The position numbers and the translations under genes are program-made. From Acidobacteriota bacterium (GTDB lineage Bacteria; Acidobacteriota; UBA6911; RPQK01; JAJDTT01), in contig OZ242374.1 in the NCBI GenBank assembly GCA_965209055.1, forward strand, positions 704,001-768,000: 64,000 nt of DNA, written 5' to 3'. The notes beneath the pieces were generated by a model. That model did no database searches. It was not told the DNA's origin and saw nothing but the letters and a program-made list of their open reading frames with translations. The stretch's first letter is position 1; each line of letters begins with the position of its first letter. This document shows, piece by piece, positions 1 to 64,000 of the stretch.

Positions 1-930
1 GACGTCGAGACCTGGAACACGACGCCCATCGACTTCCGGCCGCTGGGTTCCCGGGGCATGGAGCATCCGTACGTCTACTGCTACAACGACTACAACACCT
101 TTATCGAGAAGCCTGACGGCACTCTGATGTTCTCGGTGGGCTTGCGCTACGACGGCTCCTATTACAAAGACCCGAAGAACCGGATCGACGGTCTCATGCG
201 GTCCGATCTGGACTTCGGGGGAGAGACCATCTTCCGCTCCACCGACGGTGGCAAGACCTGGGGGGACGTAACCATCATGCACCCTCACGTCACCGAGGTG
301 GGACACGCCCTGGATCCCTTCGATCCCAACCGGATCCTCTCCATGACCCGTACCCAGCGGGAGCTCCTCCACGGCGAGGATCGGGAGGCGACCATCCGTA
401 GAACCGGCGCCCCCGACGATATGCCCTCCGACATGCCCTCCATCTACAAGAACGGCCTCCTGATGGGATCGACCGACGGCGGACGGACGTTTCATGAGGT
501 GTCGGGCGGCTTGACCGAGTTCTACGGCCACCGGGCGACCATCGTCTGGGGCAGCAACAACGTGGTCGTGGTCGCCGCCAACTTTCAACGCAAGAACTCC
601 AGCCGGGTCTTGAGAATCAGCTTGGACGGGGGGCGGACCTGGGTGGACGGGACTGCGGGAGGCACCGGAGAATTCAATCAGGCGAAGAAGTTCCCACTCC
701 TCACGCCTCCCCTCACCGTCTCCTTCACCAGTCCCATGCTGGAGTTGTCGCCCAATCACTTCATGTCGGTCTATGCCTACTGGGATAACGAGTCGCTGAA
801 GCGATACTACGAGGCGCCCAAGAATCCGTGCCCGCAGGGAACCGAAGTCGGAGACTGCCCCTGGTTGGGGCTGCGGGCGGTCTTCTGGCGCCTGGAGAAC
901 GCCCCGCCGGAACCGGCCGAGGCGGGGTGA
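1..930 (+). CDS. Sialidase/BNR (Asp-box) repeat protein, 5' partial
   Basis: Frame is open from base 1. Asp-box motifs RSTDGGKTW, STDGGRTF and SLDGGRTW. Confidence 0.75.
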   Translation, partial: DVETWNTTPIDFRPLGSRGMEHPYVYCYNDYNTFIEKPDGTLMFSVGLRYDGSYYKDPKNRIDGLMRSDLDFGGETIFRSTDGGKTWGDVTIMHPHVTEVGHALDPFDPNRILSMTRTQRELLHGEDREATIRRTGAPDDMPSDMPSIYKNGLLMGSTDGGRTFHEVSGGLTEFYGHRATIVWGSNNVVVVAANFQRKNSSRVLRISLDGGRTWVDGTAGGTGEFNQAKKFPLLTPPLTVSFTSPMLELSPNHFMSVYAYWDNESLKRYYEAPKNPCPQGTEVGDCPWLGLRAVFWRLENAPPEPAEAG

Positions 931-1065
931 TCATCCGGAGGGTTCTCCGGAACCGCGGTCCAGCTCCCAGAAATACCTCTCATGGCGCCTCTCGGAACGA
1001 GGCTGCCAAATCCGGGCGTCCCATTCCTCAGTCCTCTCAATAGGGGACTGCTAAAATGGTTTCAA

Positions 1066-2646
1066 ATGAGACGGCCTTTTAGAGCCGGCATCCTCTGTCT
1101 CCTGGTATTGCAGCTTTCCGTCCCGCTGTTCTCCTCGTCGGACGGAAACAGCATGTTCCTGCGCATTCTCGTGGTGCGCAACTTATCTTTAGCCGAGCAG
1201 ATCCTCCAAGAACTTGGCCAGGGTGCATCTTTTGCGGATCTGGCGCGCCAGCATTCCATCGACCGTTCGGCTGCGGACGGCGGCTATTTGGGAAACATTT
1301 CTCCGACACGGATGAACCGGGAGTTTCAACAGGCGGCCCAGGACCTGGCACCCGGTGCCCACAGCTCCATCTTTCGGTCCGGATACGACTACGCGTTGCT
1401 CTATCGCATGCCGGCTGACTTCCAGGAGCGCGCTCGCGGTCTGGAGGAAGAAGGAGACCGGTTTCGCGAACAGGGGGAGTGGGACCGGGCCATCGAGATC
1501 TACCGCGAAGCATTGGACCTGGATCCCAACTTTGCCGAAGCACTGGCCAAGCTCGGCTCTTCGTATGCCCGGGTCGGCAAGGTCGCGGATGCCCGTACGG
1601 CCTTCTTCCGTGCCTACCGGCTCGCCCCCGATTCGGCCCGGGTCCTATATGGCTTCGGGAAATTCCTGGTTTCCCAAGGTCAATTGCGGACAGCCGAGGG
1701 CCACTTGAGGCGTGCGTCGGATCTGGACCCCGACCTGACCCAGTTGGCAGCCGTCGAGATCTCGGCGGGACAAGTGGAACAGGCCTTGATGCGCAGTCCC
1801 AGCGATCCCAAGTTGCTTATCCTCAAGTCCCGGTTTTCCTTCGAGCGGGGTGACCTGGAGCTGTCTTCGGCCGTGCTGGACAAAGTGGACCGGACTACTC
1901 TCGACAATCAAATGAGCTTGAGGCTGGCGGAGCAACTCTTTTGGCTGGCACGCTCCGACGAGGCCCTCGCGCTACTGGCACGACTCACGCTCAACCCGGA
2001 AGAAAAGGAGGAAGCGGCCCGAATTCTCATTCGGTTCAAATACAACGACGAAGGGGAACGGATATTGAAGCCCCTCTCCGCCTCCTCGGCCCAGTTGAAA
2101 TTGGTCGAACTCTATGTGAACCAAAGCCGCTTCCAGGAGGCGAAAGAAGTCCTCGAACGAGTCACGGCACGGAACCCCGGAAACTGGGAAGCGCGCTACT
2201 ATCTGGGTTCCACCATGAACTCCCTGGACCAGTTCGACCAGGCTACCGATACCCTGCTCGAGGCCCTGCGGCTCCGACCCGGCCAGGAGGAAATTTTTCA
2301 TCAGCTGGCCAGCGCCCATTCCCGGTCGGGCCAGACCGGCAAAGCGTTGGAGTGGTTGGATGAAGGAATCGAGTTGAACCCGGATTCCTTCCTGCTCCAT
2401 CTGGAGAAGGGGCGAATCCTGATGAAGGGGAAGGAGGTCAGAGGGGCCCTTGAGCATCTTCAGAAGGCTCTGGCCCAACATCCCGACCACGTGGAAACCC
2501 ACTATCTACTGGGAAGACTCCACCACCGGCTGAAAGACCCCTCCACCGCCCGGACATACTTCGACCGGTTCGACATGCTGCAGAAGAGAAAGCCCAAGTC
2601 CAGCCGCAAGCCGGGAATGAGAAAGATCGACCCGAGCCTCCCATAG
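1066..2646 (+). CDS. Parvulin/PpiC-type peptidyl-prolyl isomerase domain fused to TPR repeats, exported
   Basis: Signal-like N-terminus from ATG 1066. Rotamase motif FADLARQHSID..SAADGGYLG, then many TPRs. Confidence 0.8.
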   Translation: MRRPFRAGILCLLVLQLSVPLFSSSDGNSMFLRILVVRNLSLAEQILQELGQGASFADLARQHSIDRSAADGGYLGNISPTRMNREFQQAAQDLAPGAHSSIFRSGYDYALLYRMPADFQERARGLEEEGDRFREQGEWDRAIEIYREALDLDPNFAEALAKLGSSYARVGKVADARTAFFRAYRLAPDSARVLYGFGKFLVSQGQLRTAEGHLRRASDLDPDLTQLAAVEISAGQVEQALMRSPSDPKLLILKSRFSFERGDLELSSAVLDKVDRTTLDNQMSLRLAEQLFWLARSDEALALLARLTLNPEEKEEAARILIRFKYNDEGERILKPLSASSAQLKLVELYVNQSRFQEAKEVLERVTARNPGNWEARYYLGSTMNSLDQFDQATDTLLEALRLRPGQEEIFHQLASAHSRSGQTGKALEWLDEGIELNPDSFLLHLEKGRILMKGKEVRGALEHLQKALAQHPDHVETHYLLGRLHHRLKDPSTARTYFDRFDMLQKRKPKSSRKPGMRKIDPSLP

Positions 2647-2704
2647 GAGCGGGGGTTGTTAACCCCCGCGTCACGGGGGGGGGACTAACAGTCCCCCCTC
2701 CTAC
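2645..2704. repeat. REP-like inverted doublet
   Basis: TAGGAGCGGGGGTTGTTAACCCCCG plus an inverted partner (GTAGGAGGGGGGACTGTTAGTCCCCCC on minus). Each unit is a hairpin; intergenic. Confidence 0.6.
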
Positions 2705-2756
2705 GCTTTACCCCCGCTCGGGGCGCAAGCTAGAATGACGCGACCCGTCTGGCGCC

Positions 2757-3962
2757 ATGAGACTTTACGAGTTTGAGTCGAAGCAGCTTCTGGCCCGGAG
2801 CGGGATCAGGGTTCCGCGATCTCAACTGATCACCGCAGCTTCCTCGGCTTCACTATCCGAAGACCTCCTCCCCGGAATCGTCAAAGTCCAGACCCTGACC
2901 GGAAAGCGCGCCCTCCGGGGCGGCATCCAGCCGGTCGACGACCTCGGCGGCGTCAGGAGCTTTGCGGGGAAGTTCCTGGAGCAGGGATTCGGGGACGAAC
3001 CCGTCGATCGCGTCCTCCTGGAAGAACGTATCGACTTCACCGAGGAGTTCTTCCTGGGCATCACCTACGACCACCGGGCCCGGAAGCCCCTCCTGCTCTT
3101 CTCCCGGTGCGGCGGCGCCAATATCGAAGAGACGGCGCGTTCCAGTCCGGACCTGGTCAAGACCCGGTTGCTGCCGCCGGGCGGCGAGGTCCGCACCTAT
3201 CAGGCGGTCGAATGGCTCTCCGCATGGGGCTTTTCCGGCAAGCTGCTGCTGCGCCTGGCCGGCTTGGTCAGCAAGATGGCCCGCCTGTTTCACCACTACG
3301 ACGCCCTGCTTCTGGAGTTCAATCCCCTGGCCAGCACGGATAAGCAGGAACTGGTGGTCCTGGACTGCCACCTGGACATCGACGACGATGCGCTGAAGCG
3401 CCAGCCGCTCGACTTCGAGGGGCTATCCAACCGGATGGAGGGCGTCCGGCAGCCGACGGAGTTCGAGCAGAAAGCCCGGGAGATCGACCAACTCGACTAC
3501 CGCGGCGTCGCCGGCAGGATGATCGAGTTCGGCGGCAACCTGGGACTCCTCATCGGGGGCGGAGGCGCCAGTCTCACCGCCTTCGACGCGGTGCGGAATT
3601 CGGGAGGGTCCCCTGCCAACTATTGCGAGATCGGCGGGAACCCGACGGTCAAGAAGGTGCAGGAACTGACCAAGCTCCTGGTAAGCCGGCCGGGAGTGGA
3701 CAAATTGGCCGTGATTATGAACGTGGTCAGCAATACACGATCGGACCTGGTGGCCCGAGGCGTGATCAAGGGGATGGTCGAGGCGGGCAAAGACCCCAGC
3801 CGGACCATTGCCGTATTTCGCCTCCCCGGCGCCGGCGAGGAAGAGTGCCGGAAGATCCTCGACCACTACGGAGTCCCTTTTTCCGGCCGGGAAGTGTCCA
3901 TTGACGAAGCCGCCGCCCTGGCGGTGGCACGGGCGGAAACACCAACCGGACACCACGCCTGA
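2757..3962 (+). CDS. Succinyl-CoA synthetase beta-like (ATP-grasp) acyl-CoA ligase subunit
   Basis: MRLYEFESKQLL N-terminus, LLEFNPL, GGSPANYCEIGG. Divergent from housekeeping SucC (GGGASL motif). Confidence 0.85.
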   Translation: MRLYEFESKQLLARSGIRVPRSQLITAASSASLSEDLLPGIVKVQTLTGKRALRGGIQPVDDLGGVRSFAGKFLEQGFGDEPVDRVLLEERIDFTEEFFLGITYDHRARKPLLLFSRCGGANIEETARSSPDLVKTRLLPPGGEVRTYQAVEWLSAWGFSGKLLLRLAGLVSKMARLFHHYDALLLEFNPLASTDKQELVVLDCHLDIDDDALKRQPLDFEGLSNRMEGVRQPTEFEQKAREIDQLDYRGVAGRMIEFGGNLGLLIGGGGASLTAFDAVRNSGGSPANYCEIGGNPTVKKVQELTKLLVSRPGVDKLAVIMNVVSNTRSDLVARGVIKGMVEAGKDPSRTIAVFRLPGAGEEECRKILDHYGVPFSGREVSIDEAAALAVARAETPTGHHA

Positions 3963-4873
3963 TGGGAATACTGATCGACCGCGGAACCACGATTCTGGTC
4001 CAAGGGATCACCGGTCGGGAAGCCAGTTTCTTCACCCGCGAATCTCTTGACTACGGCGCCCGGGTCGTAGCCGGAGTGACGCCGGGAAAGGGAGGCCAGG
4101 AGGTCTACGGAGTCCCCGTCTACGACTGTGTCAGGAACGCTCTTCGCAACCACCGCATCGACGCCGGCGTCGTCTCGGTTCCTCCCTTCGCGGTTCGGGA
4201 CGCCGCACTGGAGTCCATCGAGAGCGGAATCCGACTCCTGGTCGTCATGACCGAGCGGGTCCCCCGGCGGGACGTCGCCGCCCTGCTGGACGCCGCAGGT
4301 GAGCATGGCGCCCGCATCATCGGTCCCAACAGCCTGGGACTCATCTCTCCCGGCGAGTCCAAGCTGGGAGCCGTGGGCGGCAACGTGGAGAACACGCTTC
4401 GGACCTTCACCAAGGGTCCCGTCGGAGTCATGTCCCGCAGCGGCGGGATGACGAGCGAGTTCGCCAATATCCTGGGTCAGGAGGGGCTGGGCCAGTCCAC
4501 CTGTGTCAGCATCGGAGGCGATCCGCTCATCGGTTCCACCTTTCAGGACCTGTTCCCGTTGTTCGAGGAGGACCGCCAGACCCGGGCGGTCGCCCTCTTC
4601 TGCGAACCCGGCGGGATCATGGAGGAGGAATTCGCCCGGTTCTATTCCTCCCTCTCGAATCCGAAACCGGTGGTGGCCTTCATCGCGGGCCGTTTCGCCG
4701 ACCGGATGCCGGGAACCCGATTCGGCCACGCCGCGGTGATCGTCGAAGGGGACCGCGGCAGCACGCGGAAGAAGCGGGCGCTCCTGAAGGACGCCGGGGT
4801 CCAGGTGGCCGACCGGCTGTCGGATGTCCCGAAATTCATCAAGGAATTGCTCAAAGATGGGCATGTTCATTGA
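3962..4873 (+). CDS. Succinyl-CoA synthetase alpha-like CoA-binding subunit
   Basis: VQGITG, VAGVTPGKGG, IIGPNSLG, SRSGG and the phospho-His motif RFGHA. Coupled to the upstream gene (TGATG). Confidence 0.9.
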   Translation: MGILIDRGTTILVQGITGREASFFTRESLDYGARVVAGVTPGKGGQEVYGVPVYDCVRNALRNHRIDAGVVSVPPFAVRDAALESIESGIRLLVVMTERVPRRDVAALLDAAGEHGARIIGPNSLGLISPGESKLGAVGGNVENTLRTFTKGPVGVMSRSGGMTSEFANILGQEGLGQSTCVSIGGDPLIGSTFQDLFPLFEEDRQTRAVALFCEPGGIMEEEFARFYSSLSNPKPVVAFIAGRFADRMPGTRFGHAAVIVEGDRGSTRKKRALLKDAGVQVADRLSDVPKFIKELLKDGHVH

Positions 4874-5081
4874 GGTCTCGGTCCGGGACCCGGGCTTTCT
4901 CGAGACCGGGGAGTCCCGCAAGCTGGTGTCGGCCTGCGCCGTGAACATCTTCGAGCCGGCGGAGAGCGGAGTGACCGTCAATCGCCATCAGGAGGACGAG
5001 TGCACGCTGTGCGGCCGCTGCCTGGAGGTCGCGGCCGGCCGGCTGGAGATCGTGAAGCTCTACGAGAAGGCCGGACGATAG
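4863..5081 (+). CDS. Small 4Fe-4S ferredoxin-like protein
   Basis: ACAVNIF and CTLCGRC motifs. Overlaps the end of the alpha-subunit gene. Confidence 0.7.
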   Translation: MFIEVSVRDPGFLETGESRKLVSACAVNIFEPAESGVTVNRHQEDECTLCGRCLEVAAGRLEIVKLYEKAGR

Positions 5082-5130
5082 ACGGGATAGTGGCATTCCC
5101 CCTGCGGCGAGGCGGGGGCGAGGGAAGAGC

Positions 5131-6108
5131 ATGAGAGAGATCACCTACTCACAGGCCATCAACGAAGCGATTCGGGAAGAAATGCGCCGCGATCCGGACA
5201 TCGTCCTGCTGGGCCAGGACATCGGCGTCTACGGCGGGACCTTCGGGGTCTACCGGGGCCTCTGCGAGGAGTTCGGCGAGGACCGGGTCCGGGACGGGCC
5301 GCTCTCGGAGGCGGCCACCGCGGGCTTCGGAATCGGTCTCGCCGTAGCCGGCATGCGGGCCATCGTGGAGATCGAGTTCATGGACTTCTCTCCGCTGGTC
5401 CTGGACGCGGTGGCCAATCAGGCCTCCAAGATGCGCTATTTCTTCGGGGGCAAGGTCAAGGTCCCCCTGGTGCTCCGGATGCCCAGCGCCAGCAAGCTGG
5501 GCCTGGGCGCCCAGCATTCCCAGAGCCTCGAGTCGTGGTTCATGCACACTCCGGGACTGCTGATCGCCATGCCGTCGACCCCCTACGACGCCAAGGGATT
5601 GCTCAAGACCGCCGTTCGCCAGGACAACCCGGTCATCTTCATCGAACATGTCCGGCTCTACGCCACCAAGGGAGAGGTGCCCGAGGAGGAGTACAGCCTC
5701 CCCTTCGGCAGCGCCCGGATCGTTCGCGAAGGTTCGGACGTCACCGTGGTCGCCATCGCCATGATGGTTCAGGAGGCGGTTCAAGCCGCCAACGAACTGG
5801 AGAAGGAGGGGATCAGCGTGGAGATCATCGATCCCCGCACCCTGGCTCCCCTGGACGGCGGCACCATCGTCGAATCGGTGAAGAAGACCGGCCGCCTGCT
5901 GGTGACCCACGAGGCCTACCGGACCGCGGGCGTCGGGGCCGAGATCGGACAGGTGGCTCTGGAGGGCGCCTTCGACTACCTGGTCGCTCCCATTCGCCGC
6001 GTCGCCGGCAAGCACCAGCCGATCCCCGCCGGACCATTGCAGGACGAGGTCTTTCCCGACCGCAACAAGTTGGCCGCGGCCATCAGGGACCTCATGGAGG
6101 AGGGATAG
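5131..6108 (+). CDS. TPP-dependent 2-oxoacid/acetoin dehydrogenase E1 beta subunit
   Basis: GQDIGVYGG, PLSEA, EIEFMDF, AQHSQSLE, IIDPRTLAPLD. Confidence 0.9.
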   Translation: MREITYSQAINEAIREEMRRDPDIVLLGQDIGVYGGTFGVYRGLCEEFGEDRVRDGPLSEAATAGFGIGLAVAGMRAIVEIEFMDFSPLVLDAVANQASKMRYFFGGKVKVPLVLRMPSASKLGLGAQHSQSLESWFMHTPGLLIAMPSTPYDAKGLLKTAVRQDNPVIFIEHVRLYATKGEVPEEEYSLPFGSARIVREGSDVTVVAIAMMVQEAVQAANELEKEGISVEIIDPRTLAPLDGGTIVESVKKTGRLLVTHEAYRTAGVGAEIGQVALEGAFDYLVAPIRRVAGKHQPIPAGPLQDEVFPDRNKLAAAIRDLMEEG

Positions 6109-6113
6109 GAGTC

Positions 6114-7097
6114 ATGACAGATCAGGCTCGACACGCCGCGGCCGTCAGCCCGGACCAGGCGCTGGGCTGGTATCGCCAGATGGTCCACATCCGGAAGTTC
6201 GAGGAGAAGGTGGTGGAACTCTCCGGGAGGGGACTGGTCAGCGGTTCCACGCACCCCTGCATCGCCCAGGAGGCGGTCTCCGTGGGCTGTATTTCCGCCT
6301 TGAACGCGGAGGACCTGGTGCTGGCCACCTACCGCGGACACGGCACCTTCCTCGCCCGGGGCGGAGACCCCAAGGCCGCCATGGCCGAGATCCTCTGCCG
6401 GGAGACCGGTTGCTGCAAGGGCAAAGGGGGATCCATGCACCTGTGCGACCCCGACATCGGCTTCCTGGGGACCAACGCCATCGTGGCGGCTCACATCCCC
6501 ATCGCCTCGGGTGTCGCCCTGGCCAACCAGTTGAAGAAGAAGAATCGGGTGACCCTCTGCCTCTTCGGCGACGGGGCCTCCTGTGAAGGCGCCTTCTACG
6601 AGACCTTGAACATGGTCGCCCTCTGGAAGGTTCCGGTGGTGCTGGTCTGCGAGAACAACGGCTACGCGATTTCGGTCCCGGTGAAGAAGTCGTTGAGCGT
6701 GGCCGAGATCGCCACCCGCGCTCAAGGGTTCGACATGCCCGGCGTTTCCATCGACGGAAACGACATCGTCGAGGTCTACGAGACCACGAGACAGGCGGTG
6801 GAGCGGGCGCGCGAGGGCGGGGGGCCGACGCTGATCGAGTGCAGGACCGTGCGCTGGGAACGTCACAGCGCCCTCTCGGCCGGATTCTACGAGTCGCGCG
6901 AGGAGAGGAAACGCTGGCAGGTGGTGGATCCCATCCCCAGGTTCCGCACCGTCCTCACGGATCAGATGGCGATCCAGGCTTCGGTGCTGGAGGAGATGGA
7001 GCAGGAGGCGGAAGAGGCTGCCGAGGAAGCCGCCGAGTTCGCCATCCGGAGCCCCTTTACGGGTACGGCGCAACTCGAACAAGATATCTTTGCCTGA
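6114..7097 (+). CDS. TPP-dependent dehydrogenase E1 alpha subunit
   Basis: RBS AGGAG before ATG 6114. TYRGHG, GKGGSMH, TPP motif FGDGA...ENN. Confidence 0.9.
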   Translation: MTDQARHAAAVSPDQALGWYRQMVHIRKFEEKVVELSGRGLVSGSTHPCIAQEAVSVGCISALNAEDLVLATYRGHGTFLARGGDPKAAMAEILCRETGCCKGKGGSMHLCDPDIGFLGTNAIVAAHIPIASGVALANQLKKKNRVTLCLFGDGASCEGAFYETLNMVALWKVPVVLVCENNGYAISVPVKKSLSVAEIATRAQGFDMPGVSIDGNDIVEVYETTRQAVERAREGGGPTLIECRTVRWERHSALSAGFYESREERKRWQVVDPIPRFRTVLTDQMAIQASVLEEMEQEAEEAAEEAAEFAIRSPFTGTAQLEQDIFA

Positions 7098-7109
7098 CTG
7101 GAGGGGTTT

Positions 7110-7281
7110 GGAACGGCGGTTTCCAACCGCTGGGACGGGAATGGAGCGGCGGTTTCCACCCGCCGGGAGGGAAGGAACGGCGGTTTCCTAACCGCCGAAC
7201 TGGAGCGGCGATTTCCAATCGCCGAACTCCTGACTGACAAACTTGGCGATGAAGACCGGGCAATTGGAAATCGCCCCTCCC
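7110..7281. repeat. Cluster of REP-like palindromes (4 direct units + 1 inverted)
   Basis: Units like GGAGCGGCGGTTTCCTAACCGCCG at ~7110, 7143, 7174 and 7202, with an inverted unit at ~7258-7281. Related copies at 24500-24578 and 50954-50978. Confidence 0.8.
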
Positions 7282-7304
7282 GTTTCAAAGAAGGAGAACC
7301 TGAA

Positions 7305-8366
7305 ATGGTTGCCCAGGAATCCTCCGGTCCGAGGGTGATTCTCTGCGGTGTCGGCGGCGTCGGCCGCAGAGTCACCCGGCTGTTGAGCTTCCGTCCCGGC
7401 TACCGGATCGTGGCGGCATACACCAGGAATCCTGATCTGGCCGGTCAGGACCTGGGCCGTCTGGCCGGGATCGAACCCAATGGAGTGATCGTCACCACCG
7501 ACCGGGACGCTGCCCTGCAGCAGCCGGCCGACATCCTGATCGTCGCCACCACCTCGTTCCTGAGATTGGTGGCGCCCGAGCTGCGGGCGGCGGCGGAACA
7601 CAACCTGAACGCCATCACCACGGCCGAGGAGGCGGCCTTCCCCTGGCTGACCGACGAGGTCCTGACCGACGAACTGGACCGGTTGGCCCGGGAGCGGGGA
7701 GTGTCGCTCCTGGGGGTGGGTTTGAACCCCGGCTTCATTTTCGACGCCCTGCTGTTGACGGCCACCGGTCCGGCCTGGGATGCGCGCAGGATCCGGATCA
7801 GGCGGGTGGTGGACGTCTCCCGGTTCAGCGCCACCATCCAGCGGCGGCTGGGCATCGGTTTCTCCCGGGAGAAGTTCGAGGCGGGGGTTCAAGCCGGAAC
7901 CATATTCGGCCACATCGGGTTTCCCCAATCCTTTCACCTGGCCGCAAAATGCCTGGGCCGGACGCTGGAGGACTACCGGAAGTCGTTCGAGCCGGTCATC
8001 GCCGAGCGCCCGTTCTCCAATGACTTCCTGACGGTCCAGCCGGGCCAGACCGTAGCCTTCATCCAGCGGGACGAGGGGATCATCGGCGGAGATCCCTGGA
8101 TCGATTCCGAGTTCGTCGCCTTCATCGATCCCTCCGCCGGAGACTTCGTGGCGCAGGACTCGATTTCGATCGAGGGGTACAATCCGCTCAATCTGATCAT
8201 CCGCCCCGGCTGCCAGCCGCAGTTGGGCTCGGCAGCCATGGTGGCCAATTCCATTCCCAAGGTGATTGCGGCAGAGCCGGGGTTCCGGACCGTGGCGGAC
8301 CTCCCGCCCCTCTGTCCGCCGTTGACGCACAGCGACGGGTTGGCGGAAGCCGCCCGGAACTGGTGA
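7305..8366 (+). CDS. DapB-like/2,4-diaminopentanoate dehydrogenase (Ord)-family NAD(P)-dependent amine dehydrogenase
   Basis: Rossmann motif GVGGVG, NAITTAEE, GVGLNPGF, GHIGFPQS. Confidence 0.7.
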   Translation: MVAQESSGPRVILCGVGGVGRRVTRLLSFRPGYRIVAAYTRNPDLAGQDLGRLAGIEPNGVIVTTDRDAALQQPADILIVATTSFLRLVAPELRAAAEHNLNAITTAEEAAFPWLTDEVLTDELDRLARERGVSLLGVGLNPGFIFDALLLTATGPAWDARRIRIRRVVDVSRFSATIQRRLGIGFSREKFEAGVQAGTIFGHIGFPQSFHLAAKCLGRTLEDYRKSFEPVIAERPFSNDFLTVQPGQTVAFIQRDEGIIGGDPWIDSEFVAFIDPSAGDFVAQDSISIEGYNPLNLIIRPGCQPQLGSAAMVANSIPKVIAAEPGFRTVADLPPLCPPLTHSDGLAEAARNW

Positions 8367-8389
8367 TTCAGGGAGATCGTCCGCCGGCC

Positions 8390-9535
8390 ATGGACAAAAT
8401 ACGAGCCATCCAAGTCATTCCCCTGATTCGGCGCCTGGACCGGGTCTTCAGCGGAAGCACCTACCAGATCGTTTCGCGCAATACCATCTACGCCCGAATC
8501 GAGACCGAGGGAGGGATCGTCGGCGAGGCCTTCGGCGGGGACGAGGACATCCACCAGCAGAAGGTGGTCCAAATCGCCAACGACTGCCTGGCGCCCCGGC
8601 TGATGGGCGCCGAAATCTGGCCCGTGGAACCGCTCTGGCGAAAGATGTTCGGCACCCCCGATCTGCCGCTGCACAATCGCGGCATCCACACGCTGGACCT
8701 CCTCAACCACGCCATCCTGATGCAGGCCATCGCCATCATCGACATGGCGATCTGGGACGCCGTCGGAAAGTCCCTGGGCAAGCCGTTGTGGCAATTGCTG
8801 GGCGGTTTTCGAAGCCGGGTCCCGGTGGTCGGGATCGGCGGCTATTACAAGCCGGGGGCGTTGGACCAGTTGGGCCAGGAGATTCAACTCTGCATCGATC
8901 TGGGCCTGGCGGGAATCAAGCTGAAGGTGGGGAAGGCCTCGGTCGACGAGGACATCCGCCGGGTGGAATACATTCGGAAGCACTTTGCCGAATCCTTCGT
9001 GGTCGCCTGCGACGCGAACCAGGCGTGGACGTTCGAGCAGGCGCACCGCTTCGCACAAGGCGTCGCGGACCTGAACCTGGAGTGGCTGGAGGAACCCGTC
9101 CGTTGGTACGACCAGTTGGAGGGGTTGAAGCGGCTGAGGAGCTCGACCGCCATTCCCCTCGTCGCCGGGCAGGGGGAGATCTCCAAATGGGGCTGCCGGG
9201 ACCTGGTCCTGGGCGGCTGCGTCGACACGCTCAACGTGGACGCCACCATCGCCGCCGGCATCACCGAGTGGATGAGGATCGCTTCCTTCGCCGAAACCAT
9301 GGACATCACCATGGGTCACCATGAGGAGCCTCAAGTGGCGCTTCACATGCTGGCGGCCATTCCCAATTCCACGTATGTGGAGATCTTCCATCAGAAGGAG
9401 CGGGACCCCATGTGGTACGAGCTGGTGGAGGACCTGCCCCTCATCTCCGATGGATTCATGTATCCCAACGAAGGATCGGGACTGGGCTGGCACTACAATG
9501 CCGAGGTCATCGATCGATATGGCCAGCCGGCATAG
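8390..9535 (+). CDS. Mandelate racemase/muconate lactonizing (enolase superfamily) enzyme
   Basis: DMAIWDAVGK, KLKVG, DANQ, WLEEP, GQGE metal ligands. Confidence 0.85.
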   Translation: MDKIRAIQVIPLIRRLDRVFSGSTYQIVSRNTIYARIETEGGIVGEAFGGDEDIHQQKVVQIANDCLAPRLMGAEIWPVEPLWRKMFGTPDLPLHNRGIHTLDLLNHAILMQAIAIIDMAIWDAVGKSLGKPLWQLLGGFRSRVPVVGIGGYYKPGALDQLGQEIQLCIDLGLAGIKLKVGKASVDEDIRRVEYIRKHFAESFVVACDANQAWTFEQAHRFAQGVADLNLEWLEEPVRWYDQLEGLKRLRSSTAIPLVAGQGEISKWGCRDLVLGGCVDTLNVDATIAAGITEWMRIASFAETMDITMGHHEEPQVALHMLAAIPNSTYVEIFHQKERDPMWYELVEDLPLISDGFMYPNEGSGLGWHYNAEVIDRYGQPA

Positions 9536-9619
9536 GGTGCAGTTCTCGCCGACCCGGTTGGTCGCCTGCTTTGCAATGGTCGACAAGGCGCTGGTTCGAA
9601 GAGCCTCCCGTTCGGGACC

Positions 9620-10381
9620 ATGACAGAAGTACAATTCCACAGCGGACTGGTCTGGGCGATTTTCCTGATCGCTGTCGTGACCTTTTCGAGCCTGTTGGTC
9701 CTGGCTGCTCCCTACGGCCGGCACTACTCCGGGAAGGGCTGGGGCCCGCACATTTCGAACCGGGCCAGTTGGGTCCTCATGGAGCTTCCGTCGTCAGCTC
9801 TCTTCCTGTGCGTTTTTCTCTCGGGATCAGCCGCATACCAGACAGTTCCGCTGGTTCTTCTCGGAGTCTGGCAGTGTCACTATCTCAACCGGACGTTTGT
9901 CTATCCTCTGCGCATTCGGACCGCGGGGAAGAAAATGCCTCTTCTGGTGATGGTCTGCGGCTTCGTTTTCAACTCGATCAACGCGTACGTCAACGCTCGG
10001 TTCATATCGGAGTTCGGCCAATATGGATCCGAATGGCTGGGAGACCCGAGATTCCTGGGCGGTCTGGTGTTGTTCCTTGCCGGTCTGGCCCTGAACGTCC
10101 ACTCCGACAGCATCCTTCTGCGCCTGCGGAAACCCGGGGAGGCGGGATACGCGATACCCCGGGGCGGCGCCTTCCGATACGTCTCGTGTCCGAACTACCT
10201 CGGAGAGATCGTTGAGTGGGCGGGCTGGGCGCTGGCCACATGGTCGCCGGCCGGACTCGCCTTCTTCGTATACACCGCCGCGAATCTGATCCCGAGAGCG
10301 CGCAGCCACCATCAGTGGTACCGGGAGAGATTTCCCGACTACCCGGCCAGCCGGAAATCCCTGATTCCGGGACTGATCTGA
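9620..10381 (+). CDS. 3-oxo-5-alpha-steroid 4-dehydrogenase (steroid 5-alpha-reductase-like) membrane enzyme
   Basis: APYGRH, WVLMELPS, HYLNR, VSCPNYLGEIVEW, RARSHHQWY, RKSLIP. Confidence 0.9.
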   Translation: MTEVQFHSGLVWAIFLIAVVTFSSLLVLAAPYGRHYSGKGWGPHISNRASWVLMELPSSALFLCVFLSGSAAYQTVPLVLLGVWQCHYLNRTFVYPLRIRTAGKKMPLLVMVCGFVFNSINAYVNARFISEFGQYGSEWLGDPRFLGGLVLFLAGLALNVHSDSILLRLRKPGEAGYAIPRGGAFRYVSCPNYLGEIVEWAGWALATWSPAGLAFFVYTAANLIPRARSHHQWYRERFPDYPASRKSLIPGLI

Positions 10382-10409
10382 TCGTCACGGGCACGATTGA
10401 AGAAAAAGT

Positions 10410-10462
10410 TTGACAGCGGCCATATTAACTCTGTAATGTAGAGTAACTCTGATTTGCAGAGT
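10410..10462 (+). promoter_or_regulatory. Sigma70-like -35 with two tandem palindromic operators
   Basis: TTGACA at 10410. ACTCT-N7-AGAGT at 10428-10444 and 10446-10462, upstream of an operon ending in a wHTH regulator. Confidence 0.6.
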
Positions 10463-10493
10463 ATTCTGATGACCCTGGACCGAGGAGGAATCC

Positions 10494-11063
10494 ATGGCCG
10501 ACAACACGCAAATCAAGGAAGACCTCGCATATGTCCGCGCCGTCGCCGAACGGTCGAAGGGGGCGCATGTTCCCGCCATCTATCTGCTGTGGGCGGTGAT
10601 CGGGCTATTTGGTTTCGCGCTGGTCGACTTCGTAGACGACAAGAAGTGGATCAGCATCTACTGGCTCTTCGCTGGACCGATCGGAACGGCCCTTTCAATG
10701 TGGCTCGGCGCCAAGGCCGACCGGGACGCGGGCGCCACCAGCCGTGACGCAGGAATTCGTGCCAGCCTGCACTGGCTGTCGTTCATGGTGGCCGGCTGGC
10801 TTGGTTTAGCGCTGGTTTTCGCAGATCACCTCACATGGCGTGGTTTCGGATCCCTGTGGGTGCTGCTTCTGGCGCTGACCTATTTCCAATTCGGGCTGCA
10901 TTTGGAACGGCGATTGTTGCCGATTGGAGTCTTGATAGCCGCCGGGTACCTGGTCACCGTCTGGGTGCCGAACTACGGCTGGACCGCCACCGGAGTGGTG
11001 CTTGCCATCGCCCTCGTGACCGCAGCCTTCCTGGGAGCGCCGAAAAGTGAAACTGCCGGCTGA
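10494..11063 (+). CDS. Integral membrane protein (~6 TM)
   Basis: RBS GAGGAGG, hydrophobic segments, overlaps the downstream regulator gene. Confidence 0.75.
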   Translation: MADNTQIKEDLAYVRAVAERSKGAHVPAIYLLWAVIGLFGFALVDFVDDKKWISIYWLFAGPIGTALSMWLGAKADRDAGATSRDAGIRASLHWLSFMVAGWLGLALVFADHLTWRGFGSLWVLLLALTYFQFGLHLERRLLPIGVLIAAGYLVTVWVPNYGWTATGVVLAIALVTAAFLGAPKSETAG

Positions 11064-11376
11064 CCCGGACCTACCCAAACTGGATGAGCTGGAACTGCTC
11101 AACGGGCTTCTGGAGCACCGCGTGCGTCTGGCCATCTGCGTCCTGCTCTCCAAATACGACGCCATGTCGTTTACCCGCCTCAAGCAGGTGCTGGGCGAGA
11201 CGGACGGCAGCCTCGGAGCACATCTCCGCAAGCTGGAGAATTCAGGCTACCTGGATGTGGAGAAGGCGTACCGCAACCGGAGACCGGTCACCTGGTACCG
11301 GCTCAGCACCCGCGGACGGACCCACCTGAAACGGCACCTTGCCGTCCTGACACAACTGATCGATCGAGCCGAATAG
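11047..11376 (+). CDS. Winged-helix (ArsR/MarR-like, HTH_34) transcriptional regulator
   Basis: HRVRLAI, TDGSLGAHLRKLE.GY, RPVTWYRLS..GR. Confidence 0.85.
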   Translation: MKLPADPDLPKLDELELLNGLLEHRVRLAICVLLSKYDAMSFTRLKQVLGETDGSLGAHLRKLENSGYLDVEKAYRNRRPVTWYRLSTRGRTHLKRHLAVLTQLIDRAE

Positions 11377-11442
11377 CAGTGGCTGACGCCTCTCTTTGCC
11401 CACATCGCCGACCGGAGGCCGCTTGGCGGGCTTCTTTGGGAG

Positions 11443-12336
11443 TCACTCCAATTTGGAAATCCGAATGCTGCCGTTGACGGTGGAAAGTCTTATGGGCGGT
11501 CCGCCCTGGCCGAGTTTGCCTTCTAATTTCTTCCCGATTTCACCCTGAACCGTAAGCGGAAAATCGGTTGCAATGGATCCGTTGGCAGTCCGTGCGACTA
11601 CATCCGCATGGGTCTGGGCCGGCAAGGTCAGACGAACCGAGCCGTTCTTGGTATTCAACGCCACCTCACCGTCCGGCGGGGCGGAAAAACTCGCTCGGAC
11701 CCTTCCATTCTTCGTCTTGGCCTGAAGGCGTCCTCGGATATTCTGAATACGAATCGAGCCGTTCTTCGTCTGAGCTTCGAGAACACCGCTGGCGCCGTCA
11801 ATTTCGATAGCGCCATTCACGGTTTCAGCCTCCAAGGAACCCTTGCCTCCCTGGACCTGAATCCTACCGTTGGTGGTGGAATAGCGCTGCTTTCCCTCCA
11901 GACCGGACGCGTAAACCCGCCCATTGGAAGACGTCGTCTCCACGTTCATCCTGCGCGGCAGCTTGATTTCAAATTGGACAGATGCGGAACGGCCCCACCA
12001 ACTCCAGTGATTGGGCCAAACGGTACGGATCGTCAAGGTCTCTCCCTCGTGAATCCGTTCGACTTTGATTTCTTTCAGGATCCCCTTGTTCTCTTCGTTC
12101 CGCCACCCCTTGACCCTCTTGGTCACCTTCAACTGAATCTCACGCCTGTCCCAAGCTTGCAGGTGAATGCGCCCGTTTCTGTTTTCCAGTGAGAGGTTCC
12201 GGAGGGCGGTTGCAGGATAAGTGTACTCAGAAACGTCGGTCTGCTCGAAACCCACTGCCTGCCAGCACCCAGCCGCTGACAACAGGAGGAGAACACCCAG
12301 TGACACACCCGGACGAGAGTGGTGATTGGAAATCAT
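11443..12336 (-). CDS. DUF4097-family beta-strand repeat protein, probable lipoprotein
   Basis: Repeats TSSNG/TTNG/TVNG/TKNG. Lipobox-like AAGC. RBS before ATG 12336. Confidence 0.8.
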   Translation of the reverse strand: MISNHHSRPGVSLGVLLLLSAAGCWQAVGFEQTDVSEYTYPATALRNLSLENRNGRIHLQAWDRREIQLKVTKRVKGWRNEENKGILKEIKVERIHEGETLTIRTVWPNHWSWWGRSASVQFEIKLPRRMNVETTSSNGRVYASGLEGKQRYSTTNGRIQVQGGKGSLEAETVNGAIEIDGASGVLEAQTKNGSIRIQNIRGRLQAKTKNGRVRASFSAPPDGEVALNTKNGSVRLTLPAQTHADVVARTANGSIATDFPLTVQGEIGKKLEGKLGQGGPPIRLSTVNGSIRISKLE

Positions 12337-12411
12337 GTTCGTAACTCCCAGCTCGGCTTCTGATTTGCATTGGACGCGGCTCTCCAACCGGACGACGTCA
12401 CACGACAGGCG

Positions 12412-12777
12412 TCAACTGTCACGAATCGAGACCTGAGTCCAGAACAACAGGACTGTGAGGAGGCCCGTGGCGAGACCCAGCATCTGCGACCAAGACACGC
12501 TCGTCTGGGCAAGTGGCCGGATGGCCTCCAAACCGGAAGTTGCGTCGGTCCACCAGAACGTCATGAGAGCCGCGACAGTGACGACCATTAGAATTTCCGA
12601 CCAGGTTTGAATCGTTGCCAGCTTCGACTGTCTCCGGTTGTACTCACCGATTCTTGCCATGAGCAGGACGAATTCCCGGCTGGGGACCCGATCGCGTTGC
12701 ACCGCGATCTCGGTTTCGAAGGTCGCCCGAAGAAGAGCCTCGAGATCTTCGTCGCGCCGTGCCCAAGGCTCAGTCAT
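12412..12777 (-). CDS. Small membrane protein, putative anti-sigma factor
   Basis: Overlaps the sigma stop codon (ATGA). Two TM segments. Confidence 0.55.
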   Translation of the reverse strand: MTEPWARRDEDLEALLRATFETEIAVQRDRVPSREFVLLMARIGEYNRRQSKLATIQTWSEILMVVTVAALMTFWWTDATSGLEAIRPLAQTSVSWSQMLGLATGLLTVLLFWTQVSIRDS

Positions 12778-13298
12778 GAGTTCGCTCCCCTGGCAGTTGG
12801 GTCAGAGCGGGTCAGGTACTCCGAAAGCTTTCTCCTGGCCCGAAACGCCAGGACCCGCACGCTTCGCCGATTGAGACTCATGATCCTGGCGACCTCCTTG
12901 TGGGAGAACCCCTCCGCGTACAACAACCAGAGCATCTGCTGCTCGCGTTTTGACAACGTTCGGAGCCCCTCGCGCAGGGCGAGAACATCGGCAATGTTCG
13001 CAGTGGGCCTGGTTGCCATGACTTGGCGTTCCGGTCCCTCCAGCCTGTTGCGCTTCTGCAAACCGCGACCGTGGTCCGCGATAGCGTTCGACGCGATCCG
13101 GTACAGGTACGCTCGCGCCGCGGGCGCGTCCGGAGTCTTGGCCATGCGGCTCGCCAGAAACTTGACGTAGGTGATCTGGAACAGGTCGTCGACCGAGTCC
13201 CGATCGCTGCAATGCCGGAGAAGATAAGCGCGGATCGCTGCTGCCGTGGCATCGTAGAAACGTCTGAACGCATCGTCCTGCGATCCGGACTGCTCCAT
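12774..13298 (-). CDS. ECF RNA polymerase sigma factor
   Basis: Region 2 DDLFQITYVK/YLYRIASN and region 4 EGFSHKEVARIM...VRVLAFRARRKL. Confidence 0.9.
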   Translation of the reverse strand: MEQSGSQDDAFRRFYDATAAAIRAYLLRHCSDRDSVDDLFQITYVKFLASRMAKTPDAPAARAYLYRIASNAIADHGRGLQKRNRLEGPERQVMATRPTANIADVLALREGLRTLSKREQQMLWLLYAEGFSHKEVARIMSLNRRSVRVLAFRARRKLSEYLTRSDPTARGANS

Positions 13299-13362
13299 CA
13301 CTCCCAGACTTGTGCTGCGGCACGCGCTAAAGGCTGCCCACGTCTGCGGATACGCGCACGCC

Positions 13363-13803
13363 TCAACGCCCGTAAGTCTCGGCGTCGCCGCTACCATTAT
13401 CGTCACGCTCTTCCGTGCGCCACATGACGTAGGTGGACACCGCAAGGGCAACACCGACCGCCCCTATGATGACGGCAGGGATCAGGAGATCGTCGTCCAC
13501 CACAAGTGCCAGGACAAAGAATCCGATGCCCATGAACGTCAGAATCGAAGCCGGGACGAACAGTCCCTTCCATTTCTTGGACGGTTTTTCCCTCTCCAAC
13601 GCAAGCGCGCTGGCGAGCTTTGATCCCGCGGGTCCCTGGATCGCCTGGGCGAAGGCTTCGCCCGTGGAGAACTTGTCGATCATCCGGCGGATTATTTCCG
13701 CCCGTTGCTCCTGCGCTCTCCTTCGAGTCACATGGCTGAACCAAAGGATGAGCACCACCATGGCAAAGACGCCAAGTGGCACCAGTGTGTTTTGCCACCA
13801 CAT
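13363..13803 (-). CDS. Membrane protein (DUF6249-like), first gene of the ECF operon
   Basis: RBS AGGAGG before ATG 13803. One N-terminal and two C-terminal TM segments. Confidence 0.65.
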   Translation of the reverse strand: MWWQNTLVPLGVFAMVVLILWFSHVTRRRAQEQRAEIIRRMIDKFSTGEAFAQAIQGPAGSKLASALALEREKPSKKWKGLFVPASILTFMGIGFFVLALVVDDDLLIPAVIIGAVGVALAVSTYVMWRTEERDDNGSGDAETYGR

Positions 13804-13831
13804 TCCTGCCTCCTTTCGGACTTGCTTATAT

Positions 13832-13858
13832 GACGATCGAACCTGGGGAAACGTTAAC
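13832..13858 (-). promoter_or_regulatory. Putative ECF-type promoter
   Basis: Minus strand GTTAAC-17 nt-CGTC upstream of the sigma operon, matching the generic ECF AAC/CGT pattern. Confidence 0.4.
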
Positions 13859-13962
13859 TTCAGTCGTAGTCGCCGCCTCGAATTCGCCTCGACGAACCAG
13901 AACATCTGCGTCCGGACCCGCAGTTGGGGATTCAGACAGGGACGCGTTACCATCAGCTACCG

Positions 13963-14730
13963 ATGGGACGCGAAACGTCACGGTTCCGAAGGTGGGCACT
14001 TGCCGCGCTGGCTGGTGTCATCATTCTGGCAGTTGTCCTGGTAGCGGCCGTTCTCGCCGTGTTCCGCTTCGGCGCCTTGCCTCTTGACCACGGGACAATC
14101 TTGGGCGGCGGCCGCGTCGAGGCGGTGGTGGAAGAACTGGGTCCGGTGGCCATCGGGTCGTACCTGGTCGCCCTGGAGAACGGCGGCTACGCCCTCGTGG
14201 ATGCAGGAATGGATTCGGAAGCCCGCGCGATCCGGTCAGTCCTGCAGCGCCGAGGCGCCCAGGCCCGGGACGTGAGAGCCATCTTCGTGACCCACGCTCA
14301 CGGGGACCACATGGGAGGACTCCAGTCGTTCCCCGATGCCGAGGTCTACGCCATCGAGGCCGACGCGAAGGCCATTCGCCGTGCGCGTTCACGCACCGTC
14401 CAAGGGCTTGCGGACGGCGACGTGGTCAAGGCTTCGGGCACGGAGGTGGAAGTCTTCGCCTTACCGGGCCACACATCGGGCAGCGCCGCCTACTTGGCGT
14501 ACGGCGTCCTCTTCCTGGGGGACAGCGCTGCCGCAGCGTACGACGGTTCGGTCCAGGCGAATTGGCTCTTCTCCGAGGATTCCGAATCCAACGAGGGATC
14601 CCTTGCTGCTTTGGCGCGCCGCCTGGAGAGCAGAGCGAGCGAGGTGCAACAAATCGCATTCGGACACCAAGGCCCTGTCGACGGTCTCGGGCCTCTTCTC
14701 AAGTGGGCATCCGATCGCGCGCGGCGGTAA
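13963..14730 (+). CDS. Metallo-beta-lactamase-fold hydrolase with N-terminal TM/signal
   Basis: THAHGDHMGG, PGHTSGS, FLGD, FGH. Confidence 0.85.
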   Translation: MGRETSRFRRWALAALAGVIILAVVLVAAVLAVFRFGALPLDHGTILGGGRVEAVVEELGPVAIGSYLVALENGGYALVDAGMDSEARAIRSVLQRRGAQARDVRAIFVTHAHGDHMGGLQSFPDAEVYAIEADAKAIRRARSRTVQGLADGDVVKASGTEVEVFALPGHTSGSAAYLAYGVLFLGDSAAAAYDGSVQANWLFSEDSESNEGSLAALARRLESRASEVQQIAFGHQGPVDGLGPLLKWASDRARR

Positions 14731-14776
14731 GGACAGCGATCTCAAGGAGTGGCCGGGTCGTGCCCCGCCAGGAACC

Positions 14777-15580
14777 TCAGTCCACTTGCTCCCCGTTGTT
14801 GAAGGTGACCGCCTCCTGGTTGCCGTCCTCGTCGCGATGGATCCAGCGCCCGTGCATCTTCCCCTCAAAAAAGGAGCCTTCCTGGACTTGACCGTCAGGG
14901 AACCGGAGAACCCAGCGCCCGTGGTGGTGCCCGTAGACATAAGGACCTTCCTGGATGCTCCCGTCGTCCCAGTGCTCAACCCAGTATCCGTTCCGCTTGC
15001 TATCGACGTACGGGCCTTCATGAACCCCCCTGCCGTCCGTCCAACGTTCGACCCAGTGCCCATGCATCTTCCCATGGACACGGGGGCCTTCATGGACGCT
15101 CCCGTCCGGAAGGCGTTCGACCCACTGGCCGTGTTGTCGATCTTCCACAAATGGGCCGCCTGACACGTTGCCGTCCGTGTCGCGAAAGACCCAGTTCCCA
15201 TGGCGCCGACCCTCAACGAAGGGGCCCTCATGGGCGTTTCCGTTCGAATCGAAGCCGAACCAGTTGCCGTGCTGTTTTCCTTGTTCGAAGCGTCCGAATG
15301 ATTCCAGGATCATGTGGCCACTGCCGGAGAACCACTTCAGGTAACCCGGTCCTTGAGCCAAGTCTCCGTCACACCCTCCCGACCAGGTCCTGGCTTCATC
15401 CGGGATGAGGTGAGAGATCCAAACGTAGCATCCCGGCTGGTTGGACAACTCCATCCAGCACGACGACCTTGGGGGCTTTCCCTGGCACCGGTCCTCCTGG
15501 GGTGCAATTCCTTGTTCCCCAATTAGTCGTGGGACGCTCAAAAAGACGAGAATGACAAGAAGCGAGAGGACTCGTGGCAT
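14777..15580 (-). CDS. Secreted MORN-like repeat protein
   Basis: Signal peptide, Cys-rich N-domain, ~23-aa repeats of type EGPFVEGRRHGNWV. Confidence 0.75.
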   Translation of the reverse strand: MPRVLSLLVILVFLSVPRLIGEQGIAPQEDRCQGKPPRSSCWMELSNQPGCYVWISHLIPDEARTWSGGCDGDLAQGPGYLKWFSGSGHMILESFGRFEQGKQHGNWFGFDSNGNAHEGPFVEGRRHGNWVFRDTDGNVSGGPFVEDRQHGQWVERLPDGSVHEGPRVHGKMHGHWVERWTDGRGVHEGPYVDSKRNGYWVEHWDDGSIQEGPYVYGHHHGRWVLRFPDGQVQEGSFFEGKMHGRWIHRDEDGNQEAVTFNNGEQVD

Positions 15581-15717
15581 GGTCTCTCTCCTGGTTTCTC
15601 AGTTCGCTCGGGCGAGTGTGAATTGCATCCGATTTTATCAGAAACTGACTTGGTGATCGCTGCGCGAGTGTGGTGATGGGGAGAACTGCCCGATCATCAA
15701 GCCATCTACCCGGCAGC

Positions 15718-17043
15718 CTAATTCCCGGAAATGTTTCCACCCGGATGCTTCAACTTCCGAATCGGCACCGTGAGCATGAGCAGGGCAGCCGCCAGCGGAA
15801 GGGTCCCGATCAGCCAGAAAACGAGGCTGTAGAGTTCCATATCGATGAAACGGCCGATCAGGCTCTGGACGACGACGGCGCCGATGGTGCCGGCGCATCC
15901 CGCCATGCCGAACAGGGTGCCCACCGAATGGGCCTCCGTCAGGTCGGTGGCCACGGTCTGGACGTTCACCGACCAGATGGCGAAGGCCATGAAGACGACG
16001 CACATCAGCAAGATGATCAGGTAGGGATTGGTAACCGTGTTGACCAGGATCCCCAGCGGTACCAACAAGGTGCCTCCCAACATGCAGACCTTCCGGGTCT
16101 TCGGGATTCCCAGGCCGCGCCGGATCAGAGAGGTGGAAATCCAACCGCCCAGCAGCAGACCCAGGTCGTTGGCCAGGAACGGGATCCAGAGCAGCCCGCC
16201 GATCATCTCCATGCTGAATCCGCGCTCCCGCATCAGGTACTCGGGCATCCAGAAGAGGTAGAAGTACCAGGTCCCGTCGGCCAGCGAGCGCGCTCCCAGC
16301 ACCGTCCAGACCCCTCGATAGCGCAGGAAGTCCCGGACCCTCATCCTTTCACCGGTGTCGTCCTGGACCGCCTTGGCCGATTCCCGGAGATATTCCTGCT
16401 CTTCTTCCGTCAGCCGTGGATGTTCTTCCGGTTTGCGGTAGATGAAGGTCCACGGCAACAGCAGCAGGAATCCCAGCAGTCCGGTGATCAGGAACATGGC
16501 GCGCCAGCCGACATTCAAGGTGAGCCAACTGATCACCGGCGGACCCAGTAGCGCACCGATGCCCAGTCCCAACAGCATGATGCTCACAGGCTTGCCCCGG
16601 TCGCGGGGGTGGAACCACTCCGAAATGGCCTTGACGCCGGTGGGGAAGAACCCGGCTTCACCCAGGCCCAACAGAAAACGGTAGGCGCAGAGGGAGTAGA
16701 GACCCTGGGTCAGGCTGTGGAGGCAGGCGGCGATGGACCACCAGGTGACGGTCAGGTAGTAGCTGACCCGCGTTCCCAGGAAGTCGGCCAGCTTGCCGCC
16801 GAAGCCGTAGGAAAAGGTGTACGCGACCAGGAAGACGTTCACCACCAGCGCGTAGTCGCTGGCGCTCAAGCCGAATTCATCCCGGACCAGGGGAGCCACG
16901 ATGGACAGGGTGATGCGGTCCAGGTAGTTGACGATGCCGCCCATGAACAGCATCCCCACGATCCACCAGCGGACCGGAAGCCTCCGGACAAGGGACCGGC
17001 CGGGAGACCCCGGAGAATGGGGAGTTCCTACTGCGAATAGCAT
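15718..17043 (-). CDS. MFS transporter (ACS/hexuronate ExuT-like)
   Basis: VNYLDR, RFLLGLGEAGFFP, ISEWF, ~12 TM segments. Confidence 0.9.
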   Translation of the reverse strand: MLFAVGTPHSPGSPGRSLVRRLPVRWWIVGMLFMGGIVNYLDRITLSIVAPLVRDEFGLSASDYALVVNVFLVAYTFSYGFGGKLADFLGTRVSYYLTVTWWSIAACLHSLTQGLYSLCAYRFLLGLGEAGFFPTGVKAISEWFHPRDRGKPVSIMLLGLGIGALLGPPVISWLTLNVGWRAMFLITGLLGFLLLLPWTFIYRKPEEHPRLTEEEQEYLRESAKAVQDDTGERMRVRDFLRYRGVWTVLGARSLADGTWYFYLFWMPEYLMRERGFSMEMIGGLLWIPFLANDLGLLLGGWISTSLIRRGLGIPKTRKVCMLGGTLLVPLGILVNTVTNPYLIILLMCVVFMAFAIWSVNVQTVATDLTEAHSVGTLFGMAGCAGTIGAVVVQSLIGRFIDMELYSLVFWLIGTLPLAAALLMLTVPIRKLKHPGGNISGN

Positions 17044-17052
17044 GAAGTGTCC

Positions 17053-18870
17053 TTACTTGCCGCTTCGTTTTTTCATTGCAGCCAGGGCCTCCCGAGCGGC
17101 TTCGGCCTCCCGGGACATGCCCAGTTGACGGTACGCGTCCACCAGGACGGCAAGGGCCTGCATCGCCGTCGCCGAGGATCGTTCCAGCCGCACCACCTCT
17201 TTCAGGTGGATCACGGCATCCTTCCGCCGGCCCGCTTCCAAATAGGCTCGGGCGGCAATCTGGTGCGCCCGTGATTTCCCGCCTCTCATTCCGGCCAAGA
17301 GTTGTGCCCGCCGCCAGAGCGCATCCGGGTCGGGGAGTTGAGCGTATGCGAGAAGAAGAGCCCGGTTCGCATCCGGAGTGTCTTTCGGAGCCTGGCGGAG
17401 ATGGCTCTCCAGTTCCTTGGCAGCCTCCTGGTACCGGCCCAACGCCAGCAGAGTGAGTCCCAGCCAGTAGTTCAACTGAGGCGTGCCGGGGGCCAGCTCC
17501 CTTGCCTTTTGCAACGAGGACAGCGCGCCTTCGAATTGAGACGTGAGATAGAGGTCCATGCCCAGGAAATAGTGGGCCGTCGCCAGTCTGGGGTCCAGGC
17601 GGATGGCGGTCCGAAGCCGTGCGATCGCTGCCTCCAATCGATTCCCATCATGCAGAAGCAGTCCCAGATTCATCTGTGCTTCCGCGAAACCGGGTGCTAC
17701 CCGGACGACCTCGAGGTAAGCTGCTTCCGCTTCGGCGTGGTTCCCTTGTTTGTGGGCTTCGACCCCTAGACGAAACGTCTGGAAGACGGGACTGTTCGAT
17801 TCCAGGCGCCGTACCTCGTCGGAGCCGGTATCTCGAATCAACAGGCCTTCCGTGGGTCTCGCCTCCGCCTGCCGCAGTTCCTCAGATTTTTGAAGTTCCA
17901 CTCGTGCCTTCTCAGTCTCTCCTGTCCGGTTGTACAAGAGGCCCAGGGTGTAGTGGGCCTGGCGGTAATTCGGGTCAAGACGAATGCTGTGCTGCAACAG
18001 TCCTTCTGCTTCCTGGAACCTGCCGTCCTTCAGAGCCAGGCGGCCCAGGGCTGCATGAGCATGGGAATGATTTGGGCGCAGGTCCACGATCTCGCGATAA
18101 ATCTCTTCCGCCTTCCCCAAATCTCCTTCGCTCTCGCGGATCTTGGCCAGGTAGAACCTGGAACTGGCTGAAGTGGGAACCAGGTCGAGGCTTCGTCGAA
18201 GATGCTTCGCAGCCTCCTCGGTTCGTCCCGCCTGGAACAAGTAGTACCCGAGAGAGAAGTGGGTCTGACCGCTGGAGTCTCTCGCCACGGCTTGCTCCAG
18301 AACGTCCAGGGCGCCCTTGACGTCGCCTCTCGCGTGGAGACAAGCTGCCAGCAGGGGGGCGTGCGGCTGGTCCAGTCGGTCCGGGTCCTGAATCCGGCGG
18401 AGAGCCTGGATCGCTTCCTGGTAGAGGCCTCTCCCGTACGCCTCTTCCGCCAGTTCATACAGGACGGGGTCCGTGGCCGCCCCTTTCAGGGCCCTGAAGA
18501 AATAGGGGTCCGACTCCTCGGGAGGGCCGGTCTTCTGCTTGGCCCGCCAGATCCAGAAAAGAGCCTCACCAGAGTCGGGGACCCGTTTCAGAGCGTTCTC
18601 CAAGGGACCGGCTGCTTCGCCGTGCCGACCGGACTCGACCAGGGTCTTCCCCAGCAGAATGAGCGCGCCGGCGTTCTCCGGCTCCTGTGTCAGCAGGTGT
18701 TCGAGAACCGATCGAGCCTGGGAAAAGTCTCCCCGTGCCAGCGCCGTGCGGGCCTCGTCCAAGCGGTCACTCGGGGGCGGCGGGGAAGGGAGGGCGCGCT
18801 GCCCCGGCCAGAGCAGGAGTCCGGCCAGAATCAAAAAGGAAGAGACTTGACGAACCGAAAGGTCTGGCAT
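17053..18870 (-). CDS. Exported TPR protein
   Basis: Signal peptide and many TPR units (AHYTLG, AHYFLG). Confidence 0.85.
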   Translation of the reverse strand: MPDLSVRQVSSFLILAGLLLWPGQRALPSPPPPSDRLDEARTALARGDFSQARSVLEHLLTQEPENAGALILLGKTLVESGRHGEAAGPLENALKRVPDSGEALFWIWRAKQKTGPPEESDPYFFRALKGAATDPVLYELAEEAYGRGLYQEAIQALRRIQDPDRLDQPHAPLLAACLHARGDVKGALDVLEQAVARDSSGQTHFSLGYYLFQAGRTEEAAKHLRRSLDLVPTSASSRFYLAKIRESEGDLGKAEEIYREIVDLRPNHSHAHAALGRLALKDGRFQEAEGLLQHSIRLDPNYRQAHYTLGLLYNRTGETEKARVELQKSEELRQAEARPTEGLLIRDTGSDEVRRLESNSPVFQTFRLGVEAHKQGNHAEAEAAYLEVVRVAPGFAEAQMNLGLLLHDGNRLEAAIARLRTAIRLDPRLATAHYFLGMDLYLTSQFEGALSSLQKARELAPGTPQLNYWLGLTLLALGRYQEAAKELESHLRQAPKDTPDANRALLLAYAQLPDPDALWRRAQLLAGMRGGKSRAHQIAARAYLEAGRRKDAVIHLKEVVRLERSSATAMQALAVLVDAYRQLGMSREAEAAREALAAMKKRSGK

Positions 18871-19000
18871 CCTTTAACGTGGCGGTCCGGGCCAGTCTAC
18901 TACGGGGGCGCGGTCCATCCCACCGGACGCCGGGAAATCCGGGGCCGGTTATCATAGCGACGGCCGGGGCCGGCGGGGGACCGGCGAAAGCGAGCTTCCC

Positions 19001-20701
19001 ATGTTACTGGTCCGCACCTGGACACTCGCGATCCTGATCCTGTTCACCAGCGCAGGAAATCCCCTCCTCGCCGGAGAGGGCTCTTCTCCCGGCTGGCCGA
19101 TGTTCGTCGACGTTTCGGAGAGCGCCGGAGTCCCGTTTGTTCACCGTGCATCCGCCACCCCCAAGAAGTTCCTGATGGAGACCATGGGTTCGGGGGTCGC
19201 GCTGCTGGATTACGATGGGGACGGGCTCCTGGACATCTACCTGCTGAACGGGGCCAGGCTGACCGCCGGCATGGTCCCGGGATCGACTCCGGAAAAGTCC
19301 ACGCCCGACTACTGGAACCGGCTCTACAGAAACAACGGAAGCGGGAGATTCAGCGATGCCACCGAAGAGGCCGGAGTCAGCGGACGCGGCTATTCCATGG
19401 GTGTCGCGGTGGGGGACTACGACAACGACGGCCGTCCCGATCTTTACGTCACCAACTACCCCTCGAACCAGCTTTTCCGCAACCAGGGCGGCGGGACCTT
19501 CCGCGAGGTGACCGGGACCGCCGGCGTCAGCGGCGGCGGCTGGTCCAGCAGCGCCGGATTCTTCGACTACGACGGCGACGGAGACTTGGACCTGTTCGTC
19601 TGCCGCTACATGCAGTGGGACTTCGACGACATCTACTGCGGCCGTTCCGAGTTGCGCGCGTACTGCGACCCCACGCGCTTTCCCGCCATTTCCAACCTGC
19701 TCTATCGGAACGACGGCGGCGGGACCTTTACCGACGTGACGCGGAGCAGCGGCATCGGAAACCATCCGAGCAAGGGTCTGGGCGCCGCCTTCAACGACTT
19801 CGACCGGGACGGCCGGCCGGACATCGTCGTGGCAAACGACGGCGTGCCGCAATCATTCTTCCTGAATCAGGGGAACGGCGCCTTTCGGGAGGAAGCCCTG
19901 CTCAAGGGACTGGCTTTCGACGAAGACGGAAACACCTTCGCCGGGATGGGCATCGACTTCCAGGACTACGACCGGGACGGCTGGCCAGACGTACTGATCA
20001 CGACCCTCTCGCTGGAGACCTACGCCCTGTTTCGCAATCTCTCGGGACGGGCCTTCGACTACGTTTCGAAACGCTCCGGCGTGGCCGTGGCCACCCGGCC
20101 TTACTCGGGCTGGGGAACCTTCTTCTTCGACGCCGACAACGACGGCCGGAAGGACATTTTCGTCGCTCAGGGGCACGTCATGGACACCATCGAGTCCACC
20201 AATTCGACACTGAGCTACCTCCAGCCGCCCCTGCTGCTCAGGAACTCGGACGATGTCTTCATTGACTTTTCGCCCGGAAGCGGCCGCCCCTTTGGAGACC
20301 CCCATGCCGGCCGGGGAGCCGCCTTCGGCGACCTGGACAACGACGGCGACCTGGACCTGGTGGTTGTCAACATGGACCGGCGGGTCCAGATACTCCGTAA
20401 CGAAACCACTGGCGCCAATTGGATCAGCTTCCGCTTGAAGGGCCGCCGCTCGAACTCCGAAGGGATCGGCGCGGAGATCCGGATCACGCTGGACTCGGGA
20501 GAGCGTCAGTTCGCCCGCGTCTCCCGGGTCTCCAGCTACCTCTCCTCCAACGACGTGCGCTGCCACTTCGGGTTGGCGGAACATTCATCCATCCTGGAAG
20601 TCCGCGTCACCTGGCCCAGCGGAATCGTGCAGACGCTCCCATCGGTCGGCGCGAATCAGTTCCTGGAGATCCAGGAGCCGGAGGATCGAGGCCAGGAGTA
20701 G
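19001..20701 (+). CDS. CRTAC1-family protein (FG-GAP repeats + ASPIC/UnbV)
   Basis: ETMGSGVALLDYDGDG, GDYDNDG repeats, RGAAFGDLDNDG, C-terminal SYLS..HFGL..VTWPSG. Confidence 0.9.
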   Translation: MLLVRTWTLAILILFTSAGNPLLAGEGSSPGWPMFVDVSESAGVPFVHRASATPKKFLMETMGSGVALLDYDGDGLLDIYLLNGARLTAGMVPGSTPEKSTPDYWNRLYRNNGSGRFSDATEEAGVSGRGYSMGVAVGDYDNDGRPDLYVTNYPSNQLFRNQGGGTFREVTGTAGVSGGGWSSSAGFFDYDGDGDLDLFVCRYMQWDFDDIYCGRSELRAYCDPTRFPAISNLLYRNDGGGTFTDVTRSSGIGNHPSKGLGAAFNDFDRDGRPDIVVANDGVPQSFFLNQGNGAFREEALLKGLAFDEDGNTFAGMGIDFQDYDRDGWPDVLITTLSLETYALFRNLSGRAFDYVSKRSGVAVATRPYSGWGTFFFDADNDGRKDIFVAQGHVMDTIESTNSTLSYLQPPLLLRNSDDVFIDFSPGSGRPFGDPHAGRGAAFGDLDNDGDLDLVVVNMDRRVQILRNETTGANWISFRLKGRRSNSEGIGAEIRITLDSGERQFARVSRVSSYLSSNDVRCHFGLAEHSSILEVRVTWPSGIVQTLPSVGANQFLEIQEPEDRGQE

Positions 20702-20780
20702 CTTGCGGGGTCGGGAGGGGGGCGCCCCCCTCCCGAACTCCCATGGGCGGATGTGAGGAAACGGGATTGGGAGACCAGTG

Positions 20781-23294
20781 TTAGTGGAATCGCAACCCGT
20801 AGCTCACCCTGACGCCGCGGCCCATCTCCGTAATCCGATCTTTGATGAACGACGTGTGGTTCCGATACAGCTTGTTGGTCACGTTGTTGACCGTGAACGA
20901 CACGATGTGAGCCGTGCGCTCCCGCGGCCAGATATATGACCCCCGCAGATCGACCAGGGTGTAGCCGTCCGTTGAGGTCTCGCCGCGGTAGACTTCGCCC
21001 TGCCTGGCCGTGAACACAAACCGCGGATTCAGGGTGAATCCGCGATACGGCAAGTCGAAGCTCAACGTGCCGCGAAAGGGCGGAATACGCGGCAGCGCTT
21101 CGCCGGTCCCCGTCAGATTCGCGTCGACGCGCCCGAGGCCAAGCGTGGCCCAGGCCCTTCCGGCGAACCGGATGCTGCCCTTCGCGTCGAATCCGACAAA
21201 GCGGCTGTCGCCCTGCAGGACGTCGAACACCGGCAGGTTGTCGATCACTTCGCCGCTGCGGTTTCCGAAGATGAAGTTTCCGATGTCGTACACGAAGAAG
21301 TTCAGTTCGCCGCGGACGCGATCTCTCCGGTGCCTCAGGCTCACGTCGAGGCCGAGGGTGGACTCGGGGTCGAGATCCGGGTTGCCGATGTCGAAGGAGA
21401 GGGTGCCGACGTGGGGGCCGAAGTTGTACATCTCCTCGATGGCCGGAGCGCGGTGTGAACGGGTCAGGTTGGCGACCAGGGTGTTGCCGCCGCCGAGTCG
21501 CGTATGAAGTCCGACCGACGCCGACGCCCCCACGAAATCGCGGTCACGCGGGTCGGGCGCCACGACCGGAGGGTGCTCGTCGCCGTGGTCGTCATGGTGC
21601 TCGTCGTCGTGCTCGTCACCGTGGTCGTCGTGGTCCTCGTCGCCGTGCTCGTCGTCGTGCTCTTCGCCATGCTCGTCGTGGTGCTCGTCGCCGTGTTCGT
21701 CGTCGTGCTCTTCGCCATGCTCGTCGTCATGCGCATGGCCGCCGGTTCGCTCCGCCACCTGGTAGCTGTCCCGATCGATCCGTCCGCCGAACTGCAGGCG
21801 AAATCGCCCCAGGCTCAGCTCTTGGTAGGCGAAGGCCGCGAACGACCCCAGATCGGTCCGCGGCGCCAGCGCCTCGAAGCCTGCGGCCTCGAAGTCGCGT
21901 ACGCGGGCCCAAGCGCCGAACCTCCCCGACAGACGGCCTGTCTGCCGCTGGAAAACGTCGGCGCGGGCGATAAACGTGCGGTTTTCGTAAACGGTGCCGA
22001 CGCGTTCGCTGCCGCCCTCGATCTCCAGTTCGTTGTGGTTCCAGTCGATGAGGTTCAGGCTGAATTGCACCCCCTCGACGACGGGGGTGGCCAGATTCTG
22101 GAAACCGAAGTCGACGTGCAGCCCGCGACGCTGCCAGTCGAGCGCGATATCGGTCTCCCCGTGTTCGTCGTCCTCGTGTCCGCCGGACTCCTCCTCGTGG
22201 TGGTCGTCCTCGTGCCCGCCGTGCTCCTCTCCGTGGCCGTGGTGAGAGTGGAGTTCGCCGGCGACAGGCACTCCGTAGCGGCCGTCGTTCAGCGTCACGC
22301 CGGCGCTGGCGAAGAGCCGGTCGCCCGACCAGCCGACACCGGCCCGCGCGTTTCTTGACTCGGTTGCCGAGTTCTCGACGGTCCCCGCGGGGCTTGCGTA
22401 ATCGCCGGTGCGCCGCTGGCTGCCGCCGGCCCAGAAATGGACGCCGTTCCGCGCGTGCTGCAGTCCGAAGTTGGCGCCTGCCTGCCCGTTTGCACTTCCC
22501 AGATCGGCGCCCATCTGCGACCGCGTGCCATCGAAGAGCGACTCGCGATAGCTTGCGTGCGGCGAGATCACGTTGACGAGCCCTCCGACCGCGTTCGAGC
22601 CGTACAACAATGTCGCCGGCCCGCGCACGATTTCGATTCGCTCTGCGCCGTAGGGATCGACCGCGACGCCATGGTCAGCCGACTCGCCCGACAGGTCGCC
22701 GGTACGAATCCCGTCCTGCAGGATCAGCACCCGGTCACCGTCGAACCCGCGGATGATCGGCCGGTTCGCTCCGGGCCCGAAGTTGCGGACCGCGATGCCC
22801 GGTTCGCGCTCGAGCGCAACGGCAAGATCGCCGGCCGACTCTCGAATGACATCGAACGCATGGGCCGTCGACACCGCGTTGAACGCCTCGAGCGCCGTCT
22901 CGGTTCCGCCCGGCGAGGCCGTCACGGTCACCTCTTCCTGCAAGGGCGAAAGGCTTAGCACGAAGTTCGCCGTCGCCGTCCCGCCGGGCTCGACGATCAC
23001 CGTCTGCCGGCCCGCGCTCAGATGCTCCCGCTGCGCGAGGATCTCGTACTCGCCGGCGGGCACGTCGTCAACCTTGAACCTTCCCCGTTTGTCGGTCAGC
23101 ACGGAAGCGCCGGAACCGACGACGACGATCACCGCGCCGCGGATGAAGTCCCCGTTCTCCTCCAGCGTCACCGTTCCGCGCACGGTGCCGGTTTCGTTGG
23201 CCAGCAGCGGCGTTCTGCCGCCGGCGGCCACCACGGCCGCCACAAGACATGTCAAAATTGCTCGGAATATCTTTCCCACTCCCTTTCGGTACAT
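20781..23294 (-). CDS. TonB-dependent receptor with His/Asp/Glu-rich loops, probable divalent metal (Zn/Ni/Co) uptake
   Basis: Plug motifs RPIIRG and IEIVRGPATLLYGSNAVGG, barrel C-terminus. Two His-rich inserts. Start taken at ATG 23294. Confidence 0.85.
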   Translation of the reverse strand: MYRKGVGKIFRAILTCLVAAVVAAGGRTPLLANETGTVRGTVTLEENGDFIRGAVIVVVGSGASVLTDKRGRFKVDDVPAGEYEILAQREHLSAGRQTVIVEPGGTATANFVLSLSPLQEEVTVTASPGGTETALEAFNAVSTAHAFDVIRESAGDLAVALEREPGIAVRNFGPGANRPIIRGFDGDRVLILQDGIRTGDLSGESADHGVAVDPYGAERIEIVRGPATLLYGSNAVGGLVNVISPHASYRESLFDGTRSQMGADLGSANGQAGANFGLQHARNGVHFWAGGSQRRTGDYASPAGTVENSATESRNARAGVGWSGDRLFASAGVTLNDGRYGVPVAGELHSHHGHGEEHGGHEDDHHEEESGGHEDDEHGETDIALDWQRRGLHVDFGFQNLATPVVEGVQFSLNLIDWNHNELEIEGGSERVGTVYENRTFIARADVFQRQTGRLSGRFGAWARVRDFEAAGFEALAPRTDLGSFAAFAYQELSLGRFRLQFGGRIDRDSYQVAERTGGHAHDDEHGEEHDDEHGDEHHDEHGEEHDDEHGDEDHDDHGDEHDDEHHDDHGDEHPPVVAPDPRDRDFVGASASVGLHTRLGGGNTLVANLTRSHRAPAIEEMYNFGPHVGTLSFDIGNPDLDPESTLGLDVSLRHRRDRVRGELNFFVYDIGNFIFGNRSGEVIDNLPVFDVLQGDSRFVGFDAKGSIRFAGRAWATLGLGRVDANLTGTGEALPRIPPFRGTLSFDLPYRGFTLNPRFVFTARQGEVYRGETSTDGYTLVDLRGSYIWPRERTAHIVSFTVNNVTNKLYRNHTSFIKDRITEMGRGVRVSYGLRFH
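21573..21738 (-). repeat. Imperfect 12-bp coding tandem repeat (HDDE/HGDE units)
   Basis: Encodes HDDEHGEEHDDEHGDEHHDE... Confidence 0.85.
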
Positions 23295-23539
23295 CTTTCC
23301 TGTTCCCTTCCTGAGTTCCAACGGTTCACTGATCCGCCACCGTCGTGAATGGAAACCGCGTGGGACCTGCCATACCGCCGGACCCCGGGGAGAATTCCTC
23401 CAGGGGACACCGGAAGTCGCGGGCCCGCGCGGCGCCCGGAAAGACATCGGTCGCGCGGGGCGCATTTGCATGCTCCACCGATACGGGCGGTGTCGCCGGC
23501 GATGGCGGTACCAAAGGCGAACTAAACGTGTAATGGGAA

Positions 23540-23848
23540 CTAGGCGGGGGGTGCGCGGGCGGAGAGGCTGCGGAAATGACCGGATGAGATCCATCCGCCG
23601 TCGCCAGTCTGCTCCAGCGGCGCCGAAACGTCCGAGAAACCGATCTGCAAGGATCCGGAAAGTTCGGCGGCGGGCTGGTGCCTGAGCTGGCAGGCCACGC
23701 AGTCGTGGCCGGCTGCGTGCTCGTCGTGGCAGATGGCCCCAGCGAATGCGGCACCGGCGACTGCCAGTGTCAGGATGACGATCCAGGCGCGCCAGACGGA
23801 GCCACGTCGTGCGGGCCCGGTGTGCGTGGATCCTCTACGAGGCATCAT
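23540..23848 (-). CDS. DUF2946/CruR-like leader peptide (TM, CxxC, C-terminal RAPP)
   Basis: Hydrophobic helix, CHDEHAAGHDCVAC, ends ARAPPA. RBS GGAGG. Directly upstream of the TBDR. Confidence 0.75.
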   Translation of the reverse strand: MMPRRGSTHTGPARRGSVWRAWIVILTLAVAGAAFAGAICHDEHAAGHDCVACQLRHQPAAELSGSLQIGFSDVSAPLEQTGDGGWISSGHFRSLSARAPPA

Positions 23849-23956
23849 CCTCCGAGGTTAGCACAGTAGCGGTAGCATCTTCTTGAAGTGCTGTAAAATT
23901 CCCGACTGCCGTCCCGGTGATGAGAAGCTGGGGCTCGCTCAATCCAGAATGGGGTT

Positions 23957-24478
23957 TCAACGCAATCGCCTGTAATGGATCTCCAGCCCCTTGGTTTTTG
24001 CCTCCGGGGTCTCGTAATACATTTCGATCGAATGGTGATCCGGGTCGATCAGGGTGATGACGGAACTCTTGACCATGGATTGTCCGGTGATCGGATCGGT
24101 CATCTCTCCGGTCAAGGTCCAAACCGATCCGGATTCGTCGACCTGGCCGTGCTCGAACTGCATGACGGTCGAGCCGGTGTCGATCCAGAATCCCTCCCAA
24201 CGCTGGTCGGTCTTGTTGTATCCCCAGTAGCCCCGCCCGGCGAAGCTGGGAAAGGGACCCTCAACGTCATCACCCTGGTAGGTCTGCCGCAGAAAGCGTC
24301 CCCCCAGGTCCATGCTGTTGGTCATGACGCCGGTGGTGACCATGGGTTCGCCCGGACCCATCCAGATCTTGACCTCGGCTGTAAACTTGCCGACAAATGC
24401 CTCCAACCGAGTGTGCTCCTCATTCGGAGCGGCCAGGGCGGCAAAGTCGATGGGAGTTTGGTCAGCACCAGTGCTCAT
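23957..24478 (-). CDS. DUF1579-family protein
   Basis: EHTRLEAFVGKF, LGGRFL, FAGRGYWGYN, WIDTGST. RBS GGAGG. Confidence 0.8.
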   Translation of the reverse strand: MSTGADQTPIDFAALAAPNEEHTRLEAFVGKFTAEVKIWMGPGEPMVTTGVMTNSMDLGGRFLRQTYQGDDVEGPFPSFAGRGYWGYNKTDQRWEGFWIDTGSTVMQFEHGQVDESGSVWTLTGEMTDPITGQSMVKSSVITLIDPDHHSIEMYYETPEAKTKGLEIHYRRLR

Positions 24479-24499
24479 AAAGCCTCCAGAGAAAACGAC

Positions 24500-24578
24500 G
24501 GGAGGGGCGATTTCCAACGCCCGGCCTTCGTCGCCAATTTGTCACATCGGAGTTCGGCGGTTAGGAAACCGCGGCTCC
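24500..24578. repeat. REP doublet (REPIN-like), inverted copy of 7202-7281
   Basis: Its reverse complement aligns with 7202-7281, including the spacer. Confidence 0.8.
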
Positions 24579-24645
24579 GCGGACACGGTGAGAATAGGTC
24601 AGACTCGATTGCAGCACAATACGTGTAGCCTAACGCGGTTCCAAA

Positions 24646-25872
24646 ATGACCGGAAGTCCAAGAGAGTCACTGAGGCCAACCCGGCGTCGAGAACGGATCC
24701 CCTCGCTGGATCTGCTGCGCGGGTTCGCCCTCTTGGGAATTCTGATCATCAACATCCAGGTTTTTTCGATGATTTCGGCCGCCTACCTCAACCCCACGGC
24801 CTATGGGGATCTGAGCGGTGTCAATGGCTGGGTCTACGTCTTGAGCCACGTGCTGGCCGACCAGAAGTTCATGACGCTGTTCACGATCCTCTATGGCGCC
24901 GGCATCGTGTTGATGACGTCACGGGCGGAAGCCCGCGGGGCAAGCTCAGCGGCCGTTCACTATCGCAGGACGTTCATTCTGTTGGTGGTCGGGCTCCTGC
25001 ACGCCTATCTGCTGTGGGCCGGCGACGTGCTGGTTTCCTACGCCCTCTGCGCGTTGGTGGTCTTCCCGTTTCGCAAACTGTCCCCCAGGACCCTCCTGAC
25101 ACTGGGCCTGGGGAGCGTGCTGATCGCGTCCGCCATTTTTCTGTTCACCGGTCTGTCTTTGGGATATATCCCGCCCGACGCGATCGCCGAAATGATGGAC
25201 AACTGGAAGCCGTCGGCGGAACTGGTCCAAGAGGAGGTGACGGCTTACCGGTCGGGGTGGTTGAACCAGATGGAGGAGCGAGTCGGCACGGCGCTCTTCC
25301 TGCAAACCAAGGGGTTTCTGTTGTGGGGGCTCTGGCGAGTCGCGGGACTGATGCTGGTGGGGATGGCGCTTTTCAAGTGGGGAGTCCTGACGGCCGCCCG
25401 CTCACGCCGTTTCTACTTCGGTCTGGCCGCGGCAGGCCTGACACTGGGGTGGGCCCTGGCGAGTTACGGACTGGTTCGAAATTTTTCCAGAAACTGGTCG
25501 CTGGACTGCCAGTTCATCGGCAGTCAGTACAATTACTGGGGGAGCGTTCTGGTGAGCCTGGGCTATCTCAGCCTGGTGATGTTGATTTGCAAATCAGATC
25601 TGGCTGGGCGCCTCTTGCAGTCCATCTCGGCGGTCGGACGTACCGCATTGAGCAACTACCTGCTGCAGACTCTCCTCTGCACCACGCTGTTTTACGGACA
25701 CGGTTTCGGACTCTTCGGCAGCGTCGAGAGGACGGGGCAGGTGGCAATTGTCCTGGCGGTCTGGATCGTTCAGCTCATTGCTTCTTCCTGGTGGGTCAAA
25801 CGGTTTCGATACGGGCCTGTGGAATGGGTCTGGCGCACCCTGACCTATGGGAAGCTCCAGCCCGTCCGATAG
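24646..25872 (+). CDS. DUF418 (YeiB-like) membrane protein
   Basis: LDLLRGFALLGIL, VGRTALSNYLLQT, GPVEWVWR. Confidence 0.9.
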   Translation: MTGSPRESLRPTRRRERIPSLDLLRGFALLGILIINIQVFSMISAAYLNPTAYGDLSGVNGWVYVLSHVLADQKFMTLFTILYGAGIVLMTSRAEARGASSAAVHYRRTFILLVVGLLHAYLLWAGDVLVSYALCALVVFPFRKLSPRTLLTLGLGSVLIASAIFLFTGLSLGYIPPDAIAEMMDNWKPSAELVQEEVTAYRSGWLNQMEERVGTALFLQTKGFLLWGLWRVAGLMLVGMALFKWGVLTAARSRRFYFGLAAAGLTLGWALASYGLVRNFSRNWSLDCQFIGSQYNYWGSVLVSLGYLSLVMLICKSDLAGRLLQSISAVGRTALSNYLLQTLLCTTLFYGHGFGLFGSVERTGQVAIVLAVWIVQLIASSWWVKRFRYGPVEWVWRTLTYGKLQPVR

Positions 25873-25902
25873 GGGCCGATTCCCGGATCGGCGGGACTCC
25901 GT

Positions 25903-27516
25903 TCACCGCTTCAGCAGTTCATCCAGCGACAGCTTCTCGAAGACCAGGTCCGACCGGCTTCCCTCGTAGACGATCCCCACGTGCCGGTCGTCGATCCGGG
26001 TGATGCCGGGATACCCCCGCCCCAGGCCCTCGTCCAGCAGAATCTGGTAGTCCTCGGGCCAGGTCATCCCGTCGTCGAAGCTGACCTTGACGGTGTGGTG
26101 ATGCCGTCCGTCGGGCGAGTTGGGATTGGCGAACAGCAGAATGTACTTCGACTCCCCCTCTTCCTCGTAGTCGAATCGAAAGAGGCTGGCGTTGCAATTC
26201 GGTTCGACCAACGCCTTGCGGTTGGTTTCGTGCGGAATCCAGGTGATGCCCAGATCCCAGGTCACAAAGACGGCCCGGTACGGCTCCGGCTTGTCGTTGC
26301 GCATGTTGAGCATGATGGACCCGTCGCCGAGCTGCACCGCCAGGGTTTCGTTGCCTCCGCTGAAGGCCGGGTTGCTCACCGTCCAGGTGGCGCCGTGGTC
26401 GCGGCTGTAGGTGATATTGCCAAACGGATACCCGGTCTCGTCGCGCCCCTGGGTCGGCATGACGATGGTCCCGTCGGAAAGGGTGATCCCCCGGTTCGGC
26501 GCCGGGGCGAAGAGCCACCACTCCGGTTTCTTCAGTTTCCGGGTGATGTTCTCCGGCTCGGTCCAGGTGAGGCCGTCGTCCGTGGAACGAACCATCAGGA
26601 TCTGGGCCGTCTTTCCGATTTCATATCCCGGCTCGGAGCCGTCGTCGCGCCACTGGTGTTTGCCCGGTTTGCCCCACATCCAGACGGCGGTGACGAAGAT
26701 CTCTCCGGTGTTCTCGTCCACGAGGATGCCGGGGTCGCTGACCCCGTTCTCCTCCTGGGGCAGTCCGCCCCATTCCCCCATGTCCATGATGGCCCGCTGT
26801 GGCTCCCAGGTCTGGCCGCCGTCGGTGCTGCGGATGAGCCCGATATCGATATGTTCCTGCAAGTCTCGCGACTTCCGCCACCGCATGTCGTAGACGCAAA
26901 GCAGGGTGCCCTTGGGCGTCGTGGCGATCGCCGGAATGCGGTAGGTATGGACTCCGTCGTCCATGTGTTTGCGCAGCGCCAGGCCGATCCGTTTGCGGAC
27001 GCCGGGAGTCGTGTCCGTCGGAGTCAGCACTCCTGCGGAAGTGTTCACGGAAGTGCAGACGGCATCGGTCTTGTTTCCTAACTCGGCGGTGGGGCGCAAC
27101 CGGACGGAAAGCCAGAAGACATTCTTACCTGGTGACAGTTCCTGATTTCCCGTGAAGACGACCTGCTCGGCCGGTCGAGCGGGATCGCCGAACCTGTTCC
27201 CTGTCCCGAATTCCTCCTGGTCACCCGAGTAGAACAACTCCAGGGTCTCGATGTCGTTCAGGTCGTCCGTACCGCTGAGCTTGAAGAGGAACAATCCGGC
27301 GGTGTGGCCGGCGCCCTGGGCTTCGACAGTCAGTCGCAACAGCGGATTGTGGTCATTGCGGATAAGCACCGGATGCACCCGTTGGGCAGCAGTGATTTCC
27401 AAGCTGCCGGAGAACATTCCTGCACATCCATGAAGAGCCGGCAGGAGCAGGAGCAAGGCTGCATGTCCCTTCGCCATCAAACGGGTCAGTCTGGGAAATC
27501 CTTTTCCGGTCTTCAT
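25903..27516 (-). CDS. Exo-alpha-sialidase (GH33), probable lipoprotein
   Basis: YRIP motif. Asp-boxes STDGGQTW, STDDGLTW, SRDHGATW, SFDDGMTW. Lipobox-like LHGC. Confidence 0.9.
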   Translation of the reverse strand: MKTGKGFPRLTRLMAKGHAALLLLLPALHGCAGMFSGSLEITAAQRVHPVLIRNDHNPLLRLTVEAQGAGHTAGLFLFKLSGTDDLNDIETLELFYSGDQEEFGTGNRFGDPARPAEQVVFTGNQELSPGKNVFWLSVRLRPTAELGNKTDAVCTSVNTSAGVLTPTDTTPGVRKRIGLALRKHMDDGVHTYRIPAIATTPKGTLLCVYDMRWRKSRDLQEHIDIGLIRSTDGGQTWEPQRAIMDMGEWGGLPQEENGVSDPGILVDENTGEIFVTAVWMWGKPGKHQWRDDGSEPGYEIGKTAQILMVRSTDDGLTWTEPENITRKLKKPEWWLFAPAPNRGITLSDGTIVMPTQGRDETGYPFGNITYSRDHGATWTVSNPAFSGGNETLAVQLGDGSIMLNMRNDKPEPYRAVFVTWDLGITWIPHETNRKALVEPNCNASLFRFDYEEEGESKYILLFANPNSPDGRHHHTVKVSFDDGMTWPEDYQILLDEGLGRGYPGITRIDDRHVGIVYEGSRSDLVFEKLSLDELLKR

Positions 27517-27639
27517 GGGTTCTCCTCCATTGGCCTTGTCGGGTATCGGTCCATCTGGATTTGATACTACTCTCATTGCGGTCGCTTCTCTTGAGTCTTA
27601 ACCCTGGTTTGGGAAAGAGGCCCAAGGGGTGACCCTTGG

Positions 27640-28359
27640 TCAGAGGCGGATCGTGGCCAGATAGATGCTGGTCTTGCCTTCATGGGAAGAATAGTAGCTG
27701 AGCCAGAGAAGTCCTTCGTACCAAACCATCCCCGGATAGCTCGTGTCGCCGCCGCTGGGGAGCTTGAGGACAGGTTCGTAGCCGGTCAAGGTCAATCTGG
27801 CCAGGACGGTGAAGGGCTCTCCCTGGGTCCAGGCGCCGATCACGGGCGTTCCCCGCGGATACCCCCGGGACGCGGCCCACAATGATCCGTCTGGTATACG
27901 GACGAAATTGGGTCCGCCCAGACGGTGTTTCAGCTTGTGAAACGTCCATTCCCGGTAGGGAGGCGGGCTGCTTCCAACCCAACCCGGCCGGATCAGAGCT
28001 ACCATCCGGTCGTCCGGCAGGAAACGGACGGTGGTTTCGCTGGGAGCCGTCTTTCGAGCCTCGGGCGTCAGGCCGGGCAGCTTGAACTCCGTGATCCAGT
28101 TCCATTCGATCCCGTCGGTCGTCCAGTAGAGGAATGCTCGCCGGGGGGTGGCGGTCTCACCCAATTTGGAGACGCCGTAGCCTCGTCCCCCCTCCCGGAA
28201 GGTGCAGAATCATTTCCCCTGATGGCGGACCAGGTCGGTGAAGGCGCTATGAGGCGCCCGGTCCCAGATCTTTCGGACCGAAATGATCTCCGGTGCACTG
28301 GCCGTCGCTACGGTGGCGCCTACCCACGAGAAGAAAAGGATGCGGAGAACGGGCGTCAT
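27640..28359 (-). pseudogene. Disrupted sialidase-fold/BNR-like secreted protein
   Basis: ATG 28359 with RBS and signal peptide, HSAFTDL..GK*FCTFREG (TGA at 28212-28210). Frame then changes near 28185 into the C-terminal GGDTSYPG...YYSSHEGK part; the middle appears deleted. Confidence 0.75.
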
Positions 28360-28546
28360 CTCTTGCTCCGTCAGTTGGAAAGGATGTGCTTAGTTTGGAT
28401 CCTATCGAGCCAATCCAGCACTGCAAAATACCGTCCGCCAGAGCGTCCGCTATAATGCTCCCAACAGCTTCGAAACACTCACGATTCGGAAGTCTTTCAC
28501 GGTGGATTCGTAGTCGGTAGAGAATCACACCAGTTGGGAGGATGGT

Positions 28547-28861
28547 TTGCTTGAGTGGTGGCCGTTGTTGCTAGGCTGGCCCGCCGTTTTTTTGTCGGTG
28601 ACCTTGGCTGTGTTTGGGATCGTGTCCGCAAAACCTGGTTTGATTCTCGTGGCGGCTGTCTTGGCGACTCCGTTCAGCCTCTATCTAAGCGCTGTTTGGA
28701 ACAATGGTATTTGGGTCTCAGTTGTCTATGCGGCCTTTCCGCTTACATTTGTTGCCGCTGCTTACACCGTCAAGCATCGTCGGCCATGGATAGCCTGGTG
28801 TCTGCTTGTTCCCTTCGTAGGTGTGGTCATAAGAATTTTTATCGACGTGATCAGTCGGTGA
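28547..28861 (+). CDS. Small hypothetical membrane protein
   Basis: RBS GGAGG, TTG start, ~4 TM segments, lower GC. Confidence 0.5.
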   Translation: MLEWWPLLLGWPAVFLSVTLAVFGIVSAKPGLILVAAVLATPFSLYLSAVWNNGIWVSVVYAAFPLTFVAAAYTVKHRRPWIAWCLLVPFVGVVIRIFIDVISR

Positions 28862-28939
28862 AATCAATCGCACCTCTCTACCGGCCTCACGACAAGTAAG
28901 CGGACCGAAGAGAAGGGGACAGTCATCATTGTCACGCCG

Positions 28940-29085
28940 CTCGCGAAGGATGATTTCCTGCACCTTCATCGTCCGCTCCACGGCGCGCGGCGGATACAGT
29001 TCCATCCCCACCTCCTCTTTGTGGGGGTAAAAGCTCATCCTAACCTCGCCCTCAATGGACCGGACACTTCAGGTGCTAACGAAAC
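28940..29085 (-). mobile_element. Remnant 5' end of an ISNCY/IS1202-like element
   Basis: RBS GGAGG then MELYPPRAVERTMKVQEIILR, resembling an ISNCY transposase N-terminus, then truncated. Subterminal-like GTTAGCACCTGAAGTGTCCGGT. Confidence 0.5.
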
Positions 29086-29122
29086 CGGTGCACGGGGTGC
29101 ACGACAAAAAGGTGACGACGGA

Positions 29123-30120
29123 TCAAGCTGCAGCCTTGGAATTGGCTCTCCATTCCCAAAAGTCCTCAAAGCGCCCACTGAGCCGAACACAGCGCAAGGC
29201 CATGATCGAATTCGCTCCTGGCACGTTCCAATGCATTCCGGATCGCTTGAGCCGAGCCCCGATGGCATTCTTGCATCCGGCTTCCACTACTCCGGTGGAC
29301 GTGCAGAGCCCTTGCGCCTCGAATCGGGCGTAACGCATGCGATGTCGATTCTGCTGGAAATAGGTGCAGGCCGCTTTCGCTTCCTCGTTGTGAGCGGCCT
29401 CGGTGGCAAGCTCAGATAAGAGGGTCTCGATCCGACCGGTATCGAGACCGTACAGAGCTTGGCTTCACGGGTCCGGGCCGACCCATCCGGCTGTTTGCCC
29501 GATCGTCCTTGCACCTCAGTCGACCGCATGGGCACCCCCGTGCCGTCCAGGCCCAGATCGAGCGTCGAAGGCAAGGGGAGCCTCGAATCCGGCTCCCGGA
29601 TCTGGCGCTCATAGCCCGCGACTTGCTCTCCCCAGGCCTGGGCCGACCGTTGGACATGTTTGACCCCCACCTCCACTCCGGCCAACTCGTCCAATAACTG
29701 ACTGCTTTCCTGAAAGCTGACCATGGAAGCGACCACTCCCACCATCCGTGTCAGGGCGGGAGACAAGGAGCTCCCCTCCAATCCCAGGCCCCGGTCTCGG
29801 GGACAGAAGCCGTGACCGCATTTCCCACAGTGATAGTAGGCGCGCTCCAATCGAATCGGCCCCAGCACGGTCACGAACCGTTTGGTCCGCCGCCCCGCGT
29901 CGCGTACCGTCCCGCCACAGGAGCAGTGATGGCTGGGCCTGGCATCCGAATGATCCTGGTGGAGCTGCGCTTCCACCGTGCGGGCCGCCCACTCCAAGAC
30001 TTGGCGCCGGAGGGCGGTCTCCAGAGCTTCGAAGTCCAAGGCTTCGGCCGCCAGGGGGCCCATCAGGGTCGGGACTTCTTGCCGGATCTCCTGCGCCAGC
30101 GTTTTTTGGAGCCCTTTTTT
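29123..30120 (-). pseudogene. ISKra4 transposase with central deletion and frameshift
   Basis: After REAKLCTV it jumps (~29445) to sequence matching ~39987 of the second copy. The GDGA segment is missing. Confidence 0.85.
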
Positions 30121-30488
30121 TGGCCCGTCCGGGCCGAAGAAGGGTCCAGCTGAACCTGACAAATCTGCTCGCTGACCTCCACCAACTCCTTCACCAAGCT
30201 CCGCAATCGACGATACTCGGCGATCTGCGCCCGGGTGCGTTCGACCGCCGGCCCCGGGGGAATGATCTTGGTCACGGTTTTGCCGCCGACGCGACGGGTC
30301 AAGGAGAAACTGGGTCCGTGGCCTCGGTCGCCGGGCTGGGCACAGTGACAGTTGGGCTTGCCGCAACGGCGGTAACGCGTCGCGAGAGACCCGGGACGGA
30401 GGTCGCCGATTTCGAGCACGGCCTGCAACAACCGCTGGCGTCGATGTTGGAGCTGGCGCTGAGGGGAACGGTCTGGGGACAGGGGCAC
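30063..30488 (-). CDS. ISKra4 accessory ORF (DUF6788-like)
   Basis: GSL..RYRRCGKPNCHC....HGP motif. Confidence 0.75.
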   Translation of the reverse strand: MPLSPDRSPQRQLQHRRQRLLQAVLEIGDLRPGSLATRYRRCGKPNCHCAQPGDRGHGPSFSLTRRVGGKTVTKIIPPGPAVERTRAQIAEYRRLRSLVKELVEVSEQICQVQLDPSSARTGQKKGSKKRWRRRSGKKSRP

Positions 30489-30603
30489 ACTCCTACCTGA
30501 CAGTTATAGTAACTGACAGAGAGTCTAAGCCCAATCGCTGACGTTCTCTGGCCTTCATCATCAGCATCACTCTCGTGTCGGGCACCCCGGTGCACGCGGA
30601 TTG

Positions 30604-30633
30604 TTGACATCGGCGGACGGCATCCCGTAGAAT
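30604..30633 (+). promoter_or_regulatory. Sigma70-like promoter
   Basis: TTGACA-18 bp-TAGAAT. Paralogous to 40356-40385. Confidence 0.65.
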
Positions 30634-30783
30634 TTTGCAATCCTAGGTTCGCGGATGTCGAATGCTCAATGCTGAATACGCAGATCTCTGCTATTCGTCC
30701 AGTCCAATTCAGTCCGCTTCAGCAAAAGGAGCACGGCGGAGTTGCGCCGGGATTCTTCCTTCAGCCTCACTATTCCCCGCCGA

Positions 30784-30853
30784 GAGGCCGTCAACGAGGC
30801 GACGGGCCTCCGAAGAACCGGCATTTCCAACGACCAGGGGGTTTTCAGTTTCG
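30784..30853 (+). pseudogene. 70-bp relic of a TBDR paralog
   Basis: 66/70 identical to 40698-40767. All four differences are at third codon positions. Confidence 0.8.
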
Positions 30854-30962
30854 AGTGGATCGAGTGGAATCGTTATTGGCAGCCACTGTTGATACGCTGT
30901 AACGTCACCTTAGCCTTTTGATTCTTTGTGTGGGCTAGATTTTCGTCAAGGGGAGGCACCGT

Positions 30963-33900
30963 ATGCTACTTGGCAAACAACATCTCAAAGCAACTTCTCT
31001 ATTAATTATTTTAATCTTGGCAGGCACTCCTTTACTTCTATCGCAGGCTACGACGGGGACGATAACGGGCACCGTCGTCGATGAGGTCGAGGCGGTGATT
31101 CCAGGGGCCACCGTGACTGTAACCAATGTGGACACCGGTGAAGAACGTGAAGCGATCACCGAATGATACGGGTGTTTTCGGACTTCCGTATTTGAGACCA
31201 GGTGTCTATGACCTCAGAGCCGAAATGCCCGGCTTCAAGACGGCCCTACTGACCCAGATCGAGATTCGGGTGGATTCGCACGTCCGTCGCCAGGTGACGT
31301 TGGCAGTGGGGGAGGTTACGGAACAAGTGACCGTCCAGGCTGCGGTGACTCGTGTCGAAACGGAAACACCGGCGATCGGTGAAGTACTGCAGGAACGGGA
31401 GATCAAAGAGCTTCCCATCAATCAGAGAAGTTTTGTCGGCCTGACTCGCTTAACTGCGGGGGCCCACGGTTCCCCCTTTACAGAGTCCGGTAACGCAGGC
31501 GAATCCCATGGTTTTCGCATAGGCCGTGGGGTGACCACCGTCACGATTTCAGGTCAGCGGGAGACCTCGACCAATTACATGTTCGATGGGATCCCGAGTA
31601 AAGAGCCCTTCTACGGATCTTCCGCTCAACTTCCGGCTCTCGATGCTTTGGCTGAAGTGAAAGTCCAGCGGGGTTTCTTCTCAGGTCAAAACGATAATCC
31701 AGCGGTCGTCAACGCAATCACCAAGTCGGGAACCAACGCAATTCACGGCTCCGGCTGGATGTTTCATCGCAACGACAATCTGGACGCGCGAAACTTCTTT
31801 TCAGTCGGCAATCCGGAGTTCCTCCAGAACCAGTTCGGAGCTGAGGTGGGCGGTCCGGTGATTCAAGATAAACTGTTCTGGGTTTTTAGCTACGAAGGTT
31901 TTCGCTCACGAAAGGCCGCGACCGGTCGCAACATCGTCCCCACGTCTCGGCATCTACAGGGAGATTTCTCGGATTTGGCAGAGCCCCTGATCGATCCAAC
32001 CACGGGAGAGCCCTTCCCAGGGAATATCATCCCGTCGAGCAGGTTTCATCCATTTGCCAACCAATACATAGGTCTCGGTTTCATACCGGCGCCCAATCAG
32101 CCGCCCGGTGACGTCTTCAATCTCATTGGCGAGACGGGTCTCGTGAGAAATGATGACAAATTCATCACGCGAGTGGATTTTGCACTCTCGGAGACGGATA
32201 GATTCTTCGGAAGATGGTCCGGGATTGACAGTATCGTCAACGATCGAAGTTTGTTGCCCGGGTCAGAAACGGCGCGTCCGTTAACTGCCCATAATCTGGT
32301 TTTTGATTGGGTTCATTCGTTTGGACCCACACTGGTAGCCAATGCGAAAGCAGGTCTGAATAAGGTGGAAATCAGCTACTGGAGTCCAACAAACGCCCTG
32401 ACGGATCCCGACTGGCCGACGGAATTTGGAATACGGAACATTAACATTGTTCCTGAGTGCAATGCGGTGCCAGGAGTGTCAATGGGTGGCTTTTCGACGT
32501 TTGGTGGGCCAGGCAGCTGCATAGCCCCATTCCAGAATGACTGGCACTACATCTTCAACATGTCATGGATAAAGGGGCGCCATAACGTGTCCTGGGGATT
32601 CGAGGTGCGCGATAAGGGTCACACGCTGATCGGCACCTTCAACCAGCAGGGTAACTTTCAGTATTTGGGTCAGTTCACCGGGCATCCGGTAGCAGACTTT
32701 CTCCTGGGGCATACGAATCGAGTTATCGGTCACAAGACCGGTCCCGCAGTCGACAAAGAAGGAATCTGGTTCAACAGCTTCATCCAGGATGAGTTCAAAA
32801 TCAGCCCCAATGTTAGCCTGACCCTCGGTCTGCGCTATCAGCTCTACCCCTGGCTGGTCTCCACAACCGGGGACCGGCTCGGCCTATTTGACGGAGCCGC
32901 GAACGGAGGCGCCGGAGGCTTTCGCGCCGAGAGGGATGTCGGACGCGTGATTGACGTCGATAAGAACAACTTTGCTCCCCGGATTGGAATTGCGTGGAGC
33001 CCAGGGGGTTCTCAGGATTTTGCCATCCGTTCCAGTTTTGGAATCTTCTACGACGAGGTGCCCGGAAACGAACTGGCGTGGGACGCTATCCTTTCGCCCA
33101 ACAATAGTATTGTCCAGACCTTCTTCAGCGACACCGACAAGCCGACGATCGAAATCTCAACACTTTTTCCGGATCCGCCCCCGGGTGATCCGTTTGATAT
33201 AAAAGACATATCCCTCATACTCTTGAGTACTCCTCAGAGGCGGTCGGATCCCTATCAGCAGATATGGACCCTGAGCGTCCAACGTATGCTTCCTTGGGGC
33301 TTGTTTGGTGAGATGGCTTATGTGGGCTCTCATGGTGTGAGCATGTCGAAGCGGTGGAATATCAATCGGTCCATCGCACGTTGGCGTGAAGGGGGGCGAA
33401 CGGCAAACGACCCGTCCTGCGATTCGGCCTGCCGTCAGGCGAATCGTGCTTGGCCTGATTTTCAATTCATTCTCACGGATCATGCCATGGGACAGTCCTG
33501 GTATCACGGCCTGGAATTCACGCTACGAAAAGCTTTGAGTCAGGGATTGAGTTTTCTGACCACTTACTCCTGGGCGAAATCTTTGGATACTGATTCGTTT
33601 GACAGTAAGGGAGCCCGTAACTATGTGCCCTGGGATCGGGACAAAGGCTTGAGTACCTTCGATTTGCGGCACCGTTTTAACTTCAGCTTCGTATACGAGT
33701 TGCCTCTTTTTGAAGGCCAAAGCGCAGCCATGCGACACGTATTAGGAGGTTGGCAGCTGTCGGGCATCACGACGCTCATGAGCGGTTTCAACTTCCACCC
33801 AACTACAAGCTCGGATCCAGCCAACAGTGAGGCCATCTTCAACAAGCGTCCCAATCGCTTGGGAGACGGCAACCTGCCGGCCGGTCAGCGATCACCGGAT

Positions 33901-34197
33901 CGATGGTTTGATCTCGGCGCCTTTTCATTGCCGGCCCCTGGCACCTTTGGTAACTCGGGTGCTCAATTCCTGTACAGCGATGGTTTTGTCGGTCAGGACT
34001 TAGGGCTATTCAAGAATTTCAATATCCCAGGGATCTCGGAAGAAGCGAGAGTGCAGTTCCGGACAGAGTTTTTCAACATCTTCAATAACGTCAACTTTGG
34101 AAGACCAAGCGCCAATTTGGAGTCCGGATCCTACGGGCGGATCACGACAGCTACCGATGCACGAAGGATCCAATTCGGATTGAAGCTCATCTTCTAG
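30963..34197 (+). pseudogene. TonB-dependent receptor (carboxypeptidase-regulatory-like N-domain, Oar-type), one frameshift near 31161
   Basis: Signal + GTITGTVVD in 30963-31166. Removing one base at ACC-G-AAT joins it to NDTGVF...; ends RRIQFGLKLIF. Could be a sequencing error. Confidence 0.8.
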
Positions 34198-34219
34198 TAC
34201 CCTCTTGAGAAGCTAGAGC

Positions 34220-34258
34220 ACGGACACCGAAGGTGCCTTCGGTGTCCGTCCCTTCTTT
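34220..34258 (+). terminator. Perfect hairpin, probable terminator between convergent genes
   Basis: ACGGACACCGAAGG-TG-CCTTCGGTGTCCGT followed by a pyrimidine-rich tail. Confidence 0.65.
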
Positions 34259-34370
34259 GCTCTCCTCCGATGATTACAGTCTCGAACTTCACCGGGCGAG
34301 CTTGGCTTTTAGCGCTCTGTAGGGGCGCAAAGCATTCTGGCCTGCGCGGTTGAACCGTTCCCGATCCAAG

Positions 34371-36137
34371 CTACGGATACTGCAGCTCCGGAAACAGGGC
34401 AGACTCCGCCTTGAGCCGCTTGTACTGGTTGAGTGCTGCTTCAGCCTCCTGATTCCTCCCGGACCGCCGATAGAGCGTGGACAAGGCGTAGTGCGCTTCA
34501 GGACTATCCGGCTGGATGCCGACAGCATGTTTGAGCAGCCTTTCGGCCTCGGCCAGATTGACATCCTTGATCTGGCGTTCGGCTTTCATCACGAGAGCCT
34601 GAAAATGATCTGAGTCCAGCGCCAGCACACGATCCAGATATTCGTCGGCTTTCCCGCCCTTCTGGTTTTCCTCGTAGAGGGCTTCAAGAACCGCTAGCTG
34701 ATAGAGGGCGTGCACCCCCAACGGTGAGGACTGATTGATAGCCAGCAACTCTTTCTCAGCTTCCTGCGTTCTGCCCAGCATCCGCAATGCCGAGCCCATG
34801 AGCAAACGGGTGTGATCGTCGGGGGCTCCGTTTGAGAGATAGCGGTCGATCCATTCCAGCGCTTTCCCGGCTCGATTGGCGGACAGGTACTGACGCGCCA
34901 CAATGAATTCGAGGCTGTGCTCCGCTGCCGTAGGGGCCACAGCCCGCAGCAGCCTACCGGCGATCTGAGTGTATCCGGGATGTTCCTGGGCTGATATGAC
35001 TGCTGAGACGATCATCTCCTTCAGTAGACCGGGATCGGTCCCCCAGGCTTTGCGAAACGTCTCGACGGCCGCCGTTTCGTTCCCCCGAGCGACGAGGGTA
35101 AAGGACAATCCGAACAGCGCGTGCATATTGTCGGGATTCATGTTGAGGATCTTTTTGTATTCCACCTCGGCCCCGTTCATGTCGAGAGCCTGAAAACGGA
35201 GTCCCGCTAGTTGAAGCCGTGGAGAGGGCGTCGCCGGATCCAGGCGTACATTCTCTCTGAGTGCAGCGATGGCCCGCTGCGGCTGGTTCAGCTGTATCCG
35301 CACCTGGGCCAGAGAATTGAAGTACTGGGGACGCGTCTCCAGTTCAGTCGCTCGGACGAAATACTCGCCAGCTTTCTCCAGATTGCCACGTGCAAACTCC
35401 GCACGGCCCAGGTTGTAGTGCGCCATGGCCGAGGACGGATCCTCAGCCAGAACTTCGCGGGACAACTCCTCAACACGGGGAATGTCTTGCAGTTGAAAAT
35501 AAGTATCGGCCAGCTTGAAAAGAATATCTGGATTTGAGGGTTGTTGCTCCAGAGCTGCCTCTATAGAGCGCGCGGCTTCATCATGTTTTCCTTGGGCGGA
35601 ATAGATTAATCCAAGTTGGTAGTGAACCTCCGCAGAATCCGGGAGGTCCAATTGCAAGGCCCTGGAGATGTGCCGCTCGGCGGATTCGTAGTCCTTCCTG
35701 GCGAAATCCATCCGGCCTTGCAGGAAGTAAACGGGTGCGGCGGCGCCTTCTTTGACGAGTGGTTCGAGCTTGCTTTGCGCCGAGTCCAAATCCCCATTCT
35801 GGAAGTGGAGCAGGCTCAGGAAGTATTGCAGCCGCGAAGGTTCGAACTGAGGATTGTCCACCTGGGGACGAAGCGCCACAACCCGTTCCAAGACCTCGAT
35901 CGCTGCTTTGTATTGAGACTGAAAGTGCAAGCTGACGCCCAGGTAGTAAAGGGCTTGAGCGTCGTCCGGGTAAGAATCAAGGTATTCTCGAAAGAGTTTC
36001 TCGGCCTCGGCCGATTTGTTCTGGTTAAGAAGTTCCAGGGCCTTCTGGCGAGCCTCTAAAAGCTCCTGCGACAGTCCCGGGGCAAAGATCGCGAGGGTTG
36101 TGACGAGTAGCACGGCAAGCTTGCCTGTCCAATTCAC
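34371..36137 (-). CDS. Exported TPR protein
   Basis: Signal peptide and many TPRs. Confidence 0.85.
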   Translation of the reverse strand: MNWTGKLAVLLVTTLAIFAPGLSQELLEARQKALELLNQNKSAEAEKLFREYLDSYPDDAQALYYLGVSLHFQSQYKAAIEVLERVVALRPQVDNPQFEPSRLQYFLSLLHFQNGDLDSAQSKLEPLVKEGAAAPVYFLQGRMDFARKDYESAERHISRALQLDLPDSAEVHYQLGLIYSAQGKHDEAARSIEAALEQQPSNPDILFKLADTYFQLQDIPRVEELSREVLAEDPSSAMAHYNLGRAEFARGNLEKAGEYFVRATELETRPQYFNSLAQVRIQLNQPQRAIAALRENVRLDPATPSPRLQLAGLRFQALDMNGAEVEYKKILNMNPDNMHALFGLSFTLVARGNETAAVETFRKAWGTDPGLLKEMIVSAVISAQEHPGYTQIAGRLLRAVAPTAAEHSLEFIVARQYLSANRAGKALEWIDRYLSNGAPDDHTRLLMGSALRMLGRTQEAEKELLAINQSSPLGVHALYQLAVLEALYEENQKGGKADEYLDRVLALDSDHFQALVMKAERQIKDVNLAEAERLLKHAVGIQPDSPEAHYALSTLYRRSGRNQEAEAALNQYKRLKAESALFPELQYP

Positions 36138-36329
36138 AGGCTAATTACATACCTTGAAACAGGTGCTGCGTGCAATTGTGCGAACCGGAGGCACCATCCT
36201 CCGGAGCGAATGCAGGAGGCGCCTCGGGCGCCGAAAGAGTTTGCCCCCCCACCGGCTGTTGCCAGTCAAACCAGTCAAAGGTGCTTGAAGACGAACCACC
36301 CACGTCGCATACTAGCTTGCTAAAGACGC

Positions 36330-37979
36330 ATGCTGCGCAAGACCGGACATTCCAAAGAGCGTCTGCTGCTCGTTGCAGTCACGGTTCTACTCCTTCTCAC
36401 GCCCGCTTTCATTCTCCCCGGAACTCAACGGGACGAACAGCGCCAGAAGGAGGAGAGTGTAGATCCCTATTCCGATTGGCTCGATGAAGACGTCTTCTAC
36501 ATCGTGACTCCCGAGGAAAGATCGGTCTTCGAGAAACTCACCGCTGACGAGGAGAAGGAGATTTTTATCGAGCAGTTCTGGCGCCGGCGCGACCCCGATC
36601 CGTCCACGGACTTCAACGAGTTCAAGGTCGAGCACTACAGGCGTATAGCCTATGCAAATGAGCGTTACAGTAATGCGGGTGTGTTCGGATGGCAGACTGA
36701 CCGGGGGCGCATCTACATTACTTTCGGCCCGCCTGAATCAGTCGACAAATACGGTGCAGGAGCAACCTACTATCGGGAGATCGAGGAGGGTGGAGGCGCG
36801 ACCCAGGTCTACCCCATGGAAAAGTGGTTCTACAACTACATTGAGGGGATAGGCAACGGCATTGAGATCGAATTCGTGGATCGTTCCATGACAGGCGACT
36901 TCCGGATCGCGTTGCGGCCCGAGGAGAAGGATGCCCTCCTGCGTATGCCCGGGGGTGGGAAGACCCTGTTCGAGAAGATGGGCTTCGAGACGAGAGCCTC
37001 TCGGATCAGGGGCTCGGAGCTGATGCGAAGCTTCGGCGGGGACGACGACGTCTACCACAAAGCAGGAGCGAATCCCTTTCTTCGTCTGGAGAGGTATTTC
37101 CAGCTGCAAAAGCCTCCCGAGATCAAGTTCACTGATTTGAAGGCGCAGGTAGACACGCGGGTCCGCTACACACGGTTTCCCGTTTCAGCCAACAACTCGC
37201 ACTTGCGGTTGAATGATTCTTCGTTTCTGGCTCCGATCACGGTCTATCTTCCGGTCTCGGAATTGACTTACCAATCGCTGGGAGAGGAAACGGAGCGCGC
37301 CACCGTGAATCTCTACGGTGCCGTGAGAAGTGCAGGCGGCAGGGTCATTCAGGAGTTCGAGGAGACTGTCTACGATGACCGGCGCGCGGGACTGGATCCC
37401 TCGGACGCCTATATCTACCCCTACAAGCGCTACCAGAAGATCATCCCGCTGTCGCCTGGTCTGTACAAACTAAGTCTCGTAGTCGAGGACGTCAGCAGTG
37501 GCGAGATGGGTTACCTGGAAAAGAAGTTGAATCTTCCTGTCAAGATGAGCGACGAACTCTCGCTTTCGTCGGTTGTCCTTTCCGATCTCATCACTCCGGC
37601 CAAAGAGGGCAGCTTGCCGGATCCTTTTGTGACGGCGCTGGGATGGAAAGTCTACCCGGTCAGCAACAACCACTTCCGCTCAGGAGAATCCCTCGGCATG
37701 TATTTCGAGGTGTATAACTTCGCAATCGATGGTGCCAGCTCGTACCCAGATCTGGACATCCTGGCAGAAGTCAAAGACAGCCATGGAAAAGTGCTGGTCA
37801 ACCAGGCGGACCAGGCACTCTTCGAAGTCCTGGGGGACCGGATAGCTGTCGCTTTTGTCTTCGGCTTGAAGGGCTTCGGGGCAGGCAAGTACGACCTTGA
37901 GTTGAAAGTGGAGGATCGGATCCTGCAGAAGAAGGTGTTGCAAAGGACCCGCTTCCAGGTCCCGCCAGACGAGTCTTGA
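36330..37979 (+). CDS. GWxTD domain-containing protein
   Basis: WLDEDVFYI, FIEQFWRRRDP, EHYRRIAYAN, GWQTDRGRIYITFGPP. Confidence 0.9.
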   Translation: MLRKTGHSKERLLLVAVTVLLLLTPAFILPGTQRDEQRQKEESVDPYSDWLDEDVFYIVTPEERSVFEKLTADEEKEIFIEQFWRRRDPDPSTDFNEFKVEHYRRIAYANERYSNAGVFGWQTDRGRIYITFGPPESVDKYGAGATYYREIEEGGGATQVYPMEKWFYNYIEGIGNGIEIEFVDRSMTGDFRIALRPEEKDALLRMPGGGKTLFEKMGFETRASRIRGSELMRSFGGDDDVYHKAGANPFLRLERYFQLQKPPEIKFTDLKAQVDTRVRYTRFPVSANNSHLRLNDSSFLAPITVYLPVSELTYQSLGEETERATVNLYGAVRSAGGRVIQEFEETVYDDRRAGLDPSDAYIYPYKRYQKIIPLSPGLYKLSLVVEDVSSGEMGYLEKKLNLPVKMSDELSLSSVVLSDLITPAKEGSLPDPFVTALGWKVYPVSNNHFRSGESLGMYFEVYNFAIDGASSYPDLDILAEVKDSHGKVLVNQADQALFEVLGDRIAVAFVFGLKGFGAGKYDLELKVEDRILQKKVLQRTRFQVPPDES

Positions 37980-38115
37980 GCAAGATCCGAAAGCTTTCGG
38001 GCCGCTTTTCGCCACCCCACTAATTCTTTCTCCTACCTACAGCAGGGAGCAAACTTGCATATTGGCGGGCCTCACGGTCTTTGAGCGGAACACCTATGAG
38101 ATTGGCGAATAGGCA

Positions 38116-39757
38116 GTGATGATGAAACTGAAGAGCCTCGGCGTGATCCTGCTTCTGTGGCTGCCGATGGCCGTTCTCTCCAACCCGAATCAATACCGGG
38201 AAGTCTCAAGCGAACTCGGATTCCTGGGAAAAAATATCACTGGCGACGCCGACAAACCCCTGATCGTTGATTCGATGAGTGGAGGGGTCCTTTGTCTTGA
38301 CTATAACAACGACGGTTATATTGATGTCTACCTGGTCAATGGAGCCCAGAGAGGCGGAAAGAAGACTCCTAACCTTCTCTTTCGCAATAAAGGCAACGGA
38401 CACTTCGAAGAGGTAGCTAAGGAGGCAGGAGTAGCAGATTTGGGTTGGGGGATGGGCGGGACAGCGGCTGACATCGACAACGACGGCGATACGGACCTTT
38501 ACGTTACAAACTTCGGTCCCAATCGGCTTTACCGCAACAACGGCGATGGTACTTTTACCGACTTCACGCAGGCTTCGGGCACGGGCAGTAGTGCCTGGAG
38601 TGCCAGTGCAGCTTTTGCGGACCTCGATGGGGACGGCTGGGTCGACCTCTATGTGACCAACTACGTGGACTTCGACTTCTCTGCCCCCCCCCACATCCGG
38701 CCGATTCTGCCGTTTCAAAGGACGACCGGCCTATTGCGGACCGAAGCGCTATCCGGCCTCCCGCGATGTCCTTTACAGAAACCTGGGCAACGGAGTCTTT
38801 TCGGATGTCAGTAGAACGAGTGGTATTGCCGACCGCAGCTACTATGGACTTGGAGTGGTCTGCACCGATTATGACAACGACGGCGATCTCGACGTTTATG
38901 TCGCCAATGATTCGGTTCCCAACAATCTTTTTCAGAATAACGGCCGGGGTCAGTTCAAAGATGTGGCGCTGCAGGCTGGCGTAGCCGTGGATGCCAACGG
39001 AAGAGAGCAAGCGGGGATGGGGGTCGACGCCGGGGATTATGACAACGATGGCTGGATGGATCTGTATGTGACGAATTTTTCGGAAGAGTACAACACCCTC
39101 TATCGCAATCTGGGGAACGGCTTTTTTAGCGACAGCACCCGCGAGACCGGATTAGCTCAACCCACTATGAGCTATTTGGGATTCGGCACAGGTTTCATCG
39201 ACTTCAACCGTGATGGTCGCGTGGACCTCTTTGTCGCGAATGGTCATCTCTACCCCAACGTGCCACCCTATTCGATGCCGGATCAGTGGTTCTTGAATAT
39301 TGGGAACAGCCAGTTTCGCGATGTTTCGAATCAGGCATTCCCCTCACCAACCGCCGCCGTTGGACGCGGGGCGGCGTTTGTCGATCTCGACAATGACGGA
39401 AGTCTCGAGATCGTCGTCTCCATTCTGGATGATCAACCGCTGGTCTACCGTCGAGACCAACTGGGGAATCACTGGCTGGGCCTGAGACTCCAGGGAACAT
39501 GCAGCAATGGCGACGCCCTGGGGACGCGTGTCTTTCTGTCTTCAAAAAAAGGTGGTCCTCAGCAGATGAGAGAGGTACGGAGTTCCTCCAGCTATTGCTC
39601 ACAAAATGACCCGCGCATTCTCTTTGGCGTGCCCGACGGGGAAGCGGCGCTCAGGGTTGAGATTCGTTGGCCCAGCGGAAAGACATCGGTGCTCAAGGAC
39701 CTGAAACTCAATCGCTATCACGAAGTTGTAGAACCGGCTTGTGACGAGCCCGGCTGA
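38116..39757 (+). pseudogene. CRTAC1-family protein frameshifted at a C9 tract (38684-38692)
   Basis: With C8 the frame reads APPTSGRFCRFKGRPAYCGP...GLGVVCTDYDNDG and runs on to the ASPIC/UnbV end. Confidence 0.85.
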
Positions 39758-40337
39758 TGGGATTCGGAGCCTGAGGCTCAACGCCGCCGTTTGGGGCAAG
39801 CGCAACGGCAAGATGTTCTGGGAGACGGAGCGAAGTGGATTTGGAACCTGACCGGGGAACTCTTCCCGGAGGCGGTGCAGATTATCGATCGCTTCCACGC
39901 CAAAGAGCGACTTCATACCCTCTCCAAGAACTTATTCGCTGATCGCCAGTTGGCCCAGGATTGGGCGCAACAACGTTGCCTGGAACTCGATGCCGGTCGG
40001 ATCGAGACCCTCTTATCTGAGCTTGCCACCGAGGCCGCTCACAACGAGGAAGCGAAAGCGGCCTGCACCTGTTTCCAGCAGAATCGACATCGCATGCGTT
40101 ACGCCCGATTCGAGGCGCAAGGGCTCTGCACGTCCACCGGAGTAGTGGAAGCCGGATGCAAGAATGCCATCGGGGCTCGGCTCAAGCGATCCGGAATGCA
40201 TTGGAGCGTGCCAGGAGCGAATTCGATCATGGCCCTGCGCTGTGTTCGGCTCAGTGGGCGCTTTGAGGACCCTTGGGAATGGAGAGCCAATTCCAAGGCT
40301 GCAGCTTGATCCGTCGTCACTTTTTTGTCGTGCACCC
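39758..40337 (+). mobile_element. 3' fragment of a second ISKra4 copy (opposite orientation)
   Basis: LGDGAKWIW, IDRFHAKE, TGVVEAGCK. Near-identical to the reverse complement of 29095-29445. Ends in the IR ...GTCGTGCACCC. Confidence 0.9.
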
Positions 40338-40355
40338 CCCCCCGAACTCGGACTG

Positions 40356-40385
40356 TTGACATGGCTGGACGGCATACCTTAAACT
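40356..40385 (+). promoter_or_regulatory. Sigma70-like promoter
   Basis: TTGACA-18 bp-TAAACT. Paralog of 30604-30633. Confidence 0.6.
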
Positions 40386-40550
40386 TCCGCCATCCTAGGC
40401 TACGGGACCAAGTATGTCCGACCGCGTATACGCTGATCCGTTCGATTCGATCAGTCCAGTCGGCTCTTCTACTGCAAGACGAAAACTGCGCATTCACGTC
40501 GGGCGGTTTCCCTCAGCCTCACTATTTCCCACTGATCGGGAGGAAAAGAA

Positions 40551-43500
40551 ATGCGACGTAATTCATTGGCCCTAGTGCTGTTGGTCGCCATCGTCCTGGC
40601 GTCGACCGGCGGTCTCAGGGCCCAGGCGGAAGGGTCCGGGACCATTACCGGCCGAGTGCTGGACGACACCACCGCGGTGGTTCCCGGGGCTGACGTTGAG
40701 GCCGTCAACGAGGCGACGGGCCTCCGCAGAACCGGCATCTCCAACGAACAGGGGGTCTTCAGTTTCGCCGCTTTGCCGGTGGGCTCCTACACCCTCAGTG
40801 TAGAGATGCCCGGCTTCAAGAAGGCAGTGGTGGAAGGGATCCAACTCGAGGTGTTCGCCGTGGTGGATCACACCTTGACGCTTCAGGTGGGTGAAGTCAG
40901 CGATACGGTGTTGGTCACGGCCGAGGCGACGGTCGTCGACCGGAGAACCGCCGAGCTGGGCACCGTGATCGGCGAGGAGATGGTGGAGGAGCTGCCGCTG
41001 AACGGAAGAGGGTTCCTGCAGCTCGCCGGGATTCAGGCCGGCGTGCAGGCCGGCGATTCGGCTCCCGGCGTCGCGCAGTGGGCTTACGGTCCTCGCCAGA
41101 CCTCCGCGGCCATATCCGGGACGCGGGTGAGTTCTACGTCGTACGTATTCGACGGAATTCCTTTCAAGGAACATTTCTACGGTGCTCCGGGGGCCCTCGT
41201 TCAAGTCGACGCCATTTCGGAATTCAAGGTCCAGAAGGGCTTTTTCACGGGCCGCGGGCAGACCCCGGGCGTGGTCAGCGTCGTCACCAAACAGGGAACC
41301 AACGCGATCAGTGGAAGCGCCTGGTTCTTTCACCGCAACGACAACCTGGACGCCAGAAGCTTTTTTGACCGGGAACTCGGAGAGTTTCGGCAACACCAGT
41401 GGGGATTCGAGGTCGGGGGGCCGGTACTGAAGGACAAGTTGTTCTGGTACGTCTCCTTGGAGGGGTTGAACTCAAGCCGTTTCAACACGCAGTTCCTCAC
41501 CGTACCGCCGACAAGATTTCTCCAGGGGGATTTTTCTTCCTTGTCGACTCCCGTCATTGACCCGATGACGGGTGAGCCTTTTCCCAACAACCAGATTCCG
41601 TCCAATCGCATTCACCCCTGGGCCCGGTTGTACATGGAGGATGGACTGATCCCGGCGCCCAATCTTCCGGGCACCGCCAACAACTTCACGGGTGCGGCGC
41701 CGAGAATCCAGGACGACACGAAATGGATCTGGCGTGGAGATTGGCAGGCTACAGACAACGATAAAGTCTTTGCCCGTGTGATCCACTCCGACTCGCAACT
41801 GTTCGACAGCAGAATCAACAGAGGCGCGAATGTCGAGTATCCGCTCTACGGAAGAAATGCCGTCGTCAACTGGACCCACGTATTCGCCAATAACCTGGTT
41901 CTGGATGCGCGGGCCGGATTGAACCGCGCCATCATGTCGCTGGCGCAAAACCTGGAACGGGACACGGACCCGATCTGGTCGGAGAGGTACGGCATCCGGA
42001 ACATCAACACGACTCGGACCTGCAACTATGCCCCGGCTGCAGGCATGGTCAGCTACACGCGTTTTGGCGGCGCCGGCAACTGCATCGTCCCGGTCAACAA
42101 CGACCTCTACTACATGGCCGACATGAGCTACACCCAGGGCCGGCACGAGATGACCTTCGGCATGACCATCATCGACCGGTTCACACAGCAACTGGCTGCT
42201 TCATGGACCCAGGGGAGCTTCCAATTTTCAGGAATCATTACCGGGAACGACGTTGCCGATTTCCTGCTGGGACATCCCGAGAACTCCACGGGCGCCGCGG
42301 CGGCCGGAGCGAATCGAGTCTCCATGTGGTGGGACGCCTATTTCGAGGACCGCATCCGCGTCACGCCCAATTTCAGCCTGACCCTGGCCTTGCGCTACCA
42401 GGTGCACCCCTGGCTGGCCCTGGAGGTCGGACCTGAAGGGGGCAACTATCTGGACATCATGGACTTCACGCGTCCGCGCGGAGGGGTGATCTTTGGAGGG
42501 CCCGGGAGTCTCATCGACACCGACTTCAATGACTTTGCTCCCCGGATCGGGTTCGCCTGGACACCCACTGCCAACCAGAATTTCGTGCTCCGGGGCAGCT
42601 ACGGTGTCTTCTATGATGAAACACCGGGTAACGATCTGGCCTGGGACAGCTCCGGTCCGCAGAATGCATTCATCAACAACGCCATCAGCCGGGACCCGAA
42701 GAACCCCATCGACATCGCCACACTGTTCAAGGATCCTCCCGTATTCGATCCGGACAACTTTAACGAGATTCTGGATATGAGCGATCCGATCGGGTACGTC
42801 TCACTGATTACCAGCAAGAGACGGAGCCCTTATCTGCAGAACTGGACCCTGAGTATCCAGAACATGCTTCCGGGCCAAGTCTTGCTTGAGACGGCCTATG
42901 TCGGATCGACGGGAAGGAAGCTGTCCCAGAGGCAGGAACTCAATCGGCCGCTTCCGCAGCTTGGCGCGCCCCCCTTCGAACAGGAGCGGCGCCCCTGGCC
43001 CAATATCGGCTTCAATATCCAGGATGCCGGTGCGGGGATGTCCGACTACAATGCGCTTCAAGTCACCCTCAGAAAAACCGGCACCAAATTGAGCTTCCTT
43101 ATGGGCTATACCTATGCGAAGACAACCGACTGGGATTCCTTTGGGTCGGTGACGACGTATCGGCTCACCGACACCAACAACGCTCGAAGCGATTGGGATA
43201 TGGGACATCGTCTGTCCTTCAGTTGGAACTACCTGCTTCCGAAAATGGAAGGACAGTCCGGCTTGATCCGGAATCTCCTGGGCGGTTGGCAGTTTGGTGG
43301 AATTACGACGCTGAACAGCGGACTGCCGATTACGATCGGCATGTCCAGCGACAACTCCAACACGGGAAGCACGTACAACGCGCGTCAGCCGAACCGGTTG
43401 CGCAACGGCACCAGGGGCAACCAGGACATCCAACAATGGTTCAATACGGCCGCCTTTGCCTTGAATCCCATCAATACATACGGGAACAGCGGCCGGAATA

Positions 43501-43733
43501 TCATCGATCGGGACGGCATCATCAACCAGGATCTGGCTCTGATCAAGAACTGGGCCCTGCCGATGCTACCCACCGAAGAGGGGCGGTTGCAGCTCAGGTT
43601 CGAGTTCTTCAATGCCTTCAACCACCCGAACTTCGGGGGACCGAGCTCCAATATTCAGAGTGCAGCCTTCGGAAGGGTCAGCAGCGCGTTGTTCGGCCGG
43701 GTGATACAAACTGCCTTGAAGGTCTATTTCTGA
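40551..43733 (+). CDS. TonB-dependent receptor (carboxypeptidase-regulatory-like N-domain, Oar-type)
   Basis: RBS GGAGG, signal peptide, ELPLNGR, FHRNDNLDAR, NDFAPRIGFAW, C-terminal ALKVYF. Paralog of 30963-34197. Confidence 0.9.
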   Translation: MRRNSLALVLLVAIVLASTGGLRAQAEGSGTITGRVLDDTTAVVPGADVEAVNEATGLRRTGISNEQGVFSFAALPVGSYTLSVEMPGFKKAVVEGIQLEVFAVVDHTLTLQVGEVSDTVLVTAEATVVDRRTAELGTVIGEEMVEELPLNGRGFLQLAGIQAGVQAGDSAPGVAQWAYGPRQTSAAISGTRVSSTSYVFDGIPFKEHFYGAPGALVQVDAISEFKVQKGFFTGRGQTPGVVSVVTKQGTNAISGSAWFFHRNDNLDARSFFDRELGEFRQHQWGFEVGGPVLKDKLFWYVSLEGLNSSRFNTQFLTVPPTRFLQGDFSSLSTPVIDPMTGEPFPNNQIPSNRIHPWARLYMEDGLIPAPNLPGTANNFTGAAPRIQDDTKWIWRGDWQATDNDKVFARVIHSDSQLFDSRINRGANVEYPLYGRNAVVNWTHVFANNLVLDARAGLNRAIMSLAQNLERDTDPIWSERYGIRNINTTRTCNYAPAAGMVSYTRFGGAGNCIVPVNNDLYYMADMSYTQGRHEMTFGMTIIDRFTQQLAASWTQGSFQFSGIITGNDVADFLLGHPENSTGAAAAGANRVSMWWDAYFEDRIRVTPNFSLTLALRYQVHPWLALEVGPEGGNYLDIMDFTRPRGGVIFGGPGSLIDTDFNDFAPRIGFAWTPTANQNFVLRGSYGVFYDETPGNDLAWDSSGPQNAFINNAISRDPKNPIDIATLFKDPPVFDPDNFNEILDMSDPIGYVSLITSKRRSPYLQNWTLSIQNMLPGQVLLETAYVGSTGRKLSQRQELNRPLPQLGAPPFEQERRPWPNIGFNIQDAGAGMSDYNALQVTLRKTGTKLSFLMGYTYAKTTDWDSFGSVTTYRLTDTNNARSDWDMGHRLSFSWNYLLPKMEGQSGLIRNLLGGWQFGGITTLNSGLPITIGMSSDNSNTGSTYNARQPNRLRNGTRGNQDIQQWFNTAAFALNPINTYGNSGRNIIDRDGIINQDLALIKNWALPMLPTEEGRLQLRFEFFNAFNHPNFGGPSSNIQSAAFGRVSSALFGRVIQTALKVYF

Positions 43734-43758
43734 CGCATCCCACTACTGTGGAAAACGT

Positions 43759-43788
43759 AAGGGCGCCCCTCGCGGGCGCCCTTTTTTT
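43759..43788 (+). terminator. Rho-independent terminator
   Basis: AAGGGCGCCC-CTCGC-GGGCGCCC-TTTTTTT. Confidence 0.85.
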
Positions 43789-43802
43789 GTAAGGAGGGGC
43801 GT

Positions 43803-44681
43803 TTATCCCCAATCGACGCCTGACCGCCGCATGTAGTCGCGGATGTATGTGAGGGTGTCCTCCTGACCGTGTCCCGCGTCCCGGTACCGGGTCACCAGCG
43901 TTTCCACCAGCGGACCCGCCGCCAGCGGCACGCCCAGGTCCCTGCCCAGTTCGACACACAGACGAAGATCCTTGACCGCCCCGTCCGTCACGAAGTGAAG
44001 CGGTTTGCCGTCCAGGGACAGCTTCATGGTCCTTTCCATGAACGTGCTGTGGCCCATGCTCGGCTTGATGACGTCGAGCAGAATCCGCGGATCCAACCCG
44101 GCCTTCACGCCCAGGGCCATCCCCTCGCAGGCGCCGATGAAGTTGATGTACATGATCAGGTTGTTCACCAGCTTGGCGGCGTGGCCGGAACCGAGCGGCC
44201 CCATGTGGACCACGGTCTTTCCGATGCACCGGAAAAGCGGACGATACTTCTCGAACGCTGCCTTTTCTCCACCGGCGAATACGGTCAACGACGCGTCCCG
44301 CGCACCCCAGATGCCCCCGCTGATGGGCGCGTCCAGGACCTGAATGCCCCTGGAGGCGCCGGCTTCCGCGATGCGGCGCATGATCGCCGGTGAATTGGTG
44401 CTGGTGTCGATGCAGGCGGCTCCCGCGGCCAGACCGGAAAAGACGCCGTTGTTGCCCAGCACGACCGATTCCACTTGCACCGGACCGGGCAGGGACAGCA
44501 GCACCGCGTCGGATCGCTCGGCCGTCTCCGCCGGGCTCGTCGCCCAGACGGCGCCCGCATCCTCAAGATTGCGGGCCTGCTCGCGACGGATGTCGTGGAT
44601 GGTCAGTTCGTATCCGGCCTTCTGCAGGTTGGTTGCCATGGGGTTCCCCATGGCGCCCAGGCCGATGAATCCGACTCTCAT
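43803..44681 (-). CDS. Beta-hydroxyacid dehydrogenase (3-hydroxyisobutyrate/tartronate semialdehyde reductase family)
   Basis: GFIGLGAMG, LDAPISGG, AKLVNN. Confidence 0.9.
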   Translation of the reverse strand: MRVGFIGLGAMGNPMATNLQKAGYELTIHDIRREQARNLEDAGAVWATSPAETAERSDAVLLSLPGPVQVESVVLGNNGVFSGLAAGAACIDTSTNSPAIMRRIAEAGASRGIQVLDAPISGGIWGARDASLTVFAGGEKAAFEKYRPLFRCIGKTVVHMGPLGSGHAAKLVNNLIMYINFIGACEGMALGVKAGLDPRILLDVIKPSMGHSTFMERTMKLSLDGKPLHFVTDGAVKDLRLCVELGRDLGVPLAAGPLVETLVTRYRDAGHGQEDTLTYIRDYMRRSGVDWG

Positions 44682-44751
44682 ATCCGCACCTTTCTACCGG
44701 TCCCTGTTTCGCGGGGATCACGGCCGGCGTGAAGTCAGGACCGATGTGAAT

Positions 44752-45540
44752 CTACGGCGTGCCGCGCCGATCGCCGCCGTCCATGTAGATGGAACTTCCG
44801 AACATGTAGGAGCAGACTTCCGATGCCAGAAAGGCGACCACATCGGCGATTTCCTCCGGCTCGGCGATACGTCCGGCCGGAAGCCCAAGCCCCAGGTCCT
44901 TGAGAACCTCCTCCACGTCGCGGCCCTCTTTGTCCGCCTTCGCCTGAAACAGATCGCGCGCCCTTTGTGTGTTGGTGAAACCGGGGCAGATGGTATTGAC
45001 CAGGATGCCGTCCCCCGAGACCGCGTCCGAGAGTGCGCGTGTCATGTTGAGGATGGTGATGTTGGCCAGGCTCACCGGAATGTTGCCCTGGGCCGGACTC
45101 GCGCCGGCGCTCCCCGCGATGTTGACGATGCGTCCCCAGCCGCCCCACTTCATGTGAGGGATCACGAGTTGGGACATGCGAAGGTAGCTGTAGCTCTTCA
45201 AACCCAGCGCGTCGTCGATCAATTCGGTGGGAAGATCCAGGATGTCGTGCGCCTGCGCCGCACCGGCGCAATTCACCAGGATATCGACCCCTCCGAACTG
45301 TTCGACCGTCTCGTCCACGACCCGGCGGCACGCCTCCAAGGTCGTCAGGTCCGCCGAAACGGCATATCCTTCGCCTCCCGCCTCGTTGATCTCCCCGACC
45401 GTCTGGTCCAGTAGATTCCGGTCACGGGCCGTGATGCAGACCCGCGCACCCTCGCGGGCAAGCGCCAGGGCACAGCATCTTCCGATCCCGCGATTGCCGC
45501 CGGTGACGATGGCCACCTTTTCTCTTAGTCCGAGGTCCAT
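44752..45540 (-). CDS. SDR-family oxidoreductase
   Basis: TGGNRGIG, DILVNCAG, VNTICPG. Lacks the canonical YxxxK. Confidence 0.85.
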   Translation of the reverse strand: MDLGLREKVAIVTGGNRGIGRCCALALAREGARVCITARDRNLLDQTVGEINEAGGEGYAVSADLTTLEACRRVVDETVEQFGGVDILVNCAGAAQAHDILDLPTELIDDALGLKSYSYLRMSQLVIPHMKWGGWGRIVNIAGSAGASPAQGNIPVSLANITILNMTRALSDAVSGDGILVNTICPGFTNTQRARDLFQAKADKEGRDVEEVLKDLGLGLPAGRIAEPEEIADVVAFLASEVCSYMFGSSIYMDGGDRRGTP

Positions 45541-45661
45541 GTGTGTTCCTCAATTGTCAGCTGCGCCGCCGGAAACCAGCCTCGCATGGATTTAAATGTG
45601 TTTATACTCAGATCACCCACTCAGAAATAGTGTATCCGAGTCGCTGGTCTAAGTGATCCCC

Positions 45662-47551
45662 ATGCTCCATATCCCGGCAATCGCGGCACTTGCGGGTTTC
45701 CTGCTGTTGGCGCAGGGCGAGCCGGAGAAGGCCCTGAGGCGGGCGGTTCAACTCCAACAGGACGGTGATCTGCAAGGCGCCATCGAAGTGTACCGGTCCT
45801 TGCTGGCCCGTAACCCCGGTCTGGCGGAGGTCCGAGTCAAGTTGGGCAATGCCTACGCTTCGAGCGGCCGGTATCAGGATGCCGTCGCCCAATACGAATC
45901 GGCTATTGAATCCGGCGGTCTCATTGACCCGACGGGCGCCAGATACGCCCTCGGGTGGACCCATTATCGAACGGCCGACTTCGAGAGGGCCAAGCAGATC
46001 CTGGTCCAGGTCGTCGCCGATGGATCGAAGGGCAGGGAAGCCCTTCAGTTGCTGGCCTCCTGCCACTTCAACCTGGGCGAGTGGCGGAAGGTGATCGAAC
46101 TTCTGTCGCCGCTTGAGATGGAATTGTCCCAATCTCCAGCCCTGACCTATCTGTTGGGAGTTGCCCTGGAAGAGGATGGGCGAGAGGAAAAGGGAACGCC
46201 GCTCGTCGAAAACGCCCTGAAAGACACGGACTGGCCGACGTCACGGTTCCGGTCCGAAATGCGCGCAGATTGGCTCAATCGTTTGGCGCGCCGAGGCGGC
46301 AAGTTGATGGAAAACGGAGACTACCCGGGAGCGGCCAGGCACTTGGAAAGAGCCCTCGCGCTCGACCCGCGGGTCCCTTCGTTGAACGCCACGTACGGGA
46401 AGTTGCTCCGGCTCATGAACCGGCACGACACAGCGAACCAGGCCTTCCTGGAAGAACTCAAGATCAATCCCGACGATTACGACGCCAATCTGTACCGCGG
46501 CATCTTTCTCTTTGAGAACGAACAGCAATATGAGGAAGCCCTGGCCCGCTTCGAACGTGCGCTGCGGACGCGGCCGGGCGATGCGGATGCGCGGTTTCAG
46601 ATGGGACTCGTCTACAGCTCCTCCAACCGGATCGAAGAGGCGATCCGAACCGTGAAGAGTGTGGTGGATGAAAACCCCAATTTCCTGGAAGGCCACGTGA
46701 CTCTGGCCGGCCTGTACTTCCGGTTGGGACGGCAGGAGGAAGCCGAACGCCACCGGGTCGCCGCCGAGCGGCTGCGGACCAGCAGGGACGGGCAGCACCT
46801 GATCAAGATGGGACAAATCGCGCAGGCCTCGGAGCTGTTCGAGCGCCAGAAGCAGGCGGATCCGTCCGATCCCGAGCCCTACTTCCATCAGGGGATGGGG
46901 CGTTGGCAGGAGCAGGATTGGCCGGGCGCCGCCGCAGAGTTCAAAGAGGCCGTTCGATTGGATGGCAACAATCCCAAGTACGCCATCTACTATTCGAACG
47001 CATTGGCGCAATCGGGAGCGCACGAACTGGCCCGGCCGGTCCTTGAGTCTCTGGGCCGGGATCGATGGCCGCAACTGAACTCCCGCCAGGCCTGGATTCT
47101 GGGGGACACCTATTTTCAGATGGGAGAGCACGACCGGGTTCTCCAGGTCCTGGACTTCCTGGCCGACCGGGAACCGAAAAACGCGCGCGTCGATCTCATG
47201 CGGGGCCAGATCCATCTCCGCAAGGGAGACTATGAGCAAGCCCGCGCCTCCGCTGAAGGGAGCATCAGAAGGCAACCGGACAACGATCTTGCCTATTCAC
47301 TGTTGGGAACGGCCCGGTACCTGTTGAAGGACATGCCGGGGGCGAAAGAGGCTTTCCTCAAGGCTGTCGAGCGAGCTCCCGACAACCCGAATCATCTGCG
47401 CAAGCTGGGCGCGCTCTACCTGGAGTTGGGAGAGACCGAGCCGGCCATCGAGACTCTTGAGCGAGCCCGGCCCGCCGCCGCCAGATTCCCCAGTATCCAA
47501 CGTCTTCTGGAAAGGGCGTACCGGTCCAGGAAGACCGGTTCAAAGGAATAA
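45662..47551 (+). CDS. Exported TPR protein
   Basis: Signal peptide and TPR repeats. Confidence 0.85.
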   Translation: MLHIPAIAALAGFLLLAQGEPEKALRRAVQLQQDGDLQGAIEVYRSLLARNPGLAEVRVKLGNAYASSGRYQDAVAQYESAIESGGLIDPTGARYALGWTHYRTADFERAKQILVQVVADGSKGREALQLLASCHFNLGEWRKVIELLSPLEMELSQSPALTYLLGVALEEDGREEKGTPLVENALKDTDWPTSRFRSEMRADWLNRLARRGGKLMENGDYPGAARHLERALALDPRVPSLNATYGKLLRLMNRHDTANQAFLEELKINPDDYDANLYRGIFLFENEQQYEEALARFERALRTRPGDADARFQMGLVYSSSNRIEEAIRTVKSVVDENPNFLEGHVTLAGLYFRLGRQEEAERHRVAAERLRTSRDGQHLIKMGQIAQASELFERQKQADPSDPEPYFHQGMGRWQEQDWPGAAAEFKEAVRLDGNNPKYAIYYSNALAQSGAHELARPVLESLGRDRWPQLNSRQAWILGDTYFQMGEHDRVLQVLDFLADREPKNARVDLMRGQIHLRKGDYEQARASAEGSIRRQPDNDLAYSLLGTARYLLKDMPGAKEAFLKAVERAPDNPNHLRKLGALYLELGETEPAIETLERARPAAARFPSIQRLLERAYRSRKTGSKE

Positions 47552-47567
47552 AACCACCGCCGCGGCG

Positions 47568-49277
47568 CTAGTCCGGCTCCTCGACCCTGAGAATCTGGTC
47601 GGGTTGGACGCCGTTCAATACCTGAACCTTGCCCGACGGCCAGCGGATCTCCAGAGACTCGACGCCTTCTTCCTTCCCCAAACCGAAATGAACCCGACGG
47701 TCCGGCGAGGACATGAGGCCCACCGTCGAGGAAACAAGGTTGTGAAGGGTCCGTCCCGAGGCCGTCCGCAGCAGGACGGAGGCTCCGATGGCGTCCCGAT
47801 TGCTGGCCCGGCCGCGCAGGTCCAGCATCAGCCAGTGGTTTCCGTTGCCGCCCGAATTTTGCAGAATCCTCGGCTCTTGGTTCAGCGACGTAACGACGAT
47901 ATCCAGGAATCCGTCATCGTTCAGATCTCCGAAGGACGAACCGCGCTGGTAGGCGATGCGCATGAAATCCTGGCCCAGGCTCTCGGAGACATCGGCAAAG
48001 GCCGTCCCCTCCAGGTTCCGCAGCATGGTGTCGTGCTGGGCGGTGTCGGGACTCAGGTATTCCAGGCCCCCGTTGGCCGAATAGATGTCCTTCCAACCGT
48101 CGTTGTCGAAATCGATGAACCCGCTCCCCCAGCCCGTGAACCTGCGGCTCAGCTTGGCCACCTGAGTCCGGTAGCTGACGTACTCGAAGAACCGCCCGCC
48201 CCGGTTCTGAAAGAGCCCGTGGAGCTGGTTTCTGAGGTCGTTGTAGAAAATGTCGACCTGTCCGTCATTGTTGAAATCCTTGGCGTCGGCCCCCATGCCC
48301 GAGCCGGCCACCGCCGAACCTTTGTAGGCGACGCCCAGGAAAAACGAGGCTTCCCGAAAGGTTCCGTTTCCCTGATTCAGATAGAGGAAATTCTGCACCG
48401 TGTCGTTGGCGACGAACACGTCCGGACGGCCGTCCTGATTGAAATCGGCAATTCCCAACCCCATGCCCTTGCCCAACGCCTTGTCGAGGCCCGCCTCGCG
48501 TGAGACATCGGTGAACTTCCCGCCGCCCAGATTCCGGTAGAGCGTGTTGGAAACACTCCGGACGGTCTTGGGACTGCAGTAGAACGGAGTGCCGTCGGGA
48601 AACAGGCAGGGCTTGTCGGTCTTGGCATTCCAGAAGGTGTATTGAGAAACGAACAGGTCCAGCAGGGAATCCTGGTCGTAGTCGAACCAGGCGGCGTCCA
48701 CGCTCAACAGGTCTTTCGGCTTGTCGTCGAGGCCCGACCCGATGGTCACGTCGGTGAACGTCCCGTCGCCGTTGTTTCGATACAGGGTGTTGGGTCCGGC
48801 ATTGCCGATGAACAGGTCGCGGTCGCCGTCGTTGTCGTAGTCGCCGGCGGTCACCCCGAAACAGTAGCCCAATCCGGCCCCCGTCAGGCCGGCCTGCCGG
48901 GTGACGTTCTCGAATCTGCCTCCGCCCAGGTTGCGCAGGAGGCAGTTGTGAAACGAGCGATCGGTCTTCTCGACTTCGGGCAGCTTGGCGCCGTTGGTGA
49001 AGAAGATGTCCTGCCTGCCGTCGCCGTCGTAGTCGAAGATGGCCACGCCGCCGCACATGGGCTGGGGAAAGTACTTGCGCCCGGTGAAGTCGTTATTTGA
49101 TTGGTAGGGAATATCCGATTTGGATGCGATGTCGATGAATCGGATGGATCCCGGATCCTCCCCGCGGGCGGCTGTTTCGGACGGGGCACTCAAGACCCAA
49201 ATGAAAGGGGCAGCCAATACCGGAATGAATAGTCGGCTCCACGCCAGGGTCCATCCCATGGGATGCATCGGAGTCAT
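47568..49277 (-). CDS. CRTAC1-family protein (FG-GAP + ASPIC/UnbV)
   Basis: PMCGGVAIFDYDGDG, GDYDNDG, RGSSFGDLNDDG, HFGLG..IRWPSG. Confidence 0.9.
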   Translation of the reverse strand: MTPMHPMGWTLAWSRLFIPVLAAPFIWVLSAPSETAARGEDPGSIRFIDIASKSDIPYQSNNDFTGRKYFPQPMCGGVAIFDYDGDGRQDIFFTNGAKLPEVEKTDRSFHNCLLRNLGGGRFENVTRQAGLTGAGLGYCFGVTAGDYDNDGDRDLFIGNAGPNTLYRNNGDGTFTDVTIGSGLDDKPKDLLSVDAAWFDYDQDSLLDLFVSQYTFWNAKTDKPCLFPDGTPFYCSPKTVRSVSNTLYRNLGGGKFTDVSREAGLDKALGKGMGLGIADFNQDGRPDVFVANDTVQNFLYLNQGNGTFREASFFLGVAYKGSAVAGSGMGADAKDFNNDGQVDIFYNDLRNQLHGLFQNRGGRFFEYVSYRTQVAKLSRRFTGWGSGFIDFDNDGWKDIYSANGGLEYLSPDTAQHDTMLRNLEGTAFADVSESLGQDFMRIAYQRGSSFGDLNDDGFLDIVVTSLNQEPRILQNSGGNGNHWLMLDLRGRASNRDAIGASVLLRTASGRTLHNLVSSTVGLMSSPDRRVHFGLGKEEGVESLEIRWPSGKVQVLNGVQPDQILRVEEPD

Positions 49278-49315
49278 GGTACGACAATCGTTGGTTTATG
49301 CGGGAGTTCCGCAGG

Positions 49316-50884
49316 TTACGGCCGCTGCCGCCAGATCTGGACCAGCTCCCAGTCCACGCCTTCCCTGGCCTGGCCGAAGTTTCCCAGGATGATGTCGGTG
49401 TCGCCGTCTCCGTCGATGTCACCCAGCTCAAGGGTGATGTAGTCGCACGGAATATCGGCCAAAGAGCGGGGTTGGAAGGACCCGGGTCGGGTCTGTTCGT
49501 ACCAGACCACTCCCGGAAGATTGTATCGACGGCGCACCTCCTCGGTCAGATTGGGGAAATAGGAAGCTGCCACCAGGTCGAGATCGCCATCTCCGTCCAG
49601 GTCCCCCGCTTCGGCGCGGAGAGCGCCGTAGTAGACGTCCACGGGGTGATGGGCAAAGGAAAGGTCGCCTTTGTTCTCCAGCCACGACAGCCCATGGTAG
49701 GGCCTCATCTCCGCCATGGCGTCCAGTGTGTCTCCGTGGGTGAAGAGCACATCCAGGTCCCCGTCTTGATCCAGATCGACCATTTCGAGTCCGCTCGAGC
49801 CCCAGTGCGGGTGAGGCGCGACGAAGAGGGTTTTCTTTTCGAAGGTCCCCGGTCCCCGATTGAGGAACGCGACCACCGCTTCGTGTTCCTGCGAGAGCAG
49901 GGCAATGAAGTCGGTCCTTCCGTCCCGGTCGAGGTCCACGATGGGAATGTGAATCGCGCCGGCCCGGTCATCCAGTTCCACGGACCTGAAATCGCCGGCT
50001 CCGAGTTTCGAGGCTTTTTCCGGACCGGACCCGTTTTCCAGATAGTGAATGCCCCCTACGGTCCTCCATCCGAACTCGGCGACGATGACGTCCACGTCCT
50101 GATCCCCGTCAAAGTCTGCTGCCCGGACGTCGGCGACCCTGCCGATCCCGGTAGCCAGACGGTAGACCTCGAATTCACGCTTCCCGGTCCGCCGGAGCCA
50201 AGCCACCGATCCGGTTCGCTGGTCGGTCGGCTTGGGCCATCCGAGATCTGCGATCAGCAGGTCGGTCCTTCCATCCCGATCCAGGTCCACGACCTCCGCA
50301 TGGCAGGGATTGGTGAGTTTGGCGATGGGTCGGAGGTCCATTTGACCGTCATCGGGATCGGTCCAGCTCACCCACCCGGAGATCATGTCGCTGACCACCA
50401 ATTCGGGGCCCTCCAGATCCGGAAACAGTTCCAGGAGCCGGACATTGGCTGCTCCGGGTTGGAGACCGCGAACCTTCCTGCCCGGCAAGAGTCGGCGGTC
50501 GAACTTGAGCTCCGGCCCCCCGCGCTTTGCCGTCCAACGCGGCGTGTCCAATCGGTCAGGCGCCTTCGACCGGAAGTAGGAGGCGACTTGCAGGGCGTCG
50601 ACGTCCCAGATCGGCTTGTTGTGGGATTGCAGGAGGGTGATGTTGGCCAGTTTGAACTTCCTCTGAATCAGGCCGGGCCATTCCTTCTTGGGGAGGATCT
50701 CCGGGGGCGTCCATTCGTGGCACTGGGTACACGCCTGCCGAATCTTCGTTCCCAAGGCTTCCGCATCCGTGGGCTGGTGGAGTTCGGATGAGACCCCGCT
50801 GGCGGAGGGCCGGGCGGGGCTGAGCAAGAAGAGACTCAGGCAGAGAATCGGGAAACAGCCGGCCGAATGACCACGCGACGTCAT
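49316..50884 (-). CDS. FG-GAP/VCBS repeat protein with N-terminal c-type heme motif
   Basis: Signal peptide, CTQCH..PPEILPKKEW, then repeats DLDRDG/DFDGDQD/DLDQDGD/DIDGDGD. Confidence 0.8.
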   Translation of the reverse strand: MTSRGHSAGCFPILCLSLFLLSPARPSASGVSSELHQPTDAEALGTKIRQACTQCHEWTPPEILPKKEWPGLIQRKFKLANITLLQSHNKPIWDVDALQVASYFRSKAPDRLDTPRWTAKRGGPELKFDRRLLPGRKVRGLQPGAANVRLLELFPDLEGPELVVSDMISGWVSWTDPDDGQMDLRPIAKLTNPCHAEVVDLDRDGRTDLLIADLGWPKPTDQRTGSVAWLRRTGKREFEVYRLATGIGRVADVRAADFDGDQDVDVIVAEFGWRTVGGIHYLENGSGPEKASKLGAGDFRSVELDDRAGAIHIPIVDLDRDGRTDFIALLSQEHEAVVAFLNRGPGTFEKKTLFVAPHPHWGSSGLEMVDLDQDGDLDVLFTHGDTLDAMAEMRPYHGLSWLENKGDLSFAHHPVDVYYGALRAEAGDLDGDGDLDLVAASYFPNLTEEVRRRYNLPGVVWYEQTRPGSFQPRSLADIPCDYITLELGDIDGDGDTDIILGNFGQAREGVDWELVQIWRQRP

Positions 50885-50901
50885 GCTCGAGATGGTAGCC
50901 A

Positions 50902-50978
50902 GGAGGGGGGACAGTCTTGTCCCCCATTCCTGTCTCTCCACAATTCCAAGAATCGGCGGTTAGGAAACCGCCGCTCCC
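50902..50978. repeat. REP-like doublet in the divergent intergenic region
   Basis: GGAGGGGGGACAGTCTTGTCCCCC plus an inverted GGGAGCGGCGGTTTCCTAACCGCCG. Confidence 0.65.
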
Positions 50979-50996
50979 ATCCATATAATCTGCTTC

Positions 50997-53900
50997 ATGG
51001 CCCGGAAAGGCCGAGGCTCGCGGCGCCGACCGAGAAAGAAAAAACGAGTTCGAAGGACCTCGGCGAAGACAAGCTCTCGAACTGCTCCGAAGAAACCGTC
51101 CCCGGACCGGAGGCCCAAGAGCCTCTACCTGGGCTTGGCGGTCCTAGGCGCCATTCTCGCAGCCGGAACTCTCTATTTCTTCAAAGAACGAACTGAATCT
51201 TTTACCCGGAACGTCTGGACCGAGGAGTACACCATCCCTCCCAGGAATCTTCCGCTCGGGGATGTGGAAGAAGCGTTGAAGAAGGTTCCGGAAGGCGCCG
51301 ACGAATGGGATACGGAAGCGCTGGACGTCGAAATCGAGAGCCGGCTCGAGAAGCTGGCCGTTGCGCTCAAGGACACGCCGGATTCCGATTCGTTTCCTTC
51401 CGGGCTGTTGAGCTCCGGATTCAAGGGGACGCCGCTGGAGCCGGCCGCCACCCGGAAGGTCAAGTCCGAAGAGGGGTTGGAGATTCTCCGCGGCGAGGCG
51501 GCCGGCGAGGAGCGTGTCACGGCTGCGGCGTTCCCGTCGGAGGTCGCCAAGCTCCTGCGGGAAGCCGTCCGGATCCGTGATGTGAAATTCAAGGTGACGA
51601 GGATCGAATCGCCCCGGTTTCCAGGATCATCCGTCGTCAGCGACGTCATCTACACCATCGTCGGTCAGGGCAAGGATGGCGAATCCTTGCAGTGGAAGGG
51701 GGACTGGCAACTCAGTTGGCAAAAGGACCGAACGGGCCGCTGGGAACTCTCGCGGCTGAAAGTCCTTGCCGCGTCGCGGGCGAGAAGTGTCGGAAGCGCC
51801 TTCACGGAGGTCACGCATCAAGCGCTGGGAAAGAATGATTCTTACCGGAAGCAGTTGCTTCAGGGAGTCGAGTATTGGCAGGGAGTCCTCGACTATGTGG
51901 CCGGAATGGATGTCTATGGTCACAACGGCGTCGCAATTGCCGATATCGACGGCGACGGCGACGAGGATTTCCATGTCGCCCAGCCGGCGGGCCTGCCCAA
52001 TCTGCTGTTTCGCAACGAGGGAGACGGCACCTTTCTGGACGTCACGGAAATGGCGGGAGTCGACGTCCTGGACAACACGGCCTCCAGTTTCCTGGCCGAC
52101 ACGGACAACGACGGGGACCCGGACCTGATCCTCATCGGGACCAGCTCACTGCTGTTTCAAAACGACGGTTCCGGCCGGTTCAGCCTGGCCAGCGACTCCG
52201 GGTTCGAGGCCATCGATGACACCGACGGCAGCAAAGTGTCCGCCGCCGTGGCCGACTACGACCGGGACGGACACCTGGACATCTACGTCTGCTCATACGC
52301 CTTTTGGCGGGGACAGGAGGAATTGGGCAACTATCCCTTTCCCTACCATGACGCCAACAACGGCGCCCCCAACATCCTCTTGCGGAACCAGGGGAATGGG
52401 TCGTTCCGCGACGTCACCCTCCAATCCGGAATGAACCGGAACAATCTGCGTTACAGCTTCGCCGCGGCGTGGGGTGACTACAACGGCGACCGATACCCGG
52501 ACCTGTACGTCGCCAACGACTTCGGTCGCAACAACCTCTACCGGAACAACGGTGACGGCACCTTCACCGACGTGGCCCGGGAAGCGGGAGTGGAGGACAT
52601 CGGAGCCGGGATGAGCGCGGCCTGGGAGGACTACGACAACGACGGCCGTCTGGACCTCTACGTGGGAAACATGTGGTCGTCGGCGGGTCAGCGGATCACT
52701 TCGTTGCGGCAGTTTCAGAGCCAGCGGCCGCAGGAAGAGGTCCAAAACTATCAACGGCATGCCAAGGGCAACTCGTTGTTCTCCAATCGGGGCGACGGCA
52801 CGTTCGAGGAGGTCGGCGCACAAGCGGACGTGGAGTTGGGACGGTGGGCCTGGAGCAGCGATTTCTTCGACTTCGACAACGACGGTCATGAAGACCTGTA
52901 CGTGGTGAACGGCTTCATCACCAACGAAGACACGAAGGACCTCTGAAGCTTCCTCTGGCGGCAGGTCGTGTCGCAATCGCCATCGGAATCTGCTGTGGCT
53001 TCGGCCCCGCCCGGAGCGCGAATCGGTTCCGAATACCGGAACGGATGGGACGCGGTGAACCTGCTGATCCGGCAGGGCGGTTCCCTGAGTGCGCGCGAGA
53101 CCAATAACTTCTACATCAACTGTGGCGACGGAACCTTCGCCGACGCCTCGGGCATCACAGGGTTGGACTTCCCCGAAGATGGACGGGCCTTCGCCGTGGG
53201 CGACCTCGACCAGGACGGCGACCTGGACCTCATCCTCAAGAATCGAAATTCGCCGCAACTCCGGCTGATGCGAAACCGGTCCGGGAGCAGCTACAACGCG
53301 GCCAGTTTCGACCTCAGGGGCACCCGCAGCAACAGGGACGCCGTCGGAGCGAAGATCACCATCGAGACCGGCGCCGGCTCCAGGTCGAAATTCGTCAAGA
53401 TCGGATCCGGCTTCCTGTCCCAGAGTTCCCGCCGGGTCTGGTTCGGCCTGGGGAACCAGGACGGGATCCGGCAGGCCAGGATCGAGTGGCCCAGCGGGGA
53501 TGTCCAGACTGTTCGCGATCTTCCGGCCAACCACAGGATCGTGATCGTAGAGGGGCGGGACAGGACGGAGACCATTCCGTTTCGGTCTCTCCCGCAAGAT
53601 GACCCCAGGCCGGACGAAGGGGGGAAAGCGCCCGCTGGGGATCCTCCTTTGTACAGCGGAACCTGGTTGCTGGAGAAACTTGCCGCACCCAAGTTCCGGT
53701 TGCCCGGTTTGAACGGAAGGCATCATTCCCTGGGCATGTACCGGGGCCGCCGGGTGTTGTTGAACTTCTGGGCGACTTGGTGTCCGCCTTGCCGGGAAGA
53801 ACTGCGGGACCTGCGATCACATCAGGACGATCTGCGAGACCTCGGCGCCGCGATTCTGGCCATCTCCGTCGATGATCCCTCGGACCGCGCAGAGGTACTG

Positions 53901-55058
53901 GAGTATGCCCGGGAGGAGGAGCTCCCCTTCCCGGTGCTGCTTGCCGACGAGGACGTCATCGCGGCGTACAACCTGGTGAATCGCTTCCTGTTCGAAAAGA
54001 TACGCGACCTGGCCGTTCCCACGTCCATGCTTTTGGATCGGGACGGGAACATCGTCAAGATCTACCGGGGCAGAGTTCCGGCCCGCCAGATCATCCGGGA
54101 CATTCAAAGCACCCCTCGGTCTGAAGAAGAACTGGTCCGGGCCGCCTTTCCCTTTCCCGGGAAATCCATCGGCATGGAATTCGCCCGGGACTACACCATG
54201 ATCGCCGATTCATTCCGAAGGGCCGGACTCAACGACCAGGCGGCGGTCTACTATCAGCACCAGTTGCTGGAGCAGGGCCACGACACGCCCCAGTCGTGGA
54301 ACAGCCTCGGGCTTCTCTACGAGCAAGAGGGGAAATTGGACCAGGCGCGTGAGGCCTACGAAAAGGCCCTCCGGCTGAATCCCGACTACGCGGACAGCCA
54401 CAACAATCTCGGCGCGATGCGCTTGAAGGCGGGGGAAATCGACAAGGCCATAGACAGCTACCGTACCGCCGGGCGATTGGCTCCCTGGTCAGCCGACATC
54501 CAGAGCAACCTGGGCCATGCGCTGCTGGAAAAGGGTCTGCACGCCGAGGCTGTTCGTGCGTTCCGGAAGGCCCATGAGATCGACGTCGAGGTCCCGCAAC
54601 CCCTGGTCAACCTCGGCAACGCCTATCTGCAGATGAAGCGATTTCAGGAAGCGGTCTCGGCCTACGGCAAGGCATTGCGCATGCGGCCGGATTCCGCTGA
54701 GGTCCACCACAACCTGGGCTACGCGTTTCTGGAATCGGGCCGGCTCGACGACGCCTTGGCGTCCTTCGACAGGGCGGTTCGGCTGCGGCCCCAATACGCC
54801 AGCGCCCAGAACAACAGGGGGACGGTCTTCTTGCGAAAGGGCAGGTTCGAAGACGCGGGCCGCGCGTTCGAGGGGGCGATCCGGGCCGACTCCGAGTTCA
54901 GGCCCGCGTATATCAACCTTGCCATGACCCGCCTTCGGGGAAACCAAATCGGGAAAGCCGAGGACGTGCTCCGCCGCCTGCTCAAGGTGAAACCGGACGA
55001 TGCCGTGGCCCTGGACCTGCTGGCGCAGATCGAGCAGGTGAAGTCCTCGGCGCCATAG
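50997..55058 (+). CDS. Membrane-anchored FG-GAP/ASPIC-UnbV/redoxin/TPR fusion; probable selenoprotein (UGA at codon 650)
   Basis: ORFs 50997-52946 and 52968-55058 share a frame and are separated only by TGA 52944-52946 (KDL*SFLWRQVV). The CRTAC1 fold spans the stop. SECIS-like hairpin follows. WATWCPPC redoxin and C-terminal TPRs. Confidence 0.7.
52947..52988 (+). other. Candidate bacterial SECIS element
   Basis: Stem GCGGCA(52958-63)/TGTCGC(52969-74) with loop GGTCG beginning 17 nt after the UGA. Shares GCAGGTC with the E. coli fdhF SECIS apex. Confidence 0.55.
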
Positions 55059-55075
55059 AAGGAGAGAAATTCGGG

Positions 55076-55462
55076 CTAACGCGATTCGTCGTGGGTTTCG
55101 AACTCCGCCGGCATGGTGATCTCCAGCACCACCCAGTCGTCGGAGTATTCCAGCACCTCGTGTTTGATTCCAGGCGGCTGGTACCAGGCGTCGCCCGCTT
55201 CCACGCGGATCTCGCCGATGTCTTCGAAGTAGAGCCGCGCCCACCCCTGGATCAGGTAGACCATCTGGAATTCCAGGTCGTGGGAGTGGTAGCCCATAGG
55301 GCCCCCGCACGGTTGCTCGGCCCGTATGACGTGGGCCAGCACCCGGCCATCGGTGGCCTCCTTGATCCCCAGGTCGCGGTAGGCGAAGTAGGGTCTCAGA
55401 TCCTTCCCCCACCGGGCGTCCTTGGCACGCGCCGCAAATGATTTGGGCCGTTGCTCAGTCAT
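55076..55462 (-). CDS. Cupin domain protein
   Basis: YRDLGI, HSHDLEFQMVY, QPPGIKH. Confidence 0.85.
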   Translation of the reverse strand: MTEQRPKSFAARAKDARWGKDLRPYFAYRDLGIKEATDGRVLAHVIRAEQPCGGPMGYHSHDLEFQMVYLIQGWARLYFEDIGEIRVEAGDAWYQPPGIKHEVLEYSDDWVVLEITMPAEFETHDESR

Positions 55463-55716
55463 CGAACAAGTCCTGATTATCGCGCAGTGAACAAATTCTA
55501 CGGGGTACCGCTGGTGGCTGCAAGTTCTCGAATTTACATACTAATAATCGTCCTGAATTCCTTTCATTGACTCAACAAGGAGATACTTTCCCGGGATGGG
55601 CCCAGTGAGGATCCGCGGAAGATAGCCTAGGGAGATGTTGGTGATCCAGAAACGCCGCATCTGGTGCAGGACGATCCGGGGTCATCCGTCCGAGCAGCCT
55701 TCGCGCGCCGGCCTCC

Positions 55717-55746
55717 TTGAAATGGACCATCCAATAGTCCATATTT
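55717..55746 (+). promoter_or_regulatory. TA promoter/operator palindrome
   Basis: TTGAAA followed by TGGAC-N9-GTCCA just upstream of the antitoxin. Confidence 0.45.
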
Positions 55747-55756
55747 GAGCATGCCG

Positions 55757-56014
55757 ATGCGGATTTCCGTCACCGAAGCGAAGGGGCAATTGACTGAACT
55801 TGTCCGCCGTGCAGAGGCGGGCGACGAAGTGGTGCTTACCCGTCATGGCCGTGCGACGGTCATGCTGGTGCCGGTGCTGCGGCGGCCCGATGCCAAGGGG
55901 CGGCGCAAGGTGATTGGTGCGATTCAGGCCGCCGTTGCGAGTAAACGAACCGATGGCGCGAGCGCAGCCCGCAGTCAGGATTTTCTCTACGACGAGAACG
56001 GCCTGCCGAAATGA
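55757..56014 (+). CDS. Phd/YefM-family antitoxin
   Basis: ISVTEAKGQLTELVRRAEAGDEVVLTRHG. Confidence 0.85.
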   Translation: MRISVTEAKGQLTELVRRAEAGDEVVLTRHGRATVMLVPVLRRPDAKGRRKVIGAIQAAVASKRTDGASAARSQDFLYDENGLPK

Positions 56015-56394
56015 TCGCAGTCGATACATCGGCCCTGATGGCGATCCTGCTGAACGAACCGGAGGCGCCGGCCTGCACAGAGGCCTTGTCGACAAACGAC
56101 CGGATCATGATTTCCGCTGCAACGGTAGCCGAAGCACTGATCGTTGCCGAGCGGCGGGGCCTCGGAATGGAAATGGCCGGGCTTATCGATGGACTCGGCG
56201 TGGAGACTGCAACGGTCTCGCTGCCGGTGGCGCGGCAGGTGGCTGATGCCTACGCGAAATGGGGTAAAGGAATGAATCCCGCCGGTCTGAACTTTGGCGA
56301 CTGTTTCGCGTATGCAGTCGCGAAGACGTACGACTGTCCCTTGTTGTTTGTTGGAGGGGATTTTGCGCGGGCGGATGTCGCAAGCGTGTTGTGA
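56011..56394 (+). CDS. vapC: VapC (PIN domain) toxin
   Basis: VDTSALMAIL, LNFGDCFAYA, LFVGGDF. ATGA overlap with the antitoxin. Confidence 0.9.
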   Translation: MIAVDTSALMAILLNEPEAPACTEALSTNDRIMISAATVAEALIVAERRGLGMEMAGLIDGLGVETATVSLPVARQVADAYAKWGKGMNPAGLNFGDCFAYAVAKTYDCPLLFVGGDFARADVASVL

Positions 56395-56452
56395 TCCGTT
56401 GCACCGGCCCCGATCGCAAAATTCCGGGCCTCGTATCGCGGTCTCGACACGA

Positions 56453-57538
56453 TCAGGGTGAACCCCTGGATGCGTCGAGGACCACTCGTTCCGAACGGCC
56501 GCCGGCCGCCGACCGGTAGGCGGCCTCCAGCAGCTCGATGGTTCGCGCGGAGATCTCTCCCGGCGACCAGTTCTCCCGGCTCCGTCCCCGGATCAGGTCG
56601 ATGAACCGGTTGGGCGGACCGTCGCAGGCGTAGTCTCCCTCCCCCGGCTCGACCTCCAGCTCGAAGCTGTCGCCGTCGTTGCGGTGAATCGTCAGGTGCT
56701 CATGGAACAGATCGAGACTCAACTCTCCCTCGCTGCCGTAGATGCGAATGTCCATCTCATGCTTGGGCTTGCTGGACGGCTGGGTGCCGGCGGCGGAAAT
56801 GGTTCCGATGGAGCCGTTGTCGAACTTGGCCACGATGGCGTCATACATCTCGACCGGAGCGCCGGCTCCGCTCATGTAGGCGAACACCTCGCTGCCTCGC
56901 AGACCGGTGAGCCAGAACAGGAGCGCCACGCTGTGAGACAACTGGGAGTATCCCTGCCCGCCGCCGGCGAGATCGGGATCGCTGTAGAAGGTCTCTGGAT
57001 CGGGAATTTTCTCCATGGGATAGGGCCATTTCTGTCCCATGTAGAGAGCCCGGAGGGCCGAGCCCATGTGGCACACGATGTACTCCACTTCGCCGACCGC
57101 CCCCTGATCCATCTTTTCCTTGGCGGCGGCCACCATGCGGACGTAGTGCCAGCCGGTGGGGATGGAGAGCACCAACCCGCGCGCGTTTGCCGTCTCCACC
57201 AGGTCCCAGGCCTCCGCGGCCCGTAGCGCCATGGGCTTCTCCACGAGGACGTGACGGCCCGACTCCAAACTGGCCTTGGATTGCTCGTAGTGGAATCCGT
57301 GCGGCGAGGCGATCACCACCGCGTCGATGGGCTGTTCCAGCAGTTGGCGATATTCGTCCGTAGCGTAGGGGAAGCCAAATTGCCTCACCGCCAGGTCCCG
57401 GGATTCCTCCGTGGGTGTGGCGACCCCCGCCAACACCACGTCATCACGGGCCTGCAGAACAGGCATGTGATTGGTCTGCGCCCAGTTCCCCGCGCCGATG
57501 AATCCCACCCGAACCTTTTGAGTCGTCACTGATGCCAT
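56453..57538 (-). CDS. Gfo/Idh/MocA oxidoreductase
   Basis: GFIGAG, IASPHGFH, HVLVEKPMA. Confidence 0.9.
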   Translation of the reverse strand: MASVTTQKVRVGFIGAGNWAQTNHMPVLQARDDVVLAGVATPTEESRDLAVRQFGFPYATDEYRQLLEQPIDAVVIASPHGFHYEQSKASLESGRHVLVEKPMALRAAEAWDLVETANARGLVLSIPTGWHYVRMVAAAKEKMDQGAVGEVEYIVCHMGSALRALYMGQKWPYPMEKIPDPETFYSDPDLAGGGQGYSQLSHSVALLFWLTGLRGSEVFAYMSGAGAPVEMYDAIVAKFDNGSIGTISAAGTQPSSKPKHEMDIRIYGSEGELSLDLFHEHLTIHRNDGDSFELEVEPGEGDYACDGPPNRFIDLIRGRSRENWSPGEISARTIELLEAAYRSAAGGRSERVVLDASRGSP

Positions 57539-57655
57539 GGTCGTTTGCCCCCAGGAGGGAGGACTTTCCTGTCCCCCCGTGTTCGTTGCCATTCTTCCGC
57601 GCCCGTGTTACCAACGACGCCGCTCCGCAGTCGGCGACAAGAAAGTCGCCGCTCC

Positions 57656-59170
57656 TCACCGAAACTCACTGCGGAGGACAACCGGCCGAAGCCCGGGAAT
57701 CTCCTCCTGCGCCGGGAAATACGGGCCCATGAGTTCCTTGAATCGAACGTGACGCAAGACCGCCGGAGTCGGTCCCGGCGTATCCAGCACCAGCGCCTCC
57801 GTGAACTTTCCCTCATAGCCGACACGGTAGTTCATGGGATTCTTGACCACGATGAACTTGGCGTTTCGCGTGTCCATGCCCACCGACCGGTATTGCTCAT
57901 CCGCCCAATCGTAGGTGGGATAGGTGCAGATCAGCACTTCCACCGAGCCGATCCGGAACCGCACCGAAGGACCCATTTCGGCGACCTGGCCTCCCCAGAT
58001 GCCGCCCGAATAGACGAATTTTCCGTCGGTCAGCCGCTCGATCCGTCCGGTCACCGGGATGGGCCGCCCCCAGCGCGGATCCACCTTGTGACCCAGAGTC
58101 AGATCGATTTCCGAGCCGGCTCCTGCCCGGTGGCACTTGGCTGCGGCTTCCGGATCGACGACGGGCACCAGGGCGGGCACCGAAACCGGGTTCTCCAACA
58201 GCGCGCACAACGTGGCCACGCTGTCCCCGGCGGCGCCTCCTCCGACGGAATCCGCGGTTTCCAGCAGCAGGATGGGCCCTCCCTCCAACTCCAAGCCATG
58301 GGCGATCGCCTCACTTGGAGTCCGGACTTGAGGTTCCAGATCGAATCTGCGCTCCCAGTACATCTCCGCGATCTGTGTGGCCAACTCGGCGGCCATGGAG
58401 AGGTCGCCGTCGGTGATGACCAGGCCGCCTCCCCCCATCCCGGGAAGATCAAGATAAGGCTGAACCAGGAACGTGCTTGTGGAGAGGACGCCGGGTTGCC
58501 GCTCCATGGCCTTGGCGAAGCGCATCACCTCGGCGAAGGGAGCCGAACCTTCCGTGGAGCCCATGATCCCGCCCACGATGACCGGCACCTTGGCCATTGC
58601 CATGGCCGGCCGAACCCTCCCCTCCAAGATGTCGAGCAGCATCCGGACGCCGCGGACTCCGGTGGAGTAGGTGTCGCGGTGGGGATAGGTCTCCCAGGCC
58701 AGCAGCGCCTCGGTGCAGGCGACCATCTTCTTGCTGACGTGGGCGTGCAGATCGAGCGTCCCGACAATGGGGACCCGGGGTCCCACCTCGTTGCGCACGG
58801 ACTCCACCAGGTCCCCTTCCAGGTCCCCGATTTCTTCGACCGCAGCGCCGCCGTGCAAGGGGAGTAGCACTCCGTCGACCGGCGTGGAATCCCGCAACCT
58901 TTGCAGCAGCTCCGTTTTCAGCGTGAGGTAGCACTCCCGGCTCAGGATGCCCCCCGGGACGGCGGTGGCCACCAGCAGCGGCACGATGTCGGCGCCACGT
59001 TCCCTCAATCCGGCCAGGATTCCCCCGACGACGCCGTCCGTCGACTCCAGCACCTGCTGCCCCCGGCGCAGCTCGGTCCGTTCGAAGCACGCCATGTCGG
59101 TGAACGTGCCGACGAGGTGATTGGACTCGGTGAAGATGGTGCCGACGGCGATTCGATACGGTTGGCTCAT
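57656..59170 (-). CDS. M81-family metallopeptidase (MlrC-like)
   Basis: FTESN, LPLHGG, DLEG, TLDLHAH, TYPHRD, ADSVGGG. Confidence 0.85.
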   Translation of the reverse strand: MSQPYRIAVGTIFTESNHLVGTFTDMACFERTELRRGQQVLESTDGVVGGILAGLRERGADIVPLLVATAVPGGILSRECYLTLKTELLQRLRDSTPVDGVLLPLHGGAAVEEIGDLEGDLVESVRNEVGPRVPIVGTLDLHAHVSKKMVACTEALLAWETYPHRDTYSTGVRGVRMLLDILEGRVRPAMAMAKVPVIVGGIMGSTEGSAPFAEVMRFAKAMERQPGVLSTSTFLVQPYLDLPGMGGGGLVITDGDLSMAAELATQIAEMYWERRFDLEPQVRTPSEAIAHGLELEGGPILLLETADSVGGGAAGDSVATLCALLENPVSVPALVPVVDPEAAAKCHRAGAGSEIDLTLGHKVDPRWGRPIPVTGRIERLTDGKFVYSGGIWGGQVAEMGPSVRFRIGSVEVLICTYPTYDWADEQYRSVGMDTRNAKFIVVKNPMNYRVGYEGKFTEALVLDTPGPTPAVLRHVRFKELMGPYFPAQEEIPGLRPVVLRSEFR

Positions 59171-59354
59171 CCTTCGAGATTCACTCCGGCAGGTGTGAGG
59201 ACTCGAGTCTGGGTGCGGGGGTTGTCCCAACCCCGGAACAAGTAAACCAGAAGCAGCAGGGAACTGAATAGTCCCCCCCTGCGACCGAAATCGGGACTGT
59301 CCCCTTCTGGCGAGCGCTTGCCCAATCCAAACGGAGGTTTTCGAGAAGTCCGGA

Positions 59355-59627
59355 CTACTCCCTAAAGAGATCGGAGTGGGTCCCGGTACGGACCAAGTGC
59401 AATTCGCCGCCCTCAACACGGTAAATCACGAGCCAGTCCGGTTCGAGATGCGCCTCGCGGTAACCTTTCCAAATTCCCCGTAACGGATGGTTGCGGTGCC
59501 GCGCGGACAAAGGTTCCTGCTTGATCAACGAGGACAGCAACGACCGTAGCTTCGCCAAGTCCTTGCCTCGCGCCTTGGCTCTTCGCACATCGCGTTTGAA
59601 CTGCGATGAGCGAACCGGGATCAACAT
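59355..59627 (-). CDS. yafQ: YafQ-family toxin
   Basis: FKRD, HPLRG.WKGYREAHLEPDWLVIY, RTGTHSDLF. Confidence 0.9.
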   Translation of the reverse strand: MLIPVRSSQFKRDVRRAKARGKDLAKLRSLLSSLIKQEPLSARHRNHPLRGIWKGYREAHLEPDWLVIYRVEGGELHLVRTGTHSDLFRE

Positions 59628-59628
59628 G

Positions 59629-59886
59629 TCAGATGTCGAGATCTCGGAATAGTTCCTTGGCGCTGTCGAAACGTTGGCCCTTGCCGACGTCCAATTCCTT
59701 CATGGCCTTGAGGGTCGTCGAATTGGGGACTTGGATGGCGAAGGGCAGTCGCTTCTCGTCCGCCACCCGCAACAACAGGAGCCGAATAGCATCCGAGACG
59801 GTCAAGCCCATAGCCCGTAGCGCCTCGGTCGCGCGTGATTTGGTGTTGCTGTCGATTCGAGCGCGTACAACGGTGTCTGAACTCAT
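59629..59886 (-). CDS. dinJ: RelB/DinJ antitoxin
   Basis: VVRARID, MGLTVSDAIRLLL, LPF, PN.TT. Confidence 0.9.
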   Translation of the reverse strand: MSSDTVVRARIDSNTKSRATEALRAMGLTVSDAIRLLLLRVADEKRLPFAIQVPNSTTLKAMKELDVGKGQRFDSAKELFRDLDI

Positions 59887-59907
59887 CTTCGATTCCCTTC
59901 TATCGGG

Positions 59908-59944
59908 TAGCTTCAATGTAGCTACAAGAAGCTGTTCCTGTCAA
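59908..59944 (-). promoter_or_regulatory. dinJ-yafQ promoter with operator palindrome
   Basis: Minus strand TTGACA-18 bp-TACATT. Palindrome TGTAGCTACA at 59917-59926 overlaps the -10. Confidence 0.55.
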
Positions 59945-60064
59945 GAAGGACGCCAGCGAACGATTGCTGCGCGTGCGTGCGTGAGAATGGGACTGTCCCC
60001 TTCTAACCCGCCTGATATAGTCAGAATTTCAAGGTTGTTCCGAAAATTCAGCAAGGAGCTTCCC

Positions 60065-60775
60065 GTGACCGTTCTTGTGATCATCTCAGCCAATATTGAA
60101 TGGAAAGCCGTCAGGAGAATACTCCCCGAGGCTGCCCCCCAAGCATCTCCTTTTGGCGAATGGTTTAAGACGGACCTTGACCTTGGAGATGACCGGCAGT
60201 CCATCATCTTTTTTCACGGCGGATGGGGCAAGATTTCTGCGGCGTCATCTGCGCAATACGTGATCGACCGTTGGTCTCCAGATCTGATGGTGAATCTGGG
60301 CACCTGTGGCGGGTTTGAAGGGGAAGTTGAAAAGAACACCGTCGTGCTGGTCGAGCGGACGGTCGTCTATGACATTGTCGAGCAGATGGTGGATGCGGAG
60401 GAAGCGATCCGAGACTATTCGACGGAGATCGATCTTTCGTGGTTGAGCGAACCCTATCCCCGTCCCGTGTTGAGAAACGTTCTCGTCTCCGCAGACCGGG
60501 ATCTCATGCCGGAAAATATTCCAGACTTGAAGTCCAAATACGGCGCAGTGGCGGGAGACTGGGAATCGGGCGCAATCGCCTGGGTGGCCAACCGAAACCG
60601 GGTCCGATGTCTCATTTTGCGCGGGGTTACGGATCTGGTTGGTGATGAAGGTGGTGAGGCCTATGAGGGCAAGGTACAGATCTATGTGGAAAACACGGAG
60701 CGGGTCATGAACGATCTGATTCTGCACCTTCCCCAGTGGATCGTACATGGACGCCAAAACCGGACCGGTCCTTAA
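60065..60775 (+). CDS. 5'-methylthioadenosine/SAH nucleosidase-like (PNP_UDP_1 family)
   Basis: RBS AAGGAG + GTG. GWGKISAA, NLGTCGG, DWESGAIA, RGVTD. Confidence 0.8.
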   Translation: MTVLVIISANIEWKAVRRILPEAAPQASPFGEWFKTDLDLGDDRQSIIFFHGGWGKISAASSAQYVIDRWSPDLMVNLGTCGGFEGEVEKNTVVLVERTVVYDIVEQMVDAEEAIRDYSTEIDLSWLSEPYPRPVLRNVLVSADRDLMPENIPDLKSKYGAVAGDWESGAIAWVANRNRVRCLILRGVTDLVGDEGGEAYEGKVQIYVENTERVMNDLILHLPQWIVHGRQNRTGP

Positions 60776-60830
60776 GTTGACAAACGGATCACAATAAGGA
60801 GTAACGAGGTAGTCTGACGATGGCCCAACG

Positions 60831-62507
60831 ATGGAATTGGAGGTCCCGTTGAAAACCGCGCGAGGTCTCATGTCTCTTCCGGTTCGGCGGCTCGTCTGTG
60901 CAGCGCTTTTCGTGTTCGGCCTCATTTACTGCGCTCGCTCGAGCCGCGATGCTTCGCTTTCGGTTCGGGTCCTCGATGCCGGTACCGGTCAACCCACGCC
61001 GGTGCGGGTCTTGTTGAGCGACTCGGACGGCAACACTCCCCGGGTCACGGGCGCCCTGGCGGTCTCGGAATCTGCGATCCCCATCCCGGACGCCGCCATT
61101 GCAGTCATGTACGGACGCTACGATCGCGCGGAAGGGTATCTGCTCCAGCCCGACGGCTCCTTCTACGTCGACGGTTCTTTCGACGCGCAACTGCCCCCGG
61201 GATCGTATTCGCTCAAGCTGTCCAAGGGATACGAGTTCGTCGCGCAAACCGTGAAGCTCGATCTCAATCCGGGCGAGCGCCTTTCCCGAGAGTACAAGTT
61301 GGAGCGATGGATCGACATGCCCCAGCGCGGCTGGTACTCGGGGGACGATCACATTCACCTGCGGCGGTCGCCGCGCGACGATCCGGCCATTCTTCGCTGG
61401 GCGGCCGCAGAGGATGTGCACGTGGCGCACCTTCTCCAGATGGGGGATTTTTGGGCCACCTACTACTCTCAATATGCCTGGGGCAGCCGCGGCCGTTACC
61501 GCGAGGGGGACAACATCCTCTCGTCCGGCCAGGAAGGCCCCCGGACCCCCGAGATCGGTCACACCATCTCGCTCGGGGCGGAAGAGTTCGTCCGATTTCG
61601 GGACGACTACTACGACTACGGCCGTGTTTTCGACCAAGTCCACGAGCTGGGAGGCATTACCGGCTTCGCCCATCAGGCGATGACCTTTCACGGTTATCGT
61701 GGAATGACACTCAACGTATTGCGAGGCAAGGTCGACTTTCTCGAGGTGATGCAGTTCTGTCCCAAGGAAGGACCGCTGGCGCTGAAGCACTACTATCACT
61801 TCCTGGATCTCGGATACCGGCTTACGGCGCTGGGTGGCTCCGACTTTCCCTGGTGTGGGCGAGGACCTCGCTTCGGCCTTGAAGAGGGGTGTTCGCAGAT
61901 CGGCGACGCCCGGTTCTACACCTATACCGGCGACGGACTCTCGTTTGAGCGCTGGCTGCAGGGCGTCAAGGCAGGCCACACCTTCGTGACCAGCGGACCG
62001 ATGCTGGAGTTTACGGTGAATGACCGGCTTCCCGGCGCGACGCTGGATGTGGAATCGGGCACTGCAATCAGGATCTCGGCCAAAGCCTACGGGAAGGCGT
62101 CTCAAATCCCCTTGCGTCAGCTGGAAATCGTAGCGCATTCCGAAACGCTGAAGAAAGTCTCTGCGGGGGAGCCGGGACAGAGTGAAGAATTGCTCTCGAT
62201 CGAGATGGAGTTGCCGGTGCAACGTGGGATCTGGGTCGCCGCCCGGACCGATGCCGCCCACACCCAAGTCGCCCATACGACGCCGGTCTACGTCAGAGTG
62301 AACGGTGCGGGCTTCCACAACCCGGCAACGGCCGAACACTACCTCGAGCTATGTCGCAGCTACCTGAACGAGCTGGAAGAGGATCTGGCCCAACCAGGGA
62401 AAAGAAGCGATCACCAGGCTGTCAGGCACAAGGAGAGCCTGAAACGGCAGATCATTGAGACCAGAGCCGCGCTGAAGCAATTGGCTTCGGGTCTGGGCCG
62501 GGAATGA
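60831..62507 (+). CDS. CehA/McbA-family (PHP-like) metallohydrolase, exported
   Basis: GWYSGDDHIH, FAH, GGSDFP, GHTFVTSGP, AHTTPVYV. Start uncertain (60831 or 60870). Confidence 0.8.
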   Translation: MELEVPLKTARGLMSLPVRRLVCAALFVFGLIYCARSSRDASLSVRVLDAGTGQPTPVRVLLSDSDGNTPRVTGALAVSESAIPIPDAAIAVMYGRYDRAEGYLLQPDGSFYVDGSFDAQLPPGSYSLKLSKGYEFVAQTVKLDLNPGERLSREYKLERWIDMPQRGWYSGDDHIHLRRSPRDDPAILRWAAAEDVHVAHLLQMGDFWATYYSQYAWGSRGRYREGDNILSSGQEGPRTPEIGHTISLGAEEFVRFRDDYYDYGRVFDQVHELGGITGFAHQAMTFHGYRGMTLNVLRGKVDFLEVMQFCPKEGPLALKHYYHFLDLGYRLTALGGSDFPWCGRGPRFGLEEGCSQIGDARFYTYTGDGLSFERWLQGVKAGHTFVTSGPMLEFTVNDRLPGATLDVESGTAIRISAKAYGKASQIPLRQLEIVAHSETLKKVSAGEPGQSEELLSIEMELPVQRGIWVAARTDAAHTQVAHTTPVYVRVNGAGFHNPATAEHYLELCRSYLNELEEDLAQPGKRSDHQAVRHKESLKRQIIETRAALKQLASGLGRE

Positions 62508-62556
62508 CTCTGCTCCAGACCTCTGCGTCCGGTTGGGATAGAATGGAAACCTCAAG

Positions 62557-64000
62557 ATGATTCAGGCGAAACCAGCAAGACGTTTCCTGGCCTTCGCGCT
62601 CTCCTTCCTGGTTTTCCCGCCGCATGCGATCTCCCAACAACAGGAAGAGAAGGTCGATCCCTTTGAAAAGTGGTTGAAGGAGGACGTCCTCTACATCATC
62701 GCGGAGGAGGAGAAGAGCACTTTCCAAAATCTGACGACCGCCGTGGAGAAGGAAAACTTCATCGAACAATTCTGGCGGCGGAGAGATCCGGACCGCTCGA
62801 CACGGGAGAACGAGTTCAAGGAAGAGCACTACCGGCGGATCGCCTTCGCCAACGATCATTTCCACTATGCCGGCGTCTCCGGATGGAGGACGGACCGGGG
62901 CCGGATCTACATCATTTTCGGAGAGCCCCAGAGCCGCGAGCGGTATACGTCAGGCGCCATGTATTTCCGGCCTTTGTCCGAGGGCGGAGGGCGGACTCGA
63001 ACCTTTCCCTATGAGAGATGGCATTACAACCAGATGCCGGGAATTGGCCAGGGAGTCGATCTGGAGTTCGTGGACCGGTCCCAGACCGGCGACTTCCAGT
63101 TGGCCCTGCGTCCCGAGGAGAAGGACGCCCTGATGAATGTGCCGGCGGGCGGGTGGACGTTCTACGAAATGATCGGTGCGGAAACCCGGCCCGGGCGGTT
63201 CATCACCAGGGATCTGATGCGAACTACGGGGTTCGAGGGGGAGGGACACCACCGGACCTCTTCGAGTCCTTTCCGGATGTTGGAAACTTTTTTCCAGGCC
63301 CAACGACCGCCCGAAATCAAGTTCGACGATCTCCGGACCGCGGTACAGACGCGGGTTACCTACGACGAACTTGCCATGCAGGTGACCGACTCCTACCAGG
63401 TGCTGAATCCGAATACCTTCCTGGTGCCGATCACCGTCGTGGTTCCCGGTTCGCAGTTGAGTTATGAGGACCTGGCTGACGGAACGCGCCGCGCCACCGT
63501 CGAATTGTACGGATCCATCACGGCAATGGGGGGCCGGATGGTCCATGAGTTCGAGGAATCGATCTACCGGGATCTTCGCAGCGAACAGGAACGGGTTGCC
63601 CGGGATGTCTATTTCCAGAAGAAGCTTCCCGTTTCTCCCGGGATCTACAAACTCAACGTCATTGTCCGCGACCAACAGAGCGGCCGTATGGGCGCGATCC
63701 AGCGTCGGCTGGGTCTTCCCATGAAGGTTCCCAGCAATCTGAATCTCTCCTCGGTGACCTTGGCCGACTACATCGTCCCGGCGCAGGGGGAAACGGTCAC
63801 CGCACCCTTCGTCACGCCGCTCGGCTGGAAAGTCTACCCTTCCATGGACGGGGAGTTTCAGCCGGGTGATCCGCTGGGGACCTATTTCGAGATCTACGGT
63901 TACGCCGTCGACGGCGCCAGCGAGGCTCCGGACCTGGATATCCTTGCCAGGATCTGGGATCGGAAAGGAAAGGCGATCCTGAACGCTCCCGGACAGAATC
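62557..64000 (+). CDS. GWxTD domain-containing protein, 3' partial
   Basis: Missing from the ORF track because it runs off the window. Read by eye: MIQAKPARRFL..., WLKEDVLYII, FIEQFWRRRDP, GWRTDRGRIY. Paralog of 36330-37979. Confidence 0.85.
   Translation, partial: MIQAKPARRFLAFALSFLVFPPHAISQQQEEKVDPFEKWLKEDVLYIIAEEEKSTFQNLTTAVEKENFIEQFWRRRDPDRSTRENEFKEEHYRRIAFANDHFHYAGVSGWRTDRGRIYIIFGEPQSRERYTSGAMYFRPLSEGGGRTRTFPYERWHYNQMPGIGQGVDLEFVDRSQTGDFQLALRPEEKDALMNVPAGGWTFYEMIGAETRPGRFITRDLMRTTGFEGEGHHRTSSSPFRMLETFFQAQRPPEIKFDDLRTAVQTRVTYDELAMQVTDSYQVLNPNTFLVPITVVVPGSQLSYEDLADGTRRATVELYGSITAMGGRMVHEFEESIYRDLRSEQERVARDVYFQKKLPVSPGIYKLNVIVRDQQSGRMGAIQRRLGLPMKVPSNLNLSSVTLADYIVPAQGETVTAPFVTPLGWKVYPSMDGEFQPGDPLGTYFEIYGYAVDGASEAPDLDILARIWDRKGKAILNAPGQN

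Follow-up and report, generated by a model that had tools for sequence, protein, structure and literature searches.

An in-frame TGA at 52944-52946 in a 64,000-nucleotide stretch of Acidobacteriota DNA (the window) is very probably a selenocysteine codon, and what appear as two ORFs would then encode one full-length protein of 1353 residues. The first ORF (50997-52946, forward strand) has 649 aa and is terminated by this TGA. The second (52968-55058) has 696 aa counted from its GTG and lies in the same frame, with only the TGA separating the two. Joined, they read ...NEDTKDL-U-SFLWRQVVSQSP..., which is the read-through product, with its single TGA and its length, that an earlier sequence-only reading had put forward.

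Comparison with domain families shows the make-up of the predicted protein. An N-terminal membrane anchor would be followed by ~240 residues without a known family, then by a propeller with UnbV/ASPIC, a TlpA/ResA-like WCPPC domain and TPR repeats (Table 1). The hydrophobic segment near the N-terminus is probably a signal anchor that leaves the remaining protein extracytoplasmic. In Pfam the propeller region matches FG-GAP_3 at 1.5e-48, with FG-GAP repeats both upstream and downstream of the TGA; FG-GAP (163.6 bits) and UnbV_ASPIC (61.6 bits) both exceed the cut-offs, and the CRTAC1 fold is also matched. AhpC-TSA (7e-24) and Redoxin (1.8e-19), again above cut-offs, match the thioredoxin-fold domain, the CxxC codons of which are 53781-53783 (C929) and 53790-53792 (C932). 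No NCBIfam model is specific to the 1353-residue protein, and it falls short of the full-length ResA/TlpA equivalog models there (for ResA, 74 bits where 170 are required). The genes nearby encode a cupin, a GFO/IDH/MocA oxidoreductase, an M81 peptidase, a PNP_UDP protein and a TonB-type barrel, all ordinary and giving no clue to function; no CcdA/DsbD gene is among them.

Table 1. Features of the predicted selenoprotein gene, in window coordinates
Feature	Position	Strand	Basis
Single gene for a probable 1353-residue selenoprotein, codon 650 being TGA for predicted Sec	50997..55058	+	ORFs, Pfam, TGA conservation
Lone hydrophobic segment, aa 43-62 (LYLGLAVLGAILAAGTLYFF), behind a very basic N-terminus	51123..51182	+	read from translation
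CRTAC1-type FG-GAP beta-propeller, with the Sec codon inside	51909..53276	+	Pfam, AF2, Foldseek
UGA, predicted selenocysteine U650	52944..52946	+	translation, comparative conservation, public contigs
Helical propeller insert, aa 650-692, with Sec at its first residue	52944..53072	+	AF2 model
SECIS-like hairpin, 6 bp, 11 nt past the UGA	52958..52974	+	comparative pairing, fdhF comparison
UnbV/ASPIC domain, aa 782-848	53340..53540	+	Pfam 6.5e-17
TlpA/ResA-like thioredoxin-fold domain, aa 896-1028, WCPPC	53682..54080	+	Pfam, Foldseek
TPR repeats at the C-terminus, about aa 1090-1340	54264..55016	+	Pfam

The TGA is conserved over genera and families, with coding sequence kept on either side. In 41 related genomes the best matches to aa 500-860, 39 in all, each contain a single TGA and no stop besides it, with identities from 95% down to 34%. 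When 401 genomes of the phylum were sampled, one TGA was present in 74 of the 114 matches listed, and counting from these, 60 of the 401 genomes are carriers. The aligned position is identical in all 61 distinct TGA-bearing sequences fetched. These belong to two paralogous subfamilies with ~35% identity between them, the second being shorter (about 950 aa) and reading KDT-U-SFFWRHVV around the site. Neither TAA nor TAG occurs at the site in the TGA-bearing members fetched or the matches examined. Within the genus all nine genomes, the window's own counted, have the same TGA, as do distant relatives and a locus from the Pirellulales. Such conservation at codon 650 is one of the two patterns that had been named in advance as favoring selenocysteine; the other, alternation with cysteine, did not appear (see below). 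Just 3′ of the UGA the codons vary synonymously (AGC/AGT, TTC/TTT, CGG/CGA/CGC) and the residues are constant, so these codons are translated. Of 2400 long ORFs in the genome 1519 end in TGA, more than in any other stop; the genetic code is unchanged. The possibility that independent sequence might have TGC or TGG at 52944-52946 was also addressed: in the contigs that cover the site, drawn from four public runs (one RNA library and three independent DNA studies), TGA stands without any other letter. The RNA-library contig spans 52806-52974, thus extending 28 letters beyond the TGA against the 31 required to bridge it, so it is no evidence of expression.

Following the UGA is a small hairpin with 5′ arm GCGGCA (52958-52963), loop GGTCG (52964-52968) and 3′ arm TGTCGC (52969-52974), the loop being preceded by 17 nt, just as the sequence-only reading had described it. 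In 43 distinct TGA sequences 85.4% of cells are paired, and 500 shuffles gave no paired share and no covariation score as high. Among the 43, the middle pair is CG in 23, GU in 12, GC in 3 and AU in 2, and is unpaired in 3. For 16 non-TGA homologues with the same encoded peptide the share of paired cells is 56.3%, with the middle pair formed in five. When the named loci are included, all six inner pairs are present in 49 of 61 TGA sequences versus 1 of 23 non-TGA homologues. The hairpin is thus conserved, with one covarying pair (52961/52971), in TGA forms only. Folding of the 76 nt around the TGA is no better than that of shuffles (z 0.02); a hairpin this short is undetectable by single-sequence MFE, and comparative counts were used instead. 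An Rfam scan of 52850-53100 gave no SECIS family and only a chance snoRNA match.

SelB requires the loop G and U together with the 11-nt spacing. Here these two loop letters double as positions 1 and 2 of a conserved Val codon, and so could be fixed by coding alone. The resemblance to E. coli fdhF that had been pointed out from the sequence extends to the spacing, with 11 nt between the UGA and a short stem-loop within the ORF in both, and to the heptamer GCAGGUC, with GGUC opening the apical loop, which lies 16 nt after the UGA in fdhF and 15 nt after it here. In contrast to fdhF, the 6-bp stem has no bulged U, the loop is the 5-nt GGUCG, and the encoded protein bears no relation to formate dehydrogenase.

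All four of selA, selB, selC and selD, which the sequence-only reading had singled out to be looked for, are present in the source genome (selA at 443 bits, selD at 300 bits, the SelB wing domain and tRNA-Sec, selC). Of the TGA carriers, 56 of 60 have selA; in the remaining four, tRNA-Sec scores over the Rfam threshold. Taken together, the conserved UGA, the hairpin and the Sec machinery constitute a recoding signal that is shown by comparison. A search of the genome with TIGR01553 gave no formate dehydrogenase over the cut-off, the best match being without an internal stop, and AhpC-TSA and Rdx family searches gave no member containing a stop. A crude, non-exhaustive genome scan for genes with a TGA plus a hairpin yielded 159 candidates, of which 17 were examined with Pfam. 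Only a second FG-GAP/UnbV/redoxin paralogue among these looked real, the remainder being gene ends, tandem genes or non-coding frames.

Could the UGA nevertheless be a true stop, so that a 649-residue part is made, either alone or together with a C-terminal part whose translation starts anew at GTG 52968? Gene callers do split the gene in two, the GTG is 21 nt past the stop, and a protein search gave only uninterrupted homologues as full-length proteins. Against this very improbable reading stands the use of TGA, in frame and never TAA or TAG, over the whole 34-95% range of identity. The six codons from TGA to GTG keep their residues by synonymous change and belong to a single unbroken protein in non-TGA homologues. 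No AGGAGG-like or other Shine-Dalgarno-like site is apparent by eye ahead of GTG 52968, in keeping with what had been noted earlier, and the break would fall inside a propeller fold that is modelled as one domain. That the stop cuts a CRTAC1-type fold had likewise been recognized from the sequence: FG-GAP repeats lie on both sides with UnbV downstream, and FG-GAP and UnbV are uninterrupted in the window paralogues at 19001-20701 and 47568-49277, which in an alignment have gaps over most of aa 655-707, a range spanning the helical insert. The split ORFs are all that would point to an error of sequencing, or to a pseudogene with a nonsense mutation of recent date, and this reading is refuted by the presence of the same TGA throughout the genus, in far relatives and in contigs of the three independent DNA studies, and both gene halves are conserved. 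It is also scarcely probable that a near-cognate or suppressor tRNA, and not Sec-tRNA, reads the UGA, with the hairpin a general read-through stimulator. The many small residues tolerated at the site in non-TGA homologues might mean that any inserted residue would serve. However, the Sec machinery is in 60 of 60 TGA-bearing genomes, the hairpin spacing and GCAGGUC are those of a SelB-binding SECIS, and frequent replacement of the TGA by sense codons would be expected, of which there is none in the genera sampled. Under selenocysteine decoding, the hairpin would recruit SelB with Sec-tRNA(Sec) to the UGA, Sec would be inserted and translation would go on to give the single long protein.

An AlphaFold2 model (pLDDT 88.2, pTM 0.89) builds the propeller as one domain across the Sec site. 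Sec650 had been placed in a propeller loop; its location in the propeller stands, and in the model it opens an alpha-helix, 346-356 in model numbering, within a helical insert between blades (the other insert helices being 360-364 and 374-388) rather than in a plain loop. The CxxC of the thioredoxin-fold domain is also at a helix start. The pTM suggests a fixed arrangement of the modelled domains. With CRTAC1 the protein shares an FG-GAP propeller plus UnbV/ASPIC, and CRTAC1 is not known to have selenocysteine, a fused redoxin or TPR. The Foldseek match to the murine protein (9etn_A) has an E-value of 1.5e-27, a TM-score on the target of 0.70 and 21% identity. ResA (1st9_A) and TlpA share the thioredoxin fold, with TM-scores on the target of 0.90 and about 0.7, respectively; in contrast to both, the fold is here one domain within a protein of 1353 residues.

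Cysteine at the Sec position is usual in homologues of selenoproteins, without being defining, and its near-absence is unusual for catalytic Sec. In this family it is found in just 1 of 136 non-TGA homologues, the others having A, G, S, N, D, E, L or Y. The CxxC is intact in all 25 full-length TGA forms. The 136 non-TGA forms divide into 12 with CxxC, 3 with Cxxx, 50 with xxxC and 71 without either Cys, and the 12 show that TGA and CxxC are not strictly tied. On a tree, three changes suffice for the TGA state and seven for the CxxC state, with 2-3 independent pairs. This is too few for a phylogeny-aware test, so the link between Sec and CxxC is inseparable from shared descent.

What Sec650 does is approached with more caution. 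That it is redox-active and extracytoplasmic is put at slightly short of an even chance. A catalytic Cys or Sec is often at the N-terminus of a helix, and Sec650 may cap its helix in this way and react with a substrate. The fused TlpA-like domain could then use its CxxC to reduce oxidized Sec650 again in a selenol-thiol relay, and would itself be recharged by a membrane reductant such as CcdA/DsbD. Recycling of the Sec by the fused WCPPC redoxin was an idea of the sequence-only reading; it gains from the co-occurrence (25 of 25 TGA forms versus 12 of 136 others) and is still conjectural. Homologues in which the site is A, G, S or N and the CxxC has decayed would have lost the chemistry and retained only a binding or structural role. 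The whole proposal, a first beta-propeller selenoenzyme outside the cytoplasm, with its Sec recycled in cis by a TlpA-like CxxC and with the Ala/Gly/Ser/Asn homologues as dead descendants, is tentative and falls clearly below an even chance.

Sec might instead be inserted without any relay with the fused CxxC, for metal or metalloid binding or to act alone, with the TlpA-like domain serving another client; this is clearly less likely than not. No Cys is adjacent to Sec650 in the translation, the CxxC is kept in the 12 non-TGA forms, the FG-GAP propeller is a type of binding module, and there are known cases of TlpA-type domains acting on separate proteins, as in the TlpA-ScoI complex of PDB 4txo. 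Weighing the other way are the invariable CxxC of full-length TGA forms despite the low identity between the two subfamilies, its loss in most non-TGA forms, and the fixed domain arrangement that the pTM of 0.89 suggests.

That the protein is outside the classical selenoprotein families, as had been suspected, agrees with a 2026 catalogue of 119 prokaryotic families (PMC13188914, Table 1), where no family has this domain make-up or Sec motif and in the text of which FG-GAP, propeller, CRTAC, TPR, integrin and Acidobacteri have 0 occurrences. Its TlpA/redoxin families similarly have such a domain inside a selenoprotein, but their Sec is in the redoxin motif, whereas here that motif is CPPC and Sec is ~280 residues upstream in the propeller. 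A search for literature on FG-GAP, ASPIC or Acidobacteria selenoproteins gave no paper on the 1353-residue family, and a planctomycete UnbV search gave only Kim et al. 2016 (PMC4807772). The S9 Table of that work has planctomycete ASPIC/UnbV FG-GAP candidates P1 and P2, each split into two adjacent gene ids, with an Acidobacteriaceae protein having Gly at the site as the closest homologue listed. The likeness of P1 and P2 is by description; the domain description is the same and the Gly homologue fits the A/G/S/N pattern here, and a Pirellulales genome has its TGA at the position seen in this family. What that supplementary table offers is a row without analysis of the site, hairpin or redoxin. 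The TGA at which the gene is annotated as two is very probably read as selenocysteine, and the single protein so made belongs to a widespread bacterial family omitted by selenoprotein catalogues.

If so, the exported proteins of a large and common bacterial family are halved by routine annotation. The family occurs in Acidobacteriota, Bryobacterales, Pirellulales and sponge-associated communities. It departs from the usual selenoprotein pattern in having Sec in a beta-propeller and not in a thioredoxin-like motif, in having relatives with small non-thiol residues and not Cys, and in having, in the sequences sampled, an intact CxxC in the fused TlpA-like domain always alongside Sec. Should the propeller selenoenzyme with dead homologues prove true, selenium chemistry would have been lost outright in the family and not swapped for cysteine. 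With no FdhA-type selenoprotein found by TIGR01553, the FG-GAP/UnbV/redoxin selenoprotein bears on the reason why these genomes retain the Sec machinery, and it would open the function of bacterial CRTAC1-like proteins to testing.

The gene at 50997-55058 on the forward strand, split in two by annotation, very probably belongs to a selenoprotein family that is widespread and missing from the catalogues. A single TGA at 52944-52946 is the sole interruption between its ORFs, which the ORF listing and joined translation confirm to be in one frame. The joined product of 1353 residues reads ...TKDL-U-SFLWRQVVSQSP... around the selenocysteine, Sec650, and has six FG-GAP stretches by Pfam, at least one of them on either side of the TGA. 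The sequence-only reading had the stop cutting a fold that is contiguous in the paralogues at 19001-20701 and 47568-49277; Pfam and alignment bear this out, FG-GAP and UnbV being there within a single unbroken ORF. Its selenoprotein interpretation holds, and the finding is real. Residues 1-304 (50997-51908) lack a Pfam match at thresholds of E ≤ 0.01 or 0.001. By inspection the N-terminus is basic and is followed by one hydrophobic segment, residues 43-62, which suggests a signal anchor with the remaining protein extracytoplasmic, the side on which TlpA/ResA-type domains work.

Features of the selenoprotein gene, its short paralogue, the selenocysteine machinery of the genome (G000) and the DNA contigs that cover the TGA
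Feature	Location	Details
Upstream ORF	50997-52946	649 codons, ends in TGA
Downstream ORF	52968-55058	same frame as 50997-52946
Hairpin	arms 52958-52963 and 52969-52974	loop GGTCG
UnbV_ASPIC	aa 782-848	Pfam
AhpC-TSA/Redoxin	aa 896-1028	Pfam; WCPPC
TPR repeats	after Redoxin domain, to protein end	Pfam
Short paralogue (locus L204)	G000:C1:4189666-4192536	957 aa; FG-GAP, UnbV_ASPIC, Redoxin with WCGPC, no TPR
selA	genome G000	443.5 bits
SelB winged-helix domain	genome G000	74.6 bits
selD	genome G000	299.6 bits
tRNA-Sec	genome G000	anticodon TCA
Sequencing run X5, record 5	covers 52944-52946, entire stretch	DNA study contig
Sequencing run X7, record 13	covers 52944-52946	DNA study contig
Sequencing run X8, record 24	covers 52944-52946	DNA study contig

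In the vicinity of the gene are further FG-GAP/UnbV genes of CRTAC1 type and a TPR protein of 632 residues (19001-20701, 45653-47551, 47568-49277), and the 142 matches to a propeller query in the genome point to a very large paralogous family. No Pfam family was found at E ≤ 0.01 or 0.001 for ORFs 49298-50791, 44344-45414 and 60831-62507, the first of which is directly upstream of the selenoprotein gene, with a 541-codon ORF on its other strand. Nothing in the neighbouring genes hints at the substrate.

When residues 500-860 were searched in 41 related genomes, the best 39 matches (identity 95% to 34%, open frames of ~680-1400 residues) each had exactly one TGA and no other stop. Residues 600-720 were matched in 92 of the 401 sampled genomes of the phylum and, by hand count, 74 of the 114 matches listed, from 60 genomes, have one TGA. 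The conservation sought at codon 650 was found: in the subset with fetched DNA all 61 distinct TGA-bearing sequences have the TGA at the identical aligned position, directly followed by S/T-[FLY]-[FL]-W-R. The six codons 3′ of it show synonymous changes with the residues kept, and are therefore translated. Two subfamilies are distinguished, a long one (~1350 aa, DL-U-SF[FL]WRQVV), to which the window's gene belongs, and a short one (~950 aa, KDT-U-SFFWRHVV) without TPR repeats. The genome carries one of each, and its short form, outside the window, likewise has an in-frame TGA at that aligned position, and an 8-bp hairpin. Named TGA-bearing records are from Acidobacteriota MAGs, Candidatus Marinacidobacterales, Bryobacterales, a Bryobacter sp. 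and a Pirellulales MAG; Ala or Asn instead stands at the site in records from Terracidiphilus and Acidobacteriaceae. The claims are independent of three unpublished genomes: G016 (loci L020/L041), which provides one TGA row in each of the 41- and 401-genome counts, one row in each of alignments A2 and A4 and one of the 25 TGA forms of the CxxC tally, G182 (L060), with one non-TGA row in alignment A3 and in that tally, and G063, with one non-TGA row in the 401-genome count. In sponge-metagenome runs many other contigs match only the 37-nt block 52938-52974, containing the TGA and hairpin, some at high depth (such as records 9 and 10 of X5, with depths of 792 and 52), and other members of sponge communities seem to carry genes with near-identical UGA-hairpin letters.

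The TGA itself is present, with no other letter, in contigs of three DNA studies and in an RNA-library contig (run X19, record 4), which ends 28 letters past the TGA and so is not counted as bridging. An altered genetic code is excluded, since ordinary stops in this genome are most often TGA (1519 TGA, 613 TAG and 268 TAA in ORFs of at least 500 codons; 62.8% GC). The genes selA, selB, selC and selD, on whose presence the sequence-only reading had made its case depend, are all in the genome. At E ≤ 1e-40, selA is present in 56 of the 60 genomes that bear the TGA, and the remaining four (G009, G117, G341 and G279) have a tRNA-Sec of 68-76 bits, G009 also with selB; as selA is present in 301 of the 401 sampled genomes, the machinery is a necessary condition rather than a sharp test. 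In G009 and G012, of the same family as the window's genome and 95% complete, selA was not found at E ≤ 1e-30, most simply because of a gap in the assembly; tRNA-Sec, selB and the TGA-bearing gene are present in each. An AhpC/TSA peroxiredoxin gene (138.7 bits) with no internal stop is ~170 nt 3′ of selD on the same strand (G000:C1:4970212-4971683). Elsewhere in the genome, a sarcosine-oxidase-alpha-like frame (L203, G000:C1:5647517-5653036) contains a run of several hundred Gly codons with scattered Trp and Val, seemingly low-complexity sequence or an artefact of this genome's long-read assembly.

The hairpin proposed 3′ of the UGA is present. Folded alone, the region is no better than shuffles (z 0.02), and an Rfam scan of it gave no match; its support is comparative. 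Across 43 distinct TGA sequences, 85.4% of cells are paired at the seven proposed pairs, and none of 500 shuffles attained the observed degree of pairing or of covariation. In the middle of the stem, the pair between the wobble base of an Arg codon and the first base of a Ser/Ala/Pro codon is CG in 23, GU in 12, GC in 3 and AU in 2, with 3 unpaired. In contrast, 16 non-TGA homologues encoding the same SFFWRQVV have 56.3% of cells paired, no better than shuffled, and form this middle pair in 5. With named loci included, all six inner pairs are present in 49 of 61 TGA sequences versus 1 of 23 non-TGA sequences, and mean MFE is −10.8 versus −7.3 kcal/mol (Mann-Whitney p 3e-5, uncorrected for relatedness); L089 and L091, the TGA sequences that have just two pairs in this register, still form a hairpin, shifted by one base. 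In E. coli fdhF an 11-nt spacer separates the UGA from GGUUGCA-GGUC-UGCACC, and in the gene of the window an 11-nt spacer likewise precedes GCGGCA-GGUCG-UGUCGC; the heptamer GCAGGUC, already noticed from sequence at nearly the same offset, is at 16 in fdhF and 15 here. SelB recognises the loop G and U of the SECIS and requires 11-nt spacing. A caveat on the hairpin is that its loop G and U coincide with the first letters of a conserved Val codon. A genome-wide scan for a TGA plus hairpin gave repeated identical candidates, for instance some ten with offset 11, stem 7 and loop TGTTC, and seven with offset 10, stem 6, loop CCGTTGC and flanks of 99 and 234 codons, which suggests repeated elements. 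By comparison among homologues the UGA of the family is shown to be recoded, giving one protein, most simply through what would be SelB acting at the downstream hairpin.

Unbroken homologues of ~1275 aa have the same architecture as the window's protein. The anticipated TGA/Cys alternation was not seen: the site in 136 non-TGA forms is A, G, S, N, D, E, L or Y, with Cys in one, and this replacement pattern differs from the usual Sec/Cys alternation. All 25 full-length TGA forms, from both subfamilies, retain the two cysteines of the redoxin-domain CxxC (C929, C932); of the 136 non-TGA forms, 12 have CxxC, 3 Cxxx, 50 xxxC and 71 neither Cys, though part of the last may lack the domain or be misaligned. 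Among the non-TGA forms with CxxC are the nearest relatives of the TGA forms. A tree built on the propeller part (156 rows) has only 3 changes in TGA state and 7 in CxxC state, and the resulting 2-3 independent contrasts are insufficient for a test. The association, as it appears in these alignments, is striking, yet inseparable from descent.

An AlphaFold2 model of residues 305-1044 from a 58-row alignment (mean pLDDT 88.2, pTM 0.89) places Sec650, model residue 346, within the propeller as had been proposed, but not in a plain loop: it is the first residue of a helix, 346-356, immediately preceded by strand 341-344, and opens a helical insert. Over most of residues 655-707, a span covering the insert, the paralogues within the window show gaps. 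Helix 626-637 of the model starts at the CxxC (residues 625 and 628). Foldseek matched the propeller and UnbV part to murine CRTAC1 (9etn_A, E 1.5e-27) and the redoxin part to ResA, TlpA and DsbE-type proteins (TM-score on target up to 0.90).

NCBIfam has no model specific to the family. Table 1 and a term search of the text of a 2026 review (PMC13188914), which covers 119 families or subfamilies of prokaryotic selenoproteins, gave no FG-GAP, UnbV or propeller family. Planctomycete selenoprotein candidates of ASPIC/UnbV FG-GAP type, which may belong to this family, are listed in a supplementary table of Kim et al. 2016 (PMC4807772, S9 Table), where the nearest homologue named is from Acidobacteriaceae and has Gly. 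As a kind of system, SelB/SECIS recoding is already known; the family, with Sec in a propeller, non-Cys replacements and a CxxC link, is undescribed in the literature searchable here. Fused thioredoxin-like domains serve periplasmic methionine sulfoxide reductases, and the proposed relay is likened to these: Sec650 would be redox-active and then regenerated by the fused CxxC, for which we see slightly short of an even chance. The Ala, Gly, Ser and Asn forms of the family would then have lost this Sec/CxxC chemistry.
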